Assembly (NCBI GenBank): GCA_963721805.1
Contig: CAVRJY010000001.1
Location: forward strand, 1,248,001-1,312,000
Direction of reading: 5' to 3'
DNA length: 64,000 nt
From: Nitrospirota bacterium
GTDB lineage: Bacteria > Nitrospirota > Thermodesulfovibrionia > Thermodesulfovibrionales > JdFR-86
A model generated the notes under the pieces. The model was not told the DNA's origin. It saw only the letters and a list, made by a program, of their open reading frames with translations, and did not search any database. A program made the position numbers and the translations under genes. Below are positions 1 to 64,000 of the stretch, one piece after another; positions within the stretch are counted from its first letter, which is position 1, and each line of letters starts with the position of its first letter.

Positions 1-185
1 GGCACTATGCCGCTGTCAACAAACATGTGACGGGCACGGGTGTGGTAACCAATCTCATCGGTATTGGCACTGAATGGCAATCCGATACGATGCTGCTTGA
101 TGTCCAGTTCAAAGGCGACACGGTCGAGGAGTACCAGATGGAGACGTCAAGCAGGACGCAGATGCATCAATCCCTGGCGCGATAA
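1..185 (+). CDS. 3' end of a hypothetical protein, truncated by the window edge (...HYAAVNKHVTGTGVVTNLIGIGTEWQSDTMLLDVQFKGDTVEEYQMETSSRTQMHQSLAR*)
   Basis: Open frame from position 3 to TAA at 183-185, followed by a terminator-like hairpin. Confidence 0.55.
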   Translation, partial: HYAAVNKHVTGTGVVTNLIGIGTEWQSDTMLLDVQFKGDTVEEYQMETSSRTQMHQSLAR

Positions 186-210
186 ATCGTTAATAAGGCG
201 TGAAGATAAG

Positions 211-240
211 ATCGGGGGCCTTCGGGCCTCCGATTTCTTT
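211..240 (+). terminator. Rho-independent terminator
   Basis: ATCGGGGGCC-TTCG-GGCCTCCGAT hairpin followed by TTCTTT. Confidence 0.75.
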
Positions 241-526
241 GTAATGAATTAATGGCCAAGCACATGAGGGCATGCAACAGCCAGCTTGCCGTTCTGTGCC
301 GCATCAGGCAAGCCCGCCGAGCGAACCGAAGTATTTATCGGGGAATGGATTACCCGCAATCAGATGTTTGAGGACATGGAAGCCCGAGTTGATTGTGGGT
401 CGATAAATACTAGGGAAAGCGAGCGCTTTTTGGCGCAGCCGGAGCGGCGAGTTTTTATCCAACTTTTGGAAATGTTGGTCGGGTGTGGGAGCGCGCAGCT
501 CCCACAATAAAATAAGCCAGATTAGT

Positions 527-766
527 CTATTCCCGTGGAAGCCATCCTTTTTCATTTCGTTTTGGTATTGTGATCCCATTAGCTCTTAGATGAGCAGTGA
601 CTTTGCCTTCATAATGAGGGGCCCAGCCGTCCCAATTGCTGTCATAGCAGCTTTTACATACTGTAAGGTTATAGGTTGAAATATGTTTTCCGTTATATGC
701 ATGAGGACCGAACTGGAATTCACGACCGCATATCTGACAACGTACCGTATTAGGTGAGTTATCCAT
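527..766 (-). CDS. Small AT-rich hypothetical protein with two CxxC pairs (possible zinc ribbon)
   Basis: 79 aa with CQIC...CKSC; AGGAG-like RBS upstream; lower GC than groEL. Confidence 0.6.
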   Translation of the reverse strand: MDNSPNTVRCQICGREFQFGPHAYNGKHISTYNLTVCKSCYDSNWDGWAPHYEGKVTAHLRANGITIPKRNEKGWLPRE

Positions 767-837
767 TGGATGTACTCCTATGATGAATAGTTACAGTTAA
801 AGTTGGTTAACATACACTATATAACCTATTTTATTTG

Positions 838-869
838 AAAACCGGGGGGCGCAAGTCGCGCCCCCCGGT
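838..869 (-). terminator. groEL terminator
   Basis: ACCGGGGGGCGC/GCGCCCCCCGGT inverted repeat with T-run on the minus strand just past the groEL stop. Confidence 0.8.
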
Positions 870-888
870 GAGTAATTTAGCCAAAATT

Positions 889-2526
889 TTAGTACATCCC
901 GCCCATGCCGCCGCCACCCATCGGGGGCATCTGCATCTTGCCGCCTTCTTCCGGAATGTCGGAGATCATGACCGAGGTCGTGAGCATCAGCGAACTGACG
1001 GACGCCGCGTTCTGAAGTGCGCAGCGCGTGACCTTCGTCGGGTCGATGATCCCGGCCTTTATCATGTCCACGTACTCGTCCGCCTGGGCGTCGAAGCCGT
1101 AGTTCACGGTCTTGTTGGCCAGGACCTTCTCGAGCACAACGGAGCCCTCGAGCCCGGCGTTGTTGACGATCTGCCTGATCGGCTCGGTGATGGCCTCCTT
1201 GACGATGTTGACGCCAAGCTGCTCGTCGTGGTTGAGGCTCTTGACGCCGTCGAGCGACTTCATGCACCTAAGCAGCGCAACGCCGCCTCCGGGCACGATG
1301 CCTTCCTCGACCGCCGCGCGGGTTGCGTGCAGGGCGTCCTCGACGCGGGCCTTCTTCTCTTTCATCTCGGTCTCGGTCGCGGCGCCTACGTTGATGACCG
1401 CAACGCCTCCGACGAGCTTCGCGAGCCTCTCCTGGAGCTTCTCGCGGTCATAGTCCGAGGTGGTCTCGTCGATCTGGGTCTTGATCTGCTTGACGCGGCC
1501 CTGGATCTTGGCCGGCTCTCCCGCGCCCTCGACGATGGTGGTGTTCTCCTTGTCGATGTTGATCTTCTTGGCGCGGCCGAGGTCCTTGATCGTGATGCTC
1601 TCAAGCTTGATGCCGATGTCCTCGGTGATCATCTGGCCGCCGGTGAGGATCGCGATGTCCTCGAGCATGGCCTTCCTGCGGTCGCCGAAGCCGGGGGCCT
1701 TTACGGCCGCGACCTGCAGCGTGCCGCGCAGCTTATTGACCACCAAGGTGGCGAGGGCCTCGCCCTCGACGTCTTCGGATATGATCAGCAGCGGGCGGCC
1801 CATCTTAGCGATCTGTTCAAGGATCGGGAGGAGGTCCTTCATCGCGGAGATCTTCTTTTCGTTGATGAGGATGAAGGCGTCTTCGAGCACGCACTCCATG
1901 CGGTCGGGGTCCGTTACGAAGTAGGGTGAGAGGTATCCGCGGTCGAACTGCATGCCCTCGACTATGTCGAGCGAGGTGGCCATGCTCTTGGCCTCCTCGA
2001 CGGTGATGACGCCGTCCTTGCCGACCTTGTCCATCGCATCGGCGATCAGCTCGCCGATCGAGTGGTCGTTGTTGGCCGAGATCGTGCCTACCTGTGCGAT
2101 CTCCTTCTTGTCAGCGACGGACTTGCTCATCTTCTTGAGCTCCTCGACTATCACGACCACGGCCTTCTCGATGCCGCGCTTGAGGTCCATCGGGTTCGCG
2201 CCGGCGACTACGTTCTTCATGCCGGCCTTGTAGATTGCGTACGCGATGACAGTGGCGGTCGTGGTGCCGTCACCGGCCACGTCGGAGGTCTTCGAGGCGA
2301 CCTCGCGCACGAGCTGCGCGCCCATGTTCTCCCACGGGTCCTTGAGCTCGATCTCCTTGGCCACGGTCACGCCGTCCTTGGTTATCGTCGGCGCGCCGAA
2401 CTTCTTCTCTATGATAGCGTTGCGGCCCTTGGGGCCGAGTGTGGCCTTTACCGCGTCGCTGAGCTGCTTTACGCCCTGAAACATGGCCGAACGGGCGGCC
2501 TCGTCAAACAGAAGCTGTTTTGCCAT
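889..2526 (-). CDS. groL: Chaperonin GroEL
   Basis: [29 protein letters not shown] motifs and GGM tail. Confidence 0.99.
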
Positions 2527-2544
2527 TTCTGTGGTATCTCCTTG

Positions 2545-2811
2545 TTAATTCTGGATTATGCCGAGGAGGTCTTCCTCTTTTACGATGAGGTGGTCTTTGT
2601 CGTCGATCTTGATCTTCGAGCCCGAGTACCTGTCAAACAGGACGATATCGCCGACCTTGACCTCTTTGACGTCCGAGCCGACGGCCTCGACCTTGCCCTG
2701 CTGCGGCTTTTCCTTGTTTGCGGTGTCCGGGACGTACAGTCCCCCTGCGGTCTTCTCCGGCTCTTCCGCGAAGCTGACCCACACCCTGTCTTTAAGCGGC
2801 TTGATTTTCAT
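2545..2811 (-). CDS. groS: Co-chaperonin GroES
   Basis: IKPLKDRV...[22 protein letters not shown]; directly upstream of groL. Confidence 0.98.
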
Positions 2812-2847
2812 CAGTTGAGTCTCCTTTCGTTATGGTTCTGGGAGTTG

Positions 2848-2874
2848 TTAGCACTCCATCCAAGTGAGTGCTAA
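2848..2874. promoter_or_regulatory. CIRCE element (HrcA operator)
   Basis: Exact TTAGCACTC-N9-GAGTGCTAA upstream of groS. Confidence 0.97.
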
Positions 2875-2903
2875 GTGTACATCGTTTGGTTCCCCAGAGG
2901 CAA
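2874..2903 (-). promoter_or_regulatory. Sigma70-type promoter of groSL
   Basis: TTGCCT-18 nt-TACACT on the minus strand abutting the CIRCE. Confidence 0.6.
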
Positions 2904-3899
2904 GCGGCGTGAAAATCCGATGGATAGCCGGAATTGTAGAATAGTCATAAATAACTCCTTAAAGCTCTCATTTATGGAGATTTGCGCCGAATTGCGCTGG
3001 ACATAATCCAGCTTACGTGAAAGCGCGATAGCTTTCATGAAAGCGCTCCAAATCGCTTGATACGTCGTTGGGCATCGAAGACTCGCCCTCTATGTACGCC
3101 CAAGTACACCATCGGGGTGCCACGGGCACCTCTTTCCAAGGAGAGGGGCCAACTGGCCCCCTTGTCTGAAGCCGATTTGGGCGCGCTTTCGGGGGGCACT
3201 GCAACGGAAGCCCCCCGCGCCCCGAAGGTCAAAGGCATGATAAGAAAAAGCATGTCCGGATGCTCGCGCTTAGGTATAGTTACGCATTCCGCGCGCGCAC
3301 GCGCGCGTTTTTGCCGATTTTGTTCGGATGTTGGGCGTAAAAAAGGGGCTAACCATGCGGATAATATCATTTTCCTGATCGGGTCTTGTTCGGATGTTCG
3401 GATGTTTTTGGCCGAAAATAGGTCGATGTTCGAATCCCAATTGTGCTTGGTACTCCCGACCTCCGGGTTCATTGATTTTGTCTCTATATACATCATGCCA
3501 TATTGAAGCACAACGAAATGAAAAAAGCGATAACCTACGGTTTATATATAAACCAAAGGTTATAGGAAAAATTGATCCCCGTGCGTTTTCTACTAACTTC
3601 CGACTAACTATAGTTAGTGATAAGTCGATTGCATTCGTTAAGGTTTGTGGGAGTTTTTGATTGTTTCTGTATGTCTCTACATGATAATATATATACGTGT
3701 AAATTCTTTTATATTGGGGAGCGATCATGAACCATACAATAATGCTGCCTAGCAACTTTGGGACGAAAAAGTATGGTTTCTTTGATTTCAATGACTTACT
3801 CGCAATATTCGATTGGACAATTAAAAATGCGAATGTTGTGATAAGTTTCGAGGAAAATAATAGAGGGAACTTTCAGGCTTTAACGAAAACCATGCCAGT

Positions 3900-3923
3900 A
3901 TGCCCCGTGGCTTGCCACGGGGA
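3900..3923 (+). repeat. Left-end subterminal hairpin of the IS
   Basis: ATGCCCCGTGGCTTGCCACGGGGA; identical copy at 4450..4473. Confidence 0.95.
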
Positions 3924-4006
3924 TGAATGGCATCCCTGCCGGGGGGATGTAAGGGGGGCTGGAAGTCCCCCTTTCCCGCCGAGGCAATTGCGGGCTATCA
4001 TGAGGC

Positions 4007-4438
4007 ATGGGGTTACGCAGGACGAGTCACGCTGTATATGACACCGGGTACCATCTGGTATGGTGTCCTAAGTATCGCAAGAGACTGTTCGCGCAAAGTT
4101 ACATGCGCGAGCGGTGCGCGGAACTTTTCAGGGAGATAGCTGAAGAGTATGAATATGAGATAGTGGAGATGGAAGTGGCGGAGGACCATGTGCATATATT
4201 TCTATCGTTCCCGCCACGGTACTCGATAGGGGTGGTGGTCAGAACCCTGAAAAGTATCAGCGCCCGTGAGCTGTTCAAGCAATACCCATCGCTGAGGCAA
4301 AGACTATGGAAGGGTGAGCTGTGGGAGGATGGGTACTTTGCGCGGACAGTCGGGGACAGCTTGACCTCGGAAATGATCCGCAAATACATACGCGGCCACA
4401 GAGCAGAGAAGCAATTGCCTGCGCAGCTGGACTTATAG
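4007..4438 (+). CDS. tnpA: IS200/IS605 family Y1 (HUH) transposase
   Basis: YHLVWCPKYRK, DHVHI (HUH), LWEDGYFARTVG, IRKYIRGH catalytic Tyr helix. Confidence 0.97.
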   Translation: MGLRRTSHAVYDTGYHLVWCPKYRKRLFAQSYMRERCAELFREIAEEYEYEIVEMEVAEDHVHIFLSFPPRYSIGVVVRTLKSISARELFKQYPSLRQRLWKGELWEDGYFARTVGDSLTSEMIRKYIRGHRAEKQLPAQLDL

Positions 4439-4449
4439 CTGCGCCACGG

Positions 4450-4473
4450 ATGCCCCGTGGCTTGCCACGGGGA
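4450..4473 (+). repeat. Right-end subterminal hairpin of the IS
   Basis: 24-bp exact copy of 3900..3923, followed by GCTTCAC end. Confidence 0.95.
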
Positions 4474-5801
4474 GCTTCACTTTATTAATACTTTACATAT
4501 GGTATTTAAGGATTAATAATTGCAAAATTACAATTAAATTTAGGAAGGGAAGTTCACTAGTTAGACGTCTTGGGGCAACGGGGTCCTGGGAGAAAATGAG
4601 GGCAGAGTCGTGGCAAGATGTATTGGAAAATACTATTGAGAATTTTCCTGACAGTATGTATAAACCTTTGATTGCAGTTAGGAATAAACTTGATTTCGAA
4701 AAGACGTTAGAAAAATTGCAATCTTATACTTCAGGGTTTAATATTGAATATGAAAAAACTCTTAGGCACATTATAGCAGAGTTGCTATACAATACTATGG
4801 AACATGGTAAGGCTATAAATCTAAGCCTAAACATACCATCCTTAATCCAATTTACATGGTATCAGAGAGTTAATGAACTTCATTTTATAATTGCCGACCT
4901 AGGTGTTGGCATTAAGAGACATCTTGAACAAGCATATCTTCCGTTCCATGACGATAAAAGTGCTATTTTGGAATCTTTAAGGCCGAATGTATCTGGCACC
5001 TTTGGCATATTAGACCCATATAAAAGTAAAGACAATGCTGGTTATGGATTATTTCTTTCGAGTAATATAATAAGAAGATTAAATGCCGACATGAATATTG
5101 TTTCCGGTAATGGTCATGTGCATATTTCACCGAAGGATACTACAGCTCATCAATTGGATTATTATTGGCCTGGTACATTTGTTCTGGTTAATATAAGTTT
5201 AAGCAATAACGAAGCGATTAGTTTGCAAAAGCTATTATCAGAGTTTAGACAGTCAGCTGAACTCGAATTAAGTGATGCTGAGCTAACAGAGTCTGATAAG
5301 TATCACTACTTGAGTGTTTTCAATTTTTTCGGCAAATATGCTGAAGATAAAGAGTCAGCTATAAAATACCGCGATAATTATATTACTCCTTCACTTAATC
5401 AGGGAAAATCATTACATATTGACTTCAGTAATGTTCTTGCTGCTCCACATAGTTTTTTGAGTGCATTACTGGCGACTCCTATTCATAATCTTGGAATGTC
5501 TGCATACAAAAAAATTAAAATAACGAATGCTCCCCCAGATATCCGTGAAACAATTGATTACATTCTAAACGAAAATACTTAATGGCAACATGGGCCGGGG
5601 GCTTCTCAACTCCCCGAAAGCACGAGAACACCAATAATGCCGTTGACCGCTCGCACGCTTAGGTAATGGAAACTTAAGGTGCGATAAATTGCGTCAGACT
5701 AGGAACGGCGAGCAGACCGCCCGGAGGTGTATCGTGATATACATTGAGGACGAGGCTGCAAGCCGTGACAACGTATCACGCAACTTTAGCGCGCCTTGGA
5801 G

Positions 5802-7223
5802 CTATCCCCCGAAACCCGTTACAGCCGCCTTCGCCAGGTCGAATAACCTGCTTGGAAGTATGCCGATCAAGAGCACTCCGGCGGTCGCTAGGCCGATGGC
5901 TACCGAAAGCCCTGATGAGGGGGCGAGTTCCACGGTCTCCTTGGGTTCGTTCATGTACATGAGCATCACTATGCGGAGGTAGAAGAAGGCCGAGATCGCG
6001 CTGAAGACGACCGCCACCAGAACCAACGGGGTATACCCGGCGTTTACGGCGGCCATGAAGATATAGAACTTGCCCATGAACCCGGCAGTTGGCGGTATTC
6101 CGGTTAATGAAAACATGAATATCAGCATCAGCGCTGCCGAGACCGGGTGGGTCTTGGACAGGCCCTGGAAGTCGTAGATGCTCTCGCCCTTGACCCCATC
6201 GCGTCCAAGCAGGATCACCAGCGCGAACGCCCCTATGTTCATAAACGCATAGGCCATCATGTAAAACAGCACCGCGCTCATACCCTCGGCGGTCGCGGCC
6301 ACGACGCCCACGAGGGCGTACCCGGCGTGCGCTATAGAGGAGTACGCGAGCATGCGCTTGATGTTCGTCTGCGAGAGCGCGATCACGTTTCCCACCGCCA
6401 TCGTGGCTATGCACAGCGGGACGAGTATCGCGGCCCACTCGACCTTCATCGAGGCAAACGCGATCATCAGCACCCGGCCCATGACCGCGAAACCGGCGGC
6501 CTTCGGCCCCACGGACATGAAAGCGGTGATCGAGGTGGGCGCGCCTTCGTATACGTCAGGGGCCCACATATGAAACGGCACCGCTGCCACCTTGAAGCAG
6601 AACGCCGAGACGAGCATCCCGAGCCCCAGCAGCAGCATCGGGCTTTCGGCCCCGCGATGGAAGGCGAGGTACGTGGCTATGCCCCTGATGTCAGTCGTAC
6701 CGGTATAGCCGTAGCTTAGCGATATCCCGTAGAGAAGTATCGCGGAGGCGAACGCGCCAAGGAGGAAGTATTTGAGCGCGGCCTCATTCGAACGCTTCTG
6801 CCAGCGGATGAACCCCGCGAGCACGTATGTCGAGAGGGCCATGAGTTCGAGCCCCAGATAGAGCACTATCAGGTCCCCTGCCGAGGCCATGACCATCATC
6901 CCGAGCGTCGAAAACAGCAGGAGGCTGTAGTATTCGCCGAAGTTGGACTTCACGATCTCTATAAACCGCACCGATATCATCGTGCTCAGTATCAGGCTTA
7001 CGAGGAACGTGACCTTGAAGAATATCGCGTAGCCGTCGTTTACGACCATCCCGTTAAACGCGGTGCCCATCGAGCCCTGGAGCGAGAACATCACCGCCGC
7101 TGCCGCGATCACCCCGGCTGCCGCGATTATGTCCTTGCGGTGGACGAAGAGCTCCATCATCAGCAGCGCGCAGGCCGCGCAGGCCATGATAATCTCGGGG
7201 ACGACCGCCGTCAGGTCTGGCAT
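5802..7223 (-). CDS. nuoN: NADH-quinone oxidoreductase subunit N (stand-alone)
   Basis: Polytopic membrane protein; EAALKYFLLG, FKVAAVPFHMWAPDVYEGAP, KRMLAYSSIAHAGY. Confidence 0.95.
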   Translation of the reverse strand: MPDLTAVVPEIIMACAACALLMMELFVHRKDIIAAAGVIAAAAVMFSLQGSMGTAFNGMVVNDGYAIFFKVTFLVSLILSTMISVRFIEIVKSNFGEYYSLLLFSTLGMMVMASAGDLIVLYLGLELMALSTYVLAGFIRWQKRSNEAALKYFLLGAFASAILLYGISLSYGYTGTTDIRGIATYLAFHRGAESPMLLLGLGMLVSAFCFKVAAVPFHMWAPDVYEGAPTSITAFMSVGPKAAGFAVMGRVLMIAFASMKVEWAAILVPLCIATMAVGNVIALSQTNIKRMLAYSSIAHAGYALVGVVAATAEGMSAVLFYMMAYAFMNIGAFALVILLGRDGVKGESIYDFQGLSKTHPVSAALMLIFMFSLTGIPPTAGFMGKFYIFMAAVNAGYTPLVLVAVVFSAISAFFYLRIVMLMYMNEPKETVELAPSSGLSVAIGLATAGVLLIGILPSRLFDLAKAAVTGFGG

Positions 7224-7264
7224 GGTTATAATGCTCCTTTATAGCTATATATGAAAGCTTTGTA

Positions 7265-7293
7265 AGTATAACTTGACAGGGGGGCAAAAGCAA
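7265..7293 (-). promoter_or_regulatory. Sigma70-type promoter upstream of nuoN
   Basis: TTGCTT-17 nt-TATACT on the minus strand; AAGGAG RBS downstream. Confidence 0.6.
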
Positions 7294-7316
7294 GAGAAAA
7301 GCGGCCAGCCGCTCTC

Positions 7317-8051
7317 TTATAGCGAGTTGATCCTGTGGGCGAGGCAGCCCGCGCCGAAACCGTTGTCAATATTGACGACCGCTATGCCGGGCACGCATGA
7401 GTTCAGCATCGCAAACAGCGCGGTCAGCCCGCCCAAGCTCGTGCCATATCCGACCGAGGTCGGCACCGCTACAATGGGGCAGGCCGCGATCCCGCCGACC
7501 ACCGAGGGCAGGGCGCCCTCCATCCCGGCGACTACCACGATCACCCGCGCGCTCGCTAGCTCGCCGCGCTGGTCAAGCAGCCTGTGGATGCCTGCCACGC
7601 CCACGTCGTACAGCGTGGCCGCCTCGCTTCCCAGAAATTGCGCCGTAAGCGCGGCCTCTTCGGCCACCGGGATGTCCGAGGTCCCTGCGGTGAGCACGAG
7701 CACCTTGCCCTTGCGCTCCTTCGCTCCACCGGCAACGATCAGGCCGCTTGAGGGGTGGAACTTCGCGCCGCGGATGCGGAGCTTCTTTCGGATGGCGTCC
7801 GTGGCGCGCGTGATCAGGAGGCTTCCGCTTTTATCGTATATCGCGCGTCCGATCTTTACGACGTCCTCGGGCTTCTTGCCTGCTGCGAAGACGACCTCCG
7901 GTATGCCCTGCCTGATATGGCGGTGGTGGTCGATCCGCGCGCACTCGATGTCTTCATATGGCAGGTCGCGGAGCTTTCCTATCGCGGCCTCGACCGGGAG
8001 CCTGCCGCTTTGCACGTCGGCCAGCAGCGCGGCCAGCCGCCTGCTATCCAT
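7317..8051 (-). CDS. larB: Nickel-pincer cofactor biosynthesis protein LarB (AIR carboxylase-like)
   Basis: AGTSDIPVAEEA, DVGVAGIHRL, AGMEGALPS, PTSVGYG, VNIDNGFGA. Confidence 0.92.
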   Translation of the reverse strand: MDSRRLAALLADVQSGRLPVEAAIGKLRDLPYEDIECARIDHHRHIRQGIPEVVFAAGKKPEDVVKIGRAIYDKSGSLLITRATDAIRKKLRIRGAKFHPSSGLIVAGGAKERKGKVLVLTAGTSDIPVAEEAALTAQFLGSEAATLYDVGVAGIHRLLDQRGELASARVIVVVAGMEGALPSVVGGIAACPIVAVPTSVGYGTSLGGLTALFAMLNSCVPGIAVVNIDNGFGAGCLAHRINSL

Positions 8052-9039
8052 AGAACTCGTTCTTGAGCGAGCGGGCCATGAGCGACTCTACCGCCTCGCG
8101 CACGTCGAGCCCGCCGTAGATGATCCCGTAGACCTGCTCGATGATCGGCATCTCGACGTTAAGCGAGGCCGCGATCTCGTGCGCGGCCTTCGCGGTCGGC
8201 ACGCCCTCCGCAACGCTCCGGGTCGAGGCCTTGATCTCTTCGATCTTCATCCCCTGACCGAGCTTCATGCCGGTGGTGAAATTGCGCGAGGTCTGAGAGC
8301 TGCAAGTAAGCACCAGGTCCCCGATACCGCTCAGGCCCGAGAACGTCCGTTCCTTGGCGCCCATCACCAACCCGAGCCGCGTCATCTCGGCCAGGCCCCG
8401 CGTGATCAGCGCCGCGCGCGCGTCCTGCCCGAGCTTGAGCCCTTCGGTGATACCGGCAGCTATCGCTATCACGTTCTTGATCGCGCCGCCCAGCTCCGCG
8501 CCGATCAGGTCGCCGTGCGTGTAGACGCGGAAGTACTTCGTGTTGAATATCTCCTGAAGGATGAGCCCCGCGTCATACGTCTCGGTCGCGAGCGATACCG
8601 CGGTCGGCAGCCTGTCGATTACCTCGCTTGCGAAGCTCGGGCCGGAAAGCACGGCCGGAGAGCAGGGCGTGACCTCGCGGACGATCTGAGAGACGGTCAT
8701 ATGCGTGCCGATCTCGATGCCCTTCGATGCGGTGACGATGACCGTCTCGGTCGAGAGGTATGGGGCTGCCGCTTTCAGCACAGAGCGCGTATACTGCGCC
8801 GGGACTACGTTTACGATATAGCGCGCCTTTGAGACGACAGAGTCGAGGTCGGTCGACGCCTTGAGCGTGCGCGGCAGCTCGTGGCCGGGAAGGAATACGC
8901 TGTTCGTGCCCTTCGTCTGGATCTCGTCTACGACCTCTTTTTCGTTCGCCCAGAGCTTGACGTCATAGCCCTTCTCGGCGAGCATGGCCGCGAGCGTAGT
9001 GCCCCATGCGCCGCCCCCGAGCACCGCGATATAGTTCAT
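8044..9039 (-). CDS. gpsA: NAD(P)H-dependent glycerol-3-phosphate dehydrogenase
   Basis: [38 protein letters not shown]. Confidence 0.97.
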
Positions 9040-10727
9040 CCCTTTGGCCCTCCTTCGGACTTCTGCTGCAGCTTCGCCCAGGTGTCCTTGAGCGTGATCG
9101 TGCGGTTAAAGACCGGATGTCCTGCCTTGGATTCCACGCTGTCCGGGCAGAAGTACCCGAGCCGCATGAACTGGTAGACCGTGCCCGGTTTCGCATCACC
9201 AAGCGAGGGCTCGAGCTTGCAGCCCCTTAGAGTCTGGATAGAGTTTGGGTTTACGAAGCTCAGGAAATCCGCGTCCTTGTCATCGTCCGGGTTCTCCTTC
9301 GTGAACAGCCCCTCGAACAGCCTCACCTCGGCGTCTACCGCGTGCGCTACAGAGGCCCAGTGCAGCGTGCCCTTGACCTTGCGCTCCGCGTTCGCCATCC
9401 CGCTTCGGCTTTCGGGATCATACGTGCAGCGAAGCTCCTTAATCGTGCCGTCGGAGTTCTTGATAACCTCTTCGCACTTGATGATGTAGGCGTGCTTGAG
9501 CCTCACCTCCCGGCCGGGCGCCAAGCGGAAGAACTTCTTCGACGGCTCTTCCATGAAGTCGTCCTGCTCGATATAAACCTCTCGCGAAAACTCTATCGTC
9601 CTCGTCCCGGCCGAGGGGTCCTCGGGGTTGTTTTCGGCCACAAGCTCCTCGATCTGTCCCTCCGGATAGTTCGTTATCACGAGCTTGATCGGCCTTAGCA
9701 CCGCCATCACGCGCGGTGCGCTCTTGTTGAGGTCTTCCCTCAGGTGGTGCTCCAGTAGCGCGATGTCTATGGTGCTGTTGGCCTTGGCCACGCCTATGCG
9801 GTCGCAAAACGCGCGTATGGCCGAAGCAGTATACCCGCGCCTCCGCACGCCTGAGAGCGTCGGCATCCGGGGATCGTCCCATCCGCTGACGACGCCTTCC
9901 TTAACCAGCCTCGTGAGCTTGCGCTTGCTCAGCACGGTGTAGCTAAGATTCAGGCGCGCGAACTCGACCTGCTGCGGGTGGTATATCCCTAGCGCGTCGA
10001 TGAACCAGTCATACAGCGGGCGGTGGTCCTCGAACTCTATCGTGCAGATCGAATGCGTGATGCCCTCGATGGAATCGCAGAGCCCGTGGGCCCAGTCGTA
10101 CATGGGATAGATGCACCATGCGTCGCCGGTGCGGTGGTGCGTGGCGCGCATGATGCGGTACATCACCGGGTCGCGCAGGTTGATGTTGCCCGAGGCCATG
10201 TCGATCTTGGCCCGCAATGTTCGCGAGCCGTCCGGGAACTCCCCGGCACGCATGCGGGTGAAGAGGTCGAGGTTCTCATCGACCGTGCGGTTGCGGTATG
10301 GGCTGTCCTTGCCTGGCTCGGTGAGCGTGCCGCGATAAAGGCGCGTCTCCTCGGCCGTCAGGTCATCGACATACGCGAGGCCCTTATTAACAAGGATGAG
10401 CGCGTGCTGGTATATCTGCTCGAAGTAGTCCGAGGCGTAGTACATCCCGTTCCAATTGAACCCCATCCAGCGCACGTCGGCCTGGATCGAGTCGACGAAC
10501 TCCTGCTCTTCCTTGGACGGGTTGGTGTCGTCGAACCTAAGGTTGCACTTGCCGCCGTACTGCCCGGCGAGGCCGAAGTTCAGACAGATCGACTTGGCAT
10601 GTCCGAGGTGCAGGTAGCCGTTGGGCTCCGGCGGAAAGCGCGTGTGCACCCGGCGGCCGAACTTGCCGGTCTCGTTGTCGCGGTCGATTAGCTCGGTGAT
10701 GAAGTGCGAGGGCCTCTCGGTCTCCAT
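9036..10727 (-). CDS. glnS: Glutamine--tRNA ligase
   Basis: [38 protein letters not shown]. Confidence 0.97.
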
Positions 10728-10729
10728 GC

Positions 10730-12145
10730 CTATTCCCCGGCCATTTCGATGGCGCGGCGGATGCGCCTGAGCGTCTTTTCGCGCCCGACTATCTCAAGGA
10801 CGACGAATATGCCGGGGCTCATCGTCCCGCCGGTTACGGCGACGCGGATCGGCTGGGCTACGGCACCCAATTTCACGCACATCGTCTCTACGAGGCTGTG
10901 CACCGCGTGCTCGAGCGCCGGGGCAGTAAACTCGCCAAGCGGCTCTATCACAGAGAGGACCTCTTTCAGATACCCCGCGGAAGTTGGCGTCAGGTGCTTT
11001 TCCTTTGCCTTGGGGTCTATCTCGACCTCGTCGGAGATGTAGTATTTAAGCGCCGTCGCAAGCTCAAGCATCGTCTTTGCGCGCTCTGTAAGCGTAGAGA
11101 CCGCACGCTCCGCCCATGCCGTATTGATAACGGTGTCTTCAGCGATAGTGCCCTGCGCGACCAGAAAAGGCCTGACGAGTTCATAGAGCCGGGAAGGGGG
11201 CAGGGTTTTCATGTACTCCGCGTTAAGCCACATGAGCTTCTCGGGGTTGAATACGGACGCGGACTTCCCTATGTGCTCGAGCGAGAAGAACTCGACGAGT
11301 TCCTCCGGGCTGAATACCTCCTGGTCTCCGTGCGACCATCCGAGCCTTACGAGGTAATTCACGAGAGCCTCGGGAATAAAACCCCCATCGCGGTACGCGA
11401 GCACCGATGTAGCGCCGTGGCGCTTCGAGAGGCGCGTCTTGTCCGATCCGAGTATCATCGGCAGGTGCGCGAAACGCGGCACCTCGTACCCGAGCGCGCG
11501 GTATATGTGCACCTGCTTGGGCGTGTTGTTGAGGTGGTCGTCGCCGCGTATGACGTCCGTGATCCGCATCTCGTAGTCGTCGACCACGACGCAGAAATTA
11601 TATGTCGGGGTCCCGTCGCTGCGCACGATGATGAGGTCGTCTAGCTGCGAGTTTTCGAATATCACAGGGCCGCGTATGAGGTCCGACACCACGGTGTCGC
11701 CCTCCATCGGCATCTTAAACCGGATGGAGTAGGGCTTGCCCTCGATGGGCTCCCTGATCGAGCGGCAGCGCCTGTCGTAGCTCGGCGTCTGGCCGCGCTT
11801 GATCGCCTCCTCGCGCCGGACCTCGAGCTCCTCGGGGGTGCAGTAGCAGCGGTACGCCTTGCCGTGCTTGAGGAACTCCTCGGCGTGGTGGCGGTAGATC
11901 TCGAAGCGGTCGGTCTGGCGGTAGGGGCCCTCGTCCCAGTCGAGCCCTAGCCAGCGCATGCCCTCTATGATCGAGGCTATGTACTCGTCGGTCGAGCGGT
12001 CGCGGTCGGTGTCCTCGATGCGCAGCACGAATTTCCCGCCCGAGTGGCGGGCGTAAAGCCAGTTAAAAAGCGCTGTGCGCGCCCCTCCGATGTGCAGGTG
12101 CCCGGTCGGGCTGGGCGCAAAGCGCACCCGTATGTCTCTATTCAA
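10730..12145 (-). CDS. gltX: Glutamate--tRNA ligase
   Basis: [29 protein letters not shown]. Confidence 0.98.
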
Positions 12146-12223
12146 AATGCCGCCTCCTCGCAGACTCGCTTAACCATGAAATATAACAGATCGCGGCGTG
12201 TTTGTGCCAAAAGCCGCCTGGCG

Positions 12224-12793
12224 TCAGACGAGCTTTTTGCCTATCGAGAACGCCTTGCCGAGTGACGGCCCCACGCCGTGATAACTCGACGTCCCGGTGC
12301 AATAGATGACCGGCTGGATTTTTTCGATATCCGGCCTGCCCTCGGCATCCAGCATCGAGTCATCGGCCCTGACGTCCATTATCTCGCCGATGAACTGCGT
12401 ATGGAGGCCGAGCTCGTGCACCTCCGCCACCCTGCACTCGATCACGACAGGGAACTCCTCGACGTACGGGGCATCGACGAGCCCGGCCCTCACGGGCGTG
12501 AGCCCGGTCTTGCCGAATTTATCTGAGTCGCGGCCCGATGCCATCCCGAAGTAGTCGGCCTCAGCCGCGTGCGTTGCGGAGGGGATGCTGACCGTAAAGG
12601 CGCGGCGCGCCATTATGTTGCCGTGGGTGTGCGTGGCGGCCCTCAGTGAGATCGCGACCATCGGCGGCTTCGAGCAGCATATGCCGCCCCATGCGATCGT
12701 CGCGGCGTTGGGTTTGCCGTCTTTGTCGTACGAGCCTATGACCCATACCGGGGCCGGGAATGCGAGCGTCTTTGCGCCAAGGGATTTTTTCAT
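12224..12793 (-). CDS. Flavin reductase family protein (flavoredoxin-like)
   Basis: Likely start MKKSLGAK with AAGGAGG RBS; PNAATIAWGGIC, DYFGMASGR.DKF, HTQFIGEI. Confidence 0.88.
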   Translation of the reverse strand: MKKSLGAKTLAFPAPVWVIGSYDKDGKPNAATIAWGGICCSKPPMVAISLRAATHTHGNIMARRAFTVSIPSATHAAEADYFGMASGRDSDKFGKTGLTPVRAGLVDAPYVEEFPVVIECRVAEVHELGLHTQFIGEIMDVRADDSMLDAEGRPDIEKIQPVIYCTGTSSYHGVGPSLGKAFSIGKKLV

Positions 12794-12865
12794 GGAAGCC
12801 TCCTTTTGATCATTATACCAGTGTATTGACAAACGCAGCGACGGGTTCTTACACTCTATATCGTC

Positions 12866-13639
12866 ATGATCGATGTTATGGGCAATGGATACGATACCCC
12901 GCCGGTGCGCTTGGGCCTCATCTCGCGCCTCCTGCCCTCGTGCGTATTCCACGTGCACAACGTCCTGATCGTCCGGAAGGCCGGGGCTAAGGCCAAGCGC
13001 GGGGAATACGGCGACGCTGACTGGGCCGGATCGAGCCAGGATATCATGCGCTCGCTCGAGGCAGTCGGGGTCCGGATTCATATAGAGGGGGTCGAGAACT
13101 TCGCCAAGCTCAAGGGGCCGTGCGTGATAATCGGAAACCACATGAGCACGCTTGAGACCTTCACCCTGCCGGGCATGATAAGGCCGAAGATACCTGTCAC
13201 GTTCGTCGTCAAGGAAAGCCTGATCAACTATCCCGTATTCGGGCCGGTGATGCGCAGCCGCAACCCTATACTCGTCGGCCGCACGAACCCGCGCGAGGAC
13301 CTGCGCGCTGTGCTCGAAGGCGGAGAGCAGAGGCTCCGCGCCGGGATATCGATAATCATCTTCCCCCAGACCACGCGAGCGCTCACGTTCGATCCGGCGC
13401 AGTTCAACTCAATCGGGGTGAAGCTCGCGAAGCGGGCAGGGGTGCAGGTGCTCCCTCTGGCGCTCAAGACCGACGCATGGGCCAACGGGAGGTTCGTCAA
13501 GGAGTTCGGAAAGATTAATCCGGCAATCCCGGTACGCTTCCGGTTCGGCGAGCCGATGTTCGTCAAAGACCGGGGCAATGAGGAACATCAGGCCATCATA
13601 GATTTTATCGAGAGCAGCCTTAAGGAATGGAGCAGGTAG
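12866..13639 (+). CDS. Lysophospholipid / 1-acyl-sn-glycerol-3-phosphate acyltransferase (PlsC-like)
   Basis: NHMSTLE (HxxxxD/E), IIFPQTTR; TTGACA-18-TACACT promoter upstream. Confidence 0.85.
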   Translation: MIDVMGNGYDTPPVRLGLISRLLPSCVFHVHNVLIVRKAGAKAKRGEYGDADWAGSSQDIMRSLEAVGVRIHIEGVENFAKLKGPCVIIGNHMSTLETFTLPGMIRPKIPVTFVVKESLINYPVFGPVMRSRNPILVGRTNPREDLRAVLEGGEQRLRAGISIIIFPQTTRALTFDPAQFNSIGVKLAKRAGVQVLPLALKTDAWANGRFVKEFGKINPAIPVRFRFGEPMFVKDRGNEEHQAIIDFIESSLKEWSR

Positions 13640-13640
13640 C

Positions 13641-15026
13641 CTAGATTCGAGCCTGTTTAAGCTCTAGTATCAGGTACTTGCGCGTCTCTGGCGTGACCCT
13701 GAACCTCTCGTCACTTCTGAGGCCCACGACCCATATGATCTCGCCGCCGGATACGACCACCGGCACCGCGTCGCGCTCGTCGCGCGCGACCTTGTCGTCC
13801 ACGAACAGATCCTGGAGCTTCTTGCGCTTCCCGAACCCCTTGGGATAGATGTGGTCGCCCTCGGCGCGCGGCCTGACGGTTAGCGGGAACGCCACCTGCC
13901 CGGCGTCGAAGACCATGCGGAAGGAGTCCTCGGTCTCGTCCTCCGGCGCGGTATCGGTGAGCTCGGAGGTCAGCATCAGCGAGACCTCCTTAAGCGGCAG
14001 CTCCTCACCCGGAGCCGCTAGCGTGTACGTGCCGAGGCGGATAGGGTCTTCGGAGGTTATCAGCACCGTGGAGTATTTCTTGATCGCGCGTATGTCGTGG
14101 GGGAGGTAGACGCGGTCGCCGGCCTTGCCCCCTAGCACGAGCCTTATGACCTCCTCGATATGCACGTACCCGAGCGCCCGCAGGCCCTCGGTCTCCGCTA
14201 CGGCGCGCCTAAGCACCCGGCGCACCACGACGCGGTCGAGCGTCTCCATCGGGCTTGAGAACAGCTCTATCGAGCGCTTGGACTTGCGGGTGACGAGCCG
14301 CATCATCGTCTTGTTGACGACGTACTCGAGGTACCTGTCCTCGTCGCGCAGGATCTCGGCCGTATGGCCCATCGTAGGGACGATGTTGGGGTTGAGTTCT
14401 TTGAGCATCGGCATCAGGTGCGATCTCAGCCGGTTTCGGAGATAATCCTCCCCGAGGTTCGAGGAATCGACCATGTAGGCCGCGCCCTCGGCCTCGAGCA
14501 TCGCGATTATCTCGCGCTTTTCCACCTCGAGCATCGGCCTGATGATCGGGCCGCGCACGGGCGGTATCCCGCCGAGGCCCTTAAGCCCGCTGCCCCGTAT
14601 GATATGCATGATGAAGGTCTCGGCCTGGTCGTCGAGCGTATGCCCAAGCGCGATGCGGTGCGCCCCGATCTCTCTGGCGTGCTCCTCGAATATCGCGTAT
14701 CTGAGGTCGCGCGCGGCCTCCTGCTTGTTGAGCCCCATGTTCTCTACAGCGCCCAGCACGTCGGCGTGCCTGACCGTGAACCCGATCCCGAGCCCCTCGC
14801 AGAGGTCCTCGCAGAACTTGATCTCATCCGGGATTTCCTTGGGCCTGAGCCCGTGGTCGACGTATATCGCATCGAGCGCGATGCCGAGTTCCGCAGCGAG
14901 CGTAACCAGCGCCATGCACAGGCAGGTCGAGTCCGGCCCGGCCGACAGGCCGACGAGCACGCGCTCCCCGCCCTGGAGCATCGAGTGTTTTTTGATCGTC
15001 GCGCGGACTTTGGCTATGAGGTCCAT
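13641..15026 (-). CDS. tilS: tRNA(Ile)-lysidine synthetase
   Basis: PP-loop SAGPDS, DHGLR, GHTLDDQAET, RNRLR, C-terminal KKLQDLF. Confidence 0.96.
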   Translation of the reverse strand: MDLIAKVRATIKKHSMLQGGERVLVGLSAGPDSTCLCMALVTLAAELGIALDAIYVDHGLRPKEIPDEIKFCEDLCEGLGIGFTVRHADVLGAVENMGLNKQEAARDLRYAIFEEHAREIGAHRIALGHTLDDQAETFIMHIIRGSGLKGLGGIPPVRGPIIRPMLEVEKREIIAMLEAEGAAYMVDSSNLGEDYLRNRLRSHLMPMLKELNPNIVPTMGHTAEILRDEDRYLEYVVNKTMMRLVTRKSKRSIELFSSPMETLDRVVVRRVLRRAVAETEGLRALGYVHIEEVIRLVLGGKAGDRVYLPHDIRAIKKYSTVLITSEDPIRLGTYTLAAPGEELPLKEVSLMLTSELTDTAPEDETEDSFRMVFDAGQVAFPLTVRPRAEGDHIYPKGFGKRKKLQDLFVDDKVARDERDAVPVVVSGGEIIWVVGLRSDERFRVTPETRKYLILELKQARI

Positions 15027-15084
15027 ATGGAGTGATTATCGCACATTTCGAACCGCCACGCAGCCCCGGCGGAGTTCAGCGAGG

Positions 15085-15891
15085 CTAGAGCCTGACAGGC
15101 ACGCCACGTTTTTGGAGGTATTCCTTGCACTGCCTGACCGTGTATTCCCTGTAGTGGAATATCGAGGCCGCGAGCGCGGCGTCGGCCTTGCCGGTGGTCA
15201 GACCGTCATAGATATGCTCGAGGTTGCCGACGCCACCCGAGGCAATCACCGGGATGCTCACTGCCTCTGAGACCGCGCGCGTGAGCTCCAGGTCAAAGCC
15301 GTTCTTCGTCCCGTCCCTATCCATGCTCGTAAGCAGTATCTCGCCCGCGCCCATCTGCTCCATGTACTTCGCCCACTTCACCGCGTCGATGCCCTTGGGC
15401 TTGCGGCCGCCGTGGGTGAATACCTCGAACGTCTCGGGCGGGAAGGGGGTTTCCTTCGCCCACTCTGGCGGCTCTCCGGGCGCTCCGGTGCGGCGCTTGG
15501 CGTCTATGGCCACGACTATGCACTGGCTCCCGAACCGCTCGGCGGCCTTCCTGATGAAGCCCGGGTTGTGCACGGCGGTCGTGTTGATCGCGACCTTGTC
15601 GCAGCCGGCGTTAAGCAGGTTTCTTATGTCGTCGATCTCGCGGATGCCGCCGCCTACGGTAAGCGGCATGAATATCTCGTTCGCTGTTTGGCGGACGACG
15701 TCGAGGATGATACCGCGCTTTTCGTGCGAGGCGGTGATGTCCAGAAACACCAGCTCGTCCGCGCCCTGTTCGTCATAGTAGCGTGCGTTCTCGACCGGGT
15801 CTCCGGCGTCTTGGATATTGACGAAATTAACGCCCTTGACCACGCGTCCGTCTCGGACGTCTAGGCAGGGGATTATGCGTTTTGCGAGCAT
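15085..15891 (-). CDS. hisF: Imidazole glycerol phosphate synthase cyclase subunit
   Basis: [27 protein letters not shown] overlap with the hisA stop. Confidence 0.98.
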
Positions 15892-16616
15892 TAGCCGCAC
15901 TCCGTGGCGGTGCGTATGGCCTCGATGATGTCGAGCGTCCCTGCGTAGAGCGCCTTACCGGTGATCACGCCCCAGAGGCCGCCTATCTCGCAGAGGTTTA
16001 CGATGTCCTCGACCTTCGAGACCCCGCCGGAGGCTATTACCGGGATCGAGACCGACTCGACCATCTTGCGCATGGCCTCCAGGTTCGGCCCGGTGAGCAT
16101 ACCGTCGCGCGCGATGTCCGTGTAGATGATCCCGGCCGCCCCGGCCTGCTGCATTGCCTTGGCGAAGGTGACCGCCTCATGGTCCGTCACCTCGACCCAG
16201 CCCTTGACCGCCACCTTGCCGTCCTTGGCGTCGATGCCGACGAGCACGCGTCCGGGATGCTTGGCGCACGCCTCGCGCACGAGTTCGGGCTTCTCGGCGG
16301 CCACGGTGCCCAGTATCACGCGGTTGATCCCAAGTGCGATCAGCATGTCTATGCGGCTCAGGTCGCGTATGCCGCCGCCGAGTTCAAGCTCGCAGCTCAC
16401 GGCCGAGCGGATCGAGCGTATGGCCTCGATGTTTTTCTGTTCGCCTGTAAACGCTCCGTCGAGGTCCACTATATGGATGAGCTTCGCGCCTGATGATTCC
16501 CACCGTCTCGCGGTCGCGGCCGGGTCGTCTGAGTATACCGTGGCGTCCTCGGCGCGGCCCTGGAGCAGCCGCACGCACTTGCCCCCTTTGAGGTCTATTG
16601 CAGGTATCACCTTCAT
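15891..16616 (-). CDS. hisA: ProFAR isomerase
   Basis: [33 protein letters not shown]. Confidence 0.98.
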
Positions 16617-16682
16617 AAAGATAATATAACAGATGCCGGGGCGGTTTCGCCTCCAGTCTAATATGGTTTATAAGGAGGCCTG

Positions 16683-17402
16683 ATGAAGGTCAGCCGCAAT
16701 ATCATAGAGATCGACGAGGCGCTCTGTAACGGCTGCGGCGAGTGCGTCAGCGCGTGCGCGGAATCCGCTTTAAAGCTCGTGGACGGCAAGGCGAGGCTTG
16801 TCGGAGAGATCTACTGCGACGGCCTCGGCGCGTGTCTGGGCCACTGCCCTGCCGGGGCGCTTAAGGTCATCAAGCGCGAGGCCGACGAGTTCGAGGAGGA
16901 GGAGGTCGAGGCGATGCTGCTCTCCCAGGGCAAGAGCCTTTATTCACCGCCCGCATGCCCCTCGACCAAGCTCCAGATGCACTCGGCGCCAACGCCCTGT
17001 CAGGCCGCGAACGTCCCGGCCTCGTTCTCCGGCGGCGGCTCGGCGCTCACGCACTGGCCGGTGCAGATCAAGCTCGTACCTCCGACCGCGCCGTTTCTGA
17101 AGGGCGCTGAGCTCCTGATCGCCGCCGACTGCGTGCCTGTTGCATATCCCGGGTTCCATCCCGATCTGCTGAAGGGCAGGGCGGTCATGCTCGGCTGCCC
17201 CAAGTTCGACAACGCAAACGAGTACTACGAGCGGTTCAGGGAGCTGTTCAAGGTCTCTGGAGTTACGGGCGTGACCGTGGCCGTGATGGAGGTCCCGTGC
17301 TGCCAGGCGCTTCAGATGGTAGTGAAAAAGGCCCTCAAAGACAGCGGCACGGACATCCCGCTTGAGGTCGTGACCGTCAGCACCAGGGGCGAGATATTGT
17401 GA
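16683..17402 (+). CDS. 4Fe-4S ferredoxin-domain iron-sulfur protein
   Basis: CNGCGECVSAC, CDGLGACLGHCP, HWPVQIKL, GCPKFD, MEVPCC. Confidence 0.88.
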   Translation: MKVSRNIIEIDEALCNGCGECVSACAESALKLVDGKARLVGEIYCDGLGACLGHCPAGALKVIKREADEFEEEEVEAMLLSQGKSLYSPPACPSTKLQMHSAPTPCQAANVPASFSGGGSALTHWPVQIKLVPPTAPFLKGAELLIAADCVPVAYPGFHPDLLKGRAVMLGCPKFDNANEYYERFRELFKVSGVTGVTVAVMEVPCCQALQMVVKKALKDSGTDIPLEVVTVSTRGEIL

Positions 17403-18137
17403 ACCGCATCAAGGTTATCCTGACGCTGGTGCTTCTGATCGCTGCCGTGCTCAGCGCTCCGGCGCTCGCGTCCGAAGACCCGAAGCGCGGCCCGGAGCTC
17501 CTGCAGTACGACCTGTTGTGGGCCGGGGTCAAGGCCGGCACCGCTACGCTGGGGATCGAGAACTCCGCCAATGGCTCGATGATATTGCGCTCGACCGCGA
17601 AATCCGAGGACTGGGTGAGCGTGTTTTTTCCGGTCCAGGACCTGGTCGAGACGATGCTCGCGCCGAGCGGGTATCCGGCCCACTACACGATGAGGATCAA
17701 CGAGGGCCGCACGCACAAGGACCGCGAGTATATCTTCTCGGACAATAACTGCCAAGGTCAGGTACGTCGATAACCGGCTTAAGAAAAATAAGTCCTATGA
17801 AAGCGAAAGCCCGGCCTACGACCCGCTCTCGGCGTTCGACCACGTCAGGTGGGGCTTGCTGCCCGAGACGGGATCGGTACACGTCAGGATGTTCGACGAC
17901 AAGAAGTTCACTGACGTCGAGGTGACGATACTGGGCAAAGAGAAGATAACCGTACCGGCAGGGACGTTCGATACGGTCAAGATCCAGCCCAAGCTTAAGA
18001 CCTCCGGCATATTTTCAAGCCGCGGGGCGATCTACGTCTGGCTGACCGACGACAGGCGCAGGCTGCCGGTGAGGCTGCTGACGAAAGTGCTGGTCGGGAC
18101 GATCTCGGCCGACCTCACCTCTTTTTCTCAGCAATAA
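17399..18137 (+). pseudogene. DUF3108-like exported protein split by a +1 frameshift near 17750
   Basis: Signal peptide and YDLLWAGVKAG in the first frame; GAC AAT AAC T|GCC AAG GTC continues in the second frame through DPLSAF, E.ITVPAGTFDT, WLTDD.RRLPV to TAA 18137. Confidence 0.8.
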
Positions 18138-18185
18138 CGGATCGTTCGAAATTCTCGCTGCGCTCGTATTCCAAACGGGGCTGCG

Positions 18186-19325
18186 CTAGCGGGCCTTAGC
18201 GTTCTTCTCCCTTATCACGCTCTCATAGAGCGCCACGGTCTCGCGGATATGCCGCTCGAACGTGAACTCCTCGGCCTTCCTCCGCGCGGCCGCTGACATC
18301 CGGGTGCATGTCGCCTGGTCCATCAGCCGCTCGATGCCGCGGGCTATCAGCCCCGTATCCTCAGGCACCGGCACGACGAAGCCGTCCTCGCCCTCTGTTA
18401 TGACCTCGGCCGCACCGCTAAGCGCGGTCGTTATCACCGGCAGGCCGCTTGCCAAAGCCTCAAGGTGTACATTACCGAATGGCTCATAAACCGTCGGAAA
18501 CACAAAGAAATCAGCAGCGGCATAATAGGCGTGATTATCGGGCTGCGGGCCGCAGAATATCACGCGCTTATTACCGTACCTATCATCGAACTTAATCGGT
18601 TTTCCCCTGCCCACGATCATCACGGTCAGTGGGCCTTTCACCTGATCGAGGGCGCGAAGCAGAAATCGCACCCCCTTGCGCTCGAAGCCCGATCCGACGA
18701 ACAGCGCGACCGTCTCGCCCTGGCCCACGCCGTGGCGCAAGCGTATCTCGGCGCGGTAAAGCTCCCGGTTGCGGGGGTGGAAGCGCTCCAGGTCGACTCC
18801 GTTATAGAGCACCACGATATCATCCGGGCTCACGCTGTAGTTGTCGAGGATGTTGCGCCTCACGAGGTCCGAGATAGCGATGATCCTGCGGAAGTACCCT
18901 CCGTTTAGTATCCTGCGCTCCAAGGCGAGCACGAGCCAGTGGTAGGGGTTCAGGACGATGTTGAGCTTGCCCAGCAGCCCGATCCGCCTCCAGCGCTGCC
19001 TGAGCCACTCTATATGGCAGCCGTCCCCTGCGCGGTATATGTCTTGGCAGAACGTCTTGTCATGGCTCTGTATGATGTCGTAGCCAGCGCCCTTTAACTG
19101 GAAATAGCTGGATATTGCGAAGCTCAGATCGCGCAGGAAGGAATTAAACTTTATGGTGGGCACGCGGTGAAACGTGATGTTCGGGTGCTGCTCCCCGGCC
19201 TCCCAGAGCGCGGCATAGAGGTGCACCTCGTGGCCGCTCTGGGCTAAGTGCATGACGAGGCTCTGCAAGAACCGCTCGGCCCCGCCGTGGAACGTGTATT
19301 TCTTTCTCAGGAGAGCGATCTTCAT
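18186..19325 (-). CDS. Glycosyltransferase family 4 (WaaG/RfaG-like)
   Basis: Start MKIALL; GGAERF, YRAGDGCH, GSGFERKG, YEPFGNVHLEALASG. Confidence 0.9.
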   Translation of the reverse strand: MKIALLRKKYTFHGGAERFLQSLVMHLAQSGHEVHLYAALWEAGEQHPNITFHRVPTIKFNSFLRDLSFAISSYFQLKGAGYDIIQSHDKTFCQDIYRAGDGCHIEWLRQRWRRIGLLGKLNIVLNPYHWLVLALERRILNGGYFRRIIAISDLVRRNILDNYSVSPDDIVVLYNGVDLERFHPRNRELYRAEIRLRHGVGQGETVALFVGSGFERKGVRFLLRALDQVKGPLTVMIVGRGKPIKFDDRYGNKRVIFCGPQPDNHAYYAAADFFVFPTVYEPFGNVHLEALASGLPVITTALSGAAEVITEGEDGFVVPVPEDTGLIARGIERLMDQATCTRMSAAARRKAEEFTFERHIRETVALYESVIREKNAKAR

Positions 19326-19478
19326 CCAACGGACAAGATAACCCGATACGGGCCGAAAACACAAGCCAGGGGTCAGGAACCTATCTCAAAACCACTCCCA
19401 GCCGAAAGAGGCTGCGTGCAAGAAACGACTCAGGCGGGACAGGGGGTGAAACCCCCAGGGAAGGGGCGCCCGTGGCGC

Positions 19479-21350
19479 CTACCTGTAGAATTCCGACATC
19501 TGCCTGCTGCCCTCGATGAGCATCTCTCGTTTGAGTTTGAGGACCTCGCTTGCGTTCGCGACGGGTTTGTAGTCCGCGTGGGAGCGGACCTCGAGCGAGC
19601 CCATGTTATAGGTCTCGGTCGAAAACGTGATGACGTCGTCGGGGTCTATGAGCGAGAGCTTGTTCCACCCGGCTACGGGGATGTACGTGCGCGCGGCGCT
19701 CTCATCGAGCAGCGAGACGCCCTGCGTGTAGTCGGAGCGGGGTGAGTTGCAGCCGATGGCGTCCATCAGGGTCGGGACGAGGTCCATGTGCGCCGTCACG
19801 CGCGTGACCTTGCGCGGCCCTATGCCCGGGTAATGCAGGACGGCGGTGGTGTGGGTCTGGTAGTCGTCGAAGGCCGAGGTGTGGCCGAGGAACCCCCGCT
19901 CATAGAACTCCTCGCCGTGGTCCCCGGTGATCATGACTATCGTGTGGTCCATCAGGCCCTTTTTCCGGAGCGCCTCTAGGATCATGTTGATCAGGTAGTC
20001 CTCGTAGAGGGCGGCGTTCTTGAAGCGGTTTCGAAGCTGGTCGATCTTGTCGCGGTCGGTGTCGCTGAAATAGTTGATCTCGCCCTGGAGCGCGGGGCGG
20101 AAGTGCTCGAACTCCTTGGGGTAGTCGTAGCTCTCGTGCGTGGAGTTATAGAACATGAACAGGAAGAACGGGTCGCGCAGCTTGCCGCTGTTTATGTACG
20201 AGACGATCTTGTCGGTCTGTATGCGGTCGTGGATGTCCGAGGTCCCGGCCGGCAGCGAGTCCTCGATCTTGTCCAGCACGTGCGAAAACGCGGTGGAGCG
20301 GAACTCCGGGAACTTAAGCGGCGTGCTGGAGAGCACCGCGAAGTCGTACCCCCGGTCCTTGAGCGAGTCGATCAGCACGGGCGGGATGCGGTGCGCGAGG
20401 AAGGTGTCCCAGTAGGAGCCCTCGAGGCCGTACATCAGCGAGAATATCCCGAAGCGCGTGTCGTTGCCCCCGCTGTAGTGGTTCATGAGGCGGATGTTGC
20501 CGTCCGCGAACCGGCTCAGGTTCGGCATGTTTTCGTCAGTCAGGAGGTCGAACCTCAGGCACTCCACCGCGATGACCACGATGTTGTATCGCTTGTCCTT
20601 GGACTGGTCGAACGTGGGCTGCGCTTTTGGGTACAGCACCGGCGCGCCCGCGGATTTGCCCTTTATCTTCATCCCTCCGGAGGCCTTATACCCAAACAGC
20701 CTGGACGCCGCGCGCCGTACGATAAGGGGCTGGTAGAGCGGGTAGAGCCTCGCGTTTTTCGTGATCATGGTATCGTTTGCGAGGTCGCCGTAAGCGTCGA
20801 GGCCCTTGTCGGCCAAAAACAGCGCGATTCCCGCGACGAGCACGATGGCTGCGGCCTTCCTGAAGCGTGCGTCGTCCGGGGCCGCAAACCTCCGGGCGAG
20901 GAGCTGCCCGCCCGCCATAGCGGCTGCGATCAGCGCGATGATGCCCAATAGCGTCGAGATCGTCTCTCGGCCGATCACGACCGAGTCCGCGAGGCCCCCG
21001 GTCATGATGAGGTTCAGGACCATAGAGTTGAGGTGGTAGTGGTATATCGTGTAGACGCGGGTATCCACGACCAGCAGCGTCTGGAGCGTCAGAAACAGCA
21101 TGCCCCCGAGCGCGGCCAGTATCCTCCTTGAGCGTACGGCGAACCCGGCGAGATATACCGCGAGACCTATCAGGAGGTTAAGCGAAAAGTAATGCGCCAC
21201 GAACGGCAGCAGGTCCTTCAGGGCCGAGAACGAGCCGTCCAGCTCGATCCCCTTCGTCAGCAGGGGCGCGGATATGACCATCGATATCGCGGCGTTGACC
21301 GCGATGGCGGGGAGGCAGTCTCCGAGGAAACTCAGCGAGCGGCGTTTCAT
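19479..21350 (-). CDS. Membrane-anchored sulfatase/alkaline-phosphatase-fold protein (YejM/PbgA, LTA synthase-like)
   Basis: Several N-terminal TM helices, then NIVVIAVECLR, HYSGGNDTRFGIFSL, TGDHGEEF, GHTS. Confidence 0.85.
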   Translation of the reverse strand: MKRRSLSFLGDCLPAIAVNAAISMVISAPLLTKGIELDGSFSALKDLLPFVAHYFSLNLLIGLAVYLAGFAVRSRRILAALGGMLFLTLQTLLVVDTRVYTIYHYHLNSMVLNLIMTGGLADSVVIGRETISTLLGIIALIAAAMAGGQLLARRFAAPDDARFRKAAAIVLVAGIALFLADKGLDAYGDLANDTMITKNARLYPLYQPLIVRRAASRLFGYKASGGMKIKGKSAGAPVLYPKAQPTFDQSKDKRYNIVVIAVECLRFDLLTDENMPNLSRFADGNIRLMNHYSGGNDTRFGIFSLMYGLEGSYWDTFLAHRIPPVLIDSLKDRGYDFAVLSSTPLKFPEFRSTAFSHVLDKIEDSLPAGTSDIHDRIQTDKIVSYINSGKLRDPFFLFMFYNSTHESYDYPKEFEHFRPALQGEINYFSDTDRDKIDQLRNRFKNAALYEDYLINMILEALRKKGLMDHTIVMITGDHGEEFYERGFLGHTSAFDDYQTHTTAVLHYPGIGPRKVTRVTAHMDLVPTLMDAIGCNSPRSDYTQGVSLLDESAARTYIPVAGWNKLSLIDPDDVITFSTETYNMGSLEVRSHADYKPVANASEVLKLKREMLIEGSRQMSEFYR

Positions 21351-22195
21351 GTGCGTTGTCCTTCCATGGCATGGTGCGGCGGGATGGTGCTATCAGGCGG
21401 GTAGCCGTAGGCCTGATCCAGGGTGCGAGTGGCCTCGTCAAGGTATCGCAGGTCGTCGGCGCTGAAGTGTTTGACGTACCCTCTGACCTTGCCCTCGCGT
21501 ACCTTGTACGAGTTGTTGTCCGAGACATCGGCCGGCGTGAGCATCGTGCTGTTGAAATCTCCGCGCTGCTCCATGCGCCTCATGTTCTCGAACTCCGAGA
21601 AGCGTACGGCCTGTGCCGCCGCGGCTGCGTCGACGGCCCCGGGGGCCTCGACGAATTCGAGCAAACGCGTGAGTTCCGCGAGCGTATCGGCGCGCAGGGC
21701 CTCGTAGCTCAGCCACAGGCAGCGCGGGTGGTTTCCGAAGCGCTTGCGCCAGAGGTTCAGGGTCTTGACGACCGAGCCGATGCCATAGCGCCGGTCGCGT
21801 ATGAAACTGCCGATTGAGCTATCGCACCTGTTTTTGACCGACCGCCTGGTCATCTGGAAATACAGCGAGACGACCGTGTCGCGGGGGTCGCGGTACAGTA
21901 CCAGGAGCTTTTTGCCGAAGACCACCCTGTCGGGTATGAGCATCTTGCCCCGCAGGCGTTCCCAGAACGTGGCCTCGCTGTGGTGAAGCCAGAGTTCGTG
22001 GTCGTAAACGATGCCGGGGACGAGTTCGCTTGATTTGCGCAGGTCGTCGATAGCAAACGGGATATCGTATTTAAGCGAAAAATATTTGTTCAGGAGCACC
22101 CTGAGCCATGTACGCCCGCTCTTGCCGACCGAAAAAACCAGAATGTCCGCCCCATACTGTTTGCGCCTCTTGGGGTTCATCTTGCGCAACCGCAT
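21347..22195 (-). CDS. PAPS-dependent sulfotransferase (start uncertain; ORF is open to 22264)
   Basis: 5'-PSB motif SVGKSGRTWL, 3'-PB motif YRDPRDTVVS, YEAL, KVREGKVRGY. Confidence 0.88.
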   Translation of the reverse strand: MRLRKMNPKRRKQYGADILVFSVGKSGRTWLRVLLNKYFSLKYDIPFAIDDLRKSSELVPGIVYDHELWLHHSEATFWERLRGKMLIPDRVVFGKKLLVLYRDPRDTVVSLYFQMTRRSVKNRCDSSIGSFIRDRRYGIGSVVKTLNLWRKRFGNHPRCLWLSYEALRADTLAELTRLLEFVEAPGAVDAAAAAQAVRFSEFENMRRMEQRGDFNSTMLTPADVSDNNSYKVREGKVRGYVKHFSADDLRYLDEATRTLDQAYGYPPDSTIPPHHAMEGQRT

Positions 22196-22384
22196 CCCAT
22201 ATAATAGCATTTCGGTTTTGATCGATGCTCCTGCGTCCAAGCGCAACAAGAGTCGCCGGCTCAATCACTGCGGCCGGGTTCTTCCGTGACCGCTCCGGCA
22301 TACAGAGGGTTTGGCGTGGAGGTTATGTCACTGTTGTTTCGTCATCAGGGCTCCGGCCGGAAAACAAGCCGGAGCGCCGCGTGT

Positions 22385-23362
22385 TCAGGGCCGTGCGCTT
22401 CGGGACTGGTGCCACTTCCACGCCGAGGCCACCATCGTGCGCAGGTCGCTGTGGCGGGGCCTCCAGCGCAACGTGCGCTCGATCTTTTTGGGGCTGCCGA
22501 TCAGTATCGCCGGGTCTCCGGGGCGGCGGCCCGACTCGATGACCGGGATCTTGCGGCCCGTGACCCCGGAGGCCGCGCTTATCACCTCGCGCACCGAGTG
22601 TCCGCTCCCGCTTCCGAGGTTGAAGGCCTCGCTCGGACCTCCGTCCATCAGATAGTCCAGTGCAAGCACGTGGGCGTCGGCGATGTCGCTGACGTGTATG
22701 AAATCCCTGATGCAGGTACCGTCCCTGGTGGGGTAGTCCGTGCCGTACACGCTCACGTTCGGCCTGCGGCCCGTCGCGGCGTCGAGCACGAGCGGGATGA
22801 GGTGGGTCTCGGGTGAGTGCCTTTCGCCTATCCCCGACTCCGCATCCGCGCCAGCCGCGTTGAAATACCTCAGCGCTGCGTATCGCAATCCGTATGCGCG
22901 CGCGTAGTCGGCCAGGACCTTTTCGATCATCAGTTTGGTCCAGCCGTAAGGGTTAACCGGGTTAAGCGGATGCTCCTCGGTGATGGGCGTATTTTCGGGT
23001 GTCCCGTATACCGCGCACGAAGAAGAGAAGATAAAGCGCTTTACATCGAACTCCAGCATGACGTTAAGCAGGTTTAGCGTGTTGACGACGTTATTCGCAT
23101 AATAGGCGCGCGGGTCCGTGACCGAATCCCCGACGTTGATATAAGAGGCGAAGTGCATTACCGCGTCAAACGCGTGCGTGGAAAAAAGGTCCCTCAGGCG
23201 ATCGACGGAGGCGAGGTCGGCCTCGAAAAACTCGCCCCAGCGTACGAACTCCCTGTGTCCGTGCACGAGGTTGTCGAATACGACCGTTTTATGGCCCAGC
23301 CGGGCGAGTTCCTTGTTCGCGTGGCTGCCTATGTAGCCGGCCCCGCCTACGACCAATATCAT
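22385..23362 (-). CDS. galE: UDP-glucose 4-epimerase
   Basis: GGAGYIGSH, FSSSCAVYG, YGWTK, LRYFNAAGA, DGTCIRDFIHV. Confidence 0.96.
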   Translation of the reverse strand: MILVVGGAGYIGSHANKELARLGHKTVVFDNLVHGHREFVRWGEFFEADLASVDRLRDLFSTHAFDAVMHFASYINVGDSVTDPRAYYANNVVNTLNLLNVMLEFDVKRFIFSSSCAVYGTPENTPITEEHPLNPVNPYGWTKLMIEKVLADYARAYGLRYAALRYFNAAGADAESGIGERHSPETHLIPLVLDAATGRRPNVSVYGTDYPTRDGTCIRDFIHVSDIADAHVLALDYLMDGGPSEAFNLGSGSGHSVREVISAASGVTGRKIPVIESGRRPGDPAILIGSPKKIERTLRWRPRHSDLRTMVASAWKWHQSRSARP

Positions 23363-23369
23363 CTTTGCC

Positions 23370-24569
23370 TTATCGCGCGAGGCTGCGGCCGTTCAGTATT
23401 GATGCATAAAGCTCCATTTGCTGCGCCACGGTGTTCTTGATGCCGAACCGGTCTATCACCCGCTGGCGTGCGGCCCTGCCCAGGGCTTGCGCGAGGGCGG
23501 GGTCGTCAAGCAGCCGCACGATGGCCGAGGCCAGCGCCTGCGAGTCCTTGACCGGGACCAGGAGCGCGTCTGTGCCGTCGGTCAGGATCTCCTGAAAGGG
23601 CCCGATCGAGGTCGCTACCACCGGCCTGGACGCGACCATCGCCTCTATCAGGGCGTTGCCGAACCCCTCCCAGAGCGAGGGCATGGCGTATATGTCCATT
23701 GCGGCCAGGACGTCCGGGATGTCCTTGCGGAGCCCGGCGAAGATCATCCGCGACGCAACCCCCATTTTTTGCGCATAGTCCTTGAGGACCCCGTGGAGTT
23801 TGCCGTCCCCTATCAGCAGCACCATCGCCTTGGGGTGAGAATCCTTTATCAGCGACAACGCCTCGATCAAAAAACGATGGCCCTTTTGGTCTTCGTTCCT
23901 CCCGATGGCGCCGATGACCTGCACGTCTTCAGGTATGCCGAGAGAACGTCTCGTGCGCGTGCGGTCTCCGGCCGGTATCGAATCTATATCAAAGCCGTTA
24001 TAGATGACGTTGATCTTATCGGCGGGGATGCGGTCGTAGAGCACCATGTCGGCCTTCACCGCCTCGGAGACGGCGACGAGCGCGTTCGTGCGGAGCGCCA
24101 GAAGCCGCCTGATGATCCGGCGCTTCGGCTTCAGCTCGAGCCCTTTGTACTGATTATGCTCGGAGGATACGACGCACTTGGCGTTAGTCAATATGGCCGC
24201 ATACCTTCCGTAAAGGTTCGGGAAATATCCGTGCGTACGCACGATATCGATCTTGCGTTGCCTGATTATCCGCACGAGGCCAAGCAGTACCTTCAAGTTC
24301 GGAATTATGCTCCTGCGCTGGCTGGGCATGCGCATCTCGATGACCTCGACCCCCGAGGCCTCGATATCGGGCTTAATCTGGCCCTGCCCCATGAGAGAGC
24401 AGACGGTAGGCGTGATCGCGGAGCGGTCGTAGTTCCTGATCACGGTCATCATCTGTTTCGGAACGCCGTAGACTGTCAGCGTGTTTACTACGTGCAGTAT
24501 GCGGTACGGTCTCGCCGGTATAATATCGTTTATCCCCCCGTTTCGGCCCCTATGAGCAATAACACGCAC
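23370..24569 (-). CDS. Glycosyltransferase family 4
   Basis: QKGHRFLI, PSLWEGFGNALIEAM. Confidence 0.92.
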   Translation of the reverse strand: MRVIAHRGRNGGINDIIPARPYRILHVVNTLTVYGVPKQMMTVIRNYDRSAITPTVCSLMGQGQIKPDIEASGVEVIEMRMPSQRRSIIPNLKVLLGLVRIIRQRKIDIVRTHGYFPNLYGRYAAILTNAKCVVSSEHNQYKGLELKPKRRIIRRLLALRTNALVAVSEAVKADMVLYDRIPADKINVIYNGFDIDSIPAGDRTRTRRSLGIPEDVQVIGAIGRNEDQKGHRFLIEALSLIKDSHPKAMVLLIGDGKLHGVLKDYAQKMGVASRMIFAGLRKDIPDVLAAMDIYAMPSLWEGFGNALIEAMVASRPVVATSIGPFQEILTDGTDALLVPVKDSQALASAIVRLLDDPALAQALGRAARQRVIDRFGIKNTVAQQMELYASILNGRSLAR

Positions 24570-25705
24570 TAATATAGCAGCTTTGGCGAGAGCAGATCAA
24601 TATAAAGCGATTGCCAGCGGCCGGTCGTGGCCTCGATCCCGAAGTGTTCTATGACATGCCCTCTGGCTGCCTCGCCCATCCGCCGCGCCTGACGCACGTC
24701 GGCCGCCACCTCGACAACGGCGCTTGCAAGCGCAGCGGGGTCGCGCGGTGGGACTATACGGCCGTGTTCGGGGTCGCGGAGCGCCTCGGGTATGCCGCCC
24801 ACGTTGGTCGCTACCACCGGGAGCCCCATGCTCATCGCTTCCAGCATCGCGTTTGGGAGGCCTTCCTCGATCGAGGGCATCACGAAGACGTCGGATGCCG
24901 CGAGCAGGTCAGGCACGTCGGTGCGCTGCCCCGTCAGCAGCACGCTTGCGCCGAGGCCGCGCTCCCTTATCATCCGCTCCAGGATCTCGCGGTACGAGCC
25001 GTCGCCCACGATCACGAGCCGGGTGTCGCGGCCGCTCAACCCCGCGCGTATCGCGCCGAAAGCCTCGATGAGATATTCGTATCCTTTGTTCTCGGCGAGC
25101 CTGCCTATCGAGACCAGCAGCAGCGAGTCTTTCGGTACCGCGAGCCCGGCCCGGACGTCCGCATGCGGGGCGGAGGGGTCGAACCTCGCGAGGTCCACGC
25201 CGTTTCGAATGACGCGCGTGCGTTTGAGCGGCAGGCGGTCGTAGCGCACCAAGTCCGTGCGGATCGCCTCCGATACGCCGACATAGACGTCCGTGCGCGA
25301 AAACAGCAGCCTGTTGGTGAGCCTTCTAAGCAGCCGCAGCTCCTTTTCGTGGTATGAGTTATGCTCCGAGCATATGACCACCGGCACGCCCGCGCGCCAT
25401 GCGGCCAGGCGGCCGTAGAAACCGGCCCGGTACTTGTGGGTGCGGAGCACCTGGATATTCTTCTTTTTCATCAGCGCCGCGAGTTCGGAGATGATCGAGG
25501 GGCTGAAGCGGCTGTAGCGCTCATGGCCGAGCGCGACGAAGTCATATCCCAGCCGCTCGAACTCCTCGCCGACTTCGAGCTTGGGCCCGAGACAGCAGAA
25601 AGTCGGGTTGATGACCGAGCGGTCGTAGTGCTTAAACAGGTTCAGGATCTGGAGCTGTATGCCTCCGAGCTTAGAGTTCTGGTATACGTGCAGGACGTTG
25701 ATCAT
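24569..25705 (-). CDS. Glycosyltransferase family 4
   Basis: GRLAENKG, PSIEEGLPNAMLEAM. Confidence 0.92.
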   Translation of the reverse strand: MINVLHVYQNSKLGGIQLQILNLFKHYDRSVINPTFCCLGPKLEVGEEFERLGYDFVALGHERYSRFSPSIISELAALMKKKNIQVLRTHKYRAGFYGRLAAWRAGVPVVICSEHNSYHEKELRLLRRLTNRLLFSRTDVYVGVSEAIRTDLVRYDRLPLKRTRVIRNGVDLARFDPSAPHADVRAGLAVPKDSLLLVSIGRLAENKGYEYLIEAFGAIRAGLSGRDTRLVIVGDGSYREILERMIRERGLGASVLLTGQRTDVPDLLAASDVFVMPSIEEGLPNAMLEAMSMGLPVVATNVGGIPEALRDPEHGRIVPPRDPAALASAVVEVAADVRQARRMGEAARGHVIEHFGIEATTGRWQSLYIDLLSPKLLY

Positions 25706-26823
25706 GGCAGCTGGCCCTGAAGTATCGAGGTATAGAGCCCCACATACCGCTCAACGGTCGCCCTGATGCTGTATTGGACCTCGGCCTTCAGGGCCGCGGC
25801 ATCGCCAAGGCGGCGGCTGAGCGCGACATCGTCCAGCAGCGCCGAGATCGCATCGCCCAGGGCGCGTGCGTCGGAGGGCGGCACGATCAGTGCGTCCGCG
25901 CCGTCCACCAGCACGTCTGCAAATGACGGGATCGCGCTTGCGACAATCGGCCTGCCCGAGGCCATCGCCTCGATGAGGGCGTTGCTCATGCCCTCCCAAA
26001 GCGAGGGCATCGCGTATATGTCCATCGCGGCCAGCATGTCCGGCACGTCTCTTCGCATGCCGGCGAATACCACCCTCTCGGCGATCCCGAAATCCCTTGC
26101 GATGTCCTCAAGCTCTCCTTGCAGCTCCCCGTCCCCTACGAGCAGCACGATAGCCTTGGGGTGCGTATCCTTCATGCCCCCGAGGGCCTCGACCAGATAC
26201 CTGTGGCCCTTCTGGCCTACGAGCCTCCCGACCGCGCCGATGACCTGGGCATCGCTGGAAATACCCAGCGAGCGCCTTGCGCGCGTGCGGTCGCCGCGCG
26301 CTATCGCAGCCGTATCCACGCCATTTGGGATCACCGCGATCTTCGCTGGTGCGATACGGTCGTATCTCGCGATATCGGCCTTCACCGCCTCGGAGACAGC
26401 GACGAGCCCATCGGTGCGGCGGGCCAGATAGTGGTTTATGAGCCTGCGGTGCAATTTCCGGTCCTGGGTGTACTGGTTATGCACCGAGGCCACGACGCAT
26501 GGCACATGCGCCCCGGCGAGCCTGCCGTAAAGGTTCGCGTGGTACTGGTGCGTGCGCAGGATGTCTATCCCGCGTTCCTTGATGATGCGCTTAAGCTCGC
26601 TGACCATCCGCCAGCTGAACTGGTGGCCCAGCAGCCCGAGCGCCATTACCTCCACGCCCTCGGCCTCGATCTCGCGCCCTATCTGGCCCTTGTCCGCGAG
26701 CGATACGACTGCGGGCGAGATGACCGCGCGGTCGTAATTGCGTATGACGTTTAGAAGCTGCTGCTCCACGCCGCCGACCGGAAGGCGGCTCATGACGTGC
26801 AGGATGCGGTATGGCGGCTTCAT
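25702..26823 (-). CDS. Glycosyltransferase family 4
   Basis: GGVEQQL, GRLVGQKG, PSLWEGMSNALIEAM. Confidence 0.92.
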   Translation of the reverse strand: MKPPYRILHVMSRLPVGGVEQQLLNVIRNYDRAVISPAVVSLADKGQIGREIEAEGVEVMALGLLGHQFSWRMVSELKRIIKERGIDILRTHQYHANLYGRLAGAHVPCVVASVHNQYTQDRKLHRRLINHYLARRTDGLVAVSEAVKADIARYDRIAPAKIAVIPNGVDTAAIARGDRTRARRSLGISSDAQVIGAVGRLVGQKGHRYLVEALGGMKDTHPKAIVLLVGDGELQGELEDIARDFGIAERVVFAGMRRDVPDMLAAMDIYAMPSLWEGMSNALIEAMASGRPIVASAIPSFADVLVDGADALIVPPSDARALGDAISALLDDVALSRRLGDAAALKAEVQYSIRATVERYVGLYTSILQGQLP

Positions 26824-27980
26824 CCCAGGTTTATGCCCTTGGCCGCAAGGACCTCGTGGTACAGGTCAGTGTATTTGCCCGCCGTGCCTGCTATCGTAAA
26901 ATCCCTCCCGGCCAGGTCGATAGACGCCTTCGACATGTGTTTGGCCAGAGCTTTGTCACTAGCGATGCGCCCGATTGCGTCGGCGATGGGCCGGGGCTCG
27001 CAAGGAGGCACTATGATGGCGGCGCCCGAGTTGCCGGCGATCTCGCGCACGGTCGGAATGTCTGAGGCGACAACCGGCTTTCCGGCGGCCATGCCCTCGA
27101 TGAGTGCGTTTCCGAACCCCTCCCACAGGGATGGGAATACGAATATGTCAGAGGCCGCGATTATTGCGGGCACGTCCCGCCTGACCCCGGCGAAGATGAC
27201 GTTATCCACTATGCCCAGGGTCCTCGCCTTTTCCTTGAGCGCGGCGTCCAGGGGCCCGTCGCCGACGACGAGCAGCATCACCGACGGGAACCGGTCCTTA
27301 AGCATGGCCACCGCGTCCAGAAGATACGTCTGGCCTTTTTGCTCGACGAGCCTTCCCACGGAACACAAGACCGGATGGCGGCCTGCGAGACCGAACTCAG
27401 AGGCGATGGCGGCAGTTGCGCGCCCGGCGAACCGCAAGGTCTCTATGCCGTTGTGGATCACAACCGTGCGTTTGGAGTTGAGTCCGTCGTAAGCGAGCAC
27501 GTCGCGCCTTACCGCCTCGGAGACCGTGACCACACGGTCCGTCAGCCTGCCGAGCATGAAGTTCAGCGCGCGCCGGTTGGGCTTGAGTTCCTGTTGATAG
27601 CCGCTTTGCGGCGACTTGTAAATATTGTGCACCGAGGCTATGATGCACGGGGTGCGGGCAAGTATCGCCGCGATGCGCCCGTGCAGGCTGGCGCGGTATT
27701 CGTGCGTGCGGACGACGTCCGGGTGCAGCTCCCTGATATGCCGCCTGAGGGACAACACCAGCGGCAGCGAAAATCCGCGCGTGAACACGTGGTCGAGTGA
27801 TGTCACATCAATCCCCATGCCGCGTATTTCATCTGAGATGGAGGTCTCGGCCCCCAGGCAGATCACGGCGGGGGTTACGCGCGCGCGGTTGTAACTCAGG
27901 AGCAGCGCGATCAGCTGGTTCGCGACTCCGCCGCTGACAGAAAGTTTGGGGACTATATGGAGGGCTGAGATGGGGATCAT
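26820..27980 (-). CDS. Glycosyltransferase family 4
   Basis: GRLVEQKG, PSLWEGFGNALIEGM. Confidence 0.92.
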   Translation of the reverse strand: MIPISALHIVPKLSVSGGVANQLIALLLSYNRARVTPAVICLGAETSISDEIRGMGIDVTSLDHVFTRGFSLPLVLSLRRHIRELHPDVVRTHEYRASLHGRIAAILARTPCIIASVHNIYKSPQSGYQQELKPNRRALNFMLGRLTDRVVTVSEAVRRDVLAYDGLNSKRTVVIHNGIETLRFAGRATAAIASEFGLAGRHPVLCSVGRLVEQKGQTYLLDAVAMLKDRFPSVMLLVVGDGPLDAALKEKARTLGIVDNVIFAGVRRDVPAIIAASDIFVFPSLWEGFGNALIEGMAAGKPVVASDIPTVREIAGNSGAAIIVPPCEPRPIADAIGRIASDKALAKHMSKASIDLAGRDFTIAGTAGKYTDLYHEVLAAKGINLG

Positions 27981-29071
27981 CGCCTGGTTATCTCTTCGTA
28001 GATCTTGATTATGCGTTTGGCGTTGCGCACGACGTCGAACTCGCGTTCGGCCTTGAGGCGGCCGTTTCGGCCCATGCTGGCGCGCAGCGCAGGGTTGTCG
28101 AGGAGGCGAGTTATCGCCTCTTGAAGGGCGGCAGGGCTTGATGGCTCAACGAGCAGTCCGTTATGGCCGTGCTCGACGACCTCGGGGTTGCCCCCCACGT
28201 TGGTCGCGACCGCTGGCTTTGCAGCCGCGAGCGCCTCGATGAGCGCCCGGCTGCAGCGCTCTTCGAGCGAGGGCAGGGCCACAATGTCGATCCCCCGGAG
28301 CGCGGGGCGGACGTCGTCGAGCGGCCCGGTGAGATGGACGTTTGAGCCGAGCGAGAGCTCGAGGATCGAGCTTTCTACGGTTTCGAGGTAGCCTTCCTCC
28401 GGCGTGTGGCCGCCGACCAGGACGAGCCTGGCATCGGGGTGGGGGCCGAGTATGCCGGGCATCGCGCGGACGAGGTGCTCAACGCCCTTCCGCTCGGTGA
28501 TCTGCCCGACGTATCCCACGACCGGCGCGCCCTCAGGTATCTCGAACCTCTTATGAAGGTAATCGCTCGGCGCGGGGCTGAACGCATCGAGGTCCACGCC
28601 GTTATGGACGGTCTCGGCGTTTGCCGGCGGGTGGCCGTCAAAGAGCCCATTCATAGTGCAGAGGTCGACGAAGACGATACGAGTGGCGAGTTTCCTGAGC
28701 CACGGCCTGAGCCTGCGGCTTCGGGAGATAAACGGATTTTCGCGTATGAACCATACGACCGGCCTGCCGGTCGCGGTCGCGGCTATCGCCGCGTATTTGC
28801 TAAACGGGGTTAACGTGTTTAGGTGCACGAGGTCTATGCGCTCGCGCCGGATGATCTCTGTGAATGTCTTTATGTACCCAAGCCCGAGCGGGCCCTTGTC
28901 GGTGACGACGTAGGAGGGTATGTCCCTGGCCGCGATGCGCTCTATCAGCGGGCCGCTCTCGCGTGTCGCGAATACCGCCGAGTAACCCTCCGGCAGGCGT
29001 TCGATGAGGTTAAGACAGCTTATCGGCGCGCCTGTAAGCGACGCCGAATGGCTTACGAAGAGTATGCGCAT
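27977..29071 (-). CDS. Glycosyltransferase family 4
   Basis: MRILFVSH..TGAP, GQITERKG, PSLEERCSRALIEA. Confidence 0.9.
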   Translation of the reverse strand: MRILFVSHSASLTGAPISCLNLIERLPEGYSAVFATRESGPLIERIAARDIPSYVVTDKGPLGLGYIKTFTEIIRRERIDLVHLNTLTPFSKYAAIAATATGRPVVWFIRENPFISRSRRLRPWLRKLATRIVFVDLCTMNGLFDGHPPANAETVHNGVDLDAFSPAPSDYLHKRFEIPEGAPVVGYVGQITERKGVEHLVRAMPGILGPHPDARLVLVGGHTPEEGYLETVESSILELSLGSNVHLTGPLDDVRPALRGIDIVALPSLEERCSRALIEALAAAKPAVATNVGGNPEVVEHGHNGLLVEPSSPAALQEAITRLLDNPALRASMGRNGRLKAEREFDVVRNAKRIIKIYEEITRR

Positions 29072-29073
29072 CT

Positions 29074-30081
29074 CTATGCTGCCCCGATGCAAGCCAAAAG
29101 CTCGCGGGACCGGTTGTCATACGTGTGGTCGCTCAGCACGCGCGCCTGCGCCGCAAGCGCGATCTTCGCCCGCTCCTCGGGCCGGCCGGAGTAATACCGG
29201 ATCAGGTCGACCAGTTCGTCAAAAGTGCGGAAGCAGACGATCTCAGCCCCAATCTTCATCATCGGCTCGATGTCCGGCTTGTAGTCCGCAAGCTGAAACC
29301 CCGCGCAGGCCGCAACGTCGAACGTCCTGCTGTTCGTCCCCCGTATGTCGTTAAACGGGTGGTGTACGTTCAGCGAGATCGAGCTTGCGGATATGGCCTT
29401 TGCCTTGGCAATGCCCCTGATGTCGCGGCCGCGCCAGAGCCCGGCCACGGCTGCGTTTGCGGACTTCCCCCAGCCCCTGCCCCAGAGCGCGGGCGAGAAC
29501 TCCAGGAGACCCTCTATCAGCCTGTGCCTGTAGGGGTACATCGAGCCTATGAGTGCCAGGCCCGCGCCGAACTCCTCGCGGTCGGCAGGCGAAAGTTCCA
29601 TCGGCCTGTGGACCTCGTGGTTGGTGCACTGCGGCAGGTAACGGACGTTGCGAAGCCCGGCCTTCTGCAGCGTCTCGACCACATAGGTGTCCTTGACGAA
29701 GAAGTGGTGGCAGGGCTCTATCGCGTCGAAATTGCCCATCAGGATCGGGTTGTCCGTAAATACGTTTACGATCACGGTGGGGGTGCTGAGGCGTATCTCG
29801 CGCAGGGTTTCAGGGGTGATCGTGTCGCCCTTGACGATAAGCATCAGGTCCGGGCGGGTGGTTTTAACGTGGCTGAGCAGGGCGCCGTTCATGTATTGGA
29901 GCCAGTATTTCCTCAGGCGCTTGTCTTTTTCGATGAACGCGAGGCGGCCCTTCCTCTTGTACGCGAAGGTGTCGACGCCATGCCCGAGCTTTTTCAGGGC
30001 AAGCCCGAAGGCCCACCCCTTGTCGTCCATGTGGCGGTCATCCCTCTGATTCTGCTCAGTGCCGACGATTAGAATATTCAT
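29074..30081 (-). CDS. CgeB-like glycosyltransferase
   Basis: FTDNP, YLPQC, IGSMYPYR, ISLNVH, NSRTFDVAAC, HTYDNR. Confidence 0.8.
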   Translation of the reverse strand: MNILIVGTEQNQRDDRHMDDKGWAFGLALKKLGHGVDTFAYKRKGRLAFIEKDKRLRKYWLQYMNGALLSHVKTTRPDLMLIVKGDTITPETLREIRLSTPTVIVNVFTDNPILMGNFDAIEPCHHFFVKDTYVVETLQKAGLRNVRYLPQCTNHEVHRPMELSPADREEFGAGLALIGSMYPYRHRLIEGLLEFSPALWGRGWGKSANAAVAGLWRGRDIRGIAKAKAISASSISLNVHHPFNDIRGTNSRTFDVAACAGFQLADYKPDIEPMMKIGAEIVCFRTFDELVDLIRYYSGRPEERAKIALAAQARVLSDHTYDNRSRELLACIGAA

Positions 30082-30218
30082 GGTGGTCCGTGAATATATA
30101 GTTTATAATAAAGGCGTGACGTATGTCATTAACCGCCATAAGTCCTGCATTGATTTTTAAGGCTTTATGGTAAAATAGTAACCTTGTAATCTCAAACGCA
30201 AGGAGAGGCGCGAGGCAT

Positions 30219-31958
30219 ATGAAACTTACCGGTGCAGAGATTCTGATCGAGGGCCTCAAACGCGAGGGCGTAAAGTACGTCTTCGGATACCCCGGAGGCG
30301 TGGTCCTCAACATCTTCGACCTGCTGTATGACGTAAAGGAGCTAAGCCTGATCCTTACGCGCCACGAGCAGGGCGCGGTGCACATGGCCGACGGCTACGC
30401 CCGCGCACTCGGCAAGCCCGGCGTGGCGCTCGTCACCTCGGGGCCGGGCGCGACGAACACCGTCACCGGCCTGGCGACCGCGTACATGGACTCGATCCCG
30501 ATGGTCGTCTTCACCGGACAGGTCCCTACGATGCTGATCGGCAATGACGCGTTTCAGGAGGCCGACATCGTCGGCATCACGCGGCCGTGCACGAAGTACA
30601 ACTTCCTCGTGAAGGACGTCGCGGACCTCGCGCGTACGATCAAGGAGGCTTTCTATATCGCATCGTCCGGCAGGCCCGGCCCTGTGCTGATCGACCTGCC
30701 TAAGGACGTCACGGTCGAGCGCGCGAATTTCGTGTGGCCGGACAAGCTCGACATCCGCAGCTACAAACCCACCTACGAGGGCAACAAGTGGATGATCCAG
30801 AAGGCCGCCGGGGTGATCAACAAGTCCACGAAGCCGGTCATCATAGCCGGGGGAGGCGTTATCTCATCGGGCGGCTCGAAGGAACTCCTTGAGTTCGCGC
30901 AGAACACGAGCATCCCGGTGGCCACGACGCTGATGGGCCTCGGCGCATTTCCGGGCTCGCATAAACTTTCATTAGGCATGCCGGGCATGCACGGCACCTA
31001 TTACGCCAACAAGGCCATACAGGAGGCCGACCTCCTGATCGCAATAGGCATGCGGTTTGACGACCGCGTGACCGGCAAGACGAGCGCCTTCGCCCCGCAC
31101 GCCAAGATCATCCACGTCGACATAGACCCGACCTCGATACGCAAGAACATACGCGTCGACGTCCCGGTCGTGGGCGACGTCAAGAAGGTCCTCCAGACGC
31201 TCAACAAGCTCCTGCGCGAAGAGGGCAAGGGGCAGTGGGCCGCCGTGCGCAAGGACTGGCTCTTCCAGATAGACGTATGGAAGAAGGAGCACCCGCTGCA
31301 CTACACGTTCTCGGAGGACATCATAAAGCCGCAGTACGTGGTCGAGAAGATATACGAGCTCACCAAGGGCGACGCGATCATCACGACCGAGGTCGGCCAA
31401 AACCAGATGTGGGCCGCGCAGTTCTATAAATACGACAGGCCGCGCACGTTCCTGAGCTCGGGCGGCCTCGGCACGATGGGCTACGGCTTCCCGGCCGCGA
31501 TAGGCGCGCAGTTCGCGCACCCCGACAAGCTCGTCATAGACATCGCCGGGGACGGCAGCATACAGATGAACATACAGGAGCTCGCGACCTCGGTGATCAA
31601 CAAGCTGCCGGTCAAGGTCGCGATCCTCAACAACCGCTTCCTCGGCATGGTGCGCCAGTGGCAGGAGCTGTTCTTCAACGAGCGCTACTCGCACACGGAC
31701 CTCAACGTCACGCCGGACTTCGTGAAGCTCGCCGAGGCATACGGCGCGATCGGGCTGCGGGCTACGAAGCCCTCCGAGGTCGAGCCGGTGCTCAAGGAGG
31801 CGTTCAAGACCAAGAAGACCGTGATGATGGACTTCGTGACCGACTGGCGCGAGAACGTCTACCCGATGGTCCCGGCCGGCGCGCCGATCGACCAGATGCT
31901 CCTTGGCGATCCGCCGAAGCCCGTGGCTGAAAAGAAACGCTTAAGGGCGGTGAAATAA
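30219..31958 (+). CDS. ilvB: Acetolactate synthase large subunit
   Basis: [30 protein letters not shown] ThDP motif. Confidence 0.98.
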
Positions 31959-31959
31959 G

Positions 31960-32514
31960 ATGAGGCATACAATCACGCTTCAGGTCGAAAACAAGTTCGG
32001 CGTGCTCTCGCGCGTGGCGGGGCTGTTCAGCGGCAGGGGCTATAATATCGAGAGCATCTCGGTCGGCGAGACCCTGGACCCGATGATCTCTCAGATGACC
32101 ATCGTCACCTCCGGCGACGACCAGATCATCGAGCAGATCAACAAGCAGCTCAATAAGCTCATAGACGTGATAAAGGTCACGGACATGCGCGAGCTCGACC
32201 ACGTCGAGCGCGAGATGATACTCGTGAAGGTCGCCCCGAAGCAGGAGCGCAAGCTCGAGGTGATGAACATCGTCGAGATCTTCAGGGGCAAGGTGATAGA
32301 CTCCTCCGACCGTACCTATACGATAGAGATCACCGGCAACGAGGACAAGCTCGAGGCGTTCGTGAACCTCATCAAGCCCTTCGGGATCGCCGAACTGATC
32401 CGCACCGGCAAGGTCGCGATAGCGCGCGAGGGCATGAAAAAGGCCGGGGCGCAGGCCAAAAAGGAAGAGGAGCACCACCATACCGCTCAGTCTCAGGTGG
32501 GAGAACCGGCATAA
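31960..32514 (+). CDS. ilvN: Acetolactate synthase small (regulatory) subunit
   Basis: ACT domain VENKFGVLSRVAGLFSGRGYNIES. Confidence 0.97.
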   Translation: MRHTITLQVENKFGVLSRVAGLFSGRGYNIESISVGETLDPMISQMTIVTSGDDQIIEQINKQLNKLIDVIKVTDMRELDHVEREMILVKVAPKQERKLEVMNIVEIFRGKVIDSSDRTYTIEITGNEDKLEAFVNLIKPFGIAELIRTGKVAIAREGMKKAGAQAKKEEEHHHTAQSQVGEPA

Positions 32515-32534
32515 GGGATTAAAAGGGACGATTC

Positions 32535-32570
32535 AAGAGGTCGTGCATCTCGGTGTGCGGCCTTTTTTGT
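32535..32570 (+). terminator. Probable terminator after ilvBN
   Basis: AGGTCGTGCATC/GGTGTGCGGCCT imperfect hairpin followed by TTTTTT. Confidence 0.6.
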
Positions 32571-32574
32571 TTGC

Positions 32575-32835
32575 CTAAAACAGGCCTTCTTCCGAGGTAT
32601 CAGCCTCGGATGGTTTCTCTTGTGTGGCGGGCTCGGTCTCGATCTCCTCAAGCACCTTGTTCACTTCGACCTCGGTCTCGCGGAGGCGGCCCTTGCAGAA
32701 TGTGATGAGCGCCTTTGCGCGCGCGACCTGCTTGGTGAGCTGGTCGACGTCCACGCCCTCGCTCTCGATCTCGCGCACGATCTGCTCGAGTTCCTGTATC
32801 GCCTCGGCGTATGTCGGTTTCTTACTGGCTGCCAT
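32575..32835 (-). CDS. xseB: Exodeoxyribonuclease VII small subunit
   Basis: TYAEAIQELEQIV.EIE; downstream of xseA. Confidence 0.9.
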   Translation of the reverse strand: MAASKKPTYAEAIQELEQIVREIESEGVDVDQLTKQVARAKALITFCKGRLRETEVEVNKVLEEIETEPATQEKPSEADTSEEGLF

Positions 32836-34142
32836 ATTCTCCTTCGGTCGAGCTGACTGTGCTCGTGATCGCGCCTTTATAGAGCCTTGTCGTGATTATA
32901 TCATTTTCAGCTGACTGCGGCCGAATCCCGCACAGCGCTGCCGTTTAGGTACGTGATGCTGTAGCCGCGCCCGAGCACAGAGACCGGGTCCATGAGGCTG
33001 ACCTTCAGCTCTAATCTTCCGACGCGCTCGGTGTGCCGCGTAAGCAGGCGCTGGCTGAGATGTACGAGGCCGTCTAGAGTGCGGTCTAATCTGGCTTCCT
33101 TCCTGCCTAGCATCTGCACCGTGCCGCTTCTGAAGCGGTGTCTTATTAAAGATAGCGCATGCCCGCGCGAGGCCAGAGCGGCGCGCGTCAGTCCGACGAT
33201 GCCCAGGCTGTGACGCTCGAGCCTCGCGGCCTCTGCCGCCATGATCGTGCGGATCTCTTTGACGAGCCTCTCGGCCAGCGCATCGACCGAGCCTTCGAAA
33301 TCCCTGGCCCTGCTGATTATGAACTCGGCGGTCGCTGTGGGGGTTATCATCCGCATGTTCGCCACGCGGTCGAGCACGGTCTCGTCGCGCTCATGGCCGA
33401 TGCCGGTGAGCACCGGCAGCGGGAAGGTCGCGACCTCGCGGGCCAGAGCGTAGCTGTCAAAGCATTGGAGCTCAAGCGCCGAGCCTCCGCCGCGGATGAT
33501 CGCGAGGAGGTCGAACTGCCCGGCCCTCTTGCGGCACTTCGCGAGCGCATCGAGGATCGAGCGTTCGGCCTGCTCGCCCTGCATCATGGCCGGGAAGAGT
33601 GTGACGCTGAAGGCGTAGCCCTCGGGATTATCGTCGATCCTGCGCATGAAATCCCCATACCCCGCGGCGGTTGAAGACGATATCACGGCGATCCTCTGAG
33701 GGACTATAGGTATCTCCAGCTCCCGGTTCTTCGCCACCACGCCCTCGGCCGTGAGCTGCTCGATGATCTTTTTGCGCAGCAGCTCGATCCCGCCCAGGGT
33801 ATATGCGGGGTCGACCTCGGTGATGTTCAGGCTCAGGCCGTAAAGCTCGTGGAAGGTCGGTCGGGCGCGGATTAGGAGCTTCATGCCGGCCTCTATCGTG
33901 CGTCCGGTGGCGCGGCGGAATTCGCGGTCTATGCCGGTGAATGCCTTGGCCCAGATCACGGCCCTCATCTGGGCAACCGGGGCGTCGTTTTGCTTCTCGA
34001 CGAGTTCGATGTAACAGTGGCGTGAGCCCCGGTGGACGTTGACCGAGGCGGCCTCGGCAGTGATCCAGTAGTCGAGGCTGACCTCCGAGATCGCGCCTTT
34101 GATGATCGAGGCGAGCTCTAAGAGCGAGATCGCGCTGCTCAT
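32822..34142 (-). CDS. xseA: Exodeoxyribonuclease VII large subunit; main frame stops at 32907 and the last ~29 codons lie in a shifted frame
   Basis: OB fold, IAVISS.TAAG, IIRGGGS, TGIGHERD, TPTATA, GRGYSI; ATGA overlap with upstream small gene; tail AENDIITTRLYKGAITSTV in the +1 frame. Confidence 0.9.
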
Positions 34143-34303
34143 TCGAAATAGCGCATATGCAGCTTGATGCCTACGTATACGCCTACGAGGGAGAACACGC
34201 CGCTTACGGCGTATGCGGTCATGAACCCGTAGCCCTCGGCGAGCCACCAGCCCACGCCGCCGAGTATCGTAGAGGTCGTCATCCATATAAAAGTGCGCAT
34301 CAT
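34139..34303 (-). CDS. Small (54 aa) two-TM membrane protein missed by the ORF track
   Basis: MMRTFIWMTTSTILGGVGWWLAEGYGFMTAYAVSGVFSLVGVYVGIKLHMRYFE*; stop overlaps xseA start; TATAAT just upstream. Confidence 0.75.
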   Translation of the reverse strand: MMRTFIWMTTSTILGGVGWWLAEGYGFMTAYAVSGVFSLVGVYVGIKLHMRYFE

Positions 34304-34458
34304 TAATTATACCCCCGGGCCGCCTTTAAAATTTACGGTTTGCGGTGTTATAATAATTGTCGCGAAAGCAATGCTGGTTTTCGGGTACAAATGCCCTCTT
34401 TGATGGTCTCATATTGCACACGGCTGAATGCACAATCACGAAGAGGAGGTCGTTTACG

Positions 34459-36246
34459 ATGAACGTTGAGGTTACGCACGCGAAGTTGGGCAGTTGGATC
34501 AGGGAAGTGGCCGAGCTGTGCCAGCCGTCGGATATCCATATCTGTGACGGTTCCAAAGCGGAATACGACCTGATGCTCGATAAACTCACCAGGGCCGGCA
34601 TCGCGATCCCGCTTAAAGCACGCCCGAACAGCTACCTCTTCCGCTCCGACCCCAGCGACGTCGCGCGCGTCGAGGACCGCACATACATAAGCACCACTTC
34701 CAAAGACGAGGCAGGCCCGACCAATAACTGGGTTGCGCCCGGCGAACTCAAGCATACGATGCTCGGCCTGTACAGGGGCTGCATGAAGGGCCGCACGATG
34801 TACGTCATCCCGTTTAGCATGGGGCCGATAGGCTCTCCGATTGCGAAGATCGGGGTAGAGATCTCAGACAGCGCATACGTCGTCGTAAACATGCACCTTA
34901 TGACGCGCGTTAGCTCCAAGGTGCTCGACCTGCTCGGGAAGGACGGGGAGTTCATCCCCTGCCTGCATTCGGTGGGCGCGCCGCTTGAGCCCGGTCAGGC
35001 CGACAGCGTCTGGCCCTGCGCCCCGATGGAGAAAAAATACATTAGCCACTTCCCCGAGGAGAACCTGATCTGGTCCTACGGCTCGGGTTACGGCGGAAAC
35101 GCCCTGCTCGGCAAGAAGTGCCTCGCCCTGCGCATAGCCTCTGCGATGGCGCGCCGCGAGGGCTGGCTCGCCGAGCATATGCTGATCCTCAGGCTCACGA
35201 ACCCCAAGGGCAGGCAATACCACATCGCTGCCGCGTTCCCCTCTGCCTGCGGCAAGACGAACCTCGCGATGATGCGCCCGACGATACCCGGCTGGAAGTG
35301 CGAGTGCATCGGCGACGACATAGCGTGGATGAAGATCGGCCCGGACGGCAGGCTCTATGCGATCAACCCCGAAAACGGGTTCTTCGGCGTCGCTCCCGGA
35401 ACCTCATACGGCACCAACCCGGTGGCAATGGACACGCTCAAGGAAAACATACTGTTTACGAACTGCGCGCTTACGGACGACGGGGACGTGTGGTGGGAGG
35501 GCATGGACGGCGACGAGCCGGAGCATGCGATAGACTGGAAGGGCAACGACTGGACGCCTGACAGCGAACACGACGCCGCGCATCCAAACGCCCGCTTTAC
35601 AGCCCTGGCCTCGCAGTGCCCGGCTATTTGCAAGGACTGGGAGAAGCCCGAGGGAGTTCCCATTGACATATTCATATTCGGAGGCCGCCGCGGCAGCGTC
35701 GTGCCGCTCGTGTACGAGGCCCGCAACTGGGACCACGGGGTGTTCCTGGGCGCTACGGCAGCGTCCGAGACGACAGCGGCCAACATCGGAGCGGTGGGCA
35801 ACCTCAGGCGCGACCCTTTTGCGATGACCCCTTTTTGCGGGTATAACATGGGGGATTACTTCAGCCACTGGCTTGCCATGGGCGACAGGCTCGGCTCGCG
35901 GGCCCCGCGCATCTTCTACGTCAACTGGTTTAGGAAGAGCGAGGCCGGAAAATTCCTCTGGCCCGGTTTCAGCGACAACAGCCGCGTGCTTAAGTGGATG
36001 TGCGAGCGCACGGACGGGAAGCTCGGCGCGAAGGAGACCCCGATAGGGCTGATGCCCAATGAAGGCGATCTGGACCTGAGCGGGCTTAAGGTCTCGGCCG
36101 AGGGCATGAAGGAGCTTATGAGCGTGGATATGAAGGCATGGAGGGGCGAAATCCCTGGCATAGAGGCGCATTTCGCGAAATTCGGCGGCCGCCTGCCCGA
36201 GAGGCTCAAGGCCCAGCTCAAGGAGTTCATGCACAGGCTTGGATAA
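34459..36246 (+). CDS. pckG: Phosphoenolpyruvate carboxykinase (GTP)
   Basis: [51 protein letters not shown] before ATG 34459. Confidence 0.97.
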
Positions 36247-37921
36247 CCGTCAGGTATTCGCCCCGAAGCTTAAAAAGACCCTGCTGAACGTCCTTGGCGT
36301 GGTGTATGCCAACGTCAAGGCCTCCGACGGCGGGGACTTCTACCTCACGCGCTTTGCCGAGCCGAACATAGACCACCTCGAGCTCTCGAACTGGTACGAG
36401 CCGGAGTGGTTCAATGAGTACAAGGAAAGGCTCAAGGGCACCGGCTCCGTCCACCGCGTGCCGACCAAGGAGGTGCACGGCAGGCAGCTTGTGCTCGTCG
36501 TGAAAAACTGCCGGGTCGGCGAGGACGTGCCGGTCAACACCCATACGCTCAAGGAGTTCTGCGACGCGGAGTTCAACAGCCCGTGGGAGGAGTTCTCGCT
36601 CGTGATGGAGATGCGCGAGGGCACCTACGGCCCGCGCACGCTAAAGATCAAGACCCAGCGGCCTCTGCTGATATATGTCCCGCCCGAGCCGATGCAGCAG
36701 TGGCAGAGCGGGCGTTCCAGAAACAAGATCAACCGCATTCGCGCCCGCCACCCCGGCATAGACCTCGACATTCTAAAGGAATACAAGATGGTCTACGAGT
36801 GGATAGAGGGGTATAACCTGCCCGAGATATTCGAGAACATCGACGTGACCGACGACGAGCGGATCAAGCACCTCAGGGAGCTTAACGCGCGCGCCACGTC
36901 GGACATGCAGGATAAGGGCTACCTCGTGGCCGACATGAAGCCCGAGCACGTCATCATCAGCGAGTCCGACACGCGGCAGATCGTCGAGATCGACCGCGCC
37001 CCTGAGCAGCTGAGCTACCTCTACCGCCTCGTAGACAGCGGCAACTACTCTATCGTGGACTACGAACTGCTGGCTCGCACCCCCGTGCACGAGCAGGCGG
37101 TGAAGGACTCGCGCCGGCACTCCTATCTCGACGACATGAAAAACCGCTTCCAGCCGACCGGGCTGCCTGTGCACCTCAACCGCGTCGAGCACTTCGGCGT
37201 GCCATATATCCACGGCAAGGCCGAGAGCACCGGCGGCGCGCTCTGGGTGGTCGGGGAAAACGCCCGGCTGTTTGACTACTTCCTGCCCGAGCGCTGGAGA
37301 AAGACGCCCTCGATCAAGCTCTCCGATATGAAGGACGTCTTCTACACGCTTACGAAGGACAACATCCACCTCGTCTGGGAGACCTCGAGCGTAGGGGAGC
37401 TGCCGGGCGCGGATGCGGCCGATCACGGCATCAACAGCCCGTTTGAGGAATCCGCTTTAGCATATGAACTTAACGCCCTCGGCATCCCGTGCGCATACGT
37501 CCGCGCCATATACATGACCGGAAGCGCGAAGATCGAGACGTCGGCGGACTACAGGAAGTTCGAGTCCCACCGCGCTATGCTCACGCCCGATGGCGAGCCG
37601 ATCCTGAGCGAGAGCAAAAACTATATCACGATCCGCGGCTATTATAACGGCCCGGACGCCTGGGTCGCGGAGCAGGCCGGAGCGCTCCAGCGCCCGGTCG
37701 ACCTCGCAAAGGCGGTGCTTACCGGACTGATCGGCCAGGACACGTGCGACGCGCTCATCAAGAAGGTCAAAGACAGGCTGCTTAATTCAGGATATGACGG
37801 CGGCCTGCTCAAGCCCAAGGATTTCCTGCTCGCGCTCGATCCGCAGGGCAAGATCGTCACCGATTCGACCGGCGAGCCGCTGACCGTCATCTGCAACTTC
37901 GAACTCATCTGGAAGGTTTAA
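36239..37921 (+). CDS. Hypothetical protein with two tandem protein-kinase-like repeats
   Basis: 560 aa, GC-rich third positions like its neighbours; ADMKPEHV and IVDYELL in repeat 1; NSPWEE/NSPFEE duplication. Confidence 0.75.
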
Positions 37922-38140
37922 AGCGCGCTAAATTAGCGTTGGGGCCGGCTGGCCCCTATTGCTTTCAGGGCTTCGAAAATCCGCCCTCAATGTAGTTCCG
38001 CTATGCCTCCCTTTTTTCGCGCCCTTTACATTAATCAATTAACATGGCGGAAATCTCATGATATGATTTGAAATATGGCAGCGGCTGAAGCGTTTGCGCA
38101 TATTCATTCGCAATAAAACGGCGGATAATGGAGAGATAGA

Positions 38141-39967
38141 ATGCCAGAAAAAGCTGATGCAGAGATAATACATCCGGGCATGGGGGCCATACCCGGTGCA
38201 GAGGGTGTGGCCTTTCGCGTATGGGCGCCCCATGCCGAGAAGGTTTACGTGACCGGCGACTTCAACGGCTGGAACGAGACCTCCACTGCTATGCTCAGCG
38301 AGGAGGACGGGTACTGGTCAACTGAAGTGCCCGGAGCGAAAACGGGCGACGAATACAGGTATCTGATCCACGCTCCCGCCGAATGGAAGCTCCCTCCCAT
38401 CTCCCGCATCGACCCTTATGCCAGAAAGGTGACGAACGCGGCGGGCAACGCGATTGTCTATGACCCTCAAGCCTTCGGCTGGGGCGAGGATACCTTCCAG
38501 ATGGCCACCGGCAATGAGCTTGTCATTTACGAAATGCACATCGGCACTTTTAACGTTAAAGATAAGGGACATACGGGGACGTTTGAGAGCGCGATCGAAA
38601 AATTCCCTTACCTTAAAGGACTGGGCATCAATGCCATCGAGGTGATGCCGATCGCGGAATTCTCGGGCGATTTTTCGTGGGGATACAATCCGGCCCATCC
38701 CTTTGCGGTAAAAAGCGTATACGGCGGTCCGGATGGCTTCAAGCTCTTTGTAAAGACGGCCCACGAGCAGGGCATCGCCGTCATCGTGGATGTCGTTTAC
38801 AACCACCTCGGCCCGGGCGACCTCGGCCTGTGGCAGTTTGACGGCTGGAGCGAAAACGGGAAGGGCGGGATTTATTTTTACAATGATTGCCGCGCTGAAA
38901 CCCCCTGGGGCGAGACGCGCCCGGATTACGGCAGGGGCGAGGTGCGCCAGTATCTGCGCGATAACGCCCTGATGTGGTTCGAGGAATATCACGCCGACGG
39001 CCTGCGCTGGGACATGATTGCCTATATCAAGAGCGTCGACGGCAATGAGGGTAATCCGCAAAATGACCTTCCCGAGGGCTGGAGCCTGATGCAGTGGATC
39101 AACGTGGAGATCCAGCAGCGGTTTCCGGGCAAGATCAGTATCGGCGAGAGCATGAAAAATAACCCATGGGTCACCAAGGACGTGGGCGCAGGCGGCGCGG
39201 GCTTCAATGCGCAGTGGGATGCCGAGTTCGTCCACCCTGTCCGCACGGCCGTCATTGCACGCGATGACGCGTCTCGCGACCTCGGGGCGGTTAGCGGCGC
39301 CATCAAGCACAGGTACGATCTGGACGTATTCCGCCGGGTCATCTATACCGAGTCGCACGACGAGATCGCCAACGGCCGGGCACGCGTGCCGGAGGAGATC
39401 TGGCCGGGAAAGGTGGATAGCTGGTTTTCGAAGAAACGCTCCACACTGGGCGCGGCGATCGTGCTTACCTCGCCCGGCATCCCGATGATTTTTCAGGGGC
39501 AGGAACTGCTGGAAGACCGCTGGTTCCAGGATAAAGACCCGATCGATTGGTCCCGGGTCGAGGGGGAAAACGGCATCCTCAGCATGTACCGTGACCTGAT
39601 CGCCCTGCGGCGCAATCTGTCGGGCGTGGCGCGCGGGCTTTGCGGGCAAGAGATCCATATCTATCACTTTGACGATGCTGCCAAGCTCCTCGCCTTCCAC
39701 CGCTGGGACAAACTGGGCCCGGCCGACAGCGCCGTCGTGGTGGTGAATATGACGAATCAAAACCGCGATGATTATGCCATCGGTTTTCCGAGAGCCGGGA
39801 TGTGGAAGACGCGGTTTAACAGTGACTCATATAACTACGGCCCGAATTTTGCGAACCACCCGACCCCTGATGTCGAGGCCCTTGAGGAAGAGATCGACGG
39901 GCTGCCCTGCTCCGGCAAGATATGTATCGGGCCGTACACGGTCGTGATATTTTCGCAGGACGAATAA
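38141..39967 (+). CDS. GH13 alpha-amylase family enzyme with CBM48 (branching enzyme/TreZ-like)
   Basis: FRVWAPHA, IYEMHIGTF, WGYNP, DVVYNH, DGLRWD, ESHDE, PMIFQGQE. Confidence 0.92.
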   Translation: MPEKADAEIIHPGMGAIPGAEGVAFRVWAPHAEKVYVTGDFNGWNETSTAMLSEEDGYWSTEVPGAKTGDEYRYLIHAPAEWKLPPISRIDPYARKVTNAAGNAIVYDPQAFGWGEDTFQMATGNELVIYEMHIGTFNVKDKGHTGTFESAIEKFPYLKGLGINAIEVMPIAEFSGDFSWGYNPAHPFAVKSVYGGPDGFKLFVKTAHEQGIAVIVDVVYNHLGPGDLGLWQFDGWSENGKGGIYFYNDCRAETPWGETRPDYGRGEVRQYLRDNALMWFEEYHADGLRWDMIAYIKSVDGNEGNPQNDLPEGWSLMQWINVEIQQRFPGKISIGESMKNNPWVTKDVGAGGAGFNAQWDAEFVHPVRTAVIARDDASRDLGAVSGAIKHRYDLDVFRRVIYTESHDEIANGRARVPEEIWPGKVDSWFSKKRSTLGAAIVLTSPGIPMIFQGQELLEDRWFQDKDPIDWSRVEGENGILSMYRDLIALRRNLSGVARGLCGQEIHIYHFDDAAKLLAFHRWDKLGPADSAVVVVNMTNQNRDDYAIGFPRAGMWKTRFNSDSYNYGPNFANHPTPDVEALEEEIDGLPCSGKICIGPYTVVIFSQDE

Positions 39968-39998
39968 GGATCCATGATAAGGGACTTCCAAGCCCTGA

Positions 39999-40028
39999 TA
40001 AAAAAACGGGGGCCCGAAGGCCCCCGGT
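39999..40028. terminator. Terminator between convergent GH13 and hcp genes
   Basis: A-run plus CGGGGGCC-CGAA-GGCCCCCG hairpin (T-tail on the minus strand). Confidence 0.75.
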
Positions 40029-40056
40029 ATTAATCAGTCTGCTTGTCTGAATCTGG

Positions 40057-41694
40057 CTAGACGGTCACCTCAACCGGCACGTTCTCGCCAAGGATCGCCT
40101 TGAGGTCCTCATCCGGCGTGGTGATCGGCTTGATCCCGTAATTGTCGACGAGCACCTTAAGCACGTTAGGCGTGATGAAGGCCGGGAGCGTCGGGCCGAG
40201 CCTTATGTCCTTAATGCCCAGATGCAGCAGAGTAAGCAGAATCGCGACGGCCTTCTGCTCGTACCACGAGAGTATCATCGAGAGCGGAAGCTCGTTTACG
40301 CCCACGCCGAAGGCCTCCGAGAGCGCGAGCGCGATCCTGATGGCCGAGTACGCGTCGTTGCACTGCCCGATGTCGAGCAGGCGCGGTATGCCGCCTATGC
40401 TGCCGAGGTCGCGGTCGAAGAACCTGAACTTGCCGCACGCGAGCGTCAGGACCATGCAGTCGCCCGGCACCTTCTCGACGAACTCGGTGTAGTAGTTTCT
40501 GCCGGGCTTGTTCCCGTCGCAGCCGCCTACGAGGAAGAAGTGGCGGATCTTCTTGCCCTTCACGGCCTCAATCACCTTGTCCGCTACGCCTAAGACCGCG
40601 TTGCGCGCAAACCCGGTCATCACGGTCTTGCCGGGGACTTCGGAGGCATATCCCGGCAGCTCCAGCGCCCTCTTGATCGCGGGCGAAAAATCATAACCCT
40701 CGATGTGCGGCACGCCGGGCCACTGCACCGGGCCTGAGGTGAAGATATTGGCGTGGTACTTCTCGACCGGCTTCTGGATGCAGTTGGTCGTCATCACGAT
40801 GGCGCCGGGGAAGGCCGCGAACTCGCGCTGCTGGTTCTGCCACGCGGTGCCGTAATGCCCCGCGAGGTGCCGGTATTTCTTGAGCCCCGGATAGGCGTGG
40901 CATGGGAGCATCTCGCCGTGCGTATAGACGTTGATGCCCTTGCCCTCGGTTTGTTTTAGTATTTCTTCGAGGTCGCGCAGGTCGTGGCCCGAGACGAGCA
41001 GGGCCTTCCCCTTGCGCGCGCCCAGCGATACGCTGGTAGGCTCGGGGTGGCCGTAAGTGCCGGTGTTGGCCTCGTCGAGGAGTTCCATCACGCGGAAGTT
41101 GGCCTCGCCGCACCTTAGAGCGAGCCCGACCCAGTCGTTCAGCGTAAGCGAGCGGTCGAGCATCGCGGAGAGCGCCTCTTCCATATAGGCATAGACCGTG
41201 GCGTCCTCGCGGCCGAGGGTGCGGGCGTGGTGGGCATATGCCGCAACACCCTTAAGCCCGTACATCGTCGTGTGGATCAGCGAGCGGACGTCAGCGTCGT
41301 CGTTGATCGTTGTGATCGCCGAACTCGGGGCTGCCGCGAGCACCTCGGACTTGGTCGCCTTGGGAGAGAGGAACGTGACGCCGGAGGGAAGGGTGACGTC
41401 GGCCTTCGCCGCGAGCGACTCGCGCAGCGCCGAGGCGCGGTTGACCATAGTGACGAAGGAGTCCTCGTCAAAGTTCACGTTAGTAAGCGTGCTGAAGAGC
41501 GCGTCGGCCACGAACGCGTCCACCACGGGCTCGGTGATCCCGCGCCTGCGGGCCTCGTTCGCCACATACGCCAGGCCCCTGAGTTCGTGCTCGAGCACGT
41601 CCTGCGTCTCGGCGACCTCTGGCTTCTTGCCGCATACGCCCACCTTGTCACAGCCGGTCCCCTTCAGCGTCTGCTCGCATTGGTAACAAAACAT
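40057..41694 (-). CDS. hcp: Hybrid cluster protein (hydroxylamine reductase)
   Basis: MFCYQCEQT...GC...GVCGK, SGHDL, YTHGEMLP, GGCDG, GQCND, SWYEQKA. Confidence 0.98.
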   Translation of the reverse strand: MFCYQCEQTLKGTGCDKVGVCGKKPEVAETQDVLEHELRGLAYVANEARRRGITEPVVDAFVADALFSTLTNVNFDEDSFVTMVNRASALRESLAAKADVTLPSGVTFLSPKATKSEVLAAAPSSAITTINDDADVRSLIHTTMYGLKGVAAYAHHARTLGREDATVYAYMEEALSAMLDRSLTLNDWVGLALRCGEANFRVMELLDEANTGTYGHPEPTSVSLGARKGKALLVSGHDLRDLEEILKQTEGKGINVYTHGEMLPCHAYPGLKKYRHLAGHYGTAWQNQQREFAAFPGAIVMTTNCIQKPVEKYHANIFTSGPVQWPGVPHIEGYDFSPAIKRALELPGYASEVPGKTVMTGFARNAVLGVADKVIEAVKGKKIRHFFLVGGCDGNKPGRNYYTEFVEKVPGDCMVLTLACGKFRFFDRDLGSIGGIPRLLDIGQCNDAYSAIRIALALSEAFGVGVNELPLSMILSWYEQKAVAILLTLLHLGIKDIRLGPTLPAFITPNVLKVLVDNYGIKPITTPDEDLKAILGENVPVEVTV

Positions 41695-41773
41695 TTTCTC
41701 GTCCTCCTGTTATCGTTTGTGGACCTTTTCGATCCTGTTAATCAATGGTAGCCGACGGCGCAGGGTGATATCC

Positions 41774-41787
41774 CTGACTCAAATCAT
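41774..41787. promoter_or_regulatory. Possible Crp/Fnr-family (HcpR/Dnr-like) site upstream of hcp
   Basis: CTGAC-TCAA-ATCAT resembles TTGAY-N4-RTCAA, ~80 bp upstream of the hcp start. Confidence 0.45.
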
Positions 41788-41867
41788 AGTTTTCACTTTT
41801 CCCGCGAAATAGATTGCGGCTCAGGGCATGGGCTGTCGTGAAAAGATATGGGCTATGCGGCTGATAC

Positions 41868-42617
41868 CTAAGTTGTGGAGCCCTCGAAGAAGCGGATAGC
41901 ATTCAGCAATTCAGGGAAATTGTAGATAATATAGTCGGGTTCAACGCCTTTGTATTCCTGAGTCCCCTGGTTTGACTTGAAAAATACCGTCTTGATACCT
42001 AGTTCCCTTGCCCCGTATATATCGCGGTACATGTCGTTGCCCACGAACAGGACCTCCGACGGCCCCAGGTTTATCGCGGTCATCGAGGCTTCGAACATGC
42101 GCCTGTCCGGCTTGCGGTAACCCAGGTCGCCAGAGACCGTGACCGATTCGAAATAGCCTGAGAGGCCCACGGCGTTAAGCTCGGCCAAGGCGTATGCCGA
42201 CTGGCCGTCGGATATCGCAGCCAGGCGATACTTCGGGATCAATTGTTTGATGGTGTCCATCACGCCCGGATAGGGCTTCAGCCTGAAGCGCGATGCGGCA
42301 CGATACACCTCCGCAAGAAAAAGCGGAAGCTGCTCGAGCTTTCCGGCTGACATGCCATGCGTATAATCCGTCGAGTATCTCGCTATGATATTGCGAAAAA
42401 TGCCGACCGCGTCAAACTCGGGATGGCGCTCGTCGCTTAAGGCACGCTGTTGCTTCATGATCTGGAAATACGATTCCTTTACCGCGTTTGGGGTAAGGAA
42501 TATCCCCTGATAGGAAAGCAGGTTGCTGATGACGCGATAGACATCGTCGTGCATCTCGTTGGTATTGATATCCGTCAGCGTCCCGTTAATGTCAAAAATA
42601 ATTCCCCTTACGATCAT
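41868..42617 (-). CDS. HAD-family hydrolase
   Basis: IIFDINGTL (motif I variant), ISDG, RKPD, FVGNDMYRDI. Confidence 0.88.
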   Translation of the reverse strand: MIVRGIIFDINGTLTDINTNEMHDDVYRVISNLLSYQGIFLTPNAVKESYFQIMKQQRALSDERHPEFDAVGIFRNIIARYSTDYTHGMSAGKLEQLPLFLAEVYRAASRFRLKPYPGVMDTIKQLIPKYRLAAISDGQSAYALAELNAVGLSGYFESVTVSGDLGYRKPDRRMFEASMTAINLGPSEVLFVGNDMYRDIYGARELGIKTVFFKSNQGTQEYKGVEPDYIIYNFPELLNAIRFFEGSTT

Positions 42618-43627
42618 CAATACCTCCTCAGGCATCCCTTTGCTACATCTATGAGGCGGCGGCGGTATTCCGGATCGACCCAGCTGTTTCGTGAGATACG
42701 CAGCAGCGTGATGCCAATATAGAACTGCATCCTGCCGGTTATGGATTTGAAAGCGCTTTCGCGGTCCGGGAAGTGGCAGGCGTATTCCCACAGAAAGTGA
42801 CCGATAAAAGGATCGGCGGCACATTTATTGCCCGTGGCGCGCATGAAGAAATGTTTTAGCTCGCCCGCGATGCGCCCCGTGTCGAAAACGCGGTCCGCGC
42901 GCTTGGTCCTCTCCAGGTCGAATGCGATCACGTTTAGTCCGTCACCGAACATGAAATTCTCGGGGGTCGCGTCTCCGTGCACGAGCACCTTCTGGTCCTC
43001 CCACATCCGGGGCTGGTTGCGCCACTGGTCGCGCAGCCAATAGAGTTCATTGGCTTCATCCCAGCGGATCGCCTTGATTTCAAGCAGCCTGTTAATCAGC
43101 AGGTCCATATAATCGCAGTCCTGGTTGAAGTTTACCCCTACGCCAAAGGCAGTCCGGTTGTGAAAGGCCGACAGAAAATAAGCCAGTGCCGTAAGTTTAC
43201 CATTGAGGTAGCCCGGATCGCCGCCCCTGAGCACGGACTCTATCACTTCGCTCAGCAGTTCGCCTTCGCAATGCTCGGTGACCAGCAGGGCATTCAGCGA
43301 ATAGTTGCGCCCAAGCGGCCTGACAACGTGGTGAGGATAGCCCGACATCCCGTAATCCCTCATAAGGTTCAGGTTGTCGTACTCGCTCGTCAGGCGTGAA
43401 AATGCCTTCTTCGAGTCCCACTTCCGCGACGATAGAAAGAACTTGCCGACGACCTTCACCCCGGTGCTCCTGTCCTCATACAGGTATACGTCATTGGACC
43501 CGTGCAGCCTGAAGACCCTGTATGTAACATGGCCTGTCGAGCCGTTAATAAGCGGCTGGATATCATACTGAAGATAACCGTGCATCGGATCGTTCTCCGG
43601 CAGGTGGCCAAGGTAACGTTTACTCAT
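42617..43627 (-). CDS. Aminoglycoside phosphotransferase (APH)-family kinase
   Basis: VVGKFF, LVHGDATPEN, AFDLE; TGATG overlap with the HAD gene. Confidence 0.85.
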   Translation of the reverse strand: MSKRYLGHLPENDPMHGYLQYDIQPLINGSTGHVTYRVFRLHGSNDVYLYEDRSTGVKVVGKFFLSSRKWDSKKAFSRLTSEYDNLNLMRDYGMSGYPHHVVRPLGRNYSLNALLVTEHCEGELLSEVIESVLRGGDPGYLNGKLTALAYFLSAFHNRTAFGVGVNFNQDCDYMDLLINRLLEIKAIRWDEANELYWLRDQWRNQPRMWEDQKVLVHGDATPENFMFGDGLNVIAFDLERTKRADRVFDTGRIAGELKHFFMRATGNKCAADPFIGHFLWEYACHFPDRESAFKSITGRMQFYIGITLLRISRNSWVDPEYRRRLIDVAKGCLRRY

Positions 43628-43887
43628 TGTTTGGTATTTCTCGCATCCAACATGATATCACCTTTCAGCTCGCCTCGCGGAGGCGACATTGTTCAGGGCG
43701 CTACTTGGGAAGGCCATTTAAGGCGGCGCCGGAAGGTCCTGCCAATTTTCAGGTTCAAATAGCCTATCGGCTTGTTGTGTGATAAGATCTGAAAAATACC
43801 ATGGGACATGGCAGACCGCGATCTCTGTCAGTACAGATATCGAGGCAAACGCGCTTATGGGGCCGTTATCAGAAAAGAGGAGAAGAC

Positions 43888-44127
43888 ATGAAGAGGCTGG
43901 GTTGGCTGATTATAGCCATTGCCATGATGATGGCATGTTCAGGCTGTTTTTGGGGCGGGTATGGGGGAGAGGGCTACCCCGATAACGGCGGGTACTATGA
44001 AAGCCCCGGGGGCGGTGGATTCGAGGGCGGTGAGCGCAGGGGCGGCGAGGGCGGACATGAAGGTGGCGAAGGCGGCGAGCACGAAGGCGGCGGCGAGGGC
44101 GGACACGAAGGCGGCGAAGGCCGTTGA
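43888..44127 (+). CDS. Small Gly/Glu/His-rich putative lipoprotein
   Basis: GAGGAG RBS; MKRLGWLIIAIAMMMACSGC lipobox-like; (GGEGGHE) repeats. Confidence 0.75.
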   Translation: MKRLGWLIIAIAMMMACSGCFWGGYGGEGYPDNGGYYESPGGGGFEGGERRGGEGGHEGGEGGEHEGGGEGGHEGGEGR

Positions 44128-44191
44128 TGCGATCAGGCCATACAGGGTGGCGAACGGGTTTCAGGCGTCTGCACAATAATAAGGAGGATTT

Positions 44192-44350
44192 ATGAAAAGG
44201 CTGGCAGGTCTCTTTATCATCATTATTCTGATGTCGGTGTGTAGCGGGTGCTGGTGGGGCTGGGGCCCCGATCGCGGAGGCCGTGAAGGCGGCGGCTATG
44301 ATCGCGGCGGAAGCCATGAAGGCGGCGGAAGTCACGAAGAGCGTCGTTAA
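44192..44350 (+). CDS. Small Gly-rich putative lipoprotein (52 aa), paralog of the upstream gene; missed by the ORF track
   Basis: AAGGAGG RBS; MKRLAGLFIIIILMSVCSGCWWGWGPDRGGREGGGYDRGGSHEGGGSHEERR*. Confidence 0.75.
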   Translation: MKRLAGLFIIIILMSVCSGCWWGWGPDRGGREGGGYDRGGSHEGGGSHEERR

Positions 44351-44537
44351 GACGAGGTACGAACGGCAAAGCGATCTTTTTTGGCAACCGCAGGCCGTCG
44401 GGATCGAAATGGTAAGAACATGCGATGTCGGATTTCAGATATGCACATGATGACTATATCAACGGGGGTCTCATGATGCAAACGATAACGATGACGCAGA
44501 CGTTCATACATATAGCAGAACAGGAGGGTTGATGATC

Positions 44538-46241
44538 ATGAAGTGGTTTAACGTTCGAGAGGTTTTCTTCTTAATCCTGTGTGTTTTTGTAATTACAGGA
44601 TGCGGCAAGGGCTCAGGCAGCAGCAGCGGACATTGGAAAGAAGGGGATACCGACAGGCCCTTCGTGGTCAGCGTAACCCCTCTCGATGGTGCCGTTGAAG
44701 TCGCACTTGACACGACAGTCTCCGCAAGATTCAACGAAGCGATGAGACACTCGACGATCGACGGCTCGACATTTACGTTAATGCACGGGTTTACGACTGT
44801 TTCAGGCGACGTGACCTATTCCGGCGTAACCGCGGTCTTTACGCCGACAAGCCCTCTTATAGCCAACACCGTCTACACCGCCACCGTTACAACCGGGGCC
44901 AAAGACGTCAATAACAATGCGCTGGCAAGTGACTATGTTTGGAGCTTTACAACGGCCAGTGGCCCGGTCGTGGTCCTGACGGTCCCGATCAATAATGCCG
45001 TAGATGTCCCACTAAACACGGAAGTTACCGCGACCTTCAACGAGGCAATGAAAAGCTCGTCGATCACAGGCTTAACGTTTACCCTGTTTAATGGCCCAAC
45101 TCAAGTGACAGGCGCAGTGAGCTACTCCGGGCTGACCGCGACCTTCTTGCCGGACAATCCGCTTATAGCCAACACCGTCTATACCGGCACGATTACAACC
45201 GGGGCCCAGGACCTTGCAAGCATTCATCTCACAAGCAACTATAGCTGGAACTTTACGACAGGTTTTACCAACGATACTGATGCGCCCTTCGTAAATTCCA
45301 CAGACCCTGGCAACGGCGGCATAGAAGTGGCTATCACTAACAGCGTGTTCGCGATCTTCAACGAACCGATGGCCCCTTCATCGATCAACACGACGACTTT
45401 TACCCTGTTTGTTGATAGCGGACCACAAGTTACAGGAACAGTGACCTACGCCGGTCTGACAGGGGTTTTCAAGCCAAACAGCCCGCTCATAGCCAACACC
45501 CTATATGACGCCGAGATTACGACCGGTGCCACGGACCTCGCGGGCAATCCGCTGGCGAGCAATTACGACTGGAGCTTTACGACAGGTTCAGCACTCATAG
45601 TCGGCCCAATATTCCTTGGTTCGGCGGCCAGTTATGGGATCATGGCAACTGCCGCGATTACGAGTGCCGGAACCAATGGCACCGATATAAACGGGGATGT
45701 TTCGTTAGACCCGGGTACTTCGATGACCGGATTCCCGCCTGGAATAGTAAACGGAGCGATACACATAAATGACACAGAGTCCGCGCTGGCAAGGGCCGAC
45801 CTGCTGGTCGCGTATAACACCGCCAAGGGCCTGCCGCCTGGACACACCATCTCCGCCGGTGCGGACCTGGGTGCGCTGTATCCTTTGGGTATCCCTCCTG
45901 GCACCTATACGTCCGGCAGCACGATGCTGGTCTCGACCCCGCTTACTTTGACGGCGGGGGCAACGATAATGCCGTCTGGGTCTTCCAGATCGGCTCCTCG
46001 CTGACTACTGGGGCCAGTCTTACGCTGATTAACGGCGCTCATGCCAAGAACATATTCTGGGTTCCTACTGCCGATGCGACCATAGGGGTAGGCACTACCT
46101 TCTATGGAACCATAGTGGCCGGAAGGGATGTGACTGCCGTGACTGGCGCCATCGATAAACGGCAGGATCTTGGCCGGAGCGATCACCGCCGGCACGGTTG
46201 CTATGCAGGATAACACGGTAGTTAACGTACCTGCCCCGTAA
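44538..46241 (+). pseudogene. Lipoprotein with three Ig-like (Big_5) repeats and a C-terminal DUF3494 ice-binding-like domain, with two compensating frameshifts
   Basis: ITGC lipobox; 3x (FNEAM...PLIANT.Y...TTGA.D...Y.WSFTT); LGSAASYGIMA, PGTY; NAVWVFQIGSSLTT...AKNIFWVP lies in a shifted frame between ~45950 and ~46152. Confidence 0.85.
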
Positions 46242-46398
46242 GGCGTGAGATCGTGAAAGCGTGCGATTGGAGAGACAGGCCGATATTCATGCTTTGGCCT
46301 GTCTCTCCCCCTCCTCGCTTTAGCGGCTGGTTTTGATATCATGCGCGGCTTTTTGGACATGCTGCTGCAAAGAGCAGCAATATAAAGGAGGACATGAG

Positions 46399-46983
46399 AT
46401 GAAAATGATTTTCCGTGTAGCGCTTATGGTGGCTACCGTTATTCTGCTCCTTCCCTTGGCCGCCCGCGCTGAGATAAAGGCAGGCAGCTTTGAGGTGGAG
46501 CCGTTCGCGGGGTACAATTTTTTCGAACACGGGCAGAACCTGCAAGACTACCTGATCTATGGCGGGCGGGTTGGCTATAACTTCACGAGGTACTTCGGCA
46601 TGGAAGGCGTCGTGGAATATATGCAGAGCCGTGTTGATGACAGGTCAATAAGGGGCAACAAGGAAGGGCAGTTCAGAAGCCCGATCAATCATGTATACCT
46701 TACCATGTATCATCTCGATGCCGTCTATCACCCCTTGCCAGATAGCAGTTTCAACCCCTTTATCGTTGCGGGTATCGGAGGGCTGCACTATCATCCATCG
46801 ATATCGCACGGCGACATGCCCGCTTTTAATGTCGGCATAGGCGCTAAATACTGGGTGACGGACAATATCGCGCTCAGGGTCGATGTCAGGGACTATGTCG
46901 TCACCGAGATTTTCCACGATTCCTACAATAACCTTGCAGTTACCGCTGGAATAACTTATGCGTTCGGCGGTAAGGCAAAGTGA
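46399..46983 (+). CDS. Outer-membrane beta-barrel protein (OmpA-like transmembrane domain)
   Basis: Signal peptide; YGGRVGYNF, FNPFIVAGIG, GIGAKY, ALRVDVR, C-terminal TYAF. Confidence 0.85.
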   Translation: MKMIFRVALMVATVILLLPLAARAEIKAGSFEVEPFAGYNFFEHGQNLQDYLIYGGRVGYNFTRYFGMEGVVEYMQSRVDDRSIRGNKEGQFRSPINHVYLTMYHLDAVYHPLPDSSFNPFIVAGIGGLHYHPSISHGDMPAFNVGIGAKYWVTDNIALRVDVRDYVVTEIFHDSYNNLAVTAGITYAFGGKAK

Positions 46984-47069
46984 GCCAGGAGTATGCAGCA
47001 AAGAGGCCTGAAAGACGTCTTACGTTGATCCGGGCCTTCTTCAAAAAATAGGTTTAAGGAGATAACACG

Positions 47070-47846
47070 ATGAGCAAGAGAGCAATCTATTTTTTAGCGC
47101 TGATGGTGGCGGTTATAGCGCTGTTAGCGACCGGTGTGCCCGTGTTCGCGGCTGACACGGATAGCCGTATCGAGTCATCCGCAAAGCAGTCGTACGCGTT
47201 CAAGACCTATCTGAAGGATGATGACATCAAGGTCGAGTCTAAAAAAGGCGTTGTTACCCTGACCGGGACCGTCGCGAACGAATACCACAAGTCCCTGGCC
47301 AAGGATACCGTGGAGAGCCTGCCCGGCGTAAAGAGTGTGGACAACAGGCTTGAACTCAAGGCCGAATCCCCCGCCACGAACTCGGATGAATGGCTCGCGG
47401 ACAAGGTGAAGGCTACCCTGCTGTTTCATCGAAGCGTGAGCGCCACCAATACGGAAGTCAGCGCCAAAGACGGCGTTGTGACCCTGCGCGGCAATGCCGA
47501 CAGCCAGGCGCAAAAGGAATTGACGTCCGAATACGCGGCGGATGTCGAGGGAGTCAAAAGTGTCGATAATGAGCTGAACGTGCCCGGCACGGCCCCGACT
47601 GCCCCGGAACCGGCGTTCCATTCGGCTGGCGAACAGATCGATGACGCCTCGATAACCGGCCAGGTCAAGATGGCGCTGCTGCTGCATCGCTCCACCAGCG
47701 CCCTGCACACCAGCGTAAAGACGAATCACGGCAATGTCACTGTAAGCGGCAGGGCCGCAAACAACGCCGAAAAGGACCTCGTGACCAAGCTCGTCAATGA
47801 CGTGCCCGGCGTCAAGAGCGTAAACAACAGGATGACCACCAAGTAG
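47070..47846 (+). CDS. Triple BON-domain protein (OsmY-like)
   Basis: Signal peptide; three GVVTL.G...GVKSV.N repeats. Confidence 0.92.
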   Translation: MSKRAIYFLALMVAVIALLATGVPVFAADTDSRIESSAKQSYAFKTYLKDDDIKVESKKGVVTLTGTVANEYHKSLAKDTVESLPGVKSVDNRLELKAESPATNSDEWLADKVKATLLFHRSVSATNTEVSAKDGVVTLRGNADSQAQKELTSEYAADVEGVKSVDNELNVPGTAPTAPEPAFHSAGEQIDDASITGQVKMALLLHRSTSALHTSVKTNHGNVTVSGRAANNAEKDLVTKLVNDVPGVKSVNNRMTTK

Positions 47847-47927
47847 CTTTGGGGCCATACGGAGAACGTAGTGTACACGGCAAGGGGCCTGAAAAACGTC
47901 TTGCACAGCTAAGGCAGGAGGACTGAG

Positions 47928-48245
47928 ATGAAGAAGGTCATTTTATTGTCAGTGTTGGCGGCTTTTGTAGCTGCCATGTTTGCGGGCTGCGCCGCCACGC
48001 GCACGAAAGAAAGCACCGGCGGGTATGTTGACGACTCGGCCATTACGGCGAAGGTCAAGGCCGATCTGGTAAGAGACCCCGTGACGAAGGCGCGCGAGAT
48101 AAGCGTCGAGACCTTCAAGGGCGTCGTACAGCTTAGCGGCTTCGTCAGTACCGACAAGGAAAAGGATAGGGCCGAGGAAATCGCGCGCTCTGTCAAGGGC
48201 GTTGTTGATGTCAAAAACAACCTCATCCTTAAGAAAGACCTGTAA
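47928..48245 (+). CDS. Single BON-domain lipoprotein
   Basis: FAGC lipobox; YVDDSAITAKVKA, GVVQLSGFV. Confidence 0.92.
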   Translation: MKKVILLSVLAAFVAAMFAGCAATRTKESTGGYVDDSAITAKVKADLVRDPVTKAREISVETFKGVVQLSGFVSTDKEKDRAEEIARSVKGVVDVKNNLILKKDL

Positions 48246-48273
48246 CAGTCGCAGAAAGGCCTATGGAGGAGAC

Positions 48274-48582
48274 ATGAAAGCTATATCGCTAGCCGTGCTG
48301 CTTATGATGCTGATGGTGACGGCATGCATAATACCGACAGGGCGCGGGGGTTTTGTTGTTGTGCCGCCGCCACTGCCGCCCATCGTGGAGATTGGACCCG
48401 ATCCATACTACTATCAGCAAGGTTATCACTATCAATACCGCGACAGCGACCACTCATGGTATTACTCTCATGACAGGAGCGGCCCGTGGTCTCCGTTGCC
48501 CAGGGACCACTACCCGAGGGAGACCAGGTTCAAGGGCAAGGGAGAAGGAAGCCATGCTCCTGGACCCGTACAGGATCGCTGA
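48274..48582 (+). CDS. Putative lipoprotein, Pro/Tyr/His-rich
   Basis: GGAGGAG RBS; VTAC lipobox; PYYYQQGYHYQY...WYYS..R.GPW. Confidence 0.75.
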   Translation: MKAISLAVLLMMLMVTACIIPTGRGGFVVVPPPLPPIVEIGPDPYYYQQGYHYQYRDSDHSWYYSHDRSGPWSPLPRDHYPRETRFKGKGEGSHAPGPVQDR

Positions 48583-48643
48583 CCTGACAATGACAGCGGC
48601 AGATAGGGGCTGACCTGCTTGCAGGTTTGGACGCCATAACCCG

Positions 48644-48680
48644 GCAGGCAAGGTCGTATTCGGCGGCCTTGCCTGCTTTT
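48644..48680 (+). terminator. Rho-independent terminator
   Basis: GCAGGCAAGGTCG/CGGCCTTGCCTGC hairpin plus TTTT. Confidence 0.75.
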
Positions 48681-48720
48681 GGATCCACATTGTGGACCAA
48701 TAATAGAAAGGGGAATTGCC

Positions 48721-48870
48721 ATGTTGTGGACTATTGCTGTAATTCTAATCATATTGTGGCTTTTGGGAATGGTGAGTTCCTACACCATGGGCGGATTCAT
48801 TCACATCCTTCTGATTATCGCGATCGTAGTCATTCTGCTTAGGGTCATCAGCGGACGACGAGCACTATAG
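48721..48870 (+). CDS. lmo0937-family small membrane protein
   Basis: MLWTIAVILIILWLLG...GGFIHILLIIAIVVILLRVISGRR. Confidence 0.88.
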   Translation: MLWTIAVILIILWLLGMVSSYTMGGFIHILLIIAIVVILLRVISGRRAL

Positions 48871-48910
48871 CTAACCATAACACGAACTTGCGAGGCGAAG
48901 GAGGAACAAG

Positions 48911-49132
48911 GTGAAATCATCCATGATGCTGGGTTTGATCCTCATTGTCGTAGGGATCGTTGCCTTTGCGTATCAAGGCATCACCTATACGACAAGGGAA
49001 AAGGTAGTTGACGTCGGGCCCATCCACATAACCTCTGACAAGACCAACACGATCCCGCTGACCCCGGTCGTAGGCGCTATCGCGATAGTGGGCGGTATAG
49101 TGCTGGTGGTCATGGGAAACAAAAAGGGCTGA
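48911..49132 (+). CDS. Small two-TM membrane protein (DUF3185-like)
   Basis: GGAGG RBS; YQGITYTTREKVVDVGPI..T. Confidence 0.8.
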   Translation: MKSSMMLGLILIVVGIVAFAYQGITYTTREKVVDVGPIHITSDKTNTIPLTPVVGAIAIVGGIVLVVMGNKKG

Positions 49133-49168
49133 TCCAAGGCAATATATCAATACAGCGAGGAGTCTAGA

Positions 49169-49459
49169 ATGAAGGATAAACGGAAGGCATACGAAGAGAA
49201 GCTCGATGCGCAGCTGGCGCAATGGAGCGCGCAGATCGATCTGCTGAAGGCCAAGGCGAACAATGCCAAGGCCGACGCGAAGATCGATTACCTCAAAACC
49301 ATAGACGCCTTGCAGCTCAAAAAGGATCAGGCCGGTGTGAAGCTGCGGGAGCTGAGGGCCGCAGGAGACGAGGCGTGGGATGATATCAAGGCGGGCGCGG
49401 AAAAGGCTTGGGATGAAGTCAAGGCAGCCTTCCACGGCGCGGCGTCAAAGTTCAAGTGA
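49169..49459 (+). CDS. Small coiled-coil putative stress protein
   Basis: AYEEKLDAQLAQW...AWDDIKAG.EKAW; GAGGAG RBS. Confidence 0.8.
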   Translation: MKDKRKAYEEKLDAQLAQWSAQIDLLKAKANNAKADAKIDYLKTIDALQLKKDQAGVKLRELRAAGDEAWDDIKAGAEKAWDEVKAAFHGAASKFK

Positions 49460-49526
49460 GCAAAGACGCCAGGCCAGGCGTGCTGGCGTTTGACACCTCT
49501 TGTTTTGTCGAAGAAAGGTGGATGCA

Positions 49527-50639
49527 ATGCCTATCCTGATGCGCATTGCCACCTGCCTCAACATTACCGTAGCCCTTCTTTTCCTTGTAGCGGCTGCCCC
49601 GGCGGTGGCCTCTGAGCGGTCCAGCGATGAATTCCTGAGCGGTTATGTTTCCTCGATCCTTGAACGGGACTTGAACTGGGAGAGAAAAAGCTATATCTTG
49701 AAAGTTGTCAACGGGGTTGCCACGATTACCCTGTTTAAAGATGACCCGGAGAGACGCGAAGCGGTCGATAATAAATTGCGCTCTATCGACGGACTGCACG
49801 GGATAAAGATCGTGGTGAAGACCGCGGATGCCAATAAGCCGGGAGCGTTAGAAAAGATAATAGGGGTAACCGGCGAAGGGGAGTCCTTTCCGACGGGCGA
49901 CCTGTTCCGCCCCCTGCTGGCCGACCCGAAGCAACCGCAGTTCTATGTCAACTTCGACCACTTCGAATCGTTGGGTAAGCGATACACCATGGCCTCGGTC
50001 GGCTTCGGGGAGACATTCGGGCTGTATAGATTTTTCGGCAGCCGCGAGGGTGACGGCCTTCAGATGAGCGTGGAGGGCGCCCTGTTCGCCAAGTTCAACC
50101 TGAACACCGCATCGTCCGACCTCATCAACGCCGATTACACCATCGGCATCCCCGTCACCTACCGCAATGGCGACAATTCGGTCCGCATGCGCATCTATCA
50201 TCAGAGCTCGCACCTGGGGGATGAGTTGCTACTGAGCGCCAATCCTCCCAACCGGGTCAACCTCAGCTACGAAGCCGTCGAGCTCATCTATTCCCGCGAA
50301 TGGCGCGGCTGGCGAGGATATGGCGGCGGTGAGTACCTGATCCACAAGGAACCCGATGACCTGAAGCCGCTGAGCGCCCATTGGGGGGTCGAGTATCGCG
50401 GAAGCGAGCCGCTTCTGTGGAATGGCAGACCGGTTGGCGGGGTGGACATGAAGTGTCTGGAAGAGCATAACTGGGCCATCGACACGAGCGTCAAGGCTGG
50501 CCTGGAGTTCGGTCATCCCAACCCCGGACAGCGTCGTCTGCGCGTAATGGCCGAGTGGTATAAGGGATTCGACCCGCAAGGCCAGTTCTATACCAATAAG
50601 GTCGAATACTATGGCCTGGGGGTATCTCTGGGATTTTGA
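49527..50639 (+). CDS. DUF1207-like outer-membrane protein
   Basis: Signal peptide; FRPLLADPKQP, LINADY, YHQSSHLGDE, C-terminal Phe. Confidence 0.8.
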   Translation: MPILMRIATCLNITVALLFLVAAAPAVASERSSDEFLSGYVSSILERDLNWERKSYILKVVNGVATITLFKDDPERREAVDNKLRSIDGLHGIKIVVKTADANKPGALEKIIGVTGEGESFPTGDLFRPLLADPKQPQFYVNFDHFESLGKRYTMASVGFGETFGLYRFFGSREGDGLQMSVEGALFAKFNLNTASSDLINADYTIGIPVTYRNGDNSVRMRIYHQSSHLGDELLLSANPPNRVNLSYEAVELIYSREWRGWRGYGGGEYLIHKEPDDLKPLSAHWGVEYRGSEPLLWNGRPVGGVDMKCLEEHNWAIDTSVKAGLEFGHPNPGQRRLRVMAEWYKGFDPQGQFYTNKVEYYGLGVSLGF

Positions 50640-50735
50640 ATCCTGACTCAGCCAGCCAGCGATGGATTCCCGGATGTGATCCACTGCATAACGTGATAAA
50701 CTTATGCCAGGACTATATCGTTTGAGGAGGACCCG

Positions 50736-51644
50736 ATGAGACTTGTGACGCGCTCTGACTTTGACGGCATCTGCTGTGCCGTGCTCCTTAAGGAGCTTGG
50801 AATCATCAGCGATATGGTCTATGCCCACCCCAAAGACATTCAAGACGGAAAGATAAAGATCACGTCCGACGACTTGCTCGCGAACGTCCCCTACGCCGAG
50901 GGCTGCGGGTTGTGGTTCGACCACCACTCGAGCGAGGCCGAGCGCCTGGAGTTAGGCTTCGAGTTCAAGGGCTGCAGCGAACCTGCCCCGAGCGCGGCGC
51001 GCGTGATCTACAATTACTATAACGGGGCCGCGACCCTCTCGCGCTTCGACGAGATGATGACCTATGTCGACAAGGTCGACTCCGCGATGCTAACCGAGGA
51101 CGAAATCTTAAACCCGAAGGGCTGGGTGCTGCTGGGGTTCATCTGCGACCCTCGCACCGGGTTTGGCTACCACAAAGGTTTCTCGGTCAGCAACCTCGAC
51201 CTGATGAGGCAGCTGGTCGACTATATCCGTCAGTACCCGATAGTGAAGATACTCGATATCCGGGACGTCAGGGAACGCATCGAGATGTACCGCGCCGAAA
51301 ACGAACGGTTCAAGGACTTCCTCATGAGGCATACGCGCCTGGATGGGGTCGTGGCCGTGACCGACGCCAGGGGGGTGGCCGATGTGCCTCCAGGAAACCG
51401 TTTTCTGGTCTACTCCCTGTTCCCGGCGTGCAATATATCGATCCGGTTGATCGATGGCAAGGACGGAGGGTTCGTCGCGTTCTCGGTCGGCCACAGCATA
51501 CTGAACCGCACATCGAAGGTGGACGTCGGGAAACTCCTGCTCAGTTTTGGAGGAGGAGGCCACAGGGCGGTGGGCACGTGCCAGACCCCGGCCGCCGAGG
51601 CAGACCGCGTGCTCCGGGAGCTGCTGACCACGATGAACCGATAG
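50736..51644 (+). CDS. DHH-family phosphoesterase (exopolyphosphatase/nanoRNase-like)
   Basis: RLVTRSDFDG, FDHH, PSAAR, GGGGH. Confidence 0.88.
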   Translation: MRLVTRSDFDGICCAVLLKELGIISDMVYAHPKDIQDGKIKITSDDLLANVPYAEGCGLWFDHHSSEAERLELGFEFKGCSEPAPSAARVIYNYYNGAATLSRFDEMMTYVDKVDSAMLTEDEILNPKGWVLLGFICDPRTGFGYHKGFSVSNLDLMRQLVDYIRQYPIVKILDIRDVRERIEMYRAENERFKDFLMRHTRLDGVVAVTDARGVADVPPGNRFLVYSLFPACNISIRLIDGKDGGFVAFSVGHSILNRTSKVDVGKLLLSFGGGGHRAVGTCQTPAAEADRVLRELLTTMNR

Positions 51645-51706
51645 CGGATGGGCGCTTTGCCTCCCTGCCGCCACGGAACTGGTGGCGATGGGAGGAGGGC
51701 CGGCCC

Positions 51707-51736
51707 TTGCTTAAAGGGTGCGGGTTTTTCTATAAT
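51707..51736 (+). promoter_or_regulatory. Sigma70-type promoter of the rpmE operon
   Basis: TTGCTT-18 nt-TATAAT. Confidence 0.65.
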
Positions 51737-51767
51737 CAATAATATCTTTTTGAGGAGGACTTAAGGA

Positions 51768-51974
51768 GTGAAAGAAGGTATACACCCAAAGTACAATGAA
51801 GTCGATGTGACGTGCGCGTGCGGCGAGAAGTTCAAGACCCGCTCGACGCAGGACAAGGTGCGCGTGGACATATGCTCCAAGTGCCATCCGTTTTTCACCG
51901 GAAAGCACAAGGTCCTCGATATCGAGGGGCGCGTCGAGAAGTTCAAGAAGAAGTACGCGAAGAAGACTCAGTAG
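51768..51974 (+). CDS. rpmE: 50S ribosomal protein L31 (zinc-binding type)
   Basis: [23 protein letters not shown]. Confidence 0.98.
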
Positions 51975-52042
51975 CTACGCTAGAAATCTTTCGGGCCGTT
52001 GGCGCCTCTGCGTGCCGGCGGCCCTTATGTTTGTGAGGTGCG

Positions 52043-52927
52043 ATGGGACACGCGATAGGCGGACAGGCGGTAATAGAGGGCGTGATGATGAAATCCAAGC
52101 GGGGATGGTCCGTGGCGGTGCGCGGCCCCAAGGGTGAGATCCACGTCAGGACCGAACGCCTGCGCGAACTCCCGGCCATATACTCGATGCCCTTCGTGCG
52201 CGGGGTGCTCGTGCTGCTGCACACCCTGACCATAGGCATCAAGGCGCTCGAGTTTTCGGCCTCGAAGGCCTACGACGACGAGGGCGGCGAGGAGCCCCTG
52301 AGCAAGGGCGCGATAACGCTGACGATAGCGGCCTCGATAGGGCTCTCGGTGGTGCTCTTCGTGCTCGTGCCGCTGTACGCCGCCAAGCTTACTGGCATGG
52401 CCGTCGAAGCGGTGGCCAAGGGCTCGCTGCTTTTTAACCTCGTAGACGGGGTGGTGCGCGTGATAGTGTTCCTGCTCTATATCGTGATCGTGGGGATGTG
52501 GGCCGAGATGCACCGCGTGTTTGAGTACCACGGGGCTGAGCACAAGGTGATCCACGCCTACGAGGCCGGCCGCACGTTGGACGTCCAGAGCGTGCGCGAA
52601 TACAGCCCCCGCCACCCGCGGTGCGGCACCAGCTTCCTGATGATCGTGATGGTGCTGAGCATTCTCGTGTTTTCGCTCATACCCTCGGACTGGGCATTCA
52701 TATATAAGGCGCTTAGCCGCATCGTGCTGATCCCGGTCATCGCCGGCATATCTTACGAGACCCTCAAGCTCTCGGCGCGCATGAAGGACAACCCGATAGT
52801 TGGCGCGCTTATAATGCCGGGGCTGCTGTTACAGAGGCTCACGACGTTTGAGCCCGACGACAGCCAGATAGAGGTCGCGATCAAGGCCATGCGGGAAGTG
52901 CTCGACATGGAGGACTCCGATGCTTGA
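52043..52927 (+). CDS. DUF1385 membrane protein
   Basis: [29 protein letters not shown]; usual position between rpmE and prfA. Confidence 0.92.
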
Positions 52928-53990
52928 GAAGCTTGAAAAGCTCGAGCTGCGCTACGAGGAGCTGACCAACCTGCTGATGTCGCCCGACATCATGGCCGAC
53001 ATGAAGAACTTCCAGAAGCTCTCGAAGGAGCAGGCCGACCTCTCGCCGCTCGTCGAGAAGCTCAGGGAATTTAAAAAGGTCTCCAATGACATGGAAGATG
53101 CGCGCGAGCTCATGTCCTCGGGTGACGAGGAGATGAAGACGCTCGCGCAGGCCGAGTTCGAGGAGCTGAAGGCCCGCAAGCCCGCGCTCGAAGACGAGCT
53201 GAAGCTCATGCTCATCCCCAAGGACCCGCGTGACGAGAAGAACGTCATACTCGAGATCCGCGCCGGGACCGGCGGCGACGAGGCCGCGCTCTTCGCCGCG
53301 ACCCTGTTTAGGATGTACAGCAAGTACGCCGAGGCCCGGAGGTGGAAGGTCGAGGTCGTCGACTCAAGCCCGACCGGCATCGGCGGGTTCAAGGAGATCA
53401 TCGCGACCATAGAGGGCAAGGGCGCATACAGCCGCCTGAAGTACGAAAGCGGCGTGCACCGCGTCCAGCGCGTACCGGCCACCGAGGCCTCGGGCCGCAT
53501 ACACACCTCGGCCGCTACCGTCGCCGTGCTGCCTGAGGTCGAGGACGTCGACGTGAAGATCGAGCAGAAGGACCTGCGTGTCGATACCTTCTGCGCCTCG
53601 GGACCGGGGGGGCAGGGCGTCAACACCACATATTCCGCGGTGCGCATCGTGCACATACCGACAGGCATCACGGTGCAGTGCCAGGACGAGCGGTCGCAGA
53701 TCAAAAACAGGGCGGTCGCGATGAAGGTGCTCCGCGCGAGGCTCTACGAGTCGCAGATCGAGGCGATAGAGAAGGAGCGCGCGCAGGACCGCAAGAGCCA
53801 GGTCGGCTCAGGCGACCGCTCCGAGCGCATACGCACCTATAACTTCCCGCAGACCCGCGTGACCGACCACCGTATAGGGCTGACGCTCTATAGGCTCAAC
53901 GCTGTGGTCGAGGGCGACCTTGACGAGATCATCGACGCGCTCGACGCCCACTACCAGACCGAGAAGATCAAGGACCTGCAAGGCGTCTGA
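52920..53990 (+). CDS. prfA: Peptide chain release factor 1
   Basis: [15 protein letters not shown] (PxT), GGQ motif. Confidence 0.98.
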
Positions 53991-53995
53991 GCCCG

Positions 53996-54859
53996 GTGGA
54001 CGCCCGGAGCCTGATAAGCCTGGGGGCCGCTAGGCTCATGGCAGCCGGCATCGGCGAGGCCAGCCGCGAGGCCGAACTCCTTTTCCTTCACGCAACCCAG
54101 ATTCAGCGCGTGGCCCTCTACCGCGACAACCCCGATGTCCCATCCGCGAATGCAGAAGCATACGTTGCCCTAATCAAGCGGCGCGCGAGCCGCGAGCCTA
54201 TGTACTACATCCTGGGAGAGGTCGGGTTTATGGGGCTGCGGCTCCGGGTCGGGCCCGGGGTGCTCGTGCCGAGGCCGGAGACCGAGCTGCTCGTCGAGGA
54301 GGCCCTGCGGCTGATTGCCCCCATGCGCCACCCGCACGTGCTCGACCTCTGCACCGGAAGCGGCGCGATTGCGCTCGCGATAGCCCACGCATTGCCCGCG
54401 GCCGAGCTCACCGCGACCGAGCTATCGGCCGACGCGCTCGCCTATGCCAAGGCCTCGGCGCGGATAAACAAGATCGACAACGTGAGGTTCCTCGAGGGGC
54501 ACCTGTTCGTCCCCGTCGCGGGCATGAAGTTTGAGCTGATCGTCTCAAACCCGCCATACATACCCGCCGCAGAGATAGCCTCGCTCGAGCCGGAGGTAAG
54601 CGTCTGGGAGCCGCGCGAGGCGCTCGACGGGGGCCCGGACGGGCTCGACTTCTACCGCGAGATTCTGACAGGCGCGCTGTGCTATCTCGACCCTCCCGGT
54701 ATCGTGATGCTCGAGCTCGGCGCCGGACAGTCCGGTGCGGTAGCCTCCATAGCGGCCTCGGCTGGGCAGTACGGCAAGCCCGAGTTCGTCCGCGACCTCG
54801 CGGGCCACGAACGCATCGCGATACTGAGGCTCGGCCGAGACCCCCTTAAGTGCAATTAG
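53996..54859 (+). CDS. prmC: Release factor glutamine methyltransferase
   Basis: VLVPRPETE, DLCTGSG, SNPPY. Confidence 0.96.
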   Translation: MDARSLISLGAARLMAAGIGEASREAELLFLHATQIQRVALYRDNPDVPSANAEAYVALIKRRASREPMYYILGEVGFMGLRLRVGPGVLVPRPETELLVEEALRLIAPMRHPHVLDLCTGSGAIALAIAHALPAAELTATELSADALAYAKASARINKIDNVRFLEGHLFVPVAGMKFELIVSNPPYIPAAEIASLEPEVSVWEPREALDGGPDGLDFYREILTGALCYLDPPGIVMLELGAGQSGAVASIAASAGQYGKPEFVRDLAGHERIAILRLGRDPLKCN

Positions 54860-54860
54860 T

Positions 54861-54889
54861 TTGCTTAGACGAATATTTTAGTCTAAGAT
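54861..54889 (+). promoter_or_regulatory. Promoter with overlapping inverted repeat upstream of lolA
   Basis: TTGCTT-17 nt-TAAGAT; CTTAGAC-N10-GTCTAAG at 54864..54887. Confidence 0.55.
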
Positions 54890-54896
54890 ATATGGC

Positions 54897-55526
54897 ATGT
54901 TAGAGCTATCGTCCAGAAAGATCATGATCGCCTGCATGTTGCTGGTCCTGCTCGCGCCGCGCCATGCGCTGGCCGGGCTCATAGAGGACCTCGGCGCGCG
55001 CCAAAAGGGGCTCGCGTCGATCACCGCGACGTTCGACCAGGAGAAGCACACGGAGCTGCTGGGCCGTCCGATCAAGAACCGCGGCAAGATCTATTTCAAG
55101 GCCGGCGCGGGCGTCAGGTGGGAGTATGACGGAAAGATGCTGGTCATATACGACGGGAAGTCCGTCTACCTCCATTACCCCGAGCTCGGGGAGGCCGACA
55201 AGGTCACTGGGGCCTCTGAGTACATAGGCCCGCTTACGTTCGACATCCCGACGCTCGTCAGGGACTACAAGGTCGACGCCGTGCGCTCGGGGAAGGATAT
55301 AGTGCTGGACCTGCGGCCCAAAAAGCGGATGCCCTTTGCCTCGATGCGCATGACGTTCGGGCCAGAGGACGCCTTCCCGCGCGAGATCACCGTGACCGAG
55401 GAGAGCGGCGACAGCACGGCGATCCGCTTCCATGACATAAAGAAGAACGCTCCGCTTAGCGGCTCGCTGTTCGTATTCACCCCGCCGTCCGGCCTCAAGG
55501 TAAGGGAGCGCGGGTTTGGAAGATAA
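54897..55526 (+). CDS. lolA: Outer-membrane lipoprotein carrier LolA family protein
   Basis: Signal peptide; ATFDQEK, VRWEY, IYDGK, FVFTPP. Confidence 0.8.
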   Translation: MLELSSRKIMIACMLLVLLAPRHALAGLIEDLGARQKGLASITATFDQEKHTELLGRPIKNRGKIYFKAGAGVRWEYDGKMLVIYDGKSVYLHYPELGEADKVTGASEYIGPLTFDIPTLVRDYKVDAVRSGKDIVLDLRPKKRMPFASMRMTFGPEDAFPREITVTEESGDSTAIRFHDIKKNAPLSGSLFVFTPPSGLKVRERGFGR

Positions 55527-56940
55527 CAGGTGTTCCGTGCCGGCGGTGGATAAGCCCTACCGCGGCATAAGCGGGATAGGCGATATCAAGAGCGCCGCGG
55601 CGGTCACGTTCGGGGCGGCCCGCGACGATTTCATGGACTCGGTAACGCGGCTCCTGCACGCCGGGTGCGTCGCGCTTCAGGGCGGCCCTGCCACAGCGGA
55701 GGCCATAGTCTCGGCCGGGCCCGACCTCGTCCTGATCGGCCCGGCTGACAGGGCCTCGGACGCAGTGAAATTCGCGCTCTGCCGTGAACTGAGAGAACGC
55801 GCATACAACGGCATCGTGGTCCTGGTCACGAGCGACACGGCGTATGGCGGCGGCACCTCGGGCATCACCGGGGCGGGGTTTGACAACTACCTCCTCGTGG
55901 GCGAGCCGCCCGGCGAGATAGCGGACTCGCTTAACTGGGCCATCCTTAACCGCAAGAGAAAAAATAAGTACATAGTGCAGTTCGACTGCAATCCGGACTC
56001 CATCTATACGATAGATTCCTCGGGCCGCGTCTACGACATTAACGCGGTGGCGGCCGGGGGCTCGGGGTTCACCCCGCGCCAGATCGTCACGGGCGGGATC
56101 AACGTCAGGGAGATCGGCACCCTGGGCTGTTTCGAGGCGCAGATCATGCCCTCGATCACGCTGCAGAACGTCGGCAGGTCGTTCACGATGATGGTCGAGG
56201 ACGACAACCGCATCTTCCAGGTCAAGGCCGGCATACACAACGTCGTGACCATCGGGCTCGTGGCCGCGGTGATAAAGACCGACATCACGCGCGCGATCTA
56301 CGGGCGCACGATGGACATACTCGCAAACTCGATCACGATGCTCTCGGAGCGCGACAACTACACCGCAGGCCACTCGGCGCGCGTGTTCCACTACGTCCGC
56401 CGGATATCGGAGCAGATGGGCCTGGGCCATCAGGCCAAGGTGATAAGGCCGCTCTATTTCTCCTCCCTCCTGCACGACATCGGCAAGGTCGGGGTCAGGG
56501 ACGCGGTGCTCCTGAAGCCGGACAAGCTCGACGCGGCGGAGTTCCGGGAGCTCGCGACGCATTGCGAAAAGGGTGCGAAGATGCTCGAGCACTACGTGTT
56601 TCTGAAGGACTGCCTGCACGTCGTACGCTCGCACCACGAGCGGCCTGACGGCCGCGGATACCCGGACAGCCTCACCGGGGATGCGATCCCGCTGGGCTCG
56701 CTTATAATCGGGGTCGCGGACGGCTTCGACGCCATGACATCGACGCGGCCCTACCGCAAGGCAATGTCATACGAGCAGGCGATTGCCGAGATAAAGGACA
56801 ATCTCGGCGGACAGTTCCACGTCGAACCTGCGCGCGCGTTCCTGTCGCTTATCACCCCGCGGCTCATGGGAGAGGTGGCGGAGCTTTCCGATAAGCCCTT
56901 CATCTCGCTTACGCAGGAACTCCTCGACATGTTCACGTAG
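55516..56940 (+). CDS. HD-GYP domain phosphodiesterase with degenerate receiver-like and PAS-like N-terminus (start uncertain)
   Basis: YTAGHSARV, LHDIGK, HHERPDGRGYP, VADGFDAMTS.RPYR. Confidence 0.9.
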   Translation: MEDNRCSVPAVDKPYRGISGIGDIKSAAAVTFGAARDDFMDSVTRLLHAGCVALQGGPATAEAIVSAGPDLVLIGPADRASDAVKFALCRELRERAYNGIVVLVTSDTAYGGGTSGITGAGFDNYLLVGEPPGEIADSLNWAILNRKRKNKYIVQFDCNPDSIYTIDSSGRVYDINAVAAGGSGFTPRQIVTGGINVREIGTLGCFEAQIMPSITLQNVGRSFTMMVEDDNRIFQVKAGIHNVVTIGLVAAVIKTDITRAIYGRTMDILANSITMLSERDNYTAGHSARVFHYVRRISEQMGLGHQAKVIRPLYFSSLLHDIGKVGVRDAVLLKPDKLDAAEFRELATHCEKGAKMLEHYVFLKDCLHVVRSHHERPDGRGYPDSLTGDAIPLGSLIIGVADGFDAMTSTRPYRKAMSYEQAIAEIKDNLGGQFHVEPARAFLSLITPRLMGEVAELSDKPFISLTQELLDMFT

Positions 56941-57009
56941 TCTTGCAATCCCCCGGCGCGAGGCACTATCCTATATCCCTGTATACCTTAACCCACGGAG
57001 GTCTTTTTT

Positions 57010-58698
57010 ATGCGTTTTTCGAAGCTCTTTGTCCCGACTCTCAGGGAGGTGCCCTCGGATGCCGAGGCCATAAGCCACAAGCTCCTGCTGAGGGCCGGTT
57101 TCGTCCGCCAGCTCTCGGCCGGGCTCTATATCTACCTTCCGCTCGGGGTGCGCGTGCTGGAGCGCGTCTACCGGATCATCCGCGAGGAGATGCGGGCCAT
57201 TGGCGCGCAGGAGGTCACGATGCCGGTGCTGCATCCGGCCGAGATATGGCAGCGCACCGGGCGCTGGGACGCTATAGGGGACGAGATGTTCAGGCTCAAG
57301 GACCGCGCGGGCAGGGACATGTGCCTCGGGATGACGCACGAGGAGATCATGACCTGGATGGCCTCGCAGGAGGTGCGCTCATACCGCGACCTGCCGCAGG
57401 TCTGGTATCAGCTCCAGACGAAGCTCCGCGATGAGGCCCGCCCGAAAAGCGGCATACTGCGCACGCGCGAGTTCGTGATGAAGGACAGCTACAGCTTCGA
57501 CCGCGACGAGCAGGGGCTCGACGAAAACTACAGACTCCACATCGGGGCATACGACAAGATCTTCTCGCGCTGCGGCATCAGGTTTCACAGGGTGCAGTCC
57601 GACACCGGGATGATGGGCGGCCTCGGCGCGCACGAGTACATGGGCCCGAGCCCGGCCGGCGAGGACACGATAGTGCTCTGTGACGGATGCGGATATGCCG
57701 CTAACGTCGAACTTGCGGTATCGGTTCCTGAGAACGTCGGGTGCCCGGAGATGCAGTACGAAGAGGTCCATACCCCGAACCGCCGCACCGTGGCCGAGGT
57801 CTCGAACTTCCTGAAGCTCAAGCCGGGCTGCTTCATCAAGAGCCTGCTGCTGATAACCGATGCCCATGGCCCGGTGCTCGCGCTCGTCCGCGGCGACCAC
57901 GAGCTGCACGAAAAGAAGATGACGAAGGTCGTACAGAGCACATTTCGTCCTGCGCGAAAAGAGGAGGTCCGTGACCTCTTAGGAGTCGAGGCCGGGTTCA
58001 TCGGCCCTCAGGACCACACGCTGCGCATCATAGCTGACGAGAGCCTGCGCGGAGGGACGTTCGTGGCCGGGGCGAACAAGCCTGACTATCACATCAAGGG
58101 CATCAGGGCCGACGAGCACTTCAAGGCAGAATGGGCCGACATCCGCACCGCGAAGGATGGAGAGACTTGCACGGCTTGCGGGGCGAAACTTAAATTTGAG
58201 ACCGCGATAGAGATCGGCAACATCTTCAAGCTCGGGACGAAATACTCCGAGGCCCTGGGCGCGAACTTCCTCGACGAGGACGGGCAGGAAAAACCCATCG
58301 TGATGGGCAGCTACGGCATCGGCCCTGCGCGCATCGCTGCCGCGGCCGTAGAGCAGAACTTCGACAAGGACGGCATCATATGGCCCCGCGCCATCGCGCC
58401 CTTCGACATCGAGGTGATCCCGCTTAACATCGCCGATGAACAGTCAGTCGAGCTCGCGGCGATGATATACGAACGCCTCACGGTTGCGGGGCTCGAGGTC
58501 CTGATGGACGACCGCGACCTGCGCGCGGGGGTGAAGTTCAAGGACGCCGACCTGATCGGCATACCCACGCATATCGTGATCGGGGAGAAGACCCTCAAGG
58601 AGGGGCTCATCGAGCTTAAGGACCGCAGGTCGCGCGCGGTCGAGAAGCTCACGCCCGAGGACGTGATCGCCAAGGTGTTGAAGGATGCAGGGAAATAA
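57010..58698 (+). CDS. proS: Proline--tRNA ligase (with editing domain)
   Basis: RDEARP..G.LR.REF.MKD, IEIGNIFKLG, MGSYGIG, GVKFKDADLIG. Confidence 0.98.
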   Translation: MRFSKLFVPTLREVPSDAEAISHKLLLRAGFVRQLSAGLYIYLPLGVRVLERVYRIIREEMRAIGAQEVTMPVLHPAEIWQRTGRWDAIGDEMFRLKDRAGRDMCLGMTHEEIMTWMASQEVRSYRDLPQVWYQLQTKLRDEARPKSGILRTREFVMKDSYSFDRDEQGLDENYRLHIGAYDKIFSRCGIRFHRVQSDTGMMGGLGAHEYMGPSPAGEDTIVLCDGCGYAANVELAVSVPENVGCPEMQYEEVHTPNRRTVAEVSNFLKLKPGCFIKSLLLITDAHGPVLALVRGDHELHEKKMTKVVQSTFRPARKEEVRDLLGVEAGFIGPQDHTLRIIADESLRGGTFVAGANKPDYHIKGIRADEHFKAEWADIRTAKDGETCTACGAKLKFETAIEIGNIFKLGTKYSEALGANFLDEDGQEKPIVMGSYGIGPARIAAAAVEQNFDKDGIIWPRAIAPFDIEVIPLNIADEQSVELAAMIYERLTVAGLEVLMDDRDLRAGVKFKDADLIGIPTHIVIGEKTLKEGLIELKDRRSRAVEKLTPEDVIAKVLKDAGK

Positions 58699-60007
58699 GC
58701 AGACCGTCGACCTCATAGCGCGGGGCCGATGGGTCCTGACGATGGACGAGGGCGGCCCGGTCAAGGACTGTGCGGTCGCGGTCGATAAGGGCGTTATAGT
58801 GGACGTGGGGCCGATCCCGGCCATCGACGCGCTATACGATTCGACCGATACGATAGGCGGGCCGGACTGCTTCGTGATGCCCGGCATGGTCAACAGCCAT
58901 ACGCACTCTCCGATGGCGCTCCTGCGCGGCATAGCGGACGACCTCCCGCTGATGGAGTGGCTCGAACGCCACATCTGGCCGGCCGAGGACGCGTGGCTCA
59001 GCGAGGAGTTCGTGCATGACGCAACCGAGCTTGCTGTATTGGAGATGCTCACCTCGGGCGTGACCGCGTGCTCTGACATGTACTTTTTCCAGGACGCGAC
59101 CGCCAAGGTGATGAAGCGCCTTGGGATGAGGGCCGTGCTCGGCGCGGGGGTGATAGACTTCCCGACCAAGACCACGACAGGCCCGGACGACTGCATCGCG
59201 CGCGCCGCGGATTTCATCGCGCGCTGGAAGGGCGACCGCCTGATCACGCCATCTATCGCGGTGCACTCGGCATACACCTGCGGCCCGGATACGCTTAAGA
59301 AGTCCATGGAGCTTGCGCAGCGCGAGGGTGTGCTCTTACAGATCCACCTCAGCGAGACCGAGTGGGAGGTCGGGGAGATTCAGTCCCGCTATGGCAGACG
59401 CCCGGCGCTTCACCTCGACAGCCTCGGCGTGCTCAACGACAACCTCCTCGCCGCGCATTGCGTATGGCTTAGCGACGAGGAGATTGCCCTTATGGCAGAG
59501 CGCGGGGCGCGCGTGGCGCACTGCATCGAGAGCAACCTGAAGCTCGCCTCCGGCGTCGCGCCGATCCCCAAGATGCTGAGGGCGGGCATAACCATCGGCC
59601 TTGGCACGGACGGCGCCGCGAGCAACAACGACCTCTGCGTGCTCGGCGAGGCGCAGACCGTTTCGAAGGTCCATAAGGCGGTATGGAAGGACCCTACAGC
59701 GATGGACGCCAATACAGTGATCAGGATGGCGACGCGTGATGGGGCAAAGGCCATCGGGCTGCCGCAGTGCGGTCATATCGCGAAGGGCGCATGCGCCGAT
59801 ATAATCACGGTCGATCTGATGAGGCCCCACATGGTGCCGATGTATAACCTGCCCTCGCAGATCATATACGCGATGGAGGCCTCGGACGTGCGCGACGTGG
59901 TGGTCGACGGGAAGGTCGTGGTCAGGGCCGGGCGGCTGGTGAACGCGGATCAGATGGAGATCATACTGAAAGCCCAGGCCTGGGGCGAGAGGATCAAGAA
60001 GGCGTAG
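58685..60007 (+). CDS. mtaD: Amidohydrolase, 5'-methylthioadenosine/SAH deaminase-like
   Basis: PGMVNSHTH, LRGIADDL.LMEWL, HLSET, AHCV, SNLKLASG, GTDGAASNN. Confidence 0.85.
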   Translation: MQGNKQTVDLIARGRWVLTMDEGGPVKDCAVAVDKGVIVDVGPIPAIDALYDSTDTIGGPDCFVMPGMVNSHTHSPMALLRGIADDLPLMEWLERHIWPAEDAWLSEEFVHDATELAVLEMLTSGVTACSDMYFFQDATAKVMKRLGMRAVLGAGVIDFPTKTTTGPDDCIARAADFIARWKGDRLITPSIAVHSAYTCGPDTLKKSMELAQREGVLLQIHLSETEWEVGEIQSRYGRRPALHLDSLGVLNDNLLAAHCVWLSDEEIALMAERGARVAHCIESNLKLASGVAPIPKMLRAGITIGLGTDGAASNNDLCVLGEAQTVSKVHKAVWKDPTAMDANTVIRMATRDGAKAIGLPQCGHIAKGACADIITVDLMRPHMVPMYNLPSQIIYAMEASDVRDVVVDGKVVVRAGRLVNADQMEIILKAQAWGERIKKA

Positions 60008-60013
60008 ATTTTG

Positions 60014-60997
60014 ATGCCCCACATGAAACCAACATACATTCAGCTTTACCCTACGCTTCGCTGCACGCAGAACTGCACGTTTTGCTTTAACTGGAGCATG
60101 GCACCGCATGGTGCCGACATGTCTTATGATAGTGCCTTGCGGTTGATCGACAAGGCGCTTGAGCACTCGATATCGAGCATCGATATCATGGGCGGCGAGC
60201 CATTTTTGCTTCAGTGGATGCCGCGCTTCATCGCAAACGCACTGGGCCGTGGGATAGCCGTAAATGTCAGCACAAACGGAAGTCTCCCGGATGCATTAAA
60301 AGGCCTGCGCGGCCTGTCGGGGCACCCCCTCCAAGTAGGCGTTTCACTCCAGGGCGCAAGCCCATCCGCCCATGCCGCGCTTTCCGGCTCTGACAACTTC
60401 GGCCTCGCGCTTGAGAGCATCAGGACGTGTCAATCAATCGGGCTTGAGCCAATCGTAAAGACGGTTGTCAGCCGCTGCAATGTGAGCGAGATCGAAGGCA
60501 TCGCCGCGCTGCTTAAGGGCCTTGGAGTGAGGCGCTATAACCTGATCCACATGGATGCGCTTGGCCCGGTCGAGGACTCCTCGACGTATTCATACCCGGA
60601 GTTTATCGAGATCCACCGGCGGGCAGCATGCGCGGGCATCGAGATCGGCAAGGTGCACGCATCGTGTTTCGATCTCGCGGGGCTTGGCGGCACACTGAGG
60701 TGCGCGGGTGGCTCGCGAAAGCTCCTTGTGATGCCGGACGGTACGGTATACCCATGCAACCTGCTGGTGAACGTGGAGGGTTTCAGACTTGGCAATATAT
60801 TTGATGACCAGTACGAGGCGATGATCAACAGCGAGGCGCTCGTCCCGCTTAAGAGGTTTTCCGCGGACAACCATTGCGGCCGCATGGATTGCGGCAATCA
60901 TCGAAACTGCACCGGCGGATGTCCGGCCCACTTGTACACGCATGGGTATTCAATCGATGCGGGCGATCCCCGATGTATGCGTCTTAGCCGTACTTGA
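60014..60997 (+). CDS. Radical SAM protein with C-terminal SPASM domain
   Basis: CTQNCTFC, GGEP, STNG, CAGG...DGTVYPC, C..C...CTGGCPA. Confidence 0.9.
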   Translation: MPHMKPTYIQLYPTLRCTQNCTFCFNWSMAPHGADMSYDSALRLIDKALEHSISSIDIMGGEPFLLQWMPRFIANALGRGIAVNVSTNGSLPDALKGLRGLSGHPLQVGVSLQGASPSAHAALSGSDNFGLALESIRTCQSIGLEPIVKTVVSRCNVSEIEGIAALLKGLGVRRYNLIHMDALGPVEDSSTYSYPEFIEIHRRAACAGIEIGKVHASCFDLAGLGGTLRCAGGSRKLLVMPDGTVYPCNLLVNVEGFRLGNIFDDQYEAMINSEALVPLKRFSADNHCGRMDCGNHRNCTGGCPAHLYTHGYSIDAGDPRCMRLSRT

Positions 60998-61238
60998 GCT
61001 TCAGATACAGCAGGTAGCACGACAGCACGAACGTAGTGGAGTTTGCGGCGATTATCGGCGACGAATGGAGCATGATCCCGTAGACCGCCCAAAGCCCGAT
61101 GCCGAGCGTGAGCATGACCAGCATCATCAGCGAGAGGTCCTTGGTGTGCCTGCTCTTGTGGGCCTTGATGACCTGCGGGACGTATGAGACGGTCGTGCAG
61201 AATGCGGCCACTATGCCGACCGTAAATAACGCATCCAT
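60984..61238 (-). CDS. SemiSWEET/PQ-loop transporter
   Basis: CTTVSYVPQV, TKDLSL, LWAVYG, PIIAAN. Confidence 0.9.
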   Translation of the reverse strand: MDALFTVGIVAAFCTTVSYVPQVIKAHKSRHTKDLSLMMLVMLTLGIGLWAVYGIMLHSSPIIAANSTTFVLSCYLLYLKLKYG

Positions 61239-61831
61239 CAGAGCTTCCGGCGGCCTTCCAGGGATTTTCTGAGCGTGACCTCGTCAGCGAACTCTATGTC
61301 CCCGCCCATCGGCAGGCCGTAAGCGATACGCGTGACCTCGACCTGAAGCCCGGCGAGCGCCTCTTTCAGGTACTGCGCGGTCATCTCGCCCTTGGAGTTC
61401 GGGTTGGTGGCAATGATCACCTCTTCGATGCCGCCGTCTTTCACGCGTCGGATGAGCTCAGCGATCTTGAGTTTGTCGGGCGTGATGCCGTCTATGGGCG
61501 AGAGAGCGCCGAGCAGGACGTGATACCTACCGCGGAACGAGCCCGAGCGCTCGATCACGCTGATGTTGCTCGGCTCCTCGACCACGCAGATCTGTCTGGC
61601 GTTGCGCGAGGGATCGGAGCATATCGAGCAGACCTCGGCCTCGGTGATATTAAAGCAGATGGAGCAGAACCGGGCGTTGTCCTTGACGTCGATGATCGCA
61701 TTGGCGATGGCCTTGGCCTCATTCGTGGGCATCGCGAGCACAAAAAACGCGAGCCTCTGGGCGGTCTTTCTGCCGATGCCCGGAAGCTTCATGAACTGCT
61801 CTGTAAGGTTTTCGATGATGCCGGTAGCCAT
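61238..61831 (-). CDS. recR: Recombination protein RecR
   Basis: LPGIGRKTAQRL, C4 zinc finger, TOPRIM ICVVEE, TRIAYGLPMGG. Confidence 0.98.
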   Translation of the reverse strand: MATGIIENLTEQFMKLPGIGRKTAQRLAFFVLAMPTNEAKAIANAIIDVKDNARFCSICFNITEAEVCSICSDPSRNARQICVVEEPSNISVIERSGSFRGRYHVLLGALSPIDGITPDKLKIAELIRRVKDGGIEEVIIATNPNSKGEMTAQYLKEALAGLQVEVTRIAYGLPMGGDIEFADEVTLRKSLEGRRKL

Positions 61832-61840
61832 GAGCTCGAT

Positions 61841-62179
61841 CTAGCCTAAAAGGTCCCCAAGGCCGCCCATGCCCGGAATCTGGAGCCCTCCGGTGAGCTT
61901 CGACATCTCGGCCGCCACCATCTCGCGGCTGCGGCGCAGGGCCTCGTTAGTGGCCGCGAGTACGAGGTCCTGGAGCATCTCGACGTCATTGGGGTCGACG
62001 ACGTCCTTCTCGATCTTGATCGATATGACCTCGCCCGCTCCGCTTGCAACGACCGTGACCATGCCGCCGCCTGCGGTGGCCTCTACGGTCTTATTCTTGG
62101 CCTCTTCCTGCATGCGGGCCATCTCGGCCTGGAGCTTCTGGGCCTGCTGCATTATGTTACCGAGCATTTTCTTGGACAT
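61841..62179 (-). CDS. ybaB: YbaB/EbfC nucleoid-associated protein
   Basis: MQQAQKLQ, AGGGMVTV, EMLQDLV.AA.N; dnaX-ybaB-recR order. Confidence 0.95.
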   Translation of the reverse strand: MSKKMLGNIMQQAQKLQAEMARMQEEAKNKTVEATAGGGMVTVVASGAGEVISIKIEKDVVDPNDVEMLQDLVLAATNEALRRSREMVAAEMSKLTGGLQIPGMGGLGDLLG

Positions 62180-62191
62180 GGGTTCTCCTTA

Positions 62192-63835
62192 TTATTCTAC
62201 TGCCTTATAGTCCACGAGCCTGCCCTCGAAGAGGTCCATCACCTCTTTGACCGTGGGGTCGGCCAGCGCGCGGGCTTTGAGGTCCACGGAAGGGGCCGCG
62301 ACGGACGCGGTCTTGCCGATAAGTATCGCGACCTTCGTGGGCGTATGCCTGATATCGGAAGCGAGCTTTTGAAGCAGTGCCGATTTCTTATCGAGCGAAT
62401 CCCTGCGGTGCGTGACATTGTCGCCGGTTATGGTGATAGATAGCGTGTCGCCGTCAAGCGCGGCCACCGCGTCTTCGCCGATATGAGAGGACAGCAGAGT
62501 GTTCATCCCCCTGAGCATCGCATCGAGCAGCGAGTCCGCATCCATCGGAGCGATATCGACAAGCTCATCTTCCTCGACGGGCGGTTCGTCCTCCTCGACA
62601 GGCGGCTCGTCTGTCACTATGGGGGCCTTGACCATCTTCGGGGCTGGAGGGCGCGGGGCCGGCATCTTGAGCGCCGGGGCGTGCTCGACCGGTTTAGGGT
62701 GGCCGTGGCCCAGGGCGGCTATCGCGTCCTTGAGCGTCGAAAACGTGGTAAGGTAGCTGACCTTCAGGAGCGCCATCTCGAGCGCGACCCTCGGCCATGA
62801 CGAGAACTTTATCTCGCCCTCGGCCTTGATCAGCTCATTAAGTATCAGGCTCAGGTGTTCTTCCGATAGACCCTCGGCAGCCTGCTTAAGCTGAGCCATC
62901 TCCTCTGAGGTGAGTTCGAGGGCGTCGCCGGTATCGGCCTTCATGATCTTCACGACCAGCAGGTCGCGGAAGTGCTTTATGAGGTCGCGGCCGAACCCGC
63001 GCAGGTCCGTGCCACGGCCCACGAGGTCCGAGACAATGGCGAGCACACCTGCGCGGTCGCCCGAGGTGCAGGCCAGCGCGAGGCTGTGGAGCGTTCTGAA
63101 GTCCGAGATGTCGAGCAGGCCCTTTACGTCGTCCTCATTAACGTGCTCGGAAAACGATGTGACCTGATCGAGTATCGTGAGGCCGTCGCGCATGCTGCCG
63201 TCTGCCGCGCGCGCAACGAGGCTCAGCGCGTCGTCCGTGATGCCGATGCCGTCGGTCGAGACGATATGCGCGAGCCGGGCCTTGATGTCCGAGGTCGAGA
63301 CGCGCCTGAAGGGCATGTGCTGGCAGCGCGAGAGTACGGTGGCCGGGACCTTCTTGGCTTCGGTCGTGGCCATGACGAATACGACATGCGGCGGGGGCTC
63401 TTCGAGTGTTTTGAGCAGCGCGTTGAAGGCCGAGGTCGAGAGCATGTGGGCCTCGTCGATTATATAGACCTTGTAGCGGCCGGAGGGGGCGTATTTAACG
63501 CGTTCGCGCAGATCGCGGACGTCATCGACGCTGTTATTAGACGCGCCGTCGATCTCGAGCACGTCGACCGAGCTTCCGTCCGTGATCGAGACGCATGACG
63601 AGCATACGCCGCAGGGGGTACTCGTGGGCCCGTCGAATGAGGTGCAGTTGAGGCCCATCGCGAGGATGCGGGCCGCCGTGGTCTTGCCCACGCCGCGCGG
63701 CCCAGCGAAGATGTAGGCATGGGAGATCTTACTCTGCGAGATCGCGTTTGCGAGGATCTGCACGATAGGGCCCTGTCCGACGAGGTCGTCGAACCGGCGC
63801 GGACGCCATTTTCTTGCCAGTACGAGGTAGCCCAT
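62192..63835 (-). CDS. dnaX: DNA polymerase III subunit gamma/tau
   Basis: YLVLARKWRP, GPRGVGKTT, EIDGASN, IDEAHML, LKTLEEPP, SRC. Confidence 0.98.
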   Translation of the reverse strand: MGYLVLARKWRPRRFDDLVGQGPIVQILANAISQSKISHAYIFAGPRGVGKTTAARILAMGLNCTSFDGPTSTPCGVCSSCVSITDGSSVDVLEIDGASNNSVDDVRDLRERVKYAPSGRYKVYIIDEAHMLSTSAFNALLKTLEEPPPHVVFVMATTEAKKVPATVLSRCQHMPFRRVSTSDIKARLAHIVSTDGIGITDDALSLVARAADGSMRDGLTILDQVTSFSEHVNEDDVKGLLDISDFRTLHSLALACTSGDRAGVLAIVSDLVGRGTDLRGFGRDLIKHFRDLLVVKIMKADTGDALELTSEEMAQLKQAAEGLSEEHLSLILNELIKAEGEIKFSSWPRVALEMALLKVSYLTTFSTLKDAIAALGHGHPKPVEHAPALKMPAPRPPAPKMVKAPIVTDEPPVEEDEPPVEEDELVDIAPMDADSLLDAMLRGMNTLLSSHIGEDAVAALDGDTLSITITGDNVTHRRDSLDKKSALLQKLASDIRHTPTKVAILIGKTASVAAPSVDLKARALADPTVKEVMDLFEGRLVDYKAVE

Positions 63836-63853
63836 ATAGGTGGAGGTATTGCC

Positions 63854-63966
63854 TTCAATCAGGCAACGGCTTGCTGCGGCACACAGGCATAACGCTTACC
63901 GTTGCTTCCTTCCGGACCTGGCGGATTTCACATCGTCCCGTTGCGCAGGGCCATTGCCTGATTGAA
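63854..63966 (-). ncRNA. ffs: Signal recognition particle RNA
   Basis: Minus strand CAGGTCCGGAAGGAAGCAAC core with GGAA loop; long closing stem TTCAATCAGGCAA/TTGCCTGATTGAA; upstream of dnaX. Confidence 0.93.
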
Positions 63967-64000
63967 AAAAACACCTCGCGTCCCGCGTCTTGCTGAGAGG

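Follow-up and report, generated by a model that had tools for sequence, protein, structure and literature searches.

A small IS200-type element splits a foreign, uncharacterized signaling gene exactly to the base in a Nitrospirota genome

Introduction

Precise excision of an insertion sequence (IS) is known to switch genes, as with IS492 of Pseudoalteromonas atlantica at the eps locus, where both states have been observed in the population. IS200 of Salmonella is an element of about 700 bp and gives its name to a group whose members have a Y1 HUH transposase as their only gene and carry subterminal hairpins at their ends with no terminal inverted repeats; IS608 and ISDra2 are the mechanistic models. 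For the wider IS200/IS605 family, the account in PMC5027513 describes duplication-free insertion 3' of a fixed tetra- or pentanucleotide, covariation of the bases 5' of the hairpins with the cleavage site, and an orientation that follows the direction of replication, together with, for IS608, recognition of cleavage sites through a guide sequence and excision by the transposase TnpA that reseals the donor site exactly.

Partner-switch signaling provides the second point of comparison for the locus described here. Among these systems, which include the SpoIIAB-SpoIIAA and RsbW-RsbV pairs, Rv1364c of Mycobacterium tuberculosis is a precedent for placing partner-switch domains in one chain, and full-length Rv1364c also has a STAS domain. 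In the VapK-VapS(-VapC) and CapK-CapS systems, as set out by Chambers et al. (EMBO J 2026, PMC13373217), kinase and STAS substrate are separate proteins; VapK consists of a STAS domain followed by an anti-sigma-type GHKL kinase, and the substrates VapS and CapS are STAS proteins whose second helix starts with a conserved Ser, the kinase phosphorylating a Ser/Thr on this helix.

Results

The window analyzed here is a 64,000-nt stretch of the genome of a Nitrospirota bacterium, and a small IS200-type element within it splits a foreign, uncharacterized signaling gene exactly to the base. The list of open reading frames (ORFs) has separate entries at 3727..4041 and 4596..5582, beneath which the original prediction had read one 419-aa gene. 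When the element is removed in silico, a stop-to-stop open stretch of 427 codons runs over the joint (60 before and 367 after it), which agrees with a 1,260-nt, 419-aa gene starting from the ATG at 3727. The window sequence confirms both this reading frame and the predicted junctions, ...GGCTTTAAC/GAAAACCATG... at 3884/3885 and ...GGAGCTTCAC/TTTATTAATAC... at 4480/4481. There are 52 stop-free codons in 3727..3882 and 366 in 4482..5582, and the codon divided between the pieces (codon 53) is AC/T, encoding T. The insertion neither duplicated nor removed any base, so that 3727..3884 joined to 4481..5582 forms the intact frame. Seven nucleotides before the start codon at 3727 is the sequence GGGGAG. 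The parts of the gene are as follows.

3727..3884, plus strand: 5' gene piece, codons 1 to 52 and the AC of codon 53, encoding the first half of the N-terminal STAS-like domain
3880..3884, plus strand: target pentanucleotide TTAAC, kept in the left flank of the element; the sole sense-strand TTAAC within 3727..5582
4481..5582, plus strand: 3' gene piece, completing codon 53 with its last base and continuing for 366 codons to the stop
4596..5582, plus strand: 328-aa ORF reported by gene callers, beginning at an internal, family-conserved Met

Within the N-terminal STAS-like domain the insertion point falls in the second helix, and the 3' piece encodes the remainder of that domain, a GHKL ATPase domain, and a C-terminal DUF4325 STAS-like domain.

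A search for relatives listed 119 non-self matches, and the 113 that were full length were used for alignment. Homologs proved to be continuous over the junction, with a length of about 420 aa and alignment to both pieces, which bears out the single gene proposed originally. Most of the listed relatives cover 100% of the 366-aa query from the 3' piece, including the 38 residues upstream of Met4596, with 50 to 59% identity in most cases and a best E value of 1.7e-138. The 52-aa N-terminal piece aligns to the N termini of the relatives at 31 to 48% identity, where the rest of the gene reaches 52 to 61%, and ends in NFQAL where they have NYQAL. Exactly one alignment column separates the two pieces; across the 113 relatives its residue is S (81), A (25), or T (7), and in the window it is filled by the split codon AC/T.

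The reconstructed gene retains 87 of the 93 columns that are invariant in a 20-sequence alignment and 91 of the 95 columns with at least 97% conservation among the 113 relatives. The N-terminal piece carries four substitutions (F to T, D to S, C to N, and Y to F) at columns that are otherwise invariant among the 20 sequences. Measured on the 113 relatives, four departures are many beside the family leave-one-out median of 1, yet inside the range, which has a maximum of 11. Because the N-terminal piece is less similar to the relatives than the rest, and in view of its four substitutions, the gene may have drifted already before the insertion.

The interrupting sequence has the features of an autonomous IS200-type element, listed below.

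3885..4480, plus strand: IS200-type insertion sequence, 596 bp, with tnpA as its sole gene; the identity of six genomic copies ends exactly here
3903..3922, plus strand: left subterminal hairpin, CCCCGTGGC-TT-GCCACGGGG, beginning 18 nt inside the left end
4007..4438, plus strand: tnpA, 143 aa, a Y1 HUH transposase with H61-V62-H63 and Y127
4453..4472, plus strand: right subterminal hairpin, the same 20 nt as the left, stopping 8 nt short of the right end (...AGCTTCAC)

The original prediction of an IS200-type element with an intact TnpA holds: the protein matches Pfam Y1_Tnp (6.7e-42) and the NCBIfam transpos_IS200 equivalog (154.9 bits, cutoff 55), and it has the HVH motif and the Tyr127 of a Y1 HUH transposase. 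The genome contains six 100% identical 596-bp copies, all of which lose identity precisely at the positions corresponding to 3885 and 4480. The left flank reads TTAAC in five of the six copies and CTAAC in one, a T follows the right end in all six, and the flanks of the six hold no direct repeat. Insertion 3' of a fixed pentanucleotide is thus seen across the copies, as is the foreseen absence of a target duplication, and the predicted recent insertion gains support from the identity of the six copies and from the 91 of 95 highly conserved columns that the gene keeps. The T 3' of the right end was considered as a base of the element and rejected, since the frame of the gene requires it. The left flank and the right end both finish in AC, and the cut can be moved up to 2 nt leftward with no change to the empty-site sequence. 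Two joints in the contig data, 3573>3880 and 3593>3881, correspond to other copies of the IS within the 130-bp repeat.

The two 20-nt hairpins are in direct orientation, terminal inverted repeats are absent, and the left hairpin is part of a 24-nt repeat (3900..3923) that recurs at 4450..4473. The cleavage pentanucleotides at the two ends, TTAAC and TTCAC, differ once, as do the 5 nt before the hairpins, GTATG and GGATG, and the differing bases pair A with T and C with G; this covariation fits guide-sequence recognition of the IS608 type. All six copies are oriented in a way that matches the local GC skew in sign, as would be expected for insertion in the lagging-strand template, but the absolute skew is below 0.005 at three of the six. 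The GC content of the element is about 52 to 56%, against about 34% for the gene that it interrupts.

The domain order of the protein is STAS-like, SpoIIAB/RsbW-like GHKL ATPase, long helix, and DUF4325 STAS-like. DUF4325, HATPase_c, and HATPase_c_2 (Pfam) each match 20 of 20 family members. In an AF2 model (pLDDT 85.8), the middle domain has SpoIIAB as its nearest match (Z 12.8), followed by RsbW (10.4) and UsfX (10.2), with the RsbW domain of Rv1364c (PDB 3ke6, a match in which RsbU and RsbW domains are seen) among nearest neighbors that span Z 10.1 to 12.8; histidine-kinase domains reach at most 9.5. A model of the N-terminal domain (pLDDT 90.8) finds STAS domains as its best structural matches (Z 5.0 to 7.2) and as most of its top 28 (Z 4.8 to 7.2), all below 8 and so in the middling range, with 79 to 86 residues aligned in most and 63 to 69 in five. 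A Foldseek search with the same model returned nothing at an E value of ≤0.001, the best match being a STAS domain at 0.044. An hhalign comparison of the N-terminal with the C-terminal domain gave a weak 24-column match (E 0.021, probability 2.3%) that serves to compare a strand-loop-helix motif and carries no weight for homology. Together, the DUF4325 matches, the SpoIIAB similarity, and the STAS domains nearest the N-terminal model sustain the STAS-HATPase-STAS order read from the sequence at the outset.

Residues E148, N152, D191, G193, G195, and N237-A-G-x-G241 are invariant in the 20 members and fall in the N, G1, and G2 boxes of GHKL ATPases; the corresponding segments of the window protein are ELLYNTMEHG, ADLGVGIK, and DNAGYGL. 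An invariant serine in a PHSF motif (S376 of P0011) stands at the start of helix 375-396, the second helix of the C-terminal STAS domain, and is the putative equivalent of the partner-switch phospho-serine. A complex prediction of the GHKL domain with the C-terminal STAS domain gave a score of 0.00 (mark 0.32). Neither the protein nor the sequence beside it shows an effector or output domain. PADLOC searches with the window piece, with a full-length relative, and with the N-terminal piece returned no match; the ESM Atlas gave only unnamed DUF4325/HATPase clusters; and of the papers listed for DUF4325 none concerns this STAS-like/GHKL/DUF4325 family.

The gene occupies a small islet bounded by repeats.

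3032..3620, no strand assigned: left islet boundary, with a structured repeat at about 3032..3246, a repeated module at about 3246..3411, and a repeat of about 130 bp at about 3491..3620
5632..5798, no strand assigned: right islet boundary, an inverted copy of the left structured repeat, adjoining the end of nuoN

Each of the three left-boundary repeats is present in dozens of genome copies, and the right repeat has 42 other matches in the genome, its plus strand aligning with the minus strand of the left one. Between these boundaries the interrupted gene is the only convincing ORF and the only coding cargo. Rfam returned no credible family over 2700..6000, and no tRNA was found in 1..12000. 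The gene has about 34% GC, while its flanks and the genome have about 60%; it was found in 0 of 40 family and order genomes, which hence offer no syntenic empty site for comparison; and its relatives are spread over 56 loci in many phyla. On these grounds of composition and distribution we infer that the gene is horizontally acquired and accessory. No neighbor gene is conserved across phyla, except in one Acidobacteriota synteny block.

Sequencing runs were compared with the locus at the level of contigs. No contig joins 3884 to 4481 or shows a circle junction, in data in which contigs drop rare variants, and run X1 (0.47 of the sampled words), the only one that covers the locus well, contains the occupied right junction, 4452..4581, with 0 differences. 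Metagenome contigs were also scanned for exact matches to the element with its natural left flank and with its natural right flank, with 0 matches in either case.

Discussion

As an insertion sequence, the element resembles the IS200 group in its single Y1 HUH transposase gene, its subterminal hairpins, and its lack of terminal inverted repeats, and it resembles the IS200/IS605 family at large, as described in PMC5027513, in its target specificity, its clean insertion, and the covariation at its ends; where orientation in the family follows replication, the agreement here is with the sign of the GC skew only. It has no tnpB, it is shorter than IS200, and its target, (T/C)TAAC followed by T in six of six copies, differs from the TTAC of IS608.

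In architecture the interrupted protein looks like the VapK/VapS and CapK/CapS pairs condensed into a single chain: it shares with their description (PMC13373217) the STAS-then-kinase order of VapK and, putatively, the serine position of VapS and CapS while fusing kinase and STAS substrate. Unlike the Cap systems, the family shows no HTH or wHTH domain among the Pfam matches of 20 members, and unlike the Vap systems, it has no conserved PIN/VapC or other effector neighbor, with none in the window and a PIN gene nearby, not conserved, in only 3 of 35 family loci. Like Cap/Vap, the family lies near defense, toxin-antitoxin, or mobile genes in 15 of 35 loci, a count without background control that required at least one such gene, judged from Pfam names, among the four or fewer nearest ORFs. 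A 20-member profile compared with PDB sequences found no CapS or VapS, the matches being two unrelated ones at E values of about 0.2. With the SpoIIAB and RsbW pairs the protein shares the type of GHKL domain and STAS-like domains, here flanking it; in contrast to those pairs, no sigma factor and no PP2C phosphatase are encoded beside the gene, and the family is a solitary mobile gene outside sigma factor operons.

We consider it highly likely that the 596-bp IS200-type element at 3885..4480 recently inactivated a horizontally acquired single gene of about 419 aa. That the two ORFs are genuine and unrelated, with a native gene starting at Met4596 and 3727..4041 separate or spurious, agrees with the gene callers, which give the 328-aa ORF (P0004), and with 6 of the 119 listed relatives, which have 314 to 391 aa. 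The other 113 are 400 to 470 aa long, however, and most listed relatives span the 38 residues before Met4596; 3727..3882 aligns to their N termini, with a single free column between it and the 3' piece, and ORF 3727..4041 runs within the IS for its second half. Length, upstream coverage, and the one-column fit refute this reading, which we find scarcely credible, and homologs do not begin near Met4596. A less radical alternative accepts the insertion but supposes that the 328-aa product is still made with an altered function, such as a kinase freed from its sensor domain. Such a product would keep the GHKL and C-terminal STAS domains together with a portion of the linker, would lack the N-terminal STAS domain, and would have all the ATP-binding motifs and the PHSF serine; its Met4596 is conserved in the family and preceded by GGGAG, and the only sigma-70-like match in 3400..5850, TTTACA-17-AATAAT at 4492..4520, lies just past the element. 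That promoter is a consensus match only, one match where shuffled sequence gave a mean of 6.1, and the start would fall within a helix of the modeled N-terminal domain. A natural short form is unsupported, as the six shorter relatives are all on short contigs of 1.5 to 5.8 kb and were probably cut. We regard a functional truncated product as unlikely.

A reversible on/off switch, in which precise TnpA-driven excision in some cells of the population would bring back the 419-aa gene for the cells to use, seems similarly improbable. The empty site would be an intact frame, the transposase is intact, the six identical copies suggest recent activity, and the copy at 3885..4480 has an orientation that fits the local GC skew in sign; like IS492, the element sits within a coding frame and could in principle leave without a scar. 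In contrast to the IS492 case, the occupied state alone has been seen here, with no empty site in the contig-level data. The best non-self relative is 57 to 59% identical, and no near-identical intact allele is among those listed. The site is also no different from the other five insertions, two of which are in noncoding repeats, and the same formal reversibility holds for any IS200/IS605 insertion in any gene. The switch is accordingly a possibility that follows from the chemistry of the family and not an observation. The preferred reading remains a real, recent, ordinary IS knockout of an interesting accessory gene.

By analogy with the chemistry of IS608 and ISDra2, the element would have moved as single-stranded DNA by "peel and paste," inserting 3' of the one sense-strand TTAAC available in the gene, and TnpA could remove it and leave the gene exactly resealed. 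The intact protein would be a single-chain partner switch, in which the kinase-type domain would phosphorylate the PHSF serine of its own or a neighbor's C-terminal STAS domain and the N-terminal STAS domain may play a sensor role as in VapK and CapK. In its present state the gene would be off, or at best would yield a sensorless 328-aa fragment, and the insertion would most simply be a neutral or favorable loss of accessory cargo with no regulated switch.

These findings have implications for annotation as well as for the biology of the family. Automatic annotation turns one 419-aa gene plus an IS into a 104-aa orphan and a 328-aa DUF4325 protein. Annotation should read through IS200-type elements, whose presence is not betrayed by a duplication. 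The switch would be of importance only with both states present in one population. In a far more speculative vein, and with very little expectation that it is correct, the family could be a self-contained, single-chain form of the single-stranded DNA (ssDNA)-activated VapK/VapS and CapK/CapS switch, carried as solitary cargo of defense islands and, here, of repeat-bracketed slots; because ssDNA at forks and after damage promotes excision of IS200/IS605 elements, the insertion could then tie restoration of a DNA damage sensor to DNA damage itself. With its 596 bp, the element represents a compact autonomous IS200 that targets (T/C)TAAC and shows clean covariation of guide and cleavage bases, and the gene it interrupts represents a large, uncharacterized, horizontally mobile family in which the kinase and STAS substrate of Cap/Vap switches are fused. 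If the family is a stress or immune sensor, this locus would be a natural knockout that can be compared with its intact relatives.

An accessory gene under two ORFs

Between the ORFs at 3727..4041 and 4596..5582, the mechanical ORF list has a further ORF at 4007..4438, and the sequence at these positions reads as the original prediction gave it, with both outer ORFs on that list. The prediction held that the two belong to one hidden gene, which our results bear out: a recent, base-exact insertion of an IS200-type element conceals a 419-aa accessory gene.

3727..3884 and 4481..5582, plus strand: interrupted gene, 419 aa if rejoined (N-terminal piece of 52 aa, C-terminal piece of 366 aa)
3885..4480, plus strand: IS200-type element, 596 bp
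4007..4438, plus strand: tnpA, within the element
4596..5582, plus strand: 328-aa ORF reported by gene callers, starting at an internal Met (Met4596)

Translation of 3727..3882 gives 52 residues ending in NFQAL, translation of 4482..5582 gives 366 stop-free residues starting with LLILYIWYL, and the codon ACT is assembled across the element from AC (3883-3884) and T (4481). When the element was removed by script, a single open stretch of 427 codons ran over the joint (60 upstream and 367 downstream), consistent with a 419-aa gene from the ATG at 3727. A search with the 366-aa piece recovered 789 relatives at an E value of ≤0.001, and we examined the best 120 of these. One entry is the 328-aa ORF of the window itself; of the 119 others, 113 are 400 to 470 aa long, and six (314 to 391 aa) all lie on contigs of 1.5 to 5.8 kb. 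Homologs do not begin near Met4596, since most listed relatives align over 100% of the query, with the 38 residues N-terminal to that Met taken in, and their N-termini align with the 52-aa piece. In an alignment of both pieces with the 113 full-length relatives, the first piece extends up to column 111 and the second resumes at column 113; column 112 between them holds S in 81 relatives, A in 25, and T in 7, and the split codon of the window gene encodes T.

The inserted element and its target

The ORF at 4007..4438 encodes a Y1 transposase (Pfam Y1_Tnp, 6.7e-42; 154.9 bits against the NCBIfam transpos_IS200 equivalog, cut-off 55) with H-V-H at residues 61 to 63 and Tyr at residue 127. Six copies of the element are present in the genome, all 100% identical and exactly 596 bp long; in an alignment of their flanks, identity runs in every copy from 3885 (GAAAACC...) to 4480 (...GCTTCAC), five left flanks read TTAAC and the sixth CTAAC, and no flanking duplication was found at any of the six. 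Both ends carry an identical 24-nt block with a hairpin of 9-bp stem; the hairpin begins 18 nt in from the left end and stops 8 nt short of the right end. The cleavage pentanucleotides TTAAC (flank, 3880..3884) and TTCAC (right end, 4476..4480) differ by one base, as do the 5 nt located 5' of the hairpins, GTATG (3896..3900) and GGATG (4446..4450), and these differences covary, A pairing off with T and C with G between cleavage base and pre-hairpin base. Such covariation is predicted by the guide-sequence recognition described for IS608 in the cited passages (PMC5027513); the exact pairing register in this element is our inference. All six copies are oriented in line with the sign of local GC skew, which would fit insertion into the lagging-strand template, but skew is near zero at three of the six sites. 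Taken together, these features make it an IS200-group element within the IS200/IS605 family; it is a new member of an already known family, and the insertion event itself is ordinary.

The first base 3' of the right end (window 4481) is T in all six genomic copies (L001 to L006) and likewise in two differently flanked contigs from other metagenomes (runs X2 and X7, loose ends at 4481). Because the gene's frame requires this T, it belongs to the target and not to the element, and the preferred target, as read from these junctions, is probably the hexanucleotide (T/C)TAAC^T. The density of TTAAC is 2.38 per kb in DNA below 40% GC, about four times the 0.54 per kb at or above 60% GC, which partly accounts for low-GC cargo being hit. 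At another genomic copy (L003, G000:C1:1450533-1454128), the element at 1501..2096 removes the last ∼43 codons of an opposite-strand ORF of at least 500 aa with a weak AAA_14 match, in surroundings of 30 to 34% GC; this is a second accessory gene struck by the same element. Peat-metagenome contigs (runs X2 and X4) hold the same element (window 3880..4481) at ∼96 to 97% identity, with 17 to 21 differences over ∼480 to 600 nt and other flanks, indicating that it circulates elsewhere in related organisms.

Genomic context of the interrupted gene

The gene lies between groES/groEL and nuoN and has a GC content of ∼34%, versus ∼60% for these neighbors; a search of 40 genomes from its host's family and order did not find it. 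It is the sole convincing ORF between repeats on both sides and the only cargo of its slot. The repeats each have dozens of genomic copies:

∼3032..3246: structured repeat, left
∼3246..3411: second repeated module, adjoining the left structured repeat
∼3491..3620: 130-bp repeat just upstream of the gene, with an internal palindrome at 3530..3563
5632..5798: structured repeat, right, an inverted copy of the left one

At least 30 genomic copies of the 130-bp repeat share 79 to 91% identity. Two further copies of the IS (C4:146421 and C1:42214) interrupt this repeat elsewhere in the genome, both at one and the same point of it, directly 3' of ...CTAAC or ...TTAAC.

Relatives of the gene occur in Nitrospira, Nitrosospira, many Gammaproteobacteria, Verrucomicrobiota, Acidobacteriota, Cyanobacteria, an actinobacterium, Leptospiraceae, and Cloacimonetes. 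Family members are wedged between two His_biosynth-family histidine genes at one locus (L055) and between alaS and purD at another (L075), and restriction, toxin-antitoxin, integrase, or conjugation genes, as read from Pfam names, adjoin 15 of 35 loci, as a raw share. Broken members are also seen (L088 5980..7451, L089, L095, L098, and L099): in a Nostoc genome, a ∼197-nt insert that also changes the frame splits the gene near residue 265; in Rhodocyclales, one copy is missing residues 1 to 141 and is frameshifted near residue 375; and fragments alone remain at three loci.

State of the gene and possible reversibility of the insertion

Among 20 relatives, 93 columns are invariant; the window gene retains 87 of them, and four of the six changed columns fall in the N-terminal piece, which has 31 to 48% identity to relatives, versus 52 to 61% for the rest. 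Among 113 relatives, 95 columns reach a conservation of at least 97%, and the window gene departs from 4 of these, where leave-one-out departures for family members have a median of 1 and a maximum of 11. By these alignments the gene is somewhat divergent at its N-terminus, without visible decay. Zero differences among the six IS copies place this divergence before the insertion and make the insertion recent, as had been proposed. The sole sigma-70-like consensus match in 3400..5850 (TTTACA-17-AATAAT, 4492..4520) lies 12 nt past the element and precedes Met4596 and its GGGAG; this candidate promoter, a consensus match, could drive a truncated product.

The original prediction also suggested that the element could act as an on/off switch of the gene. 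IS608-type transposition is described in the cited passages as normally beginning with precise excision, in which the donor joint is sealed and the target retained (PMC5027513), so that reversibility is chemically plausible here, as it is for every IS200/IS605 insertion. In the runs searched, which were of contig type only, no RNA run was listed as containing the locus, the contigs of the best run contain the occupied junction and not the 3884-to-4481 empty-site joint, exact scans of metagenome contigs with the left or right flank returned 0 matches, and no near-identical intact allele was found among the best 120 of 789 relatives. We consider a regulated switch unlikely.

Protein architecture and likeness to kinase-STAS systems

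Pfam assigns a C-terminal DUF4325 (STAS-like) and a central HATPase_c domain to the window piece and to 20 of 20 relatives. A STAS_2 match is present in 15 of these relatives as well, and in the one member with match positions given, the full-length relative P0011, it falls on the C-terminal domain. In an AlphaFold2 model of a relative (20-row alignment, mean pLDDT 85.8), the middle domain matches SpoIIAB (Z 12.8; also the top Foldseek match), RsbW (Z 10.4), UsfX (Z 10.2), and the RsbW domain of Rv1364c (Z 10.1), versus Z ≤9.5 for histidine-kinase ATP-binding domains, so that in the model it is nearest to anti-sigma serine kinases. The N-terminal 128 residues were modeled separately (30-row alignment, pLDDT 90.8), and STAS domains (anti-sigma antagonists, RsbV, RsbS, MlaB, and SLC26) make up nearly all of their best structural matches, at middling Z scores of 4.8 to 7.2, mostly over 79 to 86 residues at 2.2 to 3.2 Å (63 to 69 in five rows); Foldseek with this model returned no significant match. 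The consistency of the match list and an order of secondary-structure elements compatible with STAS support the predicted STAS-HATPase-STAS order, and within the N-terminal STAS-like domain the element sits in the second helix. In the C-terminal domain P-H-S-F is invariant where the second helix begins, which is where SpoIIAA-type proteins, CapS, and VapS carry their phosphorylated serine according to the cited passages (PMC13373217). The N-terminal counterpart, in a weak alignment, is A-N-Y-Q, without a serine.

In the systems outlined there (Chambers et al., EMBO J 2026, PMC13373217), CapK (HTH-STAS-GHKL) partners CapS (STAS-wHTH), VapK (STAS-GHKL) partners VapS (STAS plus tail) and the PIN toxin VapC, and the ssDNA-activated kinase phosphorylates the STAS serine, as experiments show for CapK and as is predicted for VapK. 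Unlike these, the interrupted gene's family joins a VapK-like half to a STAS half in a single chain and has no DNA-binding domain. We found no conserved effector neighbor across 50 family loci, where conserved neighbors are confined to one Acidobacteriota synteny block (10 to 11 loci); a PIN gene lies close to a family member in just 3 of 35 loci, and the search made linked no solved Cap or Vap protein to the family by sequence. The family thus resembles a partner-switch kinase-substrate pair by architecture, and we do not assign it to the Cap/Vap families. By analogy, the PHSF serine of the C-terminal STAS domain would be auto- or trans-phosphorylated, and the N-terminal STAS domain may act as a sensor; a docking prediction of the GHKL domain with the C-terminal STAS domain (score 0.00 against a mark of 0.32) speaks neither for nor against this. 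The gene concealed by the insertion comes from an uncharacterized family that is an architectural variant of the recently described kinase-STAS switches.
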